Both the position numbers and the translations under genes were made by a program. Source: Sphyrna mokarran (lineage: Eukaryota). Taken from it: a stretch of DNA of 64,000 bases. Of the stretch, positions 1 through 64,000 are shown one piece after another (position 1 is the first letter of the stretch; every line of letters begins with the position of its first letter). The stretch lies in assembly GCA_024679065.1 (NCBI GenBank), contig JAGIQG010000011.1, positions 71,176,001-71,240,000 of the forward strand. Reading direction: 5' to 3'. A model generated the notes under the pieces. That model was not told the origin of the DNA, ran no database searches, and was given only the letters and a program-made list of their open reading frames with translations.

Positions 1-34
1 CTTAAAGCCCCTGCCAGAATCTCAAATGCATATT

Positions 35-340
35 ATCATAGAATCCAACAGTGCAGAAGGAGGTCATTTGGCCCATCAAGTCTGCACCAGGCACAATCCT
101 ACCCAGGCCCTATCCCCATGACCCATGCATTTACCCTAGCTAGTTCCCCTGACACTAAGGGGCAATTTAGCATGCCCAATCCAACTAACCTGCACATCTT
201 TGGACTATGGGACAAAACCAGAGCACCCAGAAGAAACCCACGCAGACACGGGGAGAACATTCAAACTCCACACAGGCAGTGACCCAAGTGGGGAATTGAA
301 CCCCGGTCCCTAGCCCTAGTTTTAACCACTGTGCCACCAT
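35..340 (-). mobile_element. HE1-like tRNA-derived V-SINE
   Basis: The reverse strand begins ggtggcacagtggtt (A-box-like) and ggttcaattcc (B-box-like). It has the core gggtttcttctgggtgctctggtt...gtccaaagatgtgcaggttag and a gattctatga tail. Confidence 0.85.
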
Positions 341-2589
341 TGCTTCAGAAGTCGCGAAGCGATGTATAGAAGTAATCAGGGTATGCTTAGGCAAAAAGAA
401 ACAAAGAGGTGTTTCCATCCCTCAGCAGTTAATATTTGATTATTGCTTAAGATCCCCCCAAAATTAAGAAAACATACTTGCTTTAAACTCAAGCTTTAAG
501 TTAACAAATTCTAGATTCATGAAGAATTCAACAGTTCAGGGGAAGAACATATAAGTTGCACCTGCAGTCTCTCATACCCACTGTATCAAATTTCAAAGAA
601 AAAAATGCCAATAACAAAATTGCTTTCTTTATACATTAAAATGTTGGGGAAATGTGGCTAGCCCAGTTAATTTTATCTTCTGACAGTTCACGTGTTAGTT
701 TCTTCTTTTTTTCCTCCGCACGTTCTAAAAATGAAAACTTTCCATGGTTTTGCACTTAGTACAAAAAATCACTATAGTGGAATGCTTGTGCATGTGTTTC
801 TTCAAAAACTACTTTTTCAATTATTTATCCAACCATCTGTATCATCACTATTCACGTGTAGTAAAAGGAACTTTCTCACCTGTCTAATTTGGGCAAACAG
901 ATGAGGCAAGTGCTACAATGATGTAATGAACCCAGTCAGAAAGAGTCTCAAAGGAGCAGAACAGCTTCCAAACAACTTTTATCATTATTGCTCCTGGATC
1001 CGAAAGGCTGCTAATTCACCAAGATCAACCTGGTTTGCATTAGCTTAATCTTCCAGGTCCTGAAGTTGTAACATGGTCTCTCTCAGCTTGCTGACTACCT
1101 ATAGTGTCTGACGAATCGATATTCTCTGATACAGAGAACTGGCTATTTGAATGAATTCAGCATGGATCTCACCTCCTTGTGTGTGCCTTGACCTGTCCAC
1201 TATAATCACCTTCCTGCATGAAAGGCTGATCAAAAGGTTTGAATAAAAGGTTTAAGCTAGTCTGAATTTAGATTTACCATTTGTATTGGATCCACCAAAA
1301 CAAGTAGCAACAATCATGATCCCAATGGATTTTAACTATACACTTGTGTTTGTGACATGCAAAACACAGCCATCCGCAAACATATACACTTACACTCCAA
1401 ACTCTGCCAAAATTTTCTTTCATTATGGCAAGTGATATATACATACTTGGAGCAACAACAATAAATGGTAGGAACACTATGTGCAGCGCCTAATTTAGGA
1501 TTCTTTCATGAACTCGTAAAGTTTATGGTGCCTCAAAGCCTTTGTTTTGGTATACAGTGCTGATATCCAGTAATAAATCTGCTTTTGAATGTTGGTGGTC
1601 TGAATAAATAGTATTCATCTGATTCTCAACTGATTGGTGCCAACAACAACTTGTATTTATATAGCACCTTTAATAGTAGCACAACATACCAAGATGCTTT
1701 GTAAGAGTGTAATTGGACAAAAAAAAATTAACTGCAGGAGACATTGGACAAAATTTTTGCTGATATTCCCAGCCAAAATGATGGAACCTGCAGCACTGTA
1801 TCTGTCAAAGGATGATTTCTAATTAAATGATCTCCGGCATGGGTCAGAAAGGTTCAACTATACATAGATTCCTGAGCTTACAGCAATCACTGGAATAAAG
1901 AGTAGTCCTGTCCTCCTAGCTAGCTCACTTTTCTGGAGGCCCAGCTTCAGGTTCTGAGGCACTACACTCAGGTGAGGTCTCCCAAGGATGGAAGAGAGAC
2001 CAGCCTCTCCAACCAAGCTGATGTACCATGGAAGAGGCTAGGGAGGCAAACAGCAGAAGTATGTTCTCCAATCTGGATACAGTGCATCAAGGGAACCAAG
2101 GAACTCAGGAGGGTAGGAAAGATGAGGGGACTAACTCTTTTAGGTGCCAAGTCCCATATCCTGCCTTTCTCCATATTCTCTTTTCCAGCAATCCTCAGAA
2201 CAACACGCCTCGCTGCTCTATCCTCTTCCTGCCAGAGCCTCACGCTTCCACAAATGGACATTCAGCACTCACCTTCATTCTAATGCACAGTCACCGTTCT
2301 CAAATATCCTTTCCTCCCTGACACATAAGCCATTTTGAACACTCGTGATTCTCAGTCTTCTTTCCCTGCAGTGAAAAGGAACACACTATTTCAGGGAGAG
2401 GCAGAGATCTCCCAGGAAATGGGCATGAGTAGGCATGGTCGTTCTCCAGAGACAAGCACCATGATGGTCACTGGCAATAGATATCTTCAAAGTGTTCTTG
2501 AAAGGAGGTCTTGTTCCAATGTTAGCAAGGAACAGCTATGAAAACCTGAGCTCCCTAAAACATTGGTGCTGACTCTTGTTAAGAAAGCT

Positions 2590-3452
2590 GAACTGCTTGG
2601 TACCTATGTTGGGGATTTTGCCTCAGTGAAGCTGGATCTCACTGTCCATCCCCTCTGCGCTGTAGGGCAGAATGTGAATGAGGATAAGGCAGCTGCTTCT
2701 GCCACTCAGCTCAGCCTTCAGCCAATTGAGAAGAAAAATATACGAGAACCAGGATCTAAAATCCAAGACTAAAATCTTAGTTTACCAGACAGCATTGATT
2801 CTTACATTTCTACTTGCTTCAGAGAGTTGTGCAGCCTATTTTGCAATCACCTCAACACACTGGAGAAATACCAACAAGGGTTACTTCACATGATATGAAC
2901 ATAATAACATAAGACATCGGAATAGAAGCAGACCAAGCAGTCCATTGAACCTACTTTACCATTCAATATGATCGTGGTGATTTTGGACTTCAAATCCTCC
3001 AAATCCGGTGGTGAAAAAGGTTATCCAACAATGATGTCCACTCCCAAACCAACATGCCCAAAATCAAGGTGCTAATCACTCAAAGCCAGATCCACTGGGC
3101 AGGATACCATTCTTCCTAAGCAACTGCTCGATTTTAAATTTGTTCACTGCAGGGGTCCCATGAGGACAATGCAAATGCTTTAGGAATGCCTCCTATGCCC
3201 CCCCTCCCATGCATCCTGCCTTGTGACTGACCAAAATGGAGGAAATTTATTCAGAAAGACACTGAACACTTGGAGCGAGTATGCAGAGGTGAAATGAAGG
3301 TATGGAAGAGAGCACATCCAAACACATCAACTCCCAAATCTTCCTGCAACACCTGCTCCTCATGGGGCAGAGTCTGCAGTTTATACATTAAATTTATCTG
3401 CCATCTCGGAACTCGTCCAACTGGATATCTTCGGTCTGGAGACACTGCCTAA
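2590..3452 (+). mobile_element. Degenerate RTE-clade LINE 3' fragment, interrupted by a short CR1-type tail at ~2895-2995
   Basis: Translation SSAFSQLRRKIYENQDLKSKTKILVYQTALILTFLLASES resembles the RTE post-RT region. The C-terminal CNTCSSWGRVCSLYIKFICHL and the end actgcctaag match the copy at 20402-20550. Confidence 0.7.
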
Positions 3453-3759
3453 GATAGAAAGTCTCTTCATTCCCCATCAGAGTTGTATGTAGAGCTGGTA
3501 AAATTTCTGCCTTGTCATGATAAAGGTTGCCAGCAGGGAAGTGCAGCTGAAAAATGAGTGAAGTGACTTCTGAGAATTTGGAAATCACCGGTCCAGCAGT
3601 GAGAGCTCACTCTGAGATGGAGTGCTGTGAACAGCAGCCTCTCACCTGGTTGTGCCTGCATTTCTTCAGTTCCACTGATCAAAGTCTTAGCAATGTGTCA
3701 GTTTTGCTGAAGAAGTCCCCACATCCCCCTGGTTGGTTAAAACAGCAGTCAAAAACATA

Positions 3760-3890
3760 GGGCTCGATCTTACTGGCTGTTCATGTCCCACGTTCCCACT
3801 GCAGGAAAGTCGGAGAATTTGTCAAACTCCATTTGCTGCAGCAGAATAGGGAATTCCCACTGGTATGAATGGCTGTAAGTTTGCAGCCCC
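3760..3890. mobile_element. Short MITE-like element
   Basis: Imperfect TIRs gggctcgatcttac / gtaagtttgcagccc enclose ~130 bp. No clear TSD. Confidence 0.5.
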
Positions 3891-4109
3891 TGTTAAATAT
3901 TTTAATTAATTGCTCAACAACTGCAAGGGTATTACTCTCTCACTTGCAAAGACCACCCAAGGGAAACCCGGAAGTGGGCAAGATCGAGATCCCGACCCAG
4001 CAATATTTTCAGGGATTTAACTTGCCCTCATCTGCCCAACCCATCATCATGGGCCCATCTCCCCCATTAGTAGAGCCGATTGAAATCTCGTTCAAAGATG
4101 TTGGGGAGA

Positions 4110-4340
4110 GAGGTGGAGAAGCAGGGAGGGTTAGAGAGCATATTTAGCACCTAGACAGCTGAAGGCACTGCAACCATTAGTGTAGTGAAGGAAGTTTGGG
4201 ATGCATCAGAGACCAGAATTGGAGATATGAAATGTTGTTAGAGGGATATATGGTCAGAGGGAATTTCAGAAATATGATAGGGAGACGTCATGAAGGAATT
4301 GAACACAAGGATAAGAATTTTTAAATTAGGTACCTGGAGA
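4110..4340 (-). mobile_element. Old L2-like LINE 3' fragment
   Basis: Similar to 56690-56990 (cagctgaaggc...gaccagaattggaga...acaaggataagaattttt). Confidence 0.5.
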
Positions 4341-5844
4341 CTCCATTTCAATCTGCACCAGTTGGGAGTAATGTAGAGAAGGTACATGTCCAAGGTCTGC
4401 CAGTATATACCTTGGTTCCTACTAATTCAGCAAAGGATCTTCCCAATGCTAAACCGACACATATTGTATTTATTTATTGATTGGATTACATTTTCATTCA
4501 CTAGGCTTTAAAGTTTTAAATTCCCTGCCCAAATCATTCTACCTTTCTGCTTCCCTTTCTCCATTTTAATAAACTCTTTGAACTCTTCCTCCTTGACCGA
4601 GCTCTTTGATCATTAAAAACACCTTGTGATTTCTGTTCCATTGAGGGTGCTACATAACTGCGGGTCACTGTTGTAACTTAGCCATATCCACTGATTATAG
4701 TTTTGTCACAGAACGGTACCACTTTCAACACAATAATTCAATCTGCAGCAGTGTAAACCTTTATACTCATGGACATGCAACAAGTCACAGCAGATGCTGA
4801 CATTAATGCATTGGGCTTAGTCTAATACCAAATAACATTAAACCAAAATTAGAGATTGCATTTTTTTGATTCCCTGAAGAGACTGAATGTGCTTGTTTAT
4901 TTTATTTACACAGCCTTCAGTAAGACCCAAGTTCAGTTGACAAATTTGAATGCAGGTGCTGCCTCAACCATTGTCACATTTATGTCACCAGAAATGACAC
5001 TATACTTTCTGGAATTGATACGATGGATAGTTCCTCCCAGAAAGGTCTGAATTATGGTTGACATTTCATGAACTTACTAATGTTTTACTGAGAGGGTCAA
5101 TGAACTAAAATTTATGGGTTCTGCAAACCTCAAGTCACAAAAAGTTCATCCTGTGTACCTCCAACAACAGCTTTCCTTCTAAACAAAGACAGCAAGTAAA
5201 TCAGTTCAGGGATCCTGCATCCTGCTTTCAGTTGTCACACACCACATTCCTGCTGGCTGTATTCTCTTCATGGTGGGAGAAATAAGGCGCATGGACAATT
5301 CTCATGAAAGAATCCAGACAAGACGGCATTAAAGCGAGAGGAAGAGACAGGGGCTGGTGCAGTTAGGGCACCATTTTAATGCTCCACTGTCCGTTTATCC
5401 TGTTTAGAAATTTAGTTGTACCTTCCTCTCAATATTTTGTGCAATACTAATCTTTGACCAACTTATTAGTGAAAAGCATAGGCAACAAATTAGTCAGACA
5501 TTAGTGAGAAACCCTATCTCCTGGCTAGGAGCAGTGAACCACACAGTTTACACAGAATTGTTACAGTGCAGAAGGAAGCCATCTGCCTCATTGTCTGCAC
5601 CAGCTCTCTGAATGAGCAATTCGAGCAATGCAATTGCCTTTTTTTTATTACTTAGGTCTAGCCAAGTTGATTCTATCCTTGATCCCTCTGGGACATTCTT
5701 TTCCTCTAAACTTTGCAATGATCTCTTTAATCAATACCACCATTTCTCTCGTCTTTCATCATTTTCTATCTTTCACGAATTCTTTGAATTCAGGGGTATT
5801 TAACTCTTCTTTGAGCCAGGTCTCTGTTATAGCCACAATACCAT

Positions 5845-5950
5845 GGGTGGGAATTTCTGGCCACGCTTGTCCCAACATCGAAAAATCTTGCCTGAAGTCA
5901 ATGGACATTTGCGTGGTTTGGTCTTCCCATGGGATGGGAAAATTCAACCC
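5845..5950. mobile_element. PIF/Harbinger-type MITE with 3-bp TSD (CAT)
   Basis: cat|gggtgggaatttc ... gaaaattcaaccc|cat. The internal sequence is shared with 21716, 24935, 27309 and, inverted, 47111. Confidence 0.7.
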
Positions 5951-7711
5951 CATTTTTCTACGTAGCAATCTGCACTTGTAATTGACCAATCTTGCAACCA
6001 CACTCCGTGTGTGAATACACGGATTAAGACTTTTTTACTTTCTTGCTTACTCATACCCCACCTATTAACTGACTATTCCTTATTCTAGTGCTAATTATCT
6101 CTCTCAGCATACTGTTTGCCTTGGTATTTTTCTCTGATATTATCTCCTGGTTTCCATACCCCTTCTACATTAGTTTAAAACCTCCCCAATAACACAAGTA
6201 AAATGCCCTACAAGGAAGTTAGTCGTAGCTCTATTTAAATGCAGCACATTCATCTTGTCTACATCTCATTTCCCCCAAAAGCTGTTCTAGTGTCTCAAAG
6301 TCCCAAGTGTCCCTTCTGCACCAACTTTCCAAATGATAGGAATGCACTGGGGCTAAGAATGCGTAAATATGGATAGATTCAGATCAGGTCAGCAAGAGCA
6401 CGATTTCTGTGCTCTTCACATGGTTTACAGTTAGGTTGGGATATAAAGAGGAAAGGAGGCATGGCATTTTTCTGAGCCAGTTCCCATATTATTAGTTGAT
6501 CTTTCCTTCATCGTTAACCAGACTATTGGAAGGAAACATACCTACCAAATATTTATTCAGCAAATCGCACTCAGGTATCAATGGCAGATGGTGGCAAGCT
6601 GGGTTTATCCTGAATATCCCAGCCACCATGATGAAATCAATTGCTCAAGATTCACACATGAACAGAAGCGATTGAGCAAAATACTGCAGGTTACCTGACA
6701 CCCAAGGGATCACCTCAGGATAGGAGTCAATATGTTGAGGAAAGGATTGAAGGAGACTGCTATAACTATATTAATGCAGTAGCAATAATACTATTCATGA
6801 TTAGACTATCAATAATGTCTGTTAGATTTGGTAGGCATTTCTAAATCTAATTTTAATTAACTGTGCATTAATAAATAAAACGACATTTTAGAAAAATTAA
6901 TTGAATAAGTTCGCTTCGTTTGCCACTTAAAAATGGATGTTATATGAGAGCAGGAACAATTACTGGTAATTGCACAGTTTAGCACAGAAAGACTGGCTCA
7001 GCAACATCCTAATGGTCAATAGCACTCATTTCTACCCTAATTTGCTTTTATTCCAGTAAGAGTACAAATGTTTCAGATTAATTACTGATAAATAATAAAT
7101 TTGACTGAACTTTTAATAGAATCACATCATGACATGGCCACTATTTGCATTTAATATATTTTACAAGTAGAATGGAGGAACAATCAAGGTATTTATCTTT
7201 TTGTCATCATCCTGCTCACCTTGACCAGTCACGTAAAAAAAGTAAAATGTTGCCATTATATGATACGGCCCATTTAAATTTGAAGCGAGGAAAGTTTAGC
7301 ACTTTGGATTTCAAGCCTTTACCAAAATTGGGTGACAAACAAATCTCTTTGGATAATGGAATAATTTAAAGTAGGAGGGAAGATGAGGAGAATATTAGAT
7401 AAGAATTTATTTGAGTGCATGTCCTGAATTTTTGAGATAGGAGTCAGCCAACAGCAATTTGGGCTTTTATCAGTTACGCTCAGTTTTTCTCTCTTTCACA
7501 TCTTGGCCCAAGTCATTTATGGAGTGAAAATCACCATTGGATTGCCAAACCATTCCTATTTTCCTGCACCATGAATCTGTTCCACAGTTCTGGCCAGATC
7601 TTCTGATTCTGAATTTTTCAAAAATGATGAGCATTCTTCCATCCACCTTCTTTCTTGTAGTGCTGGAAGGTCGTGATGCCATGACGAGTAAGTATTCACT
7701 AACAGACTAAA

Positions 7712-9110
7712 AGGCCAGAACGCTTAAACTATTTTTCACTGTATTAGTGAAGAAGTGAATGGGTAAGTGTGCAGTTGCATAGGGTAGATGAGATAAGTGG
7801 ATAAGGTGGTAGCTCTAAAGGATGAGTACGGTGGCAACTGCTGGGGTAGAAGCTGGATATGGTGGCAGGTGACTATGGTGGTAAGTGAATATGGTAGCAA
7901 CTAGGTAGGATGAAGGAGTTTAGGGTAGCAGGTGGGTAAGGTGGCAGCTGAGCAGGATGGTACGTGGGTCAGGATGTTAGATGGGTAAAGCAGGAAGAGT
8001 TATAGGTTGGGGTCTAGTTGGTTTTATCGGGGAGGAATTGGGAAGTCAGATGGAATGTTAGTTGGTGAGAGCTAGTCAGATCGGGTCAGGGACAATTAGG
8101 TATAAGTGGGAGAGTAGTTGGGAGGTTGGAGGGAGGGAATCAGGTGTATCGGTTGTATAGTTACCCATGTTAGGGTATTTGAGCAGAAACCTCAATGTAT
8201 GTTATGAAGTTTGATTTGATTAAATGTGAGGCTAAGGTGTTTCACGCCAGGTGTGATTCTATTGATATACTAGAAAGCCTTTATCAAACAAACATTATTT
8301 AACAATACACTTCAACTATCACAAATGAAATACCTAACCATGACGGGACATAATTCTTAACTATTAATCTATCTTGATTTGTTCCAAAATAAGCAATATT
8401 TCTCCATTGACTTAAACTCTCCACTTTAGAATCAGTTAGCAAAAAACACAAGTTTATATATTATACCTGTTGACAGCTCCAAAAGCAGCCTTCAGAGAGA
8501 GAGAGAGAAAAAAAAAGAAAGAATCTTGCTTCTTTCAGAACCAAATAGAAACTGCTTACTTTCCCCATGAGCTTAACTCCTCTGATTCACATGACTCTGT
8601 CTCTTACTCTACTAATCAAAACTCTACTCTGAAACCCCAGGACAGACAAACAAAAAAATACATTTATCCGTATAAAACCAATACCCCATTATGTAAAACC
8701 AACTATTCTCCAGCATTCTCAGCATGGAGCTGCCTGGTAGAGACAAATCAGCACCAGGTTAACAGAGCTGAATGTTAAACATACCCTTTACAAGAAACAT
8801 GATATAACTACATTTCTGATAGGCAAAGTATCATCACATCCTGGTGTTAAATCAGAATGTTGGTGTTTAACACTTCCTGGTTAACTATCCAGCTAAATAA
8901 TTTGGAACTGTCCAAAATCTCAAATTGTAACTCGTAGTCAGAAACTTGTTGGGAGAGTCCCTGAGAACAGGGGAAATTAGCCATTGGAAGATCAAACTTC
9001 CTGTGCAATTCCCATGAAGTCAGTATATCAGGACTTCTGCGGGATTCAGAACCGCATCTTGTGGGATATGTCTGATCTTTAATGATCCTGAGATTAGAAG
9101 ATCTGGATCT
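7712..9110 (+). mobile_element. Non-autonomous element with G-rich degenerate internal repeats, interrupted by an LTR-like insert
   Basis: G/T-rich ggtaagtgg-type tract at 7750-8170. The 3' part (ccattggaagatcaaacttcctgtgcaattcccat...gagattagaagatctgg) matches 55620-55750. Confidence 0.55.
8200..8838. mobile_element. Putative solo-LTR-like insertion
   Basis: A ~620-640 bp AT-rich block splits the G-rich element and has TG...CA ends (tgtga at 8225 / tcaca at 8838). It has an internal (AG)n like 61770-62460. No TSD found. Confidence 0.4.
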
Positions 9111-9189
9111 TTGTTATATTAAGCCTTGGAAGTCTGGGTGGTTATCTTCAGTTTTCTGATATGAGACCTACACCTAAAATTAACTAACT

Positions 9190-9890
9190 GTAGAATTCTT
9201 CCAAGCCTCCGCCAGTGGTTTCAATAGCAGGTAGAGGTGAGGATTTGAGCAGGGGGTCCAAAAATTGATTTTACGCCAGCGTGATTTTCCAATGGGATCT
9301 TCTGCTGATGCCCACCATGGGACATTGGGAAGAGGTCAGCGTGAAACTCATTGGCATCCTGCTAATGGCATGTAGATGAAAGTCTGACCACCCACACCTG
9401 ATTCTCCATGGCACCAGTGTGAAAGCAGAACACATCTCGAAAATGTGATGTTCACATGTTGGGACTCACCTGAATAATGCCTAGGCTGCATCCGGAGTGT
9501 ATAATGGAGGCCTCCAGTAACAATGAACCCTGGAAGACCACAGTAGTGGTTGGGGGGAGCATCTGGAGACACTTCCAGAATTTAATATCCTGGAGTCCAT
9601 CTTTCAATCTCAGAATGTTCCTGCAGATCCATTTTCATTTTGAGGTGGTCCACCTTCTTTCTTCAATAGTGCGTCATTGATGTTGGGATCCTTTTCAATG
9701 TGGTGCCTGAATAGAATGATGGACCATGTGCCTTCAGACCTGTTCCCATCCTGGGAAATGGTGCAAAACCACAGGGTGCATAATTAATGAGTATGGGGTT
9801 GGAAAATTTGGCACATTTTCCTGCTGGCCTCATCAGTAGAAACTGCTCTATGTTCCCAACCCCGCCATAGGGCTTGGGAAAATACCACCC
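9190..9890. mobile_element. Degenerate Harbinger-type non-autonomous element
   Basis: Termini gtagaattcttcc / ggaaaataccaccc resemble the MITE-family TIRs. Confidence 0.4.
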
Positions 9891-10309
9891 ATGTTTTCCT
9901 CTTTTTTCAAATACTGAAAGATCTGCATTGTATTTCCTACATTTCCAATGTTTTACATTTATTTAAAAAAAAATTCTTTCTAATTCCATCAATGCCTATT
10001 GTGCAGCAAATCTACCAAATTTAAATAAGCAATACAAAAGACCAGCGCCAAAACCATGTACATCAATAATAAATATATATATAATATAAATGAAACAGTT
10101 TTACATAATCACTATAAAAAGTAGTTGCATACTTCACAAGAAATGATTATCAAATTACAGAATGACTCATTAAGTGGAGTGGAAATGAAAAGATAATGTA
10201 ACAGCAGCTTGGTTTGAGAAATGTAATTGTACTATTTACCATATTTTTCAATTCCTTTTTTCTGAATTTATGAGTGTCCGACAAGTGCATGGCCATTTTT
10301 GCAATTATT

Positions 10310-10600
10310 TCCAAATATGCTGTGTCTACCAACTGGAAGAACAAGGGCAACAAATGCACAGGGACACCACCATTGCAAATTATCCTTCAAGCCACACACC
10401 ATCCTGACTTGGAACTACGTTGCTGCACCTGGGATGGCATGTGGCACAGGGGTTAGTTTTGCTGGCTCACAGCACTCGGAATCCAAATTCACTTCCCAGC
10501 TTGAGTCATTGTCTGCAGGTTCTCTCCATGGATTTCCTCCAGGGGGTCCAGTTTCGTTTCACAGCCCAAAAGATGTGCTGTGTAGGGCCATTGGTCATGG
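10310..10600 (+). mobile_element. LINE 3' fragment (10310-10420) abutting a truncated HE1-like SINE (10430-10600)
   Basis: ORF piece HHHCKLSFKPHTILTWNYVA is shared with the 49740 and 51718 fragments. It is followed by gtggcacaggggttag...cccaaaagatgtgc. Confidence 0.6.
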
Positions 10601-11514
10601 CGTGATCATCAATAATGAATCCACAAATTAAAACAAAACTAGCCAGCATATTTAAATTAGTAAGATACCTGATCCAGGTTTATGGAATGAGGAACTCCAA
10701 AAACTATAGTGTCACAGGATTCTAAATTGAAACTGAGCGCTTTGGCGCAACATTGATTGCTCCGATCTATCAAGTTTTGCACTGTTAGGGCAATTGCCCA
10801 TGCACCAACTCAGCAATTTTAAAGTGCTATCCACAAGCAAGGTGAAGGGAGGAAAAAATCAGATAAGACAGTCCTTCTATGGTCCACGTGACTACCTCAT
10901 CATGCTCCATTTAAGTCAAGACTAAGCACATGTCAGAAGGCAGGAGACTTGTCCTCTTCTTGACTTAAATGCATGATCCACTGTGCCTGCATCTGCAGTC
11001 CAAATGAGCAACTCTCCTAGCACAATCTCCCCACCATTTCTCCATAACCCTGCACATTGTTCCTTTTCAGGTAACAGCCAAATTCCATCTCAAGTGCTTT
11101 ATTTGAATCTGCCTCCACCACATTTCTCCAAGTGCATTCCAGAGCTTAACAACCCACCGTGTCACTTTAGCTTCTTTTGCTAATTAGGATCGTATCCTTT
11201 CTTCTATCTTGTCCTTCTACAATCTTCCTACCAAAATTCCCACATTGAACTTCATCTGTCACTTGTCTGCTCTTTTCACCAACTTGTTTATGGGCTAGAC
11301 TTTCTTGTCCTTCCCACCAGTAGGAACTTCTGGTCCCTTCAGGTTGACCCTCGCTGTGGTTTACCCGGTGGTAGAATAGCCAGTGAGCTATACAAATTGC
11401 CATTATCTTGAGCAGGATTGAAAGATCCGCCACTAGCCAATAGCAAGCCGCACCCACCATAGGAGAACCCATTATGGAGAAGCTGAAAAATTTCATTCCT
11501 TTAGAAGCTCTGCA

Positions 11515-12060
11515 CTAACCTTCTAACATTCTTAATGCTTCCAAGCTTTGTGTCATCCACAAATGATGAAATTGTGTCCTATACAATATATATCAGGAAA
11601 AGCAAGGATCCCAGCATTGACCCTGAAGATCTCCACTCCAAATCTTACTCCAATCCAGAAAAAATACCCATTAACTATTACTCTCTGTTTCCTGTCACAC
11701 AGCTAATTTTGTTTCCATGCTGCTCATGTTGCTTTTATTCTCTGAGTTCTATCTTTTCTTTCAACCCTTTGCATGGCAGTTTATCAAGTGCTTTTTGGAA
11801 GTCCATGTACACAACATCAACAGCACTGTGCTCATCAACTCTCTTGTTACCTCTTCAAGAAAACTCAAACAAGTTAGTTAAATATGATTTTCTCTGCAAA
11901 AATCCATGTAAGCACACGTAATTAACCCACATTTGTCCATAGTAGTATCATTTTTGTCCCATATTATTACTTCTAGAAGTTTACACACTACGAAAGTTAA
12001 AGTGACTGGTTTGTATTTGAATAAGGGTGTAATATTTACAGGTTTGAACCTTCCCCGAGT
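11515..12060 (-). mobile_element. Old CR1 RT-region fragment
   Basis: Reverse translation NITPLFKYKPVTLTFVVCKLLEVIIWDK, plus a gtgtacatggacttccaaaaagcacttgataa (VYMDFQKAxDK) motif. Confidence 0.7.
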
Positions 12061-12080
12061 CCAAAGGTGACTGGAAACCT

Positions 12081-12460
12081 GGAATGGCATAATGGTTAGC
12101 ACTGCTGCCTCGCAGCATCAGGAACCCAGGTTCGATATCCATTTTCGATTTCTGGCTTGGTTCATTGTCTATGTGGAGTCTACGCGTTCTGCACGAGTCT
12201 GTGTAGGTTTCCTCTGGATTAGACCTGGGTGGAATTGCAGTCAGTGCAGCTTCTTTCTGCAATGTAGGGATTTTATGATTCTATAATTCTATGCTCCGGT
12301 TTCATCCCACAGTCTGAAAGAAGTGCTAAGCCATGGTGCATTGGCCATGCTAAATTTTCCCTCAGTGTACCCAAATGGTGCTGGAGGTGGTGATTAGAGA
12401 ATTTTCATAATAATTTCATTGCAGTGTTAATGTAAGTCTAGTTGTGACACTAACAAAAAA
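12081..12460 (+). mobile_element. tRNA-derived SINE (aacttcattgcagtgttaatgtaag tail type) with a nested ~75-bp HE1/CR1-type tail
   Basis: Head tggcataatggttagcactgctgcctc; the tail is homologous to 44294-44567. A foreign segment at ~12218-12291 ends in tatgattctataattcta. Confidence 0.75.
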
Positions 12461-12624
12461 AGTGTAAAAGAGGTAATTAATACAGTAGAAGGATTTAAAA
12501 TTTATCAATAGAAGGTATTGGATAAGCTCTCTGTAATTTAACTTAATAAAGTACCAGAACTGGATGAAATGCACCCGAGGATACTGCGGGAAAGGAGAGC
12601 TGAAATTGAGGAAGTACAGGCCAT

Positions 12625-12830
12625 TAGAATCCTTACAGTGCAGAAAAAGGCCATTCAACCTATCAAGTCTATACCAACTCTCTGACACAGTACCCTTACA
12701 CAGGTCCTATCCCTGTAACCTCACACATTCACCATGGCCAATTCACCTAACGCACATATCTTGGGGGAGGAAACCCGCACAGGCAGAGAGAGAACGTGCA
12801 AACTCCATACAGACAGTCATCCAAGACTGT
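12625..12830 (-). mobile_element. Truncated HE1-like SINE
   Basis: tagaatccttacagtgcagaaaaaggccattc...aaactccatacagacagtcatccaag, matching 35-340. Confidence 0.75.
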
Positions 12831-13933
12831 AGCCTGGACTGCATCTTCTTCTGTGATTAAAACAAATGAAAAATATTCATTCAGTTATTCCTCGTTATTA
12901 GTTATTCCTCGTGCTTCCATGCATAAATTACCTTTTGGTCCCTAATCAGTCCTTAGCAACTTAAAGAAAAATCAAACGTTATTGTTGTTGCAGGAGGAAG
13001 AGTTATTTCCTTTCTGGAAGATAAACTTGAAAAGGAGGAATGTTCACAAACTATTTATTATCTTGAATTTATACAAATCGTCATCCAACTTAAACCTTTA
13101 TCTAAGCTTAAATAAGTCTTGACACATCAGTTCTGTGCTTATCAAGATTCATTCATATCTATTGCAAGTTTTAGCTGCTTTTCCCAGGCCAAACAGTCAA
13201 TTTAGTTGTTTACTTCTTGGTGTTGTTACCCAGATGAAGGACAAACAATCAGATAATTCAAAACCCAGGAATCGGATCATGTGGAATTCTAAAATATCAA
13301 AAATCTGAATTCCAACTCCAATCCTCATAGTTTTTAAGAAAACAACACATGAAGTGGGACAGCCAACATCAGTTGGGCTGGCAATTTAAATATATTAATA
13401 AGACTTCATGCTTCATTTTTAATCATTACTTAAATATACCCCAGACAAACAAGTTTTCCAAGCCTCTGGAATCCAATGGCTAAAGGGAAGTAAAACTGAT
13501 GAATCCGAGATAAGCATCTTTTCCACTTCCTATTGGATCCAGTATACCTGCTTCATCATCATGAATGGATATGTAATCTCCTCCATGATACCTGTGATAT
13601 GTGATATCTGACTTGCCTCAACGCTGACATTTCTGATATTGCTTGGCAACAACCTTTCCCAGCCATGCCCATCATCCTGCTGTATCCCCTGGCTCCAGAC
13701 CCTGATTATTCCCCTGACTTTACCTCGCAAACCTTCACTAACTCCTAACTCCAATTTACCTCCCTCTCTCCAGCCTCCTCATTCATCCCTTGCTTCAGAC
13801 TTCAATGTTCTTGCCCCACACTCTGGCCTCCCAGATCTTATTCAATTTCAGATTCCTGTCTTCCTCCACCTGCCCCTCAAACCGACCTGGTCAATCTTCC
13901 CCAGCTCTAGACTCCCAGTATTTTTGCACCATA

Positions 13934-14118
13934 CCCAAAGATGTGCAGGTTAGATGGATTGACCATGTTAAATTAGTGTAGGTGTAGGTTAAATGGATTA
14001 GTCATGGTGGATCTGTGTGGTTAAGGAATGGAGCAAGGGAAGGGGCCTGGATAATATGCTCAGATTTGGTGCAGACTTGATGGACCAATTGGCCTCTTCA
14101 ATATAGGGATTCTATGAT
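13934..14118 (+). mobile_element. 3' half of HE1-like SINE
   Basis: cccaaagatgtgcaggttagatggattgaccatg...gggattctatga. Confidence 0.7.
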
Positions 14119-14516
14119 ATCAGCTCCCTGATATTTTCAGGCACCTCTCTGCTCCAAGGGAGGGGCCGAGAGCCAAAGGCCCACTGACCCTGGCTTGTCA
14201 TCCTTTTAATCTAGATGGCTGTGGTCAGGAAATGGAGATGTGAAACTAATCAAGTCCTGTTATTAAATTCTACAGGGCTATCAGGATACCTATTCTTCCA
14301 GGTTTCCTGACGTCAATCAGCCCCCAAATTTTGTACCCATTTGCGAGTTAATATCCAGTTAATATATAACACAACATAAAACTAGTGTAATATTCTGCCT
14401 CACATAAGGATTGTATACTCATGTAATTCATAATGAGTTCTCCTAGCTCCCTTCAGACAAATAATAAATACAGATTCATATCTAGCTCCAGTAGCAGATA
14501 ATATTGTATCATACTT

Positions 14517-14887
14517 GGGGGAGGCAATGATCTAGTAGTATTATCGCTAGACCATTAATCCAAAAGCTCAGTTAATATTCAAGGGACCCGAGTTTGAATC
14601 CTGCTATGGCAGATAGTGGAATTTGAATTCAGTAAAAACAATATCTGGAATTAAGAACCTACTGATGACCATGAAACCATTGACGAGTGTCATAAAAACC
14701 CATCTGGTTCACAAATATTTTTAGGGAAGGAAATCTGTCGTCCTTACTTGGTTTGACAAACACATGACTCCAGAGACACAGCAATGTGGTTGACTCTCAA
14801 CTGCCCTCTGAATAAGGACAATTAGGGATAGGTAATAAATGCTGGCCAACCAATGTCATCCTGTCCCAGGAATGAAACAAAAAAAAT
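14517..14887 (+). mobile_element. tRNA-derived SINE with aataaatgctggcc LINE-shared tail
   Basis: B-box-like gagtttgaatcc, internal catctggttcac...agggaaggaaatctg and an A-rich end. A second partial copy lies at 18190-18458. Confidence 0.75.
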
Positions 14888-16801
14888 TACTCAATTATCA
14901 AAAATGAACCAGCTAAGAACTGAAACAAAATTTAATCAGCAATGTATTAAACTCAGAAATGAACAACAATATTTTTGATCAGCAACTGATTTTCAAATTT
15001 GTTTCAAGAATTGAGGGTTTTTTAAATCATGGATTTATATTTTAGATTAGATTTTGTTAACTGTTCTTCAGCTAAGAGCTCATAATACTAATGAAATGAT
15101 GCTAAGTGTTTGGCATCAGAGAGAACACATTTCTCATGCAAAATGGGTTAACAATTACAACTGCAATGACAGCTTGTACATCAGTAAACAGTTCCCTGAC
15201 ATTATGAAAAATTGATACAACATTTTCATGAACTTTAATTGTTTAGCTAATTATACTCGGTGGTTTTTCTGAGGAACATAAGATGCTGTGACAGTAAGGA
15301 TATACAAAAGAGTTCACATTTGGGTTTTATGCCAGAAAGTTACGTTATGGTTCAGAAAACCACCCCATCTCTACTTTGGCCCTTGGCAAGGAACTGCACC
15401 TCTTCGAGAGTTATCCAGTCAGAGGAAAGTATTATCGCTCAATTCCATTTACCAAGCAGCTGTTGTGTGTTTGCTGTCTTTGTTTGACAGGATCCAGTGG
15501 TACTTTTAGATGTGTGTTTAAAGAAACAGGGAGGTTATTGGCTTTAAATATGTTGGCTGTATGTGTGATCAGTATTTTCCCAGGCTTTTTCACAGAGTTT
15601 ATCAGGCAAGGAACTGACCTTTGTAACAGACACTTTTCATCATATAACTTTTTACTTTGATTTGCCTCCTGCTGTTTCATGTTCCAAACAGTTAAGAAAC
15701 CACTAAGATGATTATTAATTATACTTTGGGGGCCTTGCCCTCTTTTCCTGAGGCTCTGCAAATATTTATTTGTTGTAACAATTATATTTCTTTAGCTGAA
15801 GAATAGAGGTTCAAAATTATGTAATAGCCAGAAAATCCTATTTAATGTGCATTGTATCAATTTGAACATTTTATTCTATTGTATGGAATTAGAATATTGA
15901 TATAAGCTAATCACATGTTGTACTCCAAATCTGCTTCCATGGATGTGATCAAAGTTGAGAATGGGCATAAAATGCCTTATTTGAACATTTTGATGCAACA
16001 CAAGCTAGGATAGATGATAGTCAGTGTCCTGGGGTTTAATAGACTTCCTACATATGTGCTGTCATTTCCATTTCCGGTGCTCAATTTATCGCAAATTGCT
16101 TTCTAGATCAGCAATCTGCATGCCATATTACCTATCACCTCATCTCTGTTGAGCTATCGATAGCACAGTTCCTTGAATGTTTTCTGCATCATTGGCTTTC
16201 TAGAAAGTTGCAAGTTGTTGCCCCAAATGTAATCAAATCAATTATCGAAGCAATTCAGAATGCGTGGCACAATTTCCTGTCCATTAATCTGTTTCTAAAA
16301 CAGGCTTTTTTTTAACAAATAAGTTTGGATTGCAAAAAAAAGGTCCCTGTTGAGCACACTATTAAAAGCATATTATACTCCACGAAAAGAACCAAAAGCA
16401 GATTAAGACACTTTCATCATTTCATTCAGACTATTCTTATGTAGCTTTCATTTTAATTAATTTTTTTAAAGGTTGATGTACATTCAGGATGAGAATCAGG
16501 TAGAGTAAGGGTGTAGAGTTGGAGGGGTTGGTGGGTGGGAGTGGGGGAATTGAATGGTAGGTAATGGGGGAGCTAGTGTGAGGCGTCAATCTTAATCATG
16601 GACCTCAACTTCATCTGCTTTCCTCCAATCAGTCCCCGGTTCAAAATTGGCAGGCTATAATAGATGGTTAGTTGGCAGGAGCAGAAAATTGGGTGGCAGG
16701 AGGCCAAATGAACAATCCCTGTCACTTGGATAAGTTGTGAGAAGAGTCTTCTTTTAAAGGGGACTTGTGATCCAAAGAGGTGAATCTGAAGGCTTTTACC
16801 A

Positions 16802-17122
16802 ATCATAGAATACCTACATATCAGGAGAAGGCTGTTTGGCCCATTAAGCCTGCAGCAATAGCCATCCCGCCCAGGGTCTATGCCCATAACCCCACACATT
16901 TACAATACTAATCGTCCTGATGCCCCTCTAATACTAAGGAGCAATTTAGCACGGTAAATCAACGCACATTTTTGGACTGTCAGAGGAAACTGGAGCATCT
17001 CAAGGAAACCCACACAAACATGGGGAAAATGTGCAAACTCCACACAGACAGTGACCAAAGCCAGGAATTGAACCAATATTCCTGGCACTATGAGGCAGCA
17101 GAGCTAACCACTGTGCTGCCCA
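16802..17122 (-). mobile_element. HE1-like SINE
   Basis: Tail atcatagaat; head gctaaccactgtgctgccc (reverse of gggcagcacagtggttagc). Confidence 0.85.
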
Positions 17123-17379
17123 CTGATCCTTGGAGGATCACTTGCCTCTCAGTGTCCTTTTCTGCAGCAACAGTTTTCCTAATCAAGATGGCAGTTAAAA
17201 AAGGAGTTGGACCCCAATAAAGCTCAATCTTTGGGCAGATATCCTTCCCACTGATCCAGAAGAGCAAGGTTAAAATTGAAAAACTATGGGGAGGCAGCTG
17301 ATTTCAGCAGGTTATTCACCCAGACTATTATCAAAAAATGTGTTATAAATGTTAGTTGCAAATTTTTCTTTATAGATGC

Positions 17380-17550
17380 TTAAGATGTGCGAGTTTGGGG
17401 GATTGACTATGCTAACTTGCCTTTAATGTTGGGAGAACTAACTAAGGTAAATACATGATGTTATGGGGGTACGGTCCTGATGGGATTGTGGTTGATGCAG
17501 ATTCGATGGACGAAATGGCCTTCTTTTGCACCATATGATTCTATGATTCT
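17380..17550 (+). mobile_element. 3' half of HE1-like SINE
   Basis: aagatgtgcg...atggacgaaatggccttcttttgcac...tatgattctatgattct. Confidence 0.65.
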
Positions 17551-17959
17551 TTAATTACAACCAGTTGATGCATCAGGATCCTTTTAGGTTTGTCATTACA
17601 TGACCTTATTTTAGACATTGGTGAAGTATTATTCATAGCCATCATCAATTTACCAAATAGAAGTGTAACAGGATTTTAAACTAAATTAGCATGTCACAGT
17701 CATACAAACTGCCATTCTACTTTCTTGCTGATCCGCAGCAGCACCAATTCAATTTTCCAACCAAGGCATCAAAGGGGCTTTTTCCTTACCTCAGCCATTC
17801 CAGCTACTGTAGGCACAGAATGGAGTAATCAGCTGAGTTCAGAAGTCAGTTTGCTAATTAGGAAAACATATCAAATTTACTAAATGAAGTGGCCCTCTAA
17901 TATGGAAATGACATCAATTTCCCTCTGATAAAACAATGAGGGTATATGACTCTTCCCAC

Positions 17960-18458
17960 AGATCTTTGGACTCTGGGAGGAAACCGGAGCACCCAAACAA
18001 AACTCAAGCAGACACAAGGAGAATGTGCACATAGTCACTTGAGGCTGGAATTAAACCTGAGTCCTTGGTGCTGTGAGGCAGCAATGCTAACCACTGTGCC
18101 TTTTTTCCAGGGATCTCTGACAAGACCAACATTTAGTGCCTATCTTTAAATCCCTTGAAAGATGGTGAGCTGTCTTCCTGAGTCATGATAGATGGTAAAA
18201 TTCAAATTCAATATAAATCTGAAATTAAAAGTTAATAATGACCATGAAACTATTGTTGATTATCATTAAAAAAATCCATCTGGTTCACTAATGTCTGTTA
18301 GGGTAGGAAATCTGCCATTCTCACCTGGCCCGGACTACCTTTGACTCCTGATCCACAGTAATGGCCTCTGAAATGACCATTCAATTCAAAACTGGTTTGG
18401 GATGGGCAATAAATGCTGGCCCAGCCAGCTATACCTGTATCCAATGAATAAAAAGAAA
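17960..18458. mobile_element. Cluster: 5' half of HE1-like SINE (-, 17960-18100) and partial second-family SINE (+, 18190-18458)
   Basis: ggaggaaaccggagcaccc...gctaaccactgtgcc, then catctggttcactaatgtc...gggcaataaatgctggcccagccagc. Confidence 0.7.
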
Positions 18459-20401
18459 GGCAACAACTTTCATTCACATAGCATCTTTAACATGGCAAAA
18501 CATCAGAAGATATTTCACATGAATGATATCAACCCAAATTGATTAAGCCATGTGAAGAGTCCATAAAAGAGATAATCAAAATCTTGGTGAAAGAGGTGGG
18601 TTGTATCGCAGATTCAAAGTAATATACAACCCATTTACAGATTGGCCTGGTTTCAGTGTTTGCATTTTTAATGAAAGTGGGCAGAATATTCTTGAAATAA
18701 AATGCTCACTATTGATATATTTGGATTGACTTTGATATTGAAATACTTACTGTAGAACTGGAAGCAGAACTATACCTGCCAAAAATAGAATTTAACTCAC
18801 GGAGCACAGATGACAGGAAGTGCCATCATGTGGGAAAACTTCCCTCACTGCCGAACCGGATTGTTATTTTTTTCACAGGAAATCTATCTCTCGTGACTTG
18901 GAAAACATTTGTAAGTGTGTTGTTGAAAGACTTGCCATTCAGGTCCTGTGTGACTTACCAATGATCCATTGATAGCTGGGAAACATTTAAGAATGATTAT
19001 TATACAGAGAGTTTGAGCTGAAATGTGAAGCTCAGGATTCAAGTCTTGCCAAGAAATTACAGCCCAGATTAAGTGGGTTAGACATGGTTTCAGCGTAGAG
19101 TTTCCCACATTCCAAGGTTCACTTCCTTTCCTGAATTCTTGACAAGAAAAAAGCACTACAAAATGGTGAGGTCGCCATGCGTGACCGAATGCGTGTTATT
19201 TTATTCAAATACAAATCAACAAACTGAAATTATAACTTCACATTATAAAAACTGCTGCAGATGAAACGAAACTTGGTCGCAGGCATATACCTGATGTAAG
19301 AAAACACCATTCAGTTCAGTGAAACAAAATACAATAAAATCAACTGTTATTTCATAACGTGACATCAGCCTATCTTTGCAAATAATTCCAGGATGACATG
19401 AGAGTGCAGCTGCTATCGATCGTTCATCAGCCAATTATTTGGCATTTTCCAACCATGAGCAGTTAATAAGTTGTAACGTGGTAGTGCTCATTTATCTGAT
19501 AGATTCTGTAACCTGTGACACACTAACCTGTGGCAATATATCCCGTGAGTGTGAACTGTCTTTACACTTAACATTTTTCCTGATCTGGAGACTAGATTTT
19601 CATGCATTTACTGCTAAGTTAAAATATTATTGGGTATTGGCCGTCCATCTCTGCCTGATCAAATTACGCTGCTCTGTACAAATATTTATAAAAGGATTTA
19701 CAGCCACGTTTTCTTAGAGTCACAAGAATTGCTAGATGAGAAAAATAGCAAGGTCTATCTTTTTCACCTTTTACCAACTTGTGTTCGTGTGAAATGAGAA
19801 TAAAATGATTTTTTGAAAAAGCATTTATCTAAACAGAGCAATCACTCTCCATCAATTAATTGACAACAAACTCAGAAATGACACCAGGGAATCCCCAGTG
19901 ATGAAGAGTTGTGTGAAACATCGGCCCAAAGTTGCTAAGCAAGTGATATTTACCACAGGCCATACATCAAATGACTCATACGCTCTGTTTTTTTGTGAAA
20001 GAATCTGTCTAATTTCATTTGAATGAATCATGATACCAATGATATCTTCAATTGTCACTTTAATCTAATTTCCTATTTCAGTTGAAAAATTGACTGTATT
20101 TACCAAATGTAAATGAATACTAAATGAGGAATCAACATTGCTGTGTGAAAATGATTTTGCTTTACCCAGTTATTGCTGTTAGAATTCCACAAATTCCCTG
20201 TAAAAATTGGTCTGAAAAGCAGGATTGCTGCACCAATAACACCATTTGCCACATTATAATGATGACTTATTTTTTAAGCTTTCCATGTATCATTTGATGC
20301 TACAAACCCTTTTGTCTGTCATCCTGGCTTGTGGAGACAGTGCTTGTGGTCATTGAAAGATTTTGCCTGTGGCATAATTTTGCTTTCAGGGTGTAGTCTC
20401 T

Positions 20402-20550
20402 CTTAGGCAGTCCTTTGGGACTGAGGATAGTTTGCTTCCATTCTGATTCGATGGGTTCTCAGATGGCTGATAAGTCCGATATGTGATCTACAGACTCTGC
20501 CACATGCAGTGCAGGTGGTGCTTGAAGGGTTGGGTAGATGGACGGTTGTT
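20402..20550 (-). mobile_element. RTE-clade LINE extreme 3' end
   Basis: Reverse translation CTACGRVCRSHIGLISHLRTH (C2H2-like RTE C-terminus) followed by ggactgcctaaga. Confidence 0.75.
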
Positions 20551-20879
20551 GTGCAAAAAAGGGATGACAGTTTGTATGAAGCAATTGTCTTCATGAGTAT
20601 GCCTTCTTTGTTGTTTATATGTGGTATAAAAACTAAAAGCAGTAAATCCAATTAGCTAGCTCATTGCTATCTACTTTTAAAAAATAAAGTACAAGATAGC
20701 AATACGGAAAAGAACATCTGGTATTTTATATATATAGAATCAGCATCTAAAATCATAAAGTTAAACATTGTTTACATGCATCTGGAAAGGAAAATGACAA
20801 GGTAACGTTTAGAGGGGAAGTGCTTTGTCATAAAATCTAAAATAATTATCACCTGATTTACAAGTGGAGTTTTTAAAAG

Positions 20880-21170
20880 TCATTTATTTGGATGTGGGTG
20901 TAACTAGCAAAGTAGCCTTTATTTTCCATTTCAATCGTAAGAAAGCTGTGGTGAGTCACTTTCTTGAACCTCTGTTCCCACGATGCTACAAGTGTTCCCG
21001 GAAGCTTTTTAGGTAGGGAGTTCCAAGATTGTAATCCAGGGATGATTAAGGAATGTCAACACATGTTCAAGTCAAGGACCTAACTTGGAGGTGGTCAAGT
21101 TCTCTGATCTATTGCCCTTGTCATTCAAGGCAATGGTGGTCATATTCTGAGGGAGGCTGCCAAGGAAACA
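20880..21170 (-). mobile_element. Old CR1/L2-group LINE 3' fragment
   Basis: ggtagggagttccaagatt...tattgcccttgtcattc is homologous to 41460-41770 and 51718-52030. Confidence 0.6.
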
Positions 21171-21715
21171 TGAAAGACATTCATAAATAACGCAATGGCC
21201 TAGATAGTTATTGATATCATGCACATTTTACAGGTGTAATAAGGATGTCTAAGCATTTTGTACAGCAATGTGTGTGCATTTGTTACTTGTTGGAGGTGTG
21301 CCATCAATCATACTGTTGAAGTCTGAAGCATAGACATCCAGGATCTACATCTAAAAGATGCATTGTTTCTCTTTGCACATCCAGATAGAGCAGCAGTTTC
21401 AGGATGCCCTCCCAAAACTGAGCTCTCCTGAAAACAACTGGTGCTAGATTCTCTTTAAATGGTCAACGTGCAGCTTAGCTAGTATTCCAGAAAGACCCTG
21501 CAAGAGACTGCCATCAAGGGATACCAGAATGCAGAACCTGGGGAGAGCATGGGAAAAATAATCCTGAGGATTGTTGCCAGTCTATTTGCAATCATCTCAG
21601 CCCTTCCCATTGTTAACAGGATGGAAGCTGGTTGATGAAGTGAAAACAAGTCACAGAGTTTTTCTTTACAAACAAACATTCATTGGCTTTGTTCAGTTTC
21701 ATACTTTCAACACCC

Positions 21716-21845
21716 GGGATGAGATTTTCTAACCGCACTCACCCCAAAACCAGAAAATCCCACCCGAGTTCAATGAACTTTTGCATGGACTGCTCCCCAG
21801 CTGCTATGATTCCCATGGAAGGTAAGATGGGAAAATTCCAACACC
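21716..21845. mobile_element. Harbinger-type MITE
   Basis: gggatgagattttc ... ggaaaattccaac; internal similarity to 5845 and 27309. Confidence 0.6.
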
Positions 21846-23514
21846 CCCACCTCATTCCCACAATGCCAGTATCCCCTCTTTATGTGACCAAAATATTAAA
21901 TTAAACAATGCCTTTTACTTGCGCATTCTAACGACATAAACAATATAATTAACACCCACCCTTCCTGATCTTTTTCCACATCTTGATCCCCTCCTTCTGG
22001 ATTGATTGTGCTTTCTTGATTACAATGTACCCACTTGCCAGGACTTTCTTGAGAGTTGCTGCTAGTGACAGAGTGACCTGTAATTTACAGCAGATTCACT
22101 GGTGCACTGCCAAGGGAACCACAGCATCCAGCCACTGCTGGCCCATTGAATTTAAATAAGGCCAGACGACTTAGATTGAGTGTGCCTTTGGTTTATCTGC
22201 TCCGATCCAGGGATTAATCCCCATGTGGAGTTCAGGGTAGCAGGCTGCCTCACTCAGCTTCATCCCCATTCATTTCAGAAATGCCAATTTGAGCTTAATT
22301 CACATTGGGAAAGAAATACTGTGAAGCATTCTTGACAATTCATTTCACAGTTGTCTGGCTGCAGTGCAATAATATCACAAATATAAGCAAGAATACTTTG
22401 AATTGTGAAGTGTAAATCTACGATATGGTTTGGTGAGACATTGGCCAAAATTTTCCAGCCATTCCAACCCAGTTCCACAACAGCAACACCCAACCCTCAC
22501 CTGCTGTGGGGTCCCTGGCAGTGGAGGGTGCGAACAACAGGAAACTTCATTGAAGGGGCAGGACTGGAAGATTTCAACACCAACCAATGGAGAATCATCT
22601 TGGCGGTTGCAAAATATATCACAGTGGGGGAGAGGGACAGAGAGATTCTCCACTCAAACGTACTTGTGAAATAAAATATTGTATTTGTATGAAAATTTTA
22701 CACCACAACCTACAAAAGGGCAGTAATAACTTAATATACTGTTCTGTTATGAAACATACTTCATTTTTGCTCCACCCCCAAAAAATCATAAGTGGTCTGG
22801 GGCAGCCTTTACACAGGCAAAGCACGCGAAACCCCAATTTTTATTGATTGATTCCGTACAACAATTTGACATATTTGGCATAAGGTACTTCCAATTTCCA
22901 CATGACTGCAAGAAGGCATCTATTCAGGAGGACATTTTCTGATGTGCCAACACAGGAAGGGTAATGACTTACCTAGTGCTCCTGGATGCAATTTTATGTT
23001 AATCTGGGGAGATTTATTTGCATTTGCCAATTTTGTTTTTAATGATTTTTTTAAAAAAATAAAGCTTTTGTCAGCACAGCGCTTAGCATAAAAAAGTGTC
23101 CATTATGAATGAGATCAGTTGGCAAACCAAAGCACATCTCTTTGTTAATCAAGACTTGCCAGCCATTGATCCAGCTGTGTTTTGAATGCTTTAATGTCTG
23201 AGTCTCTGCTAACTACTTTTGAGATTACTCCACATATCTATCACCTTTTGTGATAGTTCCTGTTGTTATCTGTTCCAACATCTTTCTCCAATTTGTTTAT
23301 GTCTTCTTTAATTATCCATCTTTATTTTGAAGTTGCTTACAAGATATTTCAAGTCGCCTGGTATTTTACATACTTCAACACACTTTCTCACTAGTTTGAT
23401 GAGATTGAGCTTTTTTGATCATTGAGCATTTTCCTTAATGCTTGGTGTCAGAATTGATGTTTCTTTTGCACTTGTTCCACACTTGGATTTCACTTTGAGA
23501 ATGTGGCAGCCAGA

Positions 23515-23785
23515 ACTAGTGGCATACCGGCAGGGGACCTGGGTTTGATTCCAGCTTTGAGTGGTTGTCTGTGTAGCTTGCACATTCTACCCGTGTCTCT
23601 GTGACTTCCTTTGGGACCTGCGGTTTCCTCCCACAGTAAAAAGATGTGTGGGTTAAGTTGATTGTCCATGCTAAATTGACCTTTAGTGTCAGGGGGAGTA
23701 GCAGTGATAGGACCTGGATGGATGTTGTTGGTGCAGAATGGGCCAAATGGCCTCCTTTTGCATTGCAGAAATTCTATGATTCCGT
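23515..23785 (+). mobile_element. HE1-like SINE
   Basis: gggacctgggtttgattcc; cggtttcctcccacagtaaaaagatgtg; tail attctatgattcc. Confidence 0.8.
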
Positions 23786-24649
23786 GAACTGCAATGCATA
23801 TCGTCTGGCCAGAGTATTGATAGCTGCAGTGTAATTCCTGTAGAGCTGTCCTCTATTTTTCCTGAAGATATATGCCACATTATTTTGTGAGCTAATGCGC
23901 GGAATGATAAAATGTTATCCATCTTTGCAAATCGACCACTCCTTATGCCACCTGCTATAATGGATTCTAACTGACAATCCATTTCCTGAAAGGAAGTTCA
24001 GCAAAATTTCTCACCAGTCAGGCAAATGAAGTAAACTTCAGGTCAGTTCTGTAATCGTGCATCTTAATTTTGTGAGTCATCAATCAATTGACTCTCTTGG
24101 TGCACCATTTTGATGGCTTCAAAATCTCAGGAACCATCAGACTGACATTTATGAGAGATCATCTGATGAGTCCGTACTGCAGGTCAGGATTCCAGCCTGC
24201 ACACATTGGAAATTAGAGATTGTGATGCCTCTTATTTTCAGTCTGGTCAGAAAATTGTGGACAAGAGCATACGCTTTTAAGTCAAGTCATGAGCTTTTAA
24301 ATCTTATCCCTTACCTAAATACATATAGTGATATTCCACTGGGAGCACTGAATTATAAATTTAATTCTATATTTATAAGCCTCAATCCTATGCCTTTCAG
24401 CTTTTTGTCCAATTCTTTTTACAAGATGTTAATTGATGCAATTATTTTCAATAAGTTTGGTGCACAGATCCACAACTAGAGGGGAAATTTCTTTTAATTC
24501 CAAAAATTGCATGAAGTTTGTCCATTTCAGGCTCAGTATTTCAGAAATGTAGGACATAGTAAATTGCTTAAATCTCTAAAATGTGACTTTCACATTGTGA
24601 ATGGTTCCATCACAGCACAAACATCACAAAGGTTTCAACTCCACACTGA

Positions 24650-25036
24650 GTAGCACAGTGGTGCAGTGGTTAGCACTGCTGCCTCACAGCTCCTGAGACC
24701 TGGGTTCAATTCGGTCACAGCTTAGGTCTCTGTGTGAAGTCTGCACGTTCTCCTCATATCTGCATGGGTTTCCTCTGCTTTCCTCCCACAGTCCAAAGAT
24801 AAGTGCATTTGCCATGCTAAGTTGCTCCTTAGTGTCCTGGGGTACGTAGGTTAGAGGGATTAGCAGCATAAAATTGTGGAGCTGAAGTGGTGTTGTTGGC
24901 CTTCTTCTGCACTGTAGAGTCTCTGTGATTCTAAGGGCGGGATTTCTGAAACACGGTTGTCCCAAAACTAGAAAGTCCTGCCTGAGGTCGATGGACTTCT
25001 CCACGGTCCAGCCCACCACGATTTCAAATTCCACCC
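24650..25036 (+). mobile_element. HE1-like SINE (24650-24932) immediately followed by a MITE (24935-25036)
   Basis: gtggtgcagtggttagcactgctgcctcacagc...ctgtgattcta, then gggcgggatttc...aaattccaccc. Confidence 0.8.
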
Positions 25037-25635
25037 ACCCTGCCACCAAGAGTTATCCTTTCAGTCCAGAATTCAGGTCAACACATTCCAACTAATGTTA
25101 AACAATGCAAACCTAACTTGAAGTTGGTACTCTGGCAGGTAGTCTTCATATGTGCAGACATTTTAATGCAAAAATAACTCTTGAGAGTCAAGTTATACAA
25201 AAGAATCATAGGAAAAATATGAAAAATGTGGAATATAAACACATGCGAAGAAATAATGAAAAGTTTTTTTTAATTTTTAACACTAATTGATCTTGAAATT
25301 GCTGTTTCTTATGTTACAAACACAGAACCTCCGTGTAAGATAAATGAGATGATGCCTCCATTAAAATAATAATCAAATTCTGCACAACTGTGCCCCAATG
25401 TCAGTCTTGGCACAGGAATAGAAAAGTTGTGTTTCCTCTTTGTTGGTGAATTTTCAGAGGTTGGAGAGGGAACATGCATGGGAGGAAACTAATTAATATG
25501 GGAAAAGTAGTAAAAGTTGATGAAGCCATCTCGACTTATTGTGTGTGGACATAGATAGATTGATAGATAGGATGATCTTCTAAGTGATGAATAACTAACC
25601 GTGCTTTCTATCAAAACATTCATCTGGAGGCTATT

Positions 25636-26775
25636 AGAACATAGATCATAGAACATAGAACAATACAGCACAAACAGGCCCTTTGGCCCACGAGTTGCGC
25701 CAATCACATCTACCAATCCACAGACCTATCTATAACCCCCAATCCTATTCTTTTCCATATACTCATCCAGAAGTCTTTTAAAAGACCCCAGTGAGTTTGC
25801 CTCAACAACCTCTGACGACAGTCGGTTCCATTCACTCACAACTCTCTGGGTGAAAAACCTACCCCTGACATGGCCTTTGTATTTGCTTCCCTGCACCTTA
25901 AATCTGTGTCCTCTCGTAGTGACCATTTCAGCTCAGGGAAATAGTCTCTGAGAGTCCACCCTATCTATCCCTCTCAATATTTTATAAACCTCTATCAGGT
26001 CTCCTCTCAACATACGTCTCTCAGAGAGAAGAGTCCCAGCTCCCTCAACCTATCTTCATGAGGCCTGCCTCCCAATCCAGGCAGCATCCTTGTAAATCTC
26101 CTCTGAACTCTCTCAATAGTCTCTACATCCTTCCTATAATGAGGCGACCAGAACTGCGCACAATACTCCAACTGGGGTCTGACAAGAGTCTTATAGAGCT
26201 GCATCATTAGCTCCTGACTCCTAAACTCTATTCCTCGATTAATGAAGGCCAGTACACCGTACGCCTTCTTGACCACTTCCTCCACCTGCGAGGCCGATTT
26301 AAGAGTCCTATGGACCCGGACCCCGAGATCCTTCTGCCCTACAACACAGCTAAGACTCCTACCCCTTATATTGTACTCCTTCATCCCATTATTCCTGCCA
26401 AAATGGACCACTACACATTTATCTGCGTTGAAGTCCATCTGCCACTTCTCCGCCCAGTCTTGCGTCCTGTCTATGTCCCACTGCAACTTTTGGCATCCCT
26501 CCAGACCATCCACAACACCACCGATCTTTGTATCGTCGGCGAACTTGCTAACCCATCCCTCCCCTTCCTCATCCAGGTCATTTATGAAAACGACAAACAG
26601 CAGGGGTCCCAGAACAGATCCCTGGGACACACCACTGGTTACCGACCTCCATGCAGAACAAGACCCATCCACAACCACTCTCTGCCTTCTGCCAGCAAGC
26701 CAGTTCTGGATCCACGAGGTCAAAGCCCCTTGGATCCCATGTCCTCTCACCTTCTCCAGAAGCCTTGCATGGGGG
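25636..26775 (-). mobile_element. 5'-truncated CR1 (HER1-like) LINE: RT C-terminal half, 3' UTR and microsatellite tail; inactive
   Basis: ORF 26007-26750 contains SGVSQGSVLGPLLFVVFINDL and KFADDTK RT motifs. There is a 1-nt frameshift near 26020 and a TGA before TRGHRFK...FFTQRVVSEWNRL. The tail is (ttctatg)n-like. Confidence 0.95.
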
Positions 26776-27308
26776 AAAGTAGCTTAACAGTTACTTAGTA
26801 GCTTAACAGTAACTAACAGATTAAAATAAATGAATTGAAAATGATCTTAACCAGCCACTTCCACTCTCGTGATACTCCCTGGTGTTTTTGCTTCTTTCTT
26901 ATGCTGTTATATACATTATAATTTTTCAAATTTCATCACGACTTCAGCTCGTGTTAAACAGGCTCCTCTAATTTGTGTCACTGTTCCCTTATTGTACAAC
27001 TGTTAAACTGATACTATTCAGCATATCATCAAAATTATCTGCCTCGCGGATAGTTATGTTTCCAACAAATATTTTAAAATGACGAACAAAAGATTAGGAG
27101 TTGAAGATTCATGGAGCCAAGGAGACTGCGAGAAGGGGTGAAACTGACAGATGGGACCAAATTCCTGTAATCCATTCCCAAGGTTTACAGGATTTCCTTT
27201 TTAATTGTGCAAACTGGTTCAGGTCATGTACATTCACTTTGTACTCGCAACCTGGCTGGCTCCATTGTGGACGAGGTGAAGCCAACACTGAGAAGGTCCA
27301 TTGACCTA

Positions 27309-27435
27309 GGGCAGGATTTTATGGCTTCGCTCATTCCAAACCCATAAAATCCCATCCAAGGCCAATAGACTTTCCCATCATTCATCCCTCACCCGCTCTG
27401 ATTCCCGTGGTGGGCGGGGTGGTAAAATTCCATCC
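27309..27435. mobile_element. PIF/Harbinger-type MITE with 3-bp TSD (CTA)
   Basis: cta|gggcaggatttta ... taaaattccatcc|cta. Confidence 0.7.
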
Positions 27436-27699
27436 CTAGTTCTCCACAATCACCATTCAGTCAGACCAGTGTTGCAAACCATTGTCTGTATGAATTAACC
27501 TTTTAGAAGATGAGGTTAAAAGATCCTCAGGCAAGCTATGTCCCCTGACCCACTCCCTCCCCTACCATGGTCTCTAATACACCTAGGGGCCAGGATTTGA
27601 TTGTCTTTTGCTTCAATCTATATTCAGAACCCGACTGTCCAAATTAAATGTGGATTGGACAAATCTTTGAGAGAGCAGCAGAGCGAAAGGTGCAAAGAA

Positions 27700-28360
27700 T
27701 GGATTAAGACTTGCTGAGTAATTAGGCAGTTTAAATTGAATAGTGAATAAAGTATTGACCACTTGTTAAAAAAGTGGACTTTATAAATATAAAATGAATG
27801 GGAACTGCCTGTCGGACAGTGCCAAGGGGATGAGGCCTATCGTGGGCAGGGCCTAATGTGATTGGTGGGGATGGGGGGTGGTTCTGCTGTCACTCTGCAC
27901 ACAGCATCAGCCTGGGATGGAGGGAAGGCAGCAATTCGCGTGCTCTGGGGATGTTGGATGGGGGAGACCTGTCTCTGGGGGACTGTGACTCAGCAGGAGG
28001 GGAATGTCTGCTATGGTGAGGGTGGGGTGATTGCCTGTGGGGGATGGGGGTAGGCTGTGTTTCAGGGCATTCCAGGATGGGGGTGATCAGGGCTTGCCTG
28101 GGAATTGATATGGGGGCTGTGATTGGGCATGGGTGAGGTTGGAAGGGTAGCACTGCGAGGGTGCCAAACTGGCCAGTGATTGAGCTGACTAGCAATCAGG
28201 GAGTCTGGTAGCTCGGGACCACTGTGAATGCACAAAGTTCATGACTGAGACCTCCACAGTGCACAGAGTGCAGAGATTCAGGTGAGAAGCTGAGCTGACA
28301 AAACATTCCAGATTTAGAATAGTTTTTCCATTAATTCAGCACTTTTGGGAGAATTATTCT
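27700..28360 (-). mobile_element. GC-rich non-autonomous element (same family as 45828, 57260, 63250)
   Basis: G-rich interior; end aattcagcacttttgggagaatt resembles the reverse complement of the 45828 terminus. Confidence 0.5.
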
Positions 28361-29604
28361 GGTGATGGCAATATGTTGCAATGAGCAAGGTGGCCAATGG
28401 TGCACCATCAGGAAAATGCAGACCAGCATTCTGCACCAGATGTACTTCAGTGTGATGGGTCTGTACCTAATTTAGAGAGAGGGCTTTCCCTCTTGTTAAT
28501 AAATGAATCTTCCACTGTTGGAGACAGGAATGCAAAAGTATGATCAGTTTAGATCTGAGGTGTTCAAAGCTGAAAGTGAGAATCCAGATCTAACAATGAA
28601 ACTGAATGTCATCACTCTTCGTCAAAGTTACAGTAATTGGTTGAAGTAAGAATTCTTGTAGATTACCTAAACACAAACATTGGCACCATCTAAATTGGTG
28701 CGAAATTTCAGGAGAAAGTTGAATGGATTTTGTGCACTTTAGCTGCATGTTTGGATTAGAATTATATCAGAGCAACATTTATTTCTGGCCTTCCATATTT
28801 GGGATGCTCTTATTTACCAGATGTTGTGGCAATACAATGTTAGTTTAATTTTTGGAATAGTAATTAACTTTGACATTTGAAATTGTAATAGTACTGTAAA
28901 ATCCAAGGTTTAAAATGGGAGGAATGCTATGATCATTTCCTGTGGCTTTTGTGAAATGGGCATTGATATAGATGCACCAGGTTCATGAATGAATGTTGGA
29001 ATGCATTTTGGAATACTGAGACTGCAGACTGAGTGTGCTTTATAATATCTATATTCCAGCCAGCATCGCAGAGGATCTGATGTGGGGAGCTAGGCCTTCA
29101 TCTGCATCCTTTTAACAGGGTGCAAATGAGGTTCATGCCAGACTCTGGCAGATTTTCCAACCTGCCATGCATGGCAGGCATGGGTGGAGGATCCCACTGT
29201 AAATTCCTGCTGGTGTGAAATGGAGTTCTGGGCCTCTGACCATATTCTCCACCCAGGCCTGCCAGCTGGAGGGTGGATGATGGGCTTGGGAGGATTCCAT
29301 CAAGGCTCTTTTTAGTGCCCTAATTTATTTTCCTGGGTTGTTTGTGACAGTATCCAGCTGATTAATCTTTAACCGCTGGAAATTCCAGAAGACCTAATTC
29401 TGTCCCATTCTCCCTGTTCATCAAAAATGCTGCTGGAGATAGGGTCAGACTGACATACAAGCTGCCATATTTAGCTGGATTTCGCTATCCTGAAAGTCTA
29501 AATGGAGGTAGAAGGGCAGAAAAATGACCATGGACTGGTGCAGGCAGAAATCCTGCCTCTCTTTCCACTGCTAGCATTTTGCCTGATGCCAATCCACTGA
29601 GCCC

Positions 29605-29787
29605 ATACATTTTTGGACACTAAGGGGCAATTTTTTTAGTGTGGTCATCTTTGGACTGTGGGAGGAAACCAAACCCCCCAAAATAAACCCACACAGGCAG
29701 GGGGAAAATATACAAACTCTGCACTGTCACCCAAGACCAGAATCGACTTCCTGGCTCTGAGGCAGCAATGCTAATCACGGTGCCAGC
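29605..29787 (-). mobile_element. 5' half of HE1-like SINE
   Basis: ggacactaaggggcaattt...catctttggactgtgggaggaaacc...gctaatcacggtgcc. Confidence 0.75.
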
Positions 29788-32579
29788 ATCAAACCAAAGC
29801 AAAGACAGAAATAGTTATTTTTGTCATAGTCAAAAAGAACATTCTGTTGATCATTGCACTACTCAAATATCAGAAACTAGCTTGCATTTTGACAGAAACC
29901 TAAGAAAAGAATGCAATTAAATAATCCTTCAGTTCACACAAAATTGAATTCACAGTTGTGTTTCTGACCCATATATATTAGCATAATACTAAAATTACTC
30001 TCAAGAGATAGGAATACACTACAAATATCTGATGTCATATAGTATCTGTACCCCAATAAAACATTTTACAGGACTATGAACACTTGCAAACTTGCAAGGA
30101 AAACTTTCAGTGGGACATCTTTTAAAATTTCTACATTGGATGGATGAATAATTGGAATTCTTCCACAACACAAGTAAAAACATGAACAACTAAACTGTAT
30201 TATCCTTTGTTTTTGAATGGTCACACAGATATTTCATTTTTTAAACTCTCAAATGTGAATGGAGTTCCAAAAGCAAGACGTAAAAGGTGTGCTTATTGAC
30301 TGAGAACCAAACCTTTGTCTAAGGTCCAGATCTGAACCTCACCTTTTCTCCATTTTTTCATTTCAAAGTTTTCTGCCATTTCTAACTACTTTTCTTTCAA
30401 AGCGAGGTACAATGTTTCTTATTTCTAAATGGAAGAAGCACTTCACCTTAATGCAACCAAACTAAATGTAGTCAAGACAAATGCAAGGAGATTCAGATAA
30501 TTCCTGAAGAAGCTTTGTATTTTGGAAGACATTACGATTACGAGAGTGATTGAGCACCAATTAGTCCTTTGCCTGATAAACAGAATAATTAATTTTGAAA
30601 TATTAAAGAATAACTTCACACTGCATAAACAGGGCCAATATCTGACTTTGCAAATTAAGTGAACAATTGTTTATCCAAGCTGAGGCTCATTTTCCTTCAT
30701 TCTATTTATTGATAATTTTTTATGTTCACACATTTATTGTAGAAATTTAGCTGCCATCCAGATCATTTTTTTACGGTATAGCATTGATGTGTCCAAAGGA
30801 TATTGGTCAGCATGAAAAATGGCATTCTTAAATTGTATGGGATCACCTCCAAGAGTCATATAAATCCTTTGAAGATTATATCAATGGCATTTTTTAAAAA
30901 TCTTGCAAATGAAATTCAATCCTGCCATTGGCACAAGATGGACAATAGCAGATCAGTTGCCCATCACACACCTTGTTCAATTTTCCTTTGCATCAAAATT
31001 ACTGGTGAAGACAATTGAATGTTGTGTCTAGCACACTGCAAGTGTTTTTTATCCTCACTACCATGCTGCACAACTAATTAATAGAATCCATTTCTCAGTG
31101 ACATTAAAAATGTATATGTATTTGTTCTAAGAACTGTTTTTGCACTTGTCAAGAAATTGAACACTTACCCGATTTAAATCTCATCAGTCTAAGTGTACTA
31201 CAATTAATTGTATAATGAAGCTTCTTCTATTCAACATTAACCATGTGCCGAATCCTTTAAAGAAGCACCCAATGCACTAGCATGACGTTTTTCCATTTCC
31301 AAGACTGAAAATCCTAAGACAAACAATACTATTTTGTGCTGTTAACAAGGTACATGAGGAACTGTATTAATATTGACCATGTTCATTTTATACAGAATTC
31401 ATACTAAGGGATCAAAGAGACCTGTTGTGCACCAGATTGGTTGCAAGTGAACGTCGGTCCCAGATGTGAAATGCCAGTGTTACACATGACATTAAAGCAA
31501 TCCCTCTGAAGGCTACCCAAAAAGAGAGAACGTGCACAGAAGGCAAGACCTAGTCTGAATCACAGCATGGGTTCACAGCTGTTCAGAACACCAGCTTAGT
31601 TTTGGGAATTAGATCAGTTTAGACTAGCACTGCCAGCATTGAGATCTTGGCACTTAACATCATGATCTATATGAGCAGTAGGTTCCTTATTCTGCTCTGC
31701 TTATTTACAATGATGCAGTGCCATTGTCTCTTAGTGAAACAGCAAAGATTGCAATTCCAAATGTGAAGTAGCATTGATTCGCCCATTAATTCTGAGCAAC
31801 AAGAGTTTTGCTCATATGAGTGCTAAGCAGAGTGCGTATTAGTTTGTCAAGTGTTTGAAAATAGCTAAGCTGACATAGACAGAGTGAAAAAAAATTGTAA
31901 CAACTTGGGCATGCACTGTATTCCATATCTACAAAGGATATTGGAAAAGGAGACATAGCTCACAGTTTCTGCATGACCAAGACACACATTCGATATTAAG
32001 GAACCCAGATTTATGAACCTATCTAATTCTACCAATAAGGAGTTAAATAATGGTCTTGTTTTTATCTACAATCAGCTCCAATCTGAAATTCACTGCCTGT
32101 TTGCAGCGACACCTTTTTGTCTTCACATGTGCTGACTCTATTGCTTTCATGCCTTGAGTAATTCACTATAGAAGCTACAGTGCAGCGACCAAGTTATAGT
32201 TTCTTATAATGTATTGAACCATGTGAAAAATGAAGATATGTAGCTCCCAAACCTTGTTGTCGATGTTAGCATTGAAACATTATTTTACTTTCTGCTCTAT
32301 AATCACATCTCACAAAAATACAGACTAGATACTTAATTATTTTTTGTTTCATTACACTGATAATATATTCAATGTTTATACATAATTTCAGTAGCAACTG
32401 TATAGTTTTGTTGAAGACTTGTCTGCCTGCAAGAAATCGAAATAAACAGATTGATGGCTGCATGTGAAACGTAATGCAGATAAAAATGGTGTTTTGTGCA
32501 GAATAAAAATATATTTTTTAACCCAATAAATGAAAGCAAGAACTGCCCTCCAAATGTCATCAAGTCTTAGAATGGCCAC

Positions 32580-33420
32580 TACACAAAGAAGCCATTCAAC
32601 CCATTTTGTCTGCTGAGCTACTCCCCTCTGTTCCTCAGCTGTCCTGCAATTTTTTTCAGAGAATGATCCAATTCGATTTTGAAAGCCATGCCTGGATCCA
32701 TCACACTCTCCAGTTGTCGTTCAAGATCTCAATCCTTTATTGCGTATAAAAGTTTTTTCCTTATGCTGTTTCTTGTTCTTTTACCAATCATCTTAGATTG
32801 GTGTCCTCTCGATACTTCTGCAAATTGGAACAACTTTCCCTATTTACTTTGTCCAGATCCCTCATGACATCACTGTCAAATCTTCTCTCAACCTTCTCTA
32901 CTCTGAGGAGAACAGCCCCAGCTTCACTTATCTATCCATATAACAGAAAATTCTCATTCCCTGAGCCATTTTCGTAAATTTTTTCTGCATCCTCTCTAAT
33001 ATCCTCACATCCTTCAGAAAATGTGGTGACAATATTCCAGTTGAGATCAAACCTGTGTTTTATAAATGCTCACCATAAGTTTCTTGCTTTTTCAAAAAAT
33101 GCTTCTTTTTATAAAACCTATAATACTTATTATCTCTTTCTCGACCTGCCCTGCCTACATAAATGATTTGTGTTCACATACCCTCAGGACTTTTTGTTCC
33201 TACACCCTTCGTTTTGTATTGTGTTCCTTCATTTTTCCTACCACAATGTAACACTTCATTTTCCTCTGCATTAAATTTTACCTACCACATGTCCATCAAT
33301 ACAATTCATTTTGTATTGTGTTCCTTCATTTTTCCTACCACAATGTAACACTTCATTTTCCTCTGCATTAAATTTTATCTGCCACATGTCCATCTATTGG
33401 CCATCCTACATGAGTCCTCT
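32580..33420 (-). mobile_element. Old CR1 3' fragment
   Basis: ccttctctactctgaggagaacagccccagctt...ttttctgcatcctctct aligns loosely with 26010-26110. Confidence 0.6.
33212..33394 (+). repeat. 86-bp tandem duplication with 11-nt spacer
   Basis: 33212-33297 and 33309-33394 differ at 2 positions. Confidence 0.95.
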
Positions 33421-33431
33421 CAAAGTCAATA

Positions 33432-34430
33432 GAGGGAATCTTACCAGAATTTGGCAAGGTAGTAGTTCTGGTGAGAAAGCTGGTATGAAACTCTCCAGCT
33501 CCACTGATCTGCTTTCTTTCCAGATCTTGACATAATTAACTGCCAAAAAACAAAAGTGGACTGGGTTTGTGCCATCGTCCCTAGCAGAGTGGGAAACTGG
33601 CTCCTCTGAGGTCAAAGGGCACCCAATCACAAATAAGAATAGATTTCACCTCAACCCAACATGAAGATATCTGGGATCTCCACCACCCCCCACTACCCTC
33701 CCCAACATACCCTGCCTCATCCCCCCCACACCAGCCACAAAGATATCTGTGGGCTTCTCAATGACCACATCCTCTCCAAACCCCCTCTCTCCACACCCTC
33801 CCCACCAATACCCCTAGAACATCCCCAGTATTCTTATGTCCATCCCCCACCCCCACCACCATCATCAGCATCCCCATATTCTCCCTCCACCCTAAATCAT
33901 CCCCAACATCTCTATCCCCTGCTCCTTCCTCCCTGCATACACCCCCCCACCCCCATTATCCCTGGCAACCCCATTCCTCCCATCCCCAATGAATCGTCCC
34001 TCAATGTTCATGCACCCTACTCCCACCACACAAATAGCAGAGTCCACACCCATGAAACTTTCCCTTTGGTCCAGCCCAGCATTGTTCCCTGGCACAGGCC
34101 GGCACTGCTAACCTGTGCCTGGCTTTGCCCAGGCACTGCCTGGCTATGTCGCTCTCTGCCGGGTCCCCTTTGTCCCCCTGGAGGGATTCCCTCGATACGT
34201 TTATATTTGACCAACCCTGTTGTAAAGCTCGCCATCATGACATTGCATCAGCAAGGTGTGTGGATAATAAAATGTCTGAAAATCAGGCTCACATGCCTGA
34301 TTATGTCACCATCAAAGGGATGGAGAAAATCAAATTCATCATCTCACTGGCAAGACTTGCATTTTTTGCCAGATTTTGTATTCCCGCCTGCGATTACATG
34401 CAAGTAGAGAGTGGGCTAATGATCCCACCC
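33432..34430 (+). mobile_element. Non-autonomous element with C-rich interior
   Basis: Start gggaatcttaccagaatttggcaag, end ttgccagattttg...atcccaccc, and a C-rich low-complexity core at 33680-34050. Confidence 0.45.
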
Positions 34431-34556
34431 TATCTCTACAACTTGTAATATTTCCAAGCAATAAAATAGAAAGCACTGAAATTACTCAGCAGGTCAGGCA
34501 GTATCCATGGAAAGAAAAATATTAAAGGTGCTGACATACCTTCAGAACTAGACAAA

Positions 34557-34865
34557 TGGGCAACATGATGACAGAGTGTTTAGTGCTGCAGCCTCAAATG
34601 CCAGGGACCCAGGTTCAATTTCAATCTAAGGTATAGAGTTTATACATTCTTCTCATGTCTGTGTGGGTTTTCTCTGGGTGCTCTTGTTTCCTTCCACAGT
34701 CCAAAGATATGCAGGTAAGGTGGATTGGCCACGCTAAATTGCCTCTTCGTGACCCAAGATTAGTGGATTAATGGGGTGGTGTTACAGGGGTGGGGCCTGG
34801 AAAGATGCTCCATCAGAGAGATAGTATAAACTCCTTCTGCACTGCTGGGGTTCTATGATTCTATT
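34557..34865 (+). mobile_element. HE1-like SINE
   Basis: gggacccaggttcaatt; acagtccaaagatatgcaggt; tail ttctatgattcta. Confidence 0.85.
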
Positions 34866-37637
34866 CAAAGCTGCGGTAATGCAATGGTGATGGATCTCAT
34901 TTTGTATTTCTGTCACTCCTGAAAACAAAAACAACAAAAAGAACAATTTCAGCAGATTTACAAAAACTAACACAGTGAGTTGGACAGAAAAAAAAAGCAT
35001 TGTGCTCATAACATTAGAGATGCAACCAGAAGAAATCTATAGATTTAGAATTTTCTAAAATCAAGGATAGCTTACGGCTGTTAAAATATTTGTATTGCAA
35101 GTTTTGTAAATTAGTGGTCATGTTACAGCTTGTAAAACGCTTTCAAGCATAATATTTTTGAGTTAAAGCATCTAATCTCATTGTTTCACAGTTGTTCCCC
35201 TGATCTTCCTGTACCTTAAGCGATTGAGTGAACAAGCATATCAATAAGTCCCAGATCACCAGCATTTACCAAGCCTGAATCAACAGTAAAGAGGCATGCT
35301 ATAGCAGCCCAGGGATGATATTCCTGCCAATTTTCTCACCAAATTTCCCTCCCTATTTGGAGAAGCTCACAGTCTGTTTTCCCTGCCTCCCAAGTTGCCA
35401 GCATGACTGAGATTGGGCAGAGATTCCAACCCCGACATTACTGAAGTGCGGTATTAGAAAACCTATTAGTCTATTGCACATCGCAATAGAAAGTGAGTTG
35501 TTAATAATGGCATTTTTTAATGTATTCAGATTTATTTTAGTGCACCAACCATATGTAACAAAAGTGACGGGAAATCAACATTTTCACTTTAAAGAATTCA
35601 CAACATATGTTGCTCACAACTTCCAAGATTTATGCACTAACATTAAAAATTTATGTCACTTAAGATCTTCATTTAACTCACTAATCAACACAGACCTACA
35701 TTCTAAAGTTGAGCTGTTAAATAATTAATGTTTTCCTGTGTAATTATATTTCAAAAGATTGGGTACGTCAGCAAATGGAATATATTAACTGCATGACCTC
35801 TGAACTCAAAAATAGTCACAGCACGTTCGTGTTGCAAAATGTGAAAGTGAAAACTAACAGCAGAAATCAAAACAAATTAAAAATACACCTGTTTTATAAA
35901 ATAAAATCTGATTATCATCTCTGCTCCTTCAATTTATCTTCATTAAATTATACTTTGATCTTAATTCAACTGCTTAATTACTTTGCTGCCTTCCCATTTT
36001 CACAGTTGGTGAAGAAAATATTTAGTCGCAAAACTGCTCAGTTCTCAGATCTAATGCAGATGCTTGCAACAGTTCCTTCGTTCTAATGCTGGCTGATATA
36101 ATTTGACACTTGTACTTGGGATCTTTTCACAGTCCCAGTTACTGTCCAATTCTCAGATCGACAGATGTCCTTGGAATACATCTTCAGTCCTTGGATATAA
36201 AGTATGCATTTGGGAGGCTTCTTGAATCCCTGTGCGCATTGAGACTTGTCTTCTTAGCTTATGTTTCCAAACAAAATCAGGTATAACAATGGGGCACAAG
36301 TGCAACATTTTAAAAAGCTGACAATTGGTGGTCAAAAATGATTATGTATATAGCTCTGCTGATGTATACTTAAAGGATCCGCTCCTCTGTACACCATGAT
36401 GGGAGTGATATTATTTGTCAGGCAAATTGTTCTGATTCATGCCATTAATATACTGGCAATGTAAAGTCACCAATTATTAGAATGACATTCAAGATTTTTT
36501 TTTGTAAAACACTTTCCAGCAAAACCTGTCTCCAAGTACTTGCAATAAATCAAGCGATTTCACATTAGTGATCTTTCTGTGCCCAACTGGAGACCCTCTG
36601 AACTCAAAATTCAGTATTATTCCTTCCTGTCTAAACATTTCCATCACATGACAGCCTCTAACCCGCAGCCTCAAGATGCAACAGCTCTGTGCAACACAGC
36701 ATTGTACTTCATATAGGCAAACAACTCTTCAAATCTCCACAGCCAGAATATTTATTTAGGAAACTGCAAATAAAGGGGATTTTCCCCCCCAAAAAACCCA
36801 TCTGCAATGTGAAATGTTCCTGAAAATGGAATACACCAGCTGAATGTGTCCATAACTCAAACAAGATTCTGCAAGTGCCCAAATTCATCAGTGAAAGGAT
36901 TTGAAATTCAAAATTCTATGATTCAGGACGTGCCAATATTCAGATGCTTAATTAGTGTCTTGATGCAGATGGTGTAAGCCATTGGCTGCCCTCCTTATGA
37001 GGTCGCTGATTCTCCAGTATACTCAAATTATTTTTTCCAGGAAATTTTGGCGTATCTTTGCAATGAGAACAGCATGATTTACAGTGTGTGTCGCAGATTA
37101 CACCGGTCCAGGAAATTCTGCGCCTGCAAAGTTAGTTGGTTATTGCAAGTAGTCGAGCATCAGAAACATAAACACCCCTCCTAACAATGGCACTGTAAAT
37201 ACTAAAATAGTTCAAGAAATGCATTCACCACATCCCTTCACAGGGAAACTAATAATGGGCAATAAATGTAATACTGCCAATGCCAGATTTTTGGCATGAG
37301 TAAACCAAAAATAAATAATTCTCAAGCTTGCATTTTGAAAGTTATATATATTCAAATACATTTTGAGTTTATACTTATGCTACCTAGTATTGATTCTGCT
37401 TTTTATAAACTCAAAGACTTTGGTCAGGTAAAATTAACATTATGAGACTGATCTGGTGAAAACAGACTATGAGATATGCGTTTACAGATGACTGAACTGA
37501 AAGAAATGTATATGTGGTGTCAGCCAGCAAGTTTGGGCAGACATAATTGCTCTAATAAGGCCGTAAGTTCAAGGAGCATATAGAGGAAAATATTGTAAAA
37601 TTTTAATTTAATCACAGATTAATGCTTGTTTTGTCAG

Positions 37638-37715
37638 GTTTGGATGCTGATGGCATTTACAGAGTAAGCGGCAATCTGGCTACAATACAGAAATTACGAT
37701 TTGTAGTGGACCATG
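37638..37715 (+). CDS. ARHGAP15: Internal 78-nt coding exon (phase 1-1) of a RhoGAP, ARHGAP9/12/15/27 family, arginine-finger segment
   Basis: Acceptor cttgttttgtcag, then GT TTG GAT GCT GAT GGC ATT TAC AGA GTA AGC GGC AAT CTG GCT ACA ATA CAG AAA TTA CGA TTT GTA GTG GAC CAT G, then donor gtgagt. Translation is (G)LDADGIYRVSGNLATIQKLRFVVDH. The exon call is firm. The paralogue assignment rests on YRVSGNLATIQKLRF and very long introns; ARHGAP27 or ARHGAP12 is not excluded. Confidence 0.85.
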
Positions 37716-40700
37716 GTGAGTACTGCCTAATGCATATGTGCAACTTTATTCCCATCAGCCTGTCTAAATGGAAATAGGAAGACTTGCTTCTTTGACATTT
37801 CTCTTGCTGCGGAGAGTGTGTTGAATTTAATCATTATAAATGGTTTCAAAACTGTTTCAAACTTCAAAATAATCTTTTGTTACCATCCAAGAATATATAC
37901 TTCATTCTAACAAAGTGTTGTGTGCTAATTGAATCTTTATAGCTGTCCATTTCTTAATGCAGATTCCACACAATTGCGTATTCAGACCCTTGTTTGAACA
38001 GAGTGATCTCCTGAATATTCAATGTTTGTTTTTCAAATCTTGCAGTTGCTCTCATTCAAAATGTCATGCACATGAATCCACAATATACTTGAATGTTTGA
38101 AAAATGTTTCAAGCTAGAAGCTTGGATCAAATATTAAATAACCAAATAGCCAGGTTTTGTTCAGCTGGCTATTCCCAAATGTAATGCATTTGGATTGGTA
38201 CAACACAATTCTTTTTTTTAAATGTTGTTGCTCTACCTGCATGAAGCCATGTTTGGAGACCAGATTCATACTGTGAGAATTTGTTCTTCTGCCATATCTA
38301 TAATGATGTTTTGTGCCAGGTAAGTGACACTTTAATTCAGGTAAACAAAGCAAAACAGAAAAGCATGAATCAAATTACATGTTGTGTCAGGAAAAGTCAA
38401 CTAAAACCATTCAGTTTAAATCCCTGATCTGTCAGAGTCCATTACTTACTCCAACTTGCTTATCCTGCACAGCCATTTAGCCTCAAGTAGCCGTCTGTGT
38501 GATTATCATTGAGAGCAAAAGTAAATTGTCTGTTCCTAACTACATTACATAGTCAGGAATTACAGAATATAATATGAGGAGGATTCCATTCGGTGACTAT
38601 GGCTGCCCTTTGAAAGAGACATCTAATTTTCTCACCCTGCTGCCTTTTCCTTACCATGCAAATCTTTCCTATTCAAGTGTTTATCCAATTCTCTTTTGAA
38701 AGTTACTCTAAAATCTGATTCTACTATCTTTTCCTCCAGTAATTCCAGATTGTAGCAACTCATTGCATAGACTTTAATTTACAAATATTACTACTGCTTC
38801 TTTTTGCCAGAAGTTTTAGTGAAAGTTGAGGCACTTATCTAATGCCTTTTGGAAATCCAAGTGGTTACATCTACAGGTTACCCTTGTGTCTTACCTTCTG
38901 AAAAATCTTGAATAAATTCAAACTTGATTTCTCAAAGCAGTCTGCCTGATCACATTATTATTTTCTAGGAATTGTGCTGTGCCTTTCTTGTGCTATTTCT
39001 TGTGCTATATCTTTCCCTATTTCAATGGTGACTGTTTTACATTTCCCCACTCCTTTCCATCTTTTAATTTTTCAAGTATTTTCCGAAAGGTTTCTAAGTC
39101 TTCTACAGTGAAAACAGACATAAAGGGTGGAAATTTTCCATCTGAGACTATGACAGGAAGGTGAAGAGTTGCCCATTGTGGAGAGCAATAGGAAACCATT
39201 TCATATCTTCTGTTCCCTGATCTTATTAATTGTGCAGCTGAGGATGTTTTGGCATATTTCTTGGTGCAGGCATGATATGATGCATCCTGCCATCATATCT
39301 GGGTGCCATATTGAAAATGTGCACAATATCACTCACCCACCTTGAAGAATGAAAACGATCATCCTGAAAAGAAAGATGGACTTCTGGAAACACTTTGAGG
39401 TTGGAAGATGGATCTCCTCATGACATTGAATCTAGAAGATCCACCAGGCATCCAGCAGGTTTTCCAACATGGCAGCACCAGTGGAAATTTATGCAGACAT
39501 GAAACTAATTTTTAGATTTCCATCAAATGCCCTTTCTGCAACTGCCTGCCATTGAACCCACCAGTGAGTGCATGTCAGAAATGGCATTAATGGTGCCCAG
39601 ATTCCCCCCAACTATACAAATATCCAACCCGATGACTGAGGAATTTTGATTTTGGGTTGAACGTGGCATATAGGATATGCCATTATCTATGGGTAATTTG
39701 CTGAAGATGAGTTGCAGTATTACAATGAGGGAAATGAAGGAGAGGGTTGTTGCAATGTTACTTGCTCCAATCTTCACTGAAATACGGTATATGATGAGGA
39801 TCTTATTGAATAATTGAATCTTCCACCTTTTAGCCAGATCATTCCATACCATAACAATTCACTGCACTTAAACAGAAAGCTCTCCATCTTCCCTATTGTG
39901 CTTTATCCTTTGACTATTGATCCTCCTGGTACTGTACACATTTTCTCCTCATTTATGCTATCAAAGTATAATAACACTTCAATGAAATCTCCCCTTAACC
40001 TTCTTATCATAATGACAGACTATACTCTGATATAGCCAGTTATAAAATGTACCTAATCAGATAGCTGGGAATAGTAAGATTATTGAATCAACCTGTTTGC
40101 CTTCGAAAGATGGAGAGAAATTTTGTTTTATCGCAAGTAGCCCTAATCTTTTCTGAGACTTTGCCCCTCTCAGGAGATTGTATGGCTTTAAATGGGTGGC
40201 TAAATGGTATGTTTGTTGTAAAGTGGCTGAATAGGGGTTTTCACGGCTTTGGAGACATTATTGTCTTTGTTTATTGTTTTTTCACAAGTTTGAACCATTG
40301 CTGCTTACATACAAGCATCCCTGACAGTGTGACTACTGGTAGGTGTTGCATTGTATTCATTGAAAAACATGGAAGAATTTATATATAACATCTTGTTTCT
40401 TGATTCACAACCATAAGCTTGCATTGAAAAGAAAATTTGGCTAGGGGATAGAATGGCCTCCATGATGCAGATGAGGGAGGCTGCGGGGACCATTGTTCCA
40501 TCCCACTAGGTGCCCAGCTCACTGCACTAACAATCAGGCTACTGCTGCAGCCTCTGGCTATGCATGCTGCACTTCCACAGTGATGGCCTGGCAGCTGTGG
40601 CCTTTTAAACTGAAATTTTCTTACCTTCTTTTCAGAGGATGCCTCCAGGTGGGATCTGCTGACATCATTGCTGGAGGACCTCCTATTCGCCTTCCAGTCT

Positions 40701-41164
40701 CAGTATTCCCCATTCTCAATTAAATGGGGGAGCAAGCTCCTTGTCTGCTAGTTTGCCATTCCTTAGACATCCATAGCAACAATGGTTCAGGAGCCAGAAA
40801 TTCTCCTGATGTCAGACAAAACAAAGGTTCAATCCATAGTCTGTGGATTTATTTTTGGATATCACATTTCCTTTAAATTTTTAGTCAGCATTACTTTTTA
40901 GGGTAATGATCTTAATTCATTTAATACACGCATTACGCCCTTTTTGCTGTAACCTGCTCCATTACCATACACAGATATCTTCTCTATATTTTATTCTTGA
41001 TCTCTCTGTTCCCAGTTGATGCTCAATATAGTTTTCACATTGTGAGTTCTAAAAGCATCTAGCCTTTGCTTTTGTGTTTTCTATTGGGGCCGAACCTTCC
41101 CACTGTGCAGAAGTGACATGTGTGGGCCTTTAATTCAGAACGAAATTTGAATAGAGTATAGAGA

Positions 41165-41850
41165 AAGAACTTGTATTCAGGAAGAGCCTTTCACATCCTC
41201 AGGATACCCCACTTCATTGCCAATTAATCTCCTTTGAAGTGCGGGCACTGTTGTCATGCAAGCAAATGCATCAGATAATTTACACACAGCAAGGTTCCAC
41301 AAGCAGCAAGCCAGATAAATGACCAGTTAACAAGTTACAGTAATCTACATTGAGGGATAAATATTGTTAGGAAGCTGAATTCATTTTAATATTCACTTTA
41401 ATAGGTAGATGGGATATTTATTTCATGTCTCATCTAACAAATAACACTCAGTATCCTTTTTTTTTCTATTCATTCCTGGGATGTGAGAAATGCTCGCACT
41501 TAATGTCCATCTATAATTGCTCTTGAGAAGGTGGTCCTTGAAAGTGCTGCAGTCCATGTGTTGTAGGAGCACGCACACTGCTGTTCAAATGGGAGTTCCA
41601 GGATTTTGACCCAGCGACAGTGTTGGAATGTTGCCATAGTTCCATGTCAGGATGGTGTGTGGCTTAGGAGGGAAATTGCAGGTGGTGGTTTTCCCATCCA
41701 TTTACTTCCCTTGTCTTTCTAGGTAGTAGAGATTATGGGCTTGGAAAGTGTTGTCAAAGGAGTCTTGATGAATACGTAATACTGAATAAGGGTCAGTCTA
41801 GACTCTGTAATCCAACCCACATTTAAGCTTAAACTCACAGCCTTCTGATT
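41165..41850 (-). mobile_element. Old Deu-SINE (SacSINE1-like) split by a LINE 3' fragment (41460-41770)
   Basis: ttgaagtgcgggcactgttgtc...cacacagcaaggttccacaag...ttgagggataaatattg. The head part ctcacagccttctga resumes after the insert. Confidence 0.55.
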
Positions 41851-42299
41851 TATGGATTTTAGTTTGAAGTCACGTCCTGGTGGAAGAAATTGGAGAGGCC
41901 TGGAAGAGCTGTTGTGAGATGGAGAAACTGGAGAACAGATTTACTGGATGTCTTTCAGAATTTAAATGGAAGGCTGCTTTAACTTTTACTCTCTGTGGTA
42001 TTACAATCCACAGCGATCTGAGACTGGAAGTATGCTTCACAGGGCCAAAGCTTCTGAGGTTTTTTTTGGAGAGGGGAAGGAAATGGGCATCAGGGATTGC
42101 AGAGGGGCCAAGGATTATAGAAGAGAGGATTCAATGGTGGCTCAGCATTCTATGGTGCACCCAGGATCCTATTGTGGTGCACTACAGAAGTGGGGTAGGA
42201 CAAAATGGTGGTCAAGGAAACCAAAAGGCAGTCAAATGGGAGTTTGTCTTAGAATTCCTTTAATGCCACTTGACCCATCAAATCAGCACCAACTCTTCT

Positions 42300-42590
42300 G
42301 ATACAGCATTTTATCCAAGCCCTCTCACTTGCACTATCTCCATACATTTCCCATGGCTAATCCCATCTATCTACATATCTTGGAACATTAAGGGGCAATT
42401 TAGCATGGCCAATCCACCTAACCCATACATCTTTCATCTGTGGGAGGAAACCGGAGCACCTGGAGGAAATCCACACAGACATAGGGAGAACATTCAAACT
42501 CTTCACAGGCAGTCACTCAAAGCCAAAATTGAACCTGGGTCCCTGGCACTATGAGACAGCAGTGCTAACCACTGTGCCACCATACCACCC
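42300..42590 (-). mobile_element. HE1-like SINE
   Basis: aaggggcaatttagcatggccaatccacctaacc...gcagtgctaaccactgtgccacc. Confidence 0.85.
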
Positions 42591-44293
42591 ACAATGATAG
42601 TGTGAAGGCAGCCAACAACTGCAGAGTGGGGATTTAATTTTGGATATTGAGGAACCCTGCCTCTCCTCCTGGCCTTACACATTTACCTCAGGATTCAGTT
42701 CTTCTTGCCTCTTTTAAGCTGTTAGTGAAACCCAGTTGCCTATGACTAGCAAAGTTAAAATGAAGGCACGCACCCTCATTAAAATACTTAAATGACCAAC
42801 TCATCTCCCATAAACTAGTTTCTTAAGTGTCCCTCTCTGGATTTGTATTAAAAGTAGGAATGGGTAGTTTTGCTTTGCAATTTCCAGATTGCTTTGCATT
42901 TTAATCTCTGTGCCACCCGTTTTTGGGAGTTAAGTTTTCGCCGAAAACGAGAGTGCAAGTTAACATGTAAGCCGCTGTGTAACGGTGCTTGAATAAAATG
43001 GCATCAAGTGATGTTACCAGCATGTTATTTTTATCTGAATACATGAATACGTGCAAATGTCTAATAGAAGTATCCAATAGATAGAGTGGTATGGGCTTTT
43101 AGTGGCTGAGTATCTCAAGAAATTCTAAGAACAATGAGATATGCTTCTGAAGTGCATATATATATCAAGGATCAAAAAATCCAGTAATGTTAAGATGCTT
43201 TAGTTCCTGCTGTTTCCTGCAGTAAATATATGTTCTGGTTTCTTTGCAACGTCAAGTATAACTACAATTGTAGATAGATGTCTCTAAATGGATTCCACTT
43301 ACCTATAGCGATGCCTCAAATAGCACAAGGGCTCAGAGCGTATGACCTCCCCCATGTCATTATATACAAAGAGGTAATCTCTTCAAAGACTACCTTTTTG
43401 TTTAACTGCTATATAATATTTGCCAGATATCCTGCTGCCCTCAGTCAACCCCCGGACCAAGAGGCACTCCTATCTACCTAAATGTTTCTGCATGTTTCCT
43501 TCCTGACAGACCCACGTTAAAAGCTGAGATACATACGAGAACGTTGCACCTTTTAATGGTCTTACTTTTAAACTATGTTTATAGGAATCTTGACATGACA
43601 GTGTCCAGGCCAAGCTACAAATCTCATTGTTTGCTAAACCAATCAGTAGGTAATATTTCATCAGAAAAGGAAACCGTCTTAAATTGTCTCTATATGCGGC
43701 TGTTTCCAACCAGTCTACCTAATTAACCTGTGACAGTCAAATCCATTTTTAAAATATATATGTAATATATATACATACTGGAATCATTATGTACTTTTAA
43801 AATGTTTACTTGGAATGCTAATTTATTTCCTGATGTGCAGCATAGTACATCAATTATTTCATCACTTGTTTCTACAGCCCATGTACAGAAATGCTTAGCA
43901 TGTAGGATTGTGAACTACCCTATAATTGCAGTGTTCAAGGGTGTATGACACAAAAAAACCTATTTAAGCTGACTTATTAGGAATCGGGCAGCTGGGTAAA
44001 ATAAAGAAGGGGGTTATTATTAAGGTTAATCTATATATTTTTCTCTCTTACACTAATATCTTAATGAGTGCCTGAGCTACATTAACAGCACAACATCCAT
44101 ACAAGAGAAGAACTTTATTCTGCGCTTGTGAACAAAATAGTAGAGTGAAAGCCACAATATGTTTAATCAAAAATAGGTGATGGTGAGAGAACATTGCACT
44201 GCATGAAAATGTAACAATTACTTCAATTAATTTTTGAAAGAATAAATGATGCCTCAGAGTAAGGCAGAAAATTGCAGTCTAACCTTGCAATCA

Positions 44294-44567
44294 GGGGTGG
44301 CATGATGGCACAGTGGTTAGCACTGATGCTTCACAATGCCAGAGACATTGGTTCGATTCCTGGCTTGGGTCACTGGCTGTGTGGAGTTTGCACACTGTTT
44401 GCGTGGGTTTCCTCCGGGAGCTCTAATTTCCTCCCACGTTCTGAAAGACGTGCTGATTAGATACATTGACCCGAACAGGCGCCAGACTGTGGTGAATAGG
44501 AGAACTTCAATGTCACTTCATTGCAGTGTTAATGTAAGCTTTATTTGTGACGAATGAATAAACTTTA
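44294..44567 (+). mobile_element. tRNA-derived SINE (gaacaggcgcc...ttcattgcagtgttaatgtaag tail type)
   Basis: ggtggcatgatggcacagtggttagcac; ggttcgattcc; tail aataaacttt. Confidence 0.85.
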
Positions 44568-45827
44568 TTTTAGGTGATATCATACACTTAGGGGGAAATA
44601 AAACTTGTACATAAACTGTAGTTTTCTTCCTTCAGGTCATACCTTGGAATTTATTAAAGATCACTCTCCAGCCATTCCCACCAGTAGAATTCTCCCATCC
44701 TGCTACAGGAAGGGAGATTTGGCTGGGTGCCAAATTCTCCATCCTCTCTGACAGTGGCAGTTGGCCATGAACAGCTAGAGAAATTCTGGCCTTTGTTTAC
44801 TGTTTAATTGGTTTGTGGCAACTTATAAAACAACTATATGTTTCTGCTTTTGGTGCATACTTTATGTAATTTTATGGAATGACAAAAAAGATTGTGTTAA
44901 AATTTCACTAAAAGCTAACTCATCTCCTTCTGCAACATTGGAGTTCCACCAATTTCCCACCAAGAAAATAAGAGAGAGCTGGTTTATGCTGAGGCCCCCG
45001 AAATTTCAGCAAACTTCTGTACTGAGTTGCAAAATACAGAATTTCTATCCACTCCTTATTAATCAAATAACAAGCTGAGACTGGGGGACAGGGCTGGACA
45101 TTACCTAAGCTGGGAGTTCTCAGTTCTGCCCACAGAAAGGGATGTCATAGAATTGGCCTAATTATTCTGGTGAACTCGTTGTTGATTTTCACTTGGGTAA
45201 TCTTATACTGATTATGCTTCAGTCATTATTTCCTTGGTATGCACAATATCATATGTTCTTGTTATCTCATTGTCACTGCAACTGCTACTGTTAACAACAA
45301 AATCCAGACCCCAAATTAATTTACACTACTTCTGCATCCAGATGTGGCTATCTCTCTCCGATTCCAGCCATGAAGCAATGGGTTAACGCACCGTCACTAT
45401 GAACAAATCAGTACTGTGACATAGAAAACAGTTGTGTGTGTATACATTTATAAGACATTTTGTGCCTCTATTCAGGTGTGCTATCATTTTTACAAAGTAT
45501 CAAGGTATATTATGCCTAATACATTCACAATTCTGATTTTGATGCATAGTTGTTAGCACAATTGCTCCTTGCATTAGAAGATTGCAGATTTTAGCCTTTC
45601 TTAATGTTGGAGCTCAAAACCGAGCTGTGCATTTGAGTTCAGAAGTGAAGCAATGTTTTATTTCCCAAGGTGTTGTCCTCTGGATGTAATTTTAAACTAA
45701 ACTCTTACCTATCTATTCAGATGGGCATTTGTATGTCCCATATCAGTATTCAACTAATATGGAGCTTTCCCATAGCTCTGATGAACAGCCTTTAAGATTT
45801 GCCACCAAAATAAAATACAATAACTGC

Positions 45828-46774
45828 GGGCCAATTCTCCCAAAAAAAATTTAAGTGTTGAACTTGTAGAAAAACTAAAGTAAATCATGCTGTTTTTTTC
45901 GGCAGGGTTTTCAAAATGTATTTCCCACACTGTGCACTGCAGAGTGCACTGGCGTGAATCATATAAAAGATCAGGGAGTTGGGCCTATTCCCACTGGAGA
46001 GGCTGGCAGCATGCACTGAGAGGGCAACTGCACATATGCCAATCTGTCAGTGCTGAGATCGGCACATGTGCAGTGGGTCCTATCTGCCCTATCACTGTAC
46101 CCACAGAGATGTGACTCCCGCATTGCTGCTCTTCCACCGCCACACCGAACCGTGGGCTGATAGCTGGCCTCTACCCCCCACCAACTGCAGCCTCAATTTC
46201 CCACTACCTTTAAGACCCCCAACCCACTGGCAATTCCAGCCATTACTCCCCTACAGTCTTGACCCCCCTGAAGTCAAGCCCCACCCCCTTGGCATTGCCT
46301 GATGCCCAGTGGGCAGTGCCAAGGTGCCTCCTGGATATTGGCACTTTGTCCCTTGGACAGTGCCACGGACCCAGGCTGGCTTTGTCAGTGTCAATGCCCA
46401 GGGGGCACCCTGCTACCCAACCCTCTGTGTACACCTAGATTGCCACCGTCACTGCAGCAGGGTTAGGCCTCCAGTCCCCTGCAAGTGGGGAGTTACTGTA
46501 AACCCTGCCTGAGTGAAATACTCCTGGCCATGGCGGGGGGTGGAGAGGATGGTTGGAGGGGAAGGAATGGAATGTTATTAGACCGCAGACTTCAGTCCTG
46601 AGCCCACCATTATTTAAAATACATTAAAATGAAGGGCTGCATATGTAATGCAATTCCTTGCCTATTTCTGGAGCTGATGATGCTGGAAATTGGCCCCTTG
46701 TGGACATGCCCAGGGTGGATCGTGCTAACTCACCGCGCAAAAAAATCAGTGCAACGGGATGGGAGAATCATCCC
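45828..46774 (+). mobile_element. ~950-bp Harbinger-type non-autonomous element
   Basis: 14-bp TIRs gggccaattctccc / gggagaatcatccc; homologous to 57260-58447. Confidence 0.65.
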
Positions 46775-47110
46775 TTGATCTTTCCTTGCATGATGTTTAT
46801 GTCATGTTACTGGTGCACAATGGCTGATGCACAATCATTTCCATAGGTTGAAAGATGAGAAGGGAAACATTGAGAGGCTTGAGCTGCAGTTTTTGTATTC
46901 CCCTTGTCCATGCCTTATCTTATTTAAGTATTGACCAAGATTAATTTAAATTTTAATAACCTTTCAAATGCTTGACAACAAGTTGAATTTATCCTTGGCA
47001 TGTAGGTCCTGGACTGTAGCTTTTGTCAAAAATAGTACAATACTTACATCCTCATTACCATGAAAATTTACAACACTTTTCACAGGTGACAACTAATCTC
47101 CCAATGGTCA

Positions 47111-47247
47111 GGGCCAAAATGTTCCTGTCTCGCCTACCATAGGAATTGTAGCGGATGAGACAGAAATTCCGGCAATCCATTTAAAGGTCCGTTCAACTCT
47201 GAGGGAATTTCTGGTCTTGGGGCATGAGCAAAGGGAGAATCTCAATC
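47111..47247. mobile_element. Harbinger-type MITE, inverted relative to the 5845 copy
   Basis: gtccgttcaactctgagggaatttctggtcttggggcatgagc resembles the reverse complement of the 5845/21716 interior. Confidence 0.55.
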
Positions 47248-49739
47248 TATGTGTACCGATATAAAAATTAAATTATGCTCGTTCAATATGTTTTAAACTT
47301 GTGAACTTGCATACACAATTGATCAGTGAAAATTTTATTCTAAATATGTGAAAGTTCACTAAGTCCGAGCACACACCCACTCACATTTCCTAGTGTGATT
47401 ACTCTGATTCTGTTCAAAACCTGTAACGATTCAGTTACCATTAACTCAGTCTTTGCCATCTAAGGGTACACAGAGTAGTGTCAGTTTGTGCAAAGTGATG
47501 AATGAAAGATGGAAACACAGTCAACCCTAACACTAAAATCCACACTATTTGCGTCTTGTTGGATTATAAATAAAGCATATTAAAAAACTCAAACAGTACA
47601 ATCAGTACACAAGCTGCAGCAGCTGATAGTGAATCTAGAGCAATGTTTGTGCAAATGCAATGCTAAATATCACATCATTGTAATATTTAGCTCAGAAAAT
47701 GTCAAAGCTCAGTTCTGGAAAGGAAGCTTGTCTTCTGACTGAGAACAGAAAATAGATTGACAGAGAACCAAACTTACTTGGAAGTTCCAATTGTTTAAAA
47801 AAAACATAAATTGCAAAACCTAATGACTAATTGATTAAAGAAAAATACAGATAAAATTGACAGCAACTGATTGTAGAATACCTAGATAAATATATAAGCT
47901 AATCGAGTCAATACTTCTGAGTGACTAATCAGTTCTCAAATGAAAGTGACAAGATGACTACAATAGCTAAATTGCAATCAAACCTAATTAATTCGAGAAT
48001 GATAACTAGAAGTATAAAAAGAGTTGCTTATGTCAGAATTAATTATTTAATATCAGAGATTTCCTTTGGCCTTGCTGGTAAAAAAATCTCACTGATAATC
48101 AAAGTGAATCAGAAAATCAACATTTTAAGACATAATTGTTGTTAAAATGTTTAAGTGGGTCAAACAAATGCCAATCAAGTTCCAAATGGCCAATCAAACT
48201 GACTGGTGATGACATTTAAGAGGAGTGACTGGCTTTCAGATTCACACTAAAGCTTTGTTTCAAATTGTAAGTGAGTGCCTTGCTGGAATAATGGGTTAAT
48301 CATAAATGGGAAGAGATCCAACTAGAGTTCTCAGGAACATCAAGTGACCTGAACAGCGATCTTGTTCAACCACAATAATCCAAGTTCCAGGTTCTCCCCT
48401 AGAGATCAAGATGACAAATGATTGATCTACAGTCAACAAATAAAATGAATTAATAAAAAGAAACTCTCTGTTCAGATTCTGTCTTGCATGAGGCATTGGT
48501 CAGATCATAAAGATTGGGAATGGTGCAACTTCCAACATGGCATCCCGCTCAAAGGATAAACAGCTTAGCACTTGTTTTAAATAACATTATGTGTTCAATC
48601 TGAATGGAAAAGTTAACTTTTGTTTAAAAAGATCTACATTTTATCCCAATTGTCATTCAGAAATCACTCTAGTGTTCCTTCTGAAACAAAACCTCAAAAC
48701 TGTAAACAAATGATTACACAGAAGCACAGAGATGCCAACATGAAGAAGTTGCAAATGAGTCCATCAAATCTCATTTATTGTGAAAATGGTAGATTAATTA
48801 AGTAGGAGCCAATTGCACTTGAAAACCTTAATTAAACAATGCTTAATTATTCATTTAAATAACGATTTAAAGTTGATTAAATAATTTACTGAATAAAATA
48901 TTTTAGCTCAATTAATTGTTTGGGAGGGGGGTGAAATAACAGAAAGTCAACAAGTCTCCTAAGCACTATTACTACCATGTGGTGTATTTAACCAAGATTT
49001 AATTACACAGATAATGCAAAAGTATTGTTAAATTAACTGATAATGATGCCATCTTTCAAACTAAATACAGTTGTAGGCTAAAATCTATTTCTTTCATTTT
49101 TGTGCTATATTTTACATTTATATTACTATGAAGAAATGCAAAGAAATTAATTAATTAAACAAGAATGCATTGGGGAATTTATGGATTTTAGTATGTTCAG
49201 AGTTTTGAGGACTAAAATCCTGGATATTAGCTTTAGTTTAAGGTAATTGTTTTGGTCACTAGTTTAACTAATCAGAATGCTCTTTCCATATCTGCTTGGA
49301 AATGTTACCTGAGCATTCTCTCAAGGTAGACATGTCTTAACTTAAAAAGAGAAATAAGGAATTTCTCAGCAAAGAAATATTGTTTAGGTATCCAAAGTAA
49401 TATCTATATCAGTAATCTGATCCCTGTTATATGTGCTATTTACATGTAACGTGTCAAATATGGTTATTAAATCTACGCTTCACAAGCAAAAATAATGCTT
49501 CTAACAACCTTTCCACCATTCACATGATTTAATGCTCACGTACTTGAGCAGATTTCAATGCTGGGATCTGCAAACAGTCATATTCATGAATTTCAGCATT
49601 TCCACTTCATAGGAGCTCACGTAACTTTTCAATATCAATGTCTCCAAAATAGATAGACTGGATAAAGAATCTGTGAAACTGTATACATTGCAGTAACATC
49701 TTCAAAATAGGGAAATACTGCCAGCGTTTACCAAGACTT

Positions 49740-50045
49740 TTTTTTTAGCTGCACCTCACAAACACATGATCTGGAAGAACAGTACAGCAAGCACATAGAA
49801 ATTACACCAGCTCCAAATTTTCCTTCAAGTCAATCACCATCCTGCTGTAGGCACATCCCCCCAGTCCCTCATTGTCATGATGGAAAATTCCTGGAACTCC
49901 GGACCTAACAGTGTTGAGAGAGCAGTTTCACCATACAGATTGCAGCAGTTCAAAAAGCTAGGGCATTGTCACCTTCTCAATGCAACTGGGAATGGACAAC
50001 AATTACTTGCCAGTGATGCCCAAATCAGGAGAATGAATGAAAAAC
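49740..50045 (+). mobile_element. Old CR1/L2-group LINE 3' fragment
   Basis: acaccagctccaaattttccttcaagtc...cctggaactcc...gaatgaatgaaaaa. Confidence 0.6.
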
Positions 50046-51717
50046 AAAAATAAAATTAAGTAGTCACTCACTACAAACCACCTCATTCTCTTGGACAGTC
50101 ATTATTAGGATGCAACATCAAATCCATCCTAAAATAGAGCCTGTTTCATTTCTTTTGATGTTTGTAATTTTGTTGTGAATGCACTATTGCTAATGAGGAC
50201 AGACGCATACACAGGTATCTAACTGCAAAAAAAAGAGTTAACACAAATGCATTTACAAAAGGGAAATATATTAGTAATGTTAATTGGAATCTGTAAGCAT
50301 ATGTATACATTAAAATTCATTTTAAATTTGGTTCAACTAAAATGTTCAACAATATAAAAATGTCAGGTTCTCTTTGAATACAAGAGAGTAAAGAATCCAG
50401 AAATAGAATGGAAATGTTACAAATAGAGTAGAAATGCCACAATAATGTTGCACAAATGGACTTCTTGCCTGTTTGCCTTTTCAATGATCAGGTGCCAAAT
50501 TACGAAGATTGGGTCATTGGAATAATAAGAACAGGTACCACATTACTAACGGCGATCCTGGCACACCCACACTATGGAATTATAAGAATTTTCCTTCCCT
50601 GCCTGCATCACCAATGACCTGAGTTTCAAGGCAACAAACTTGGATGCTCCTTCATTGATCTGCCTTCCCTCAGATGTTAAATAGTTGTTCTTAAACGAAT
50701 TGTTGCTTGGACACAACATTGATGGGCCCATTTGGCAAATCCGCAGGGTAAACTAGTGTAATTTCCAGAGAGGTTTAGAATCCCAGTGCACTTGTCTTTA
50801 GGTGTGAGGTAATGATAGAGTAGCTTTGGGAGCAGTAATCATGACTCTGATTTGAATCAACCGGTCCTTAGAAGAAGGAAGCCAGACATAAACACGCTTA
50901 ATTCTAAGTTCTCAATTAGAAATATACTAAATCTAAGACGCGAATAGTAAATAATTCTGAGGCTCATATCTTTAAATGCTTGTATTTAAACACAGCGGGG
51001 TACAGGGTGAGTTCTTCCACTTTAATGACAGTGAAGTTGGCACAAACAAACTCCAGTTTCAGTGAAACTCAAAAATAATATCCTCCCCATGACAGCTGAC
51101 ATTTTTAATTGAGCTAATGTAATAGCCATATGAAAGTAGCCTTTGTTCTGATCTCCCAGCATGCTGAACTTGTACAAAATGAAACTTTACATAAAGTAAA
51201 ATACATTTTTATGTGAAAAAAAATTCTCATTGTGATCCATTATCCGGCTGGCTCTAAACTTCAAGCTTCTTTGAAGACAAGCACAAAAGATTTGAGGCTA
51301 TTGCATTCTGCCAGCTCCCAGTTGGTTTTAGGCTAAAAGAAATCCCAGCCATTGCTGATTCAGAGAAAATCAACAAGTCCAACATCAAGGGGGCAGCATA
51401 TCCTTACCCCAGATGGCCAGATCCCCAGTACATACATCATTGCTTGTCCCATTTAATCTAACAGCACTGCAATCGGGAGACTACAAAGATCACTTTGAGT
51501 TGTAATTGAGTGCGACTCTCTTTGTGCCTATTTTTAGGTGTGCAGGTGTACCACAACTAATACAAAAAAATGCCAGTATCACTGCCTCAAGATGAACATG
51601 CTCCTTACGTTGTATACTGAGTCACCGTTAATTGTGGAGACACTTTTACAAACCTGAGCCAGGAGAAGTTAACATGCATTATTTGGGAAATTTTAAACAA
51701 AGCACTGATACATTGAG

Positions 51718-52975
51718 AATTTTTTTTCTTTGCTGCATGTGAGTATCACAGACAAGGTCTAGCCAATTCCTATTTGCCTCTGTAAGGATGGTGATGAGCT
51801 GTCTTCTTGAATCGTTACAGTTAATATGATGTAGGTGCATCCATTGTGTTGTCAGGGAGGGAGTTCCAGGATTTTGATCCAGTGACTGTGAAGGAACAGC
51901 GATATATTTATGAGCTTGAATGGACTCTGACATCGAGGGGAGCTTGAAGGTGGTGGTACTCCTATCCACCTGCTGCCTTTGATCTTCTAGCCAGGAGAGA
52001 TTAAGGGTTTAGAAAGTGCTGTTAAAGGAACCTTGATGAAGTGTTATAGAACGTCATCTACATGATACACACTGCCATCATTTGAGAACCTGTTTGTGGT
52101 AGGAAATAAACGTTTAAGATGCTGTTTGGGGTTCCATCCAAGTGAGTTATTTTACCTATCTGGTGTCAAGTTTCTTGGTTAAGAAACTTGCACTCTGCCA
52201 GGCAGTGGAGGGTGTTCCATCAGGTTGATTTCTGTCTTATGAATAGACTTTGAGAAGTCAGGAGATAATTTACTTGCTGCAGAATTCTGAATCTCTTCCT
52301 GCTCTTCTAGTCAGAATGTCTGTGCGGTTGGTTGAGATGAGTTTCTCATAAGTGGTGATCCCCAGGATGATGGTGGGGGTTCAGTGATAACCACGTCATT
52401 GAAAGTCAAAAGGAAATAGATTGATTCTCTCTTGTTGGATATTGTCATTGCCTGTCTGGCATTAATGTGACTCATCACATTCCAGCCCAAGCTTAAATAT
52501 GGTCCAGATCTTTCTGCATGCAGGGCCAGTCTGCTTCAGTATCCAAAGTGATAGTAATGGTAATGAATACAGTGCTATCATCATAGAACATTATCAGTTC
52601 TAACCTTATTTGGAAAGGAGATCAAGCAGCTGAAGATGGCTGAGCCTGCAACACTACCCTGAGGAACGCCTGCAGCAATGACAGGGGCTAAGCTTCAATA
52701 CTCTTAACTTCCTTTGTGCTCAGAATGATTCCAACTAATGACTTCACTTTTGCTAGGGTTGACACATGTGGTCAAATGGTGCCTTGATGTCAAGGGCAGT
52801 GACTTTCACCTTACCTCTTCAATTCAGTTATTTTGTGCATGTTTAGTGGAAGGCTGTGAAGCAGTCTGGATATAAGTGACATTGGTGGAATCCAAACTGG
52901 GCATTAGTAAGCAGGTCATTGACAAGAGTGCTGCTTGACAGCACAGTTTACAACACCTTCCATCACTTTGCAATG
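51718..52975 (-). mobile_element. Old CR1/L2-group LINE 3' ~1.2 kb
   Basis: Reverse ORF piece KYIAVPSQSLDQNPGTPS; ccttgacatcaaggcaccatttgac (ALDIKxxFD-like) near 52790. Confidence 0.65.
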
Positions 52976-53909
52976 AATCACTTTCTTACTCACTCATGCG
53001 TGTGCCTACATACATGCACATATGCAGACAATAATATAATACTGGGTCAATGTCTATTTCATGATGCAAATAATGCTCACTAGTGTTTATGAACTTCCAG
53101 ATATTTTCTATAAAAAACTGAGAAAAGATACTCTGTGCCCAATTCTGTGAAGTCCAAATAATCATAGCAAATTCAGTTGGAGAGTATATAGAACAGGCCA
53201 CAATTTAGGGCTAGTCTATCCTTACGTAAATGAATGAGCTTTCTGCATGTTCCCTGCCAAGTCCTATATCTGTTTTGTGGGAACATTCCTGATGGAGTTT
53301 CTGGGAATTCAGCCCAGTCTGTTCACCTGCAGCCCAATAAAACTCATGCCATCTGGAAACTACTCTGGATCCACAAATTGCCCCACAGGAAGGTAATTGA
53401 TAACAGAAGGGATTGATTGCCTTTATAGTCTGCCCTGTTGTCATTTAATATATATAAGTTGAATAGTGGAATTGTGAATGGAAATAGCATAATATGTACC
53501 ATCCCATATAGGAAAGTGCATGTGTCCTTGTTTCAACCCTCATTCATCCATTCTTCAATCTTCATTTGTTCATTCAACCTATCTGCAATCTTTATACATT
53601 CATTGTTCACTCATGTTTCATGCATCTAGCCTTTAAATTTTATCCATACTCTGTTATTCATGACTTACTTGAGTGATTGGGTGTTAGGAATAAGTAACTC
53701 AATATCAGATGATACCAGTCTGGGGAATATTATTCATACTGAGAAAGAATGTAGTATATTACAAGAAGGTGATGGAAAACTTGTTCAACAAATAATTGTT
53801 AAATAAATGTTAAAATGGATAAATATTGGCAGGAAGGACAAAGCAATTGCTGACACCTCAGGAGATAAGAAGCTGTGTGAAAGTTGCCAAAGTTGCAGAG
53901 GGCTTAGGT

Positions 53910-54090
53910 TGCTCTCTCCTTTCTTGAGAGAGATCTAACTGGTGATTTAATCTACAGATCACCACACCTCAGGCGCTGGGCAAGGTTGAGAAGGCAGGGC
54001 CTTTATGAATAACCTCTGCCAGTATGAGAACTGAACCCGCACTGTTGGCATCACTCTGCATCACAAATGAGACATCCAGTAACTGAGCAC
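53910..54090 (-). mobile_element. Additional tRNA-derived shark SINE family
   Basis: Reverse strand gctcagttactggatg...gtgatgcagagtgatgccaacagtgcgggttcagttc...ccttctcaaccttgccc. Confidence 0.65.
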
Positions 54091-54699
54091 CCGTACAATG
54101 GACTGGCTCACAAAGCCAGACTAAACACTCAATACATAACAAAGAAGGCTTTCATTTTCAAGGAATTTTTCAATGCAAACATCTTCTATTCTCTTCCACT
54201 TAGCCATTTAAATGGCTGTTGGACTCCTTTTAATGTTTAATCACCGTAGCTGTCGGCTTGCGATTTATACAGTAGCTTGCATGAAATAAACAAATTATTC
54301 ATAGAATCCATATCTATAAAATTATGCAAAGGTCAATATTGGAATGATTGACTAGGTGAGCAAAAAAACTCTTTAATACACTATTTTTTGCCCAATTTGA
54401 GCAGAAATATATGGATGCTTGGCAATATTCAGTAGTGTGAGATCAAATAATTTTGTGTCCATTGTATGTGCTTAGATCTTAAAGATAATGGCCCAACTAT
54501 TCTGAACAGAATCAGAGCATCAGATCAGACAAAGAGCTATCCATTTCACTAGATGCATTTAAAAATGCCAGTCTTCCGATCTCCAATGTAGAATAACTCC
54601 CTCAGCACAGGAATGCAAGCAGAAAACAGCTATGAAAATCAACACAGTAGACACATCCATTTTATCCAGCACTATAGCTGTCTCACATAAGTTTAAATG

Positions 54700-55750
54700 T
54701 AAAGTGTAGATGGTGGATTCATATCAGTGAACGGGTGAGTAGATAAGTCCATGGATAGGTAAGTGGGTAGATGGGCAGTGTGGGTGAGGTAAGTGGATAA
54801 GATGGGTGAGATAGGTCATAGGGTCATATAGCACAGAAAAGACCCTTTGGCACATTGAGTTTACATCGAAAGTAAAGGCATGCCAATCCCATTATCCTGC
54901 ATTTGTCCCATATCCTTGAATGTTATGGTATTTCAAGTGCTGAAATGGATGAATACGCAGAGTGAGTGATATAAGTTGTTAAGAGGCATTTGGGTGAGGT
55001 GGTAGTATGGCAGTTGGCTAAAGTTGGCAGGTGAGTGAAGTGGACAGGGTAGAAGTTGGGTAGGATGACGTGGAGTAGGAGGATGGAATGGCATATGAGT
55101 GGGGGGGTGGGTCAGGAAGTAGTCGCTTTGAGTTGGTGCCAGTTATCAGGTTGGGAGATAGTCAGATGTGGTCACAGGATCAGGACAGTAGTTGGGGCAA
55201 GTCAGGTTGGGTCAGGGTGTTATTTTGGTGGTGGGGAGTTGAACATCTTTTTGGAATGAGGAGTTGAACATCTGAATGAAGTCAGATGTTTGGGGGTAGT
55301 CGGGTCCAGTCAAGAAGGTAGTGAAATCATGTCAGGGGCATTAGCAGGGTGAAGGAAGGAGAGGGGGAGGGGGTTGGAAGGTAATCAGATCAAGGCAGGA
55401 AGGATAGATGGTTCTGGGGGGTGGGGTTGAGATAGGGGGTTGGAGACTGATAGTCAGGGTATCAACACTGTGTTAGAAAGTTAGCTTTGGTGATTGGGGA
55501 TGTCAGTTCTGTAACTATAAAGGAGTTAGACTAACATTCTTTCTATCGAACATTTCCTGGTCAAGTACTGCGGATCTGTCCAAAGATCATTTAAAAGAGC
55601 ACTGGGAATATAAGAGATTTCCATCGGAAGTTCAAACTTCCTGAGCAATTCCCATAGCCTCAGTGCATCTGGACCTTTGAAGCATCTCAACACTTCTTTT
55701 GGATCATACATCCAGTATCTGACAATCCGGAGATTGAAACATCTGGGCCA
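54700..55750 (+). mobile_element. Second copy of the G-rich non-autonomous element, with a nested CR1 tail at ~54815-54940
   Basis: G-rich tract, and the 3' end matches 8980-9110. Confidence 0.55.
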
Positions 55751-56768
55751 TGTGTGTACTTTGGTGCTAAAACCAGGCACAGTGTTGACATATGCATTGT
55801 CATTTTTAAGATTAAATGAAATTGCTGACTCACAATGCACGCAGAATAATGATTAATGTCTGCTGGCATAAGAGGTGCTGACCAATCATCAGTGTTAGTA
55901 GAATTGTGGCTTCAGAAATAACCACATGAGTTCAAACCACAGACTGAGCAACAGATAGATTATAACTCAAGTACATGATTCAAAACCTACATTGTTCAGT
56001 TACGGGAATGCTGTAACTGGGAATATTATTCTCTTTTCAAGATTTTTTGTTCACTTGAAAATATTTTGAAAAGTTAAGCAAAATTATATGAAAATAAAAA
56101 ATGCTGGAAATACTTAACAGGTCTGGCAGCATCTTTGGAGAAAGAAACAGGATTAACATTCCAAATGGAATGGATAATGATTGTTGTGAAAGTTAACCAT
56201 CTCATAACGCTGACATGCAGAGTATAAGATCTGAAGTCCTTTGACCATTTGCAGTACGAAGTGCAACACGAATCTTTAAGTTAGAAAGGTCAGAAATTCT
56301 CTCTGCTTCTGATTGTATCATGAAACATCAGCTGAGCTTGCTCCAAAACTTAAACAAGACCAACAGATTTTTCCATAGTCCGTCCCTTGCCCACTACGAT
56401 TTCCATGGCAGGCCAATCTGGAAAATTTGTCCAAAGGCACTTCACAAAAGTACTATCAAGAAAAACCTGATACCAAGCCACATAAACAACAACAGCTTGT
56501 ATTTCTTTGACGTCTTTCATATAATAAAATGTCCCAAGGTTCTTTGTAGAGACATAATGAAACAAAATACGTTGGTAAGCCATACAAGGAAATATTGGGC
56601 AGATTTTGCTACTGAGGTAAGTTTTAAGGAATTCCTTAAACAAGGAAAGAGAACTGGACTGGAGAGAGGTTTGAAGAGGGAATTCCAGAGCTGAGGACTT
56701 GGGCAGCAAAATGCATAACTGCCAAATTGGAGCAATGAAAATCAGAGATATCCAAGAGGCCAGAATTA

Positions 56769-56876
56769 ACTTTAGTCACAAGTTGGCTTACATCAACACT
56801 GTAATGAAGTTACCGTAAAAATCTCCTAACTGCCACGCTCCTGCGCCTGTTCACATACACTGAGGGATGAATTTAG
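56769..56876 (-). mobile_element. 5'-truncated SINE tail with 8-bp TSD cagaatta
   Basis: Reverse complement of the 12350-12460 / 44460-44567 tail; cagaatta at 56761-56768 and 56877-56884. Confidence 0.8.
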
Positions 56877-57259
56877 CAGAATTAGAAGAATCAATGTATG
56901 TCAGAGGGCTTTAGGACTGGAGTAGATTACAAAGAATGGGATGAGAGGAATTTGATAACAGGATCAAACCTTTTTAAAATCAAGATACTGTTTAACCAGG
57001 AACAAGTTCGGGTCAGCGAGCAAAGAGCTGATAGATGAGTGTGATTTAGTGTGAATTAGGACAAAGACAACAGAACTTTGGATGACGACTGGTTTACAGA
57101 AGGTAAAATCTAGGAAGTCAGCAGGAGTGCATTGCAAACATCAAAACAATGAGAGCTGAGGCAGGGTTGGAGCCAAGCAGAATTACAGTGGTGGAAACAG
57201 ATGATCTATGCAAAGACAATAATATGTGGTTGGAAACTCACTTCAGGCTCAAATATGAT

Positions 57260-58447
57260 GGGCAGAATTTTCGCAAAAATATTCTAAATGCCTAATTCAC
57301 AGAAAAACTGGATAAATCTTGTTTCTTCAACAGGATTTACAAAATAAATTTCCCTCATCCTATGCATCACAGAGTGCTTTTATGTGAATCCTGCTAAAAA
57401 TCAAAAAGCCGGGCCTATATCTGCTGAAGAGGCCAGCAGCATAGCGCTGAGCAGGCCACTACACATGTGCTGATCTGTCAGAGTGGAGACTGGCACATGC
57501 ACAGTTGCCCCACATTGCTGGTCTTCTGATCGCTGGCCAGCTTCAAGACTCTGCATTGTTGCTCCTCCAACCACCACAGCCCTCAATCGCTGGCTTTCTG
57601 GATGCCTTTGAGCCAGCTCACCATCCCCCCCCATCACCCACACACCTTCACCGCCCTCCCCCACCAGCCCACCTCAATCTTCCCCCAGTAGTCCTGATCT
57701 TTCAACACCACCCCACACCCCAGCAGCCCAAACCTCCTCCCCTCCCTCATAGCTAACAGCCCCCCAGTAGGCTGACCCCCACCTCAATGGCCAGCCTTGA
57801 TCGCTGACCTCTCTCCCCCTGTCATTGATCCAAAATGCAAAGTTGCAGCAGGACCCCTCCCACACTCAACAATCTCCCTACCCCCAACCACAAGCCCTGC
57901 CCCCTATAGAACTCTCCCAGCCTCACCCTTTTGGCACTGCCTGATGTCCGGTGGGCAGTGCTAAGTTGCCCTCTGGGTATTTCCCCCTGGCCTGCTGGAC
58001 AATGTCAGGGGACCGGGTTGGCACTGCCATGCCGGCAATGCCCAGGGGTCATTCCTCCTTACCCCGACCTCCTGAGAGGCCTGCATGGTCTCCCTTCACT
58101 CCAGTGGGGGTCAGACAGCCAGCTTCCACTAATGGGGACTTGTCGTAAGGCCTGTAAGTGAAACACTCCTGACAGGATGGGGAGAATGGGGAGGAGTTGT
58201 CAGAGTGTGGGGGCAGGTGAGGAAACACTAGCAGGCCCAGGGCTGCTAATCCACTGTAAACACGATTAGCACGTTCTCATCAGCTTCACATTAATTTTTG
58301 ATGGGGAGCTGATAACGCCGAAAATCTGCCAGCTGGAGATACGTGGAGGGCGAGGTGCCCAGTGGGAAGCCCGCTACATAGACTCCACTTACGCATTTTT
58401 CCACCCACTGCACTGCTATCAATATAAAGGTTGAGAAAAATCTGTTT
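57260..58447 (+). mobile_element. ~1.2-kb Harbinger-type non-autonomous element
   Basis: gggcagaattttc ... gaaaaatctg termini; homologous to 45828-46774. Confidence 0.6.
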
Positions 58448-58714
58448 CAGCCTTACACTGTTGCCAGGGAGAGGGACTGTGCTGATTGCAAGGCAGTAGG
58501 GGTTTGTGTTGGAGGCAAAAGAAATGGCCCAGTCTTCCCTATATTCAAATGGATAAAATTTTGAGTCAACAGAGATGGCGCTGAGGTTAAACATGGTGTC
58601 ATGCAGTGCATGTGTTGAATGGAAATATAGATTTTGGTTGATTTTGCCAGCATGCATGACAAATGGTAAGTGGCCAAAGTCATCAATGGTAACTGTATGG
58701 GAATTGGGAGAAGA

Positions 58715-58915
58715 TGTAGAGATGCCGGCGTTGGACTGGGGTAGTAAGAACTCAGTAAGAATTTAGCAACACCAATTTTAAATCCAACCGATATATTTGA
58801 TAGTAAATTTGCGAGCTTTCGACACTCTGTGTCTTTGTCAGGCAAATGCAGCTCGCAAATTTACTATCAAATAAATCAGTTGGATTTAAAATTGGTGTTG
58901 CTAAATTCTTACTGA
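58715..58915. mobile_element. Palindromic Penelope-like pseudo-LTR fragment flanked by a 14-bp direct repeat
   Basis: gatgccggcgttggactgggg...agtaagaa...caacacc...tccaac motif, as recalled for shark Penelope ends. Inverted arms at 58752-58817 and 58850-58915. gaattgggagaaga at 58701-58714 and 58914-58927. Confidence 0.75.
58807..58847 (-). ncRNA. Minimal type I hammerhead ribozyme motif with G8>A core substitution
   Basis: AUUUGC-CUGACAA-A-GACAC-AGA-GUGUC-GAAA-GCUC-GCAAAU has a 6-bp stem I, a 5-bp stem II, palindromic AGCU in place of stem III and an NUH site (CUC). Confidence 0.75.
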
Positions 58916-59493
58916 ATTGGGAGAAGAGCCAGGGATTGCAATTCTCTGCCTACAATTAGATGCAAATAGAACCAGGTGATAGTAATTCCATCAAACTGTG
59001 TGACAGTAGTAGGATATTGAGGAGGAAGATGTGATCAACTATGAAAGACAGTCAAGAAGGACCAGGAGCACTATTTTGTTTTTGTCATGATCACAAATGA
59101 TGACTTTTGTGATTTTTTTTTATAAGAGTCATCTTGGCATTGTAATGGGCAGAAACCTCATAGAGGAATTCAGAAATGCAGTTCTGGGAAAGGTAGAAGG
59201 TAAACACAAATTCAATGACTTCTGGGACATTTGAAAAAGAATGAAAAATTGTAGACGTGCCATAGGCCATTATTGGAAAAATGCAGAGATCTTGAAAGGT
59301 TATGCAGAAGGTTACAAAAATATAAAGGCCCAAGCCCTGGAGGGATTTGAAAACAAGGATGGAAAGAATGTATACGATTGGTGATGTTCTGAATACAGGC
59401 ATTCTTAGAAGACTTTACTGTCACTTCCTTACTCTCTTCAAATTACAAAATATATAAATATATTACATAGAAATTAATTATTTAAACACCTTG

Positions 59494-60125
59494 TGTCATG
59501 TGAGTGTATTTTCAGAAAGTATTTTTTTAAATCAGCTTACAATTTAGCAATGCAGTTGGGGAATGGAGCTAAGCTGTGGCAGTCAGGCAATTGGGGTTTT
59601 TTTTAGGCTTTCAGTTTTGCTTTGGGAAGCAGTTTAGCAGCAAGCTAAGAAGCAGTCTCTTTCTATCCTCTCTGTTTGATTCTGCCTTAAAGAAGCCGTA
59701 TTTTGGGAAACAGATTCAATTACAACCTCTTCTAAGTCCTTTCACAAGGGATTTTCAGCATTCAATCCAGGAGGTGGAATTCCTGCAACAAGTGGTCATT
59801 AACTTCTGTTGTATTGTCTTTATTTTAGAGGGTTTTGTGTATTGGATGTTGGCTTTGGTTGGAACACATCAGAGAATTTTTTTAAGAGTTTATATAGAAT
59901 CATATGTTACTTGTTTGTAATTATTAAAAATTCTTGCTCAGTGTCTTACTATACATGTCAACAATATTCTTAATTAAACTTTTTCGATGAAAGCTCCTCA
60001 TGGATCAGTTGAAACACACCTGAAGTGAACCCTCTCCTGCTCATCCTAGCCAAATTCAATGTGAAATGTTACAGGTCAGGCAAGCTTCATAGGACACCTT
60101 GAAATATCCAATCTGACTTGTAACA
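59494..60125. mobile_element. Solo LTR (632 bp) with 4-bp TSD CTTG
   Basis: cttg|TGTCATG ... TGTAACA|cttg; no coding content. Confidence 0.7.
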
Positions 60126-61769
60126 CTTGTAATAAGTTCTTATCAATCATCAGATAGTTGTACTTCGGACTTAATAGCCTTTCATCTCAGCTCCTTCTCT
60201 CATTTTAAAACTATTGAAGTAATGCCTCACAGTTCTGAAGAACTGCAGAGGGTCTGAGGGGAAATATTGGGAAAAAGGAAGTAAGGACCTCCCCTGAAAT
60301 GCAGACAATCAGTTAACATTCTGATTTTAAAAAAGACAGATATTCTAATGGAAGTTGAATACCTTTTCCAATTCCAATTCCAGGTAACAAAGCATGCGTT
60401 CAAGAATTATATTGAAGCCAAACTGATGGTACTCCGATTCCAAAGGTTTAAAAGAGAAAAATTACCTCTGTCCCCTTATGTTACAATGAAATTTCACTTT
60501 TTAACAACATTTTAAGATTTCTATTGACAATTTTACTTTGGCTTAATTGACATACATTGCCATATGTTTTAGCTTAAAACATCTGTTAAGTTTGTTGCCC
60601 CCTTTCTCAGCATGATTTCAGTAAACTCCTTTATCTATATTCCCACTCCATGGCCCATTATCTTTTAAAACAAGAATGTGTTGATCCAAAATAGTAGAAG
60701 TTCTAACCCAGGAATACTGACTCCATAATTTCCTAATTACATTGTTGCAGTATTTGTAATATGTGATTTTGGACTTTCTCTATAATTATTTCCCATGCTT
60801 TACATCAGTAGCTGTAATATGTCTGTCTCATCCCTTTGCTATCCCTAACCGACTGAATCCCTTGACATCTTCGCTGATTTCTTCCAAATTCCATCCCCAT
60901 TCATCAGTTTCTCTTTTCAATTCTCTGTGGAGCCAGCAGCTTCTCATCTTTATCTCCTGGTGTCTCTTTGCTCTCCCCAATTTATTTGTGGTATCTCTGC
61001 TGAATTTCTTGTGCAATCCTGGAACATCTTTTGAATCTCTGAATTCCTGATCTCAGTCGGCTTGTCGTTAGTGACATGCCTGGATACTTTTGCAGTCTTC
61101 ACAAATGATCAATGCAGATCTATGAATTCTTCCATGTTGCCAACTTAAATTTGCTAGAATATGTGATGAGAAAATTATAGCTATGATCAAACATTAGTGT
61201 GAGTGGATCACATTACCATGCCCCTTACTTTTAAAAGTATTCTTCTAGGTCCAAATACTGGATCAGCTTTTCTGAACTTTCTTGTTTGTGTTTTTTTTTA
61301 GATTATTCAAATGTATGGCATTCTGGTCAAGCATTTTTTGCCAGGATCATTGAAATCTAGAGTCTATTTGTACCTATTTTGCAAGTGAAGAGAGTTGGCT
61401 GGAAATGAACAGTCATAAAAGAAACCTTTTCATGTCGCTACTATTTTGTTAGCTTTCCAGATTCTGGTGTCAATAATTTCCAAAGCCTGTTTATGATTGC
61501 AGATAGGGATGCACATCATTTTAGATCTTGCTAAGTAAAGCAGTGGAGGTTTTGAAATGTCACTTTGCTATGGGCATTATATTGATATCACCTGCTCTGG
61601 TTCAGGTCAGAAATTCCAAACTGTTTTATAGAGCCCACCTGGATCATAAGCTTTGTATTTTGATTTTGATTAAGATAAGCATGGTATATTTCACTTCAGG
61701 TATGATTCAAATGACCCACATGGGAGCTTTTATCAAACAAGGTTTATTTAAGTGCAGAGTTAGCATGTA

Positions 61770-62460
61770 TCGTAAGATAATTCGCAAGAACTTTTATCAA
61801 TTACAAGCAAGAAACCAAACAATCATGATAATGTGTAATCCTTAACAAATACATTTAATGGGTTATAATCAAATTAATCCCATAGACAAAAGATCTTTTT
61901 CACAGGTTTAACACAGCATAGACTAATGCTTATGTGATACTGCACTTGAAATCTTTGGATGAAGTCTGCATTCTTTGGATAGACTCAGAACAGTTTGAAG
62001 TCAGAACAGCTTCCTAGATCACATTCTCTGGTCATGCTACCAATAGCAGATTTTCTACTTCAGGAAGGCTTTCAACTAAACAGCAGAATTTCTCAAAACC
62101 AAGGAGAATGTGTGAGAGAGAGAGAGATACTGCTTTCAGTCTGATGTCCTCTCCCTTCTAAACTAAAACATGTTGCCAGCCAAAAACAGAAAAATGAAAC
62201 TGTGAATTACCTAGGAAGAAAAAAGACCTGATCAAAACTCATGACCTTCCTCCTAACAATGCAGAACCATAAGACCATTCCCCAAAGTAAATATACACAA
62301 CTCCAATTTAAGCTATTGAATTAGCAATAAAAGGACATCTCCAGTCAAATCAAATTATATCAGCTGCATGAGCTAACATACAGTAAAACTGTGAGAACTG
62401 CAGTGATCATGTTTTTTTAAAAGAAACTTTCTTAAAGATACACTAAACTCACATCAATAT
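61770..62460. mobile_element. Putative degenerate solo LTR, opposite orientation to 59494
   Basis: End taaaagaaacttttcttaaagatacact resembles the reverse complement of the 59494 start; (AG)n core; no TSD seen. Confidence 0.35.
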
Positions 62461-63249
62461 TATGACTCTGAATTGACTCAAAAGCTTAGATGCATTGTTA
62501 ACATGTGATCTGTAAATTATGCTTGGATTTTGATTAGTATAATAATAAAGCAGCAGCAATGACTGAGAATTGCTAAATCATCCAACCACTGATTTGAAAT
62601 AATTTCACCAAACATTAAAGGAAAGGTAAATAGGTGTCATCACACTATTTGGAGAGTTGCAACCAGCTACATTTGCTGGAATAATCAGTGAGTGAAATTG
62701 CATTAAGCTATATTTGCACACAAATGCGTTGTGTGAAACTCCTCCAGCCAATATTTTAATGAATGCACTCACCTGATAATCGGTTAACATTTTAATTAAA
62801 ATAACGGTTGAAGGATTTTTATAAAAACACTTTCAAACACATTCCAATATCATACATATGGTCTCACACCAGCAATATTAATGCTGATTGGCATTGCAGG
62901 ACCTGCGACATGTACCTGCTAAACAACAGTGATTTTTTTTTTCAATTGGATCTTTTTATTTCCTGTACCTTTCATTCACAGTAATTAATAAAAAATTGGG
63001 AACGTGACAACATGAGGAAAAACTTCAAAAATAAAATCTAGAACTATATACACTGGAGCAGAAAAGTTTCAAAGAAGATGTAAGAGAAAAGGAAGGAAGT
63101 ATATGGTAGGATAAAACTAAAGGGAGGATTATTTACACTAGTCACTGATTGTAAGTAAAGGAGCATCAATTTAAGATTAGTTCCAGAATCATAAAAAGAG
63201 AATCAGTAGAATTTTTTACCCAGCCTACTACGCTGATTGAGGCAACAGT

Positions 63250-64000
63250 GGGGCACTTTGCCCAAGGTTCACAACAAGCATCCATGAGTCTCCGAGGCTC
63301 TTCTTTCTAGCATTATCAGCTCCATGCCGGAAACCAGCGCTGAGCTCATTATCATACGGAAATTCCACTTTCCATATGATCAGCAGGCCCGGGACCGTAT
63401 GCTGGAGACCCGCTAATGTCTCCTAATGGGGAACAGAGGCCATTGAAGCCCTAATGGGGTCAGCAGCCATTGAGGCCCCTCTGCGTGTTCGGGGGCAAGG
63501 GATGGTGCCACAGGGCATGGGGCAGTGCCAAGGGTACATAGCCAGTGGGGTTGGGGCATACCTGGGGTAGGGCATATTGGATTGGGGTATAGTGGTCGGC
63601 GCCTATTGGGGAGACGATTAGTTAAGGTGGGAACCTGCTGCCACTCTGCAAGTGGGATCGGTGGGAAAGGGTATGAGGCAATCAGAGTTGCCCATACTGG
63701 GAGTGGGGGGGGGTTGAGGGAGACAGACCTGGTCATCAGGGTGGGGGTTTGGTGGGGAATCGAGACTGATCATGGGGTGTTCGAGGCTGGTGGGGAGGGG
63801 GAGATCAGGGCTAACCCAGGGCTTCCAGTAGGCCAGCAAACAGGGGATGGGAGGGTCTAGAGCCCAGTGACATGGGGATTCTGGGGAAGGTCAACAATTA
63901 GGAGACCAGCAATGGGGGTGGGAGAAGTCCACTGCGCATGTACCAATTTCCGCACTGACAGATCAGTGCATGCACAGTAACCCACTCAGCATTATGCTGC
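63250..64000 (-). mobile_element. GC-rich non-autonomous element, runs off the window end
   Basis: 63930-64000 is a diverged reverse complement of 57435-57505 and 46005-46075. Confidence 0.65.

Follow-up and report, generated by a model that had tools for sequence, protein, structure and literature searches.

A predicted-inactive hammerhead ribozyme in a 199-bp fold-back insertion of a Neptune-like Penelope element from the great hammerhead Sphyrna mokarran

Minimal type I hammerhead ribozymes (min-HHR) have been described in the pLTRs of metazoan Penelope-like elements (PLEs) (Cervera & De la Pena 2014, PMC4209133). The motif in S. mokarran shares with them the core boxes, an extra base between positions 9 and 10.1, a G10.1-C11.1 pair, a palindrome for helix III, hypervariable stems, and an occurrence mainly in solo truncated copies and opposite-strand pairs. 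In contrast, A8 stands here with C3, whereas in Schistosoma A8 is accompanied by a compensating U3, and the available portion of PMC4209133 contains no mention that we could find of an abundant uncompensated A8 allele. Insertions of EN+ PLEs (PMC3846280, PMC8557442) resemble the present locus in their inverted 5'-truncated pLTR, one-sided tail of 30-40 nt, TSD and junction microhomology. The present insertion differs in lacking ORF sequence (199 bp in all), in its 14-bp TSD and in carrying the core in one arm only.

Recently, the Poseidon element of Anolis was characterized biochemically (Frangieh et al. 2024, PMC11167929). As is likely in the shark family, two reverse transcription starts set the tail and the main template is uncut RNA, and the Poseidon hammerhead is dispensable for insertion in vitro. 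The shark family, which is known here from genomic allele counts, has a Neptune-type linker and a tail that ends at the ORF start, whereas that of Poseidon ends inside the ORF. Non-LTR retrozymes (bioRxiv 10.64898/2026.07.22.740005) also combine a pLTR-derived type I hammerhead with the absence of coding sequence. They are made of head-to-tail units with a hammerhead in each, unlike the present locus, which is a single inverted insertion with a TSD, one core and no head-to-tail tandem.

The motif, the fold-back layout of the insertion and the covariation of the stems are known biology. No publication on amplification of an uncompensated A8 was found in a literature that was mostly open access; the supplementary alignments of PMC4209133, which lie outside this scope, may show such variants. 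Likewise, no paper was found on CpG deamination in Penelope hammerheads, on inactivity of hammerhead G8A, on G8A with C3U, or on Neptune Penelope elements of sharks. The locus described below probably represents a fold-back stub left by a Neptune-like Penelope retroelement of high copy number, with a hammerhead predicted to be inactive and a G8A change that was likely already present on the copied RNA.

Structure of the insertion and its host intron

The locus lies in a 64,000-nucleotide stretch of contig JAGIQG010000011.1 (positions 71,176,001 to 71,240,000), referred to here as the window. Its features are as follows.

37638..37715, plus strand: ARHGAP15-like host exon, RhoGAP domain (E 6e-9)
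58701..58714, plus strand: left copy of the TSD, 14 bp; the same 14-mer stands at 58914-58927
58715..58851, minus strand: main arm, consisting of the pLTR 3' end and one-sided tail of the Neptune-like Penelope element (90-98% identity to copies)
58715..58753, minus strand: one-sided tail of about 35-39 nt (from the bimodal 3' ends of sampled arms and PMC11167929)
58807..58847, minus strand: minimal type I hammerhead motif (from sequence, folding, covariation and a descriptor match)
58842-58847 with 58807-58812, minus strand: hammerhead stem I, 6 bp
58829-58833 with 58821-58825, minus strand: hammerhead stem II, 5 bp
58836..58837, minus strand: C7-A8 replacing C7-G8 (TG on the plus strand)
58834, minus strand: extra A of the hammerhead
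58814-58817, minus strand: palindrome AGCU
58813, minus strand: C17, after which the cut is predicted
58850..58913, plus strand: inverted, 5'-truncated second arm of 64 nt, without the core and with 2 differences from the main arm
58914..58927, plus strand: right copy of the TSD, the same 14-mer as the left copy

Direct reading of the minus strand confirmed the minimal type I hammerhead. Its core consists of CUGA-C7-A8-A9 and one extra A, followed by GAAA and the AGCU palindrome. The motif, both stems, the GAAA box, the palindrome and the cut predicted after C58813 read just as the original prediction had them. Without flanks, stems I and II both fold (z -2.25), with pair probabilities of 0.98-1.0 for stem II and 0.59-1.0 for stem I. 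The proposed motif searches gave a divided answer: a relaxed minimal-hammerhead descriptor matched once in the window and in none of 100 shuffles, and an Rfam search of 56000-61000 (E<=10) returned no hammerhead, its only matches being of hairpin type and below cut-off. One of these, MIR7807 at the insertion, was dismissed, as the hairpin of the insertion itself accounts for its score. Owing to A8, the window copy lacks a canonical CUGANGA box, which with GAAA and a UH cut site characterizes minimal hammerheads of PLEs.

The insertion comprises 199 bp (58715-58913) between the TSD copies. The main arm holds the hammerhead core, 60 nt of pLTR and the tail, which we infer to lie between two reverse transcription start sites. 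The second arm, overlooked in the original prediction together with the TSD, repeats the main-arm sequence from the palindrome up to where the tail begins. Its first base lies 2-5 nt upstream of the predicted cut, a range due to the 3-nt microhomology at the junction. The whole insertion folds at -101 kcal/mol, with the 3' strand of stem I and the cut site both paired to the inverted arm; the probability of stem I falls to 0.0, against 0.78-0.99 in the main arm alone. In this predicted fold, stem I is thus blocked whatever base stands at position 8. The two arms differ at a non-CpG site (58793 vs 58874) that is polymorphic in the family, the same state occurring in L010, L011, L017 and L025; this mismatch hints at two templates. 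At loci L143 and L150, arms carry different stem II types.

The insertion sits within the 73.6-kb intron that follows the exon at 37638-37715; the next ARHGAP15-like exon in frame is at G000:C113:71287329 (E 2e-22). These exons, the first located by a splice-site scan, bear out the intronic and antisense placement proposed for the hammerhead, of which the host pre-mRNA carries only the antisense. A Pfam search of 248 frames of at least 58 aa gave no convincing host-gene match. A C2H2 zinc-finger match at 20406-20651 on the minus strand (E 0.005) was considered as a host exon and found unsupported; it is probably the end of a LINE ORF. Another minus-strand stretch, 25631-26783, is presumably a reverse transcriptase fragment of a CR1/L2-type LINE. 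The host sense strand at 58750-58918, within the ARHGAP15 intron, would fold to a hairpin with a stem of about 64-69 bp, possibly a substrate for ADAR or small-RNA processing.

C3-G8 is a confirmed core pair of the hammerhead (PMC3884650), and G8C abolished cleavage in a PLE hammerhead (PMC11167929). A8 breaks this pair and would be expected to abolish cleavage as well. The view that the window copy is probably inactive is thus supported by the broken C3-G8 pair and by the predicted blocking of stem I by the inverted arm. The insertion has a single core, and the nearest other core-bearing arm is about 86 kb away (154 kb searched). The copy is likely silent, given C3-A8, the modelled sequestration by its own inverted arm and the lack of a dimer partner within 86 kb, and it has no evident function.

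The Penelope family and its hammerhead core

In the 2.77-Gb assembly, 37,944 matches to a downstream pLTR pattern were found genome-wide (about 38,000 arms). Longer copies carry upstream of the pLTR an ORF with RT, a CX4CX2C linker and GIY-YIG. The domain matches in these relatives (RVT_1, E 1e-4, below cut-off; GIY-YIG, E 1e-4, at cut-off) are absent from the window stub. The best 40 of 5,424 ORF candidates were 98-100% identical. Near-full-length pLTR-ORF-pLTR tandems occur at L041, L057 and L058; the 803-aa RT-EN frame of L057 follows one upstream stop. In full-length relatives the tail continues into the ORF start codon, as seen in L057, and the hammerhead lies inside the pLTR, sense to the ORF. 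The assignment to a Penelope-type minimal hammerhead, made from the motif, is borne out by this pLTR location and by the RT/GIY-YIG ORF. The features of EN+ PLEs are spread over both sources: the inverted pLTR layout, tail and TSD at the window, and RT then GIY-YIG in one ORF in the relatives. A CX2-5CxxC linker ahead of GIY-YIG defines the Neptune and Nematis clades (PMC8557442); the family is termed Neptune-like from the CX4CX2C linker read in translations, a motif common to Neptune and Nematis.

The ends of 98 arms were read from the first 100 pattern matches on contig C1. Their 3' ends were bimodal (47 short, 42 tailed, 9 other). At the 5' side, 91 arms reached at least 7 nt upstream of the cut, 2 ended at -2 and 5 downstream; none of the 98 ended at the predicted cut. 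This pattern fits the two reverse transcription starts and the uncut template reported for the anole element (PMC11167929). At four loci (L035, L037, L040 and L059) the 3' pLTR is followed, within 1.3 kb, by a second piece of pLTR; that of L035 carries a different hammerhead variant and may reflect insertion close to a resident copy of the family. On C1, two pairs of insertions (L110/L117 and L108/L118) are identical and share their flanks, the members of a pair being about 0.8 Mb apart, which probably reflects a segmental duplication.

Conservation of the core was surveyed in 81 arms sampled without regard to the hammerhead. G8 is the family state, as the original prediction had supposed (65/81), and the other core bases are found in 72-81 of the 81. 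Position 7 shows all four bases, the extra A after A9 occurs in 79/81 arms, the palindrome bases in 79-81, and the family has the G10.1-Y11.1 pair. The stems were then compared in an alignment of 71 rows, comprising the window and 70 of 74 distinct arms, four with deleted or partial cores having been dropped. That the stems covary was confirmed: 84% of cells were paired, with 35 double changes over 8 pairs. None of 500 shuffles scored as high, a contrast inflated by relatedness, and slid controls were 26-41% paired. Pairing holds for the three innermost pairs of stem II and for the two innermost of stem I; distal stem I is often unpaired (one pair in 45/71). In alignment A1 (columns 49-51), stem I positions 1.3-1.5 are hypervariable, with a fixed 5' strand and with pairing broken in some young types. 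The stem II of the window copy is a common variant (7/69 arms). It occurs with C7 or G7 and on several downstream haplotypes, and is thus no clean marker of the distinct subfamily that had been suggested.

Probable origin and inheritance of the G8A allele

The G8A change had been attributed to CpG deamination in the window copy, sister copies being possibly active. Exact 27-nt patterns with the window stem II, which take in only arms otherwise unchanged across 27 nt, were counted as 871 C7A8, 726 C7G8 and 89 T7G8, the mirror CpG product. A8 is therefore the majority allele with this stem II (871 vs 726), which does not support the view of a private lesion among intact sisters. Symmetric decay after insertion predicts equal numbers of C7A8 and T7G8, contrary to the tenfold rarity of the mirror product. 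The dependence on CpG was upheld. Among arms scorable at this site (69/95), A8 was found only after C7, in 10 of 39 C7 arms (one a deletion artefact) against none of 30 others, which points to deamination of source elements as the probable origin of A8. RT slippage and a deaminase acting independently of CpG were rejected as sources of G8A, since the 30 arms without C7 had no A8 and 30 arms with T11.1 had no A12. One G7A8 arm was seen.

Inheritance was also estimated from paired arms, in a sample of 199 arms from C1, C2 and the first 42 Mb of C113. The 27 inverted pairs comprised 13 AA, 5 mixed and 9 GG, against 8.9, 13.2 and 4.9 expected if the arms were independent (p 0.0012). Gene conversion between arms could contribute partly to this concordance; in 8 of the 13 AA pairs the arms lie more than 600 bp apart. 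A mixture fit gave 46% A8 templates, a per-arm change rate of 22% and a probability of 0.79 that an A8 is inherited, for which the mirror count sets an upper bound of 0.90. Hence about 80-90% of A8 arms are likely inherited from the template. The mixed pairs point to a G-to-A change of about 20% per arm or to two-template insertions. The A8 of the window copy may be private to it, at 10-20%.

Ordinary CpG decay of the window copy after its insertion, with intact sisters, is thus an unlikely origin of A8. It would explain the restriction of A8 to C7 arms, the mixed pairs with their fitted per-arm rate, and the similar rate of G12A (12/62 C11.1 arms), which resembles a per-arm change. Against it, per-copy change accounts for only about 10-20% of A8 arms, a model without inheritance was rejected (LRT 11.1), the mirror product is scarce, and A8 is linked to C11.1, which was present in 46 of 50 A8 arms and 16 of 42 G8 arms (three duplicate rows removed).

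A tree with all A8 rows in a single clade was rejected (p-AU 0.016, one row with a deletion being binned with G8), so that a single A8 master is without support. On other stem II types, A8 was again in excess, with 9 C7A8 (one a deletion artefact) against 1 C7-type T7G8 (p 0.02). A general excess of all damaging G-to-A changes did not hold up robustly once arms were matched. G1.1A and its mirror C17U are symmetric, and one neutral CpG shows about 10% G-to-A. A recombination hot spot at the cut, as expected from re-ligation of cut RNAs into circles, found no support, since linkage is maintained from one side to the other (V about 0.7 for distant sites).

Likely copying of A8 templates and retention of G8

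A mechanism consistent with these observations would begin with the endonuclease cutting both target strands. Reverse transcription would then start at two sites about 35 nt apart, immediately upstream of the ORF start, and yield a main arm with the tail and an inverted arm without it, the two being joined via microhomology. The RNA template would be uncut at the hammerhead site, as in 91/98 sampled arms. G8, within a CpG, would frequently mutate to A in source elements by deamination. Since copying likely does not require cleavage, such A8 sources would go on seeding insertions; in vitro, insertion was undiminished with hammerhead mutants (PMC11167929). Over the long term the core would nevertheless be maintained, with G8 retained in the youngest arms by a CpG-free position 7.

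The youngest arms do retain G8, with the CpG mostly gone at position 7. Arms without C7 are the younger ones, their nearest-neighbour distance being 1.5% against 3.3% (p 7e-4). Within the youngest arms (L032-L060 and L098-L164), C7 is changed to G, U or A and many C11.1 to U, which removes the CpGs at G8 and G12.

Selection may also act at the level of the template. An uncuttable 3' hammerhead would keep the RNA whole, and G8A sources would repeatedly be over-represented among insertions. We hold this reading only tentatively. The priming sites lie downstream of the cut, so that cleavage in the 3' pLTR would part the RNA from its priming site and remove all upstream sequence. The recurrence of A8 on several stem II types and its lack of monophyly agree with such selection, and neutral CpGs of the tail lean the opposite way (TG 8 and 5, CA 3 and 2). 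However, G12A is equally common on A8 and G8 arms (8/46 vs 4/16), the symmetry of G1.1A with C17U shows no such bias, and G8 predominates in the young copies rich in ORF sequence (27 of the 29 rows of one clade, chosen as best ORF matches). The counts would fit equally with a hot spot biased to one strand or with a small number of prolific sources whose pLTRs are mosaic. It is a less likely possibility that dead G8A alleles are favoured as templates time and again, with long-lived lineages preserving G8 through loss of the mutable CpG.

That A8 is tolerated or complemented, cleavage proceeding with protein help or in trans through a G8 dimer partner, is improbable. The hammerhead of the anole element cleaves only with its own protein (PMC11167929), the dimer core and the cut site belong to different copies (PMC4209133), and the abundance of the allele would be understandable if it worked. 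Yet C3 is present in 69/69 arms and no compensating U3-A8 pair occurs in the 71 alignment rows, whereas the natural A8 variant has U3 (PMC4209133). At the window locus, moreover, the inverted arm would block stem I regardless of base 8.

Penelope hammerheads are dispensable for insertion in vitro. With about 38,000 arms, a conserved core and a predicted-dead allele copied hundreds of times, the shark family amounts to a natural experiment on their role in living cells, which allows the output, age and structure of G8 sources to be set against those of A8 sources. If dead templates are indeed favoured, the hammerhead would represent a short-term cost and a long-term benefit to the element, visible in the allele counts of one genome.
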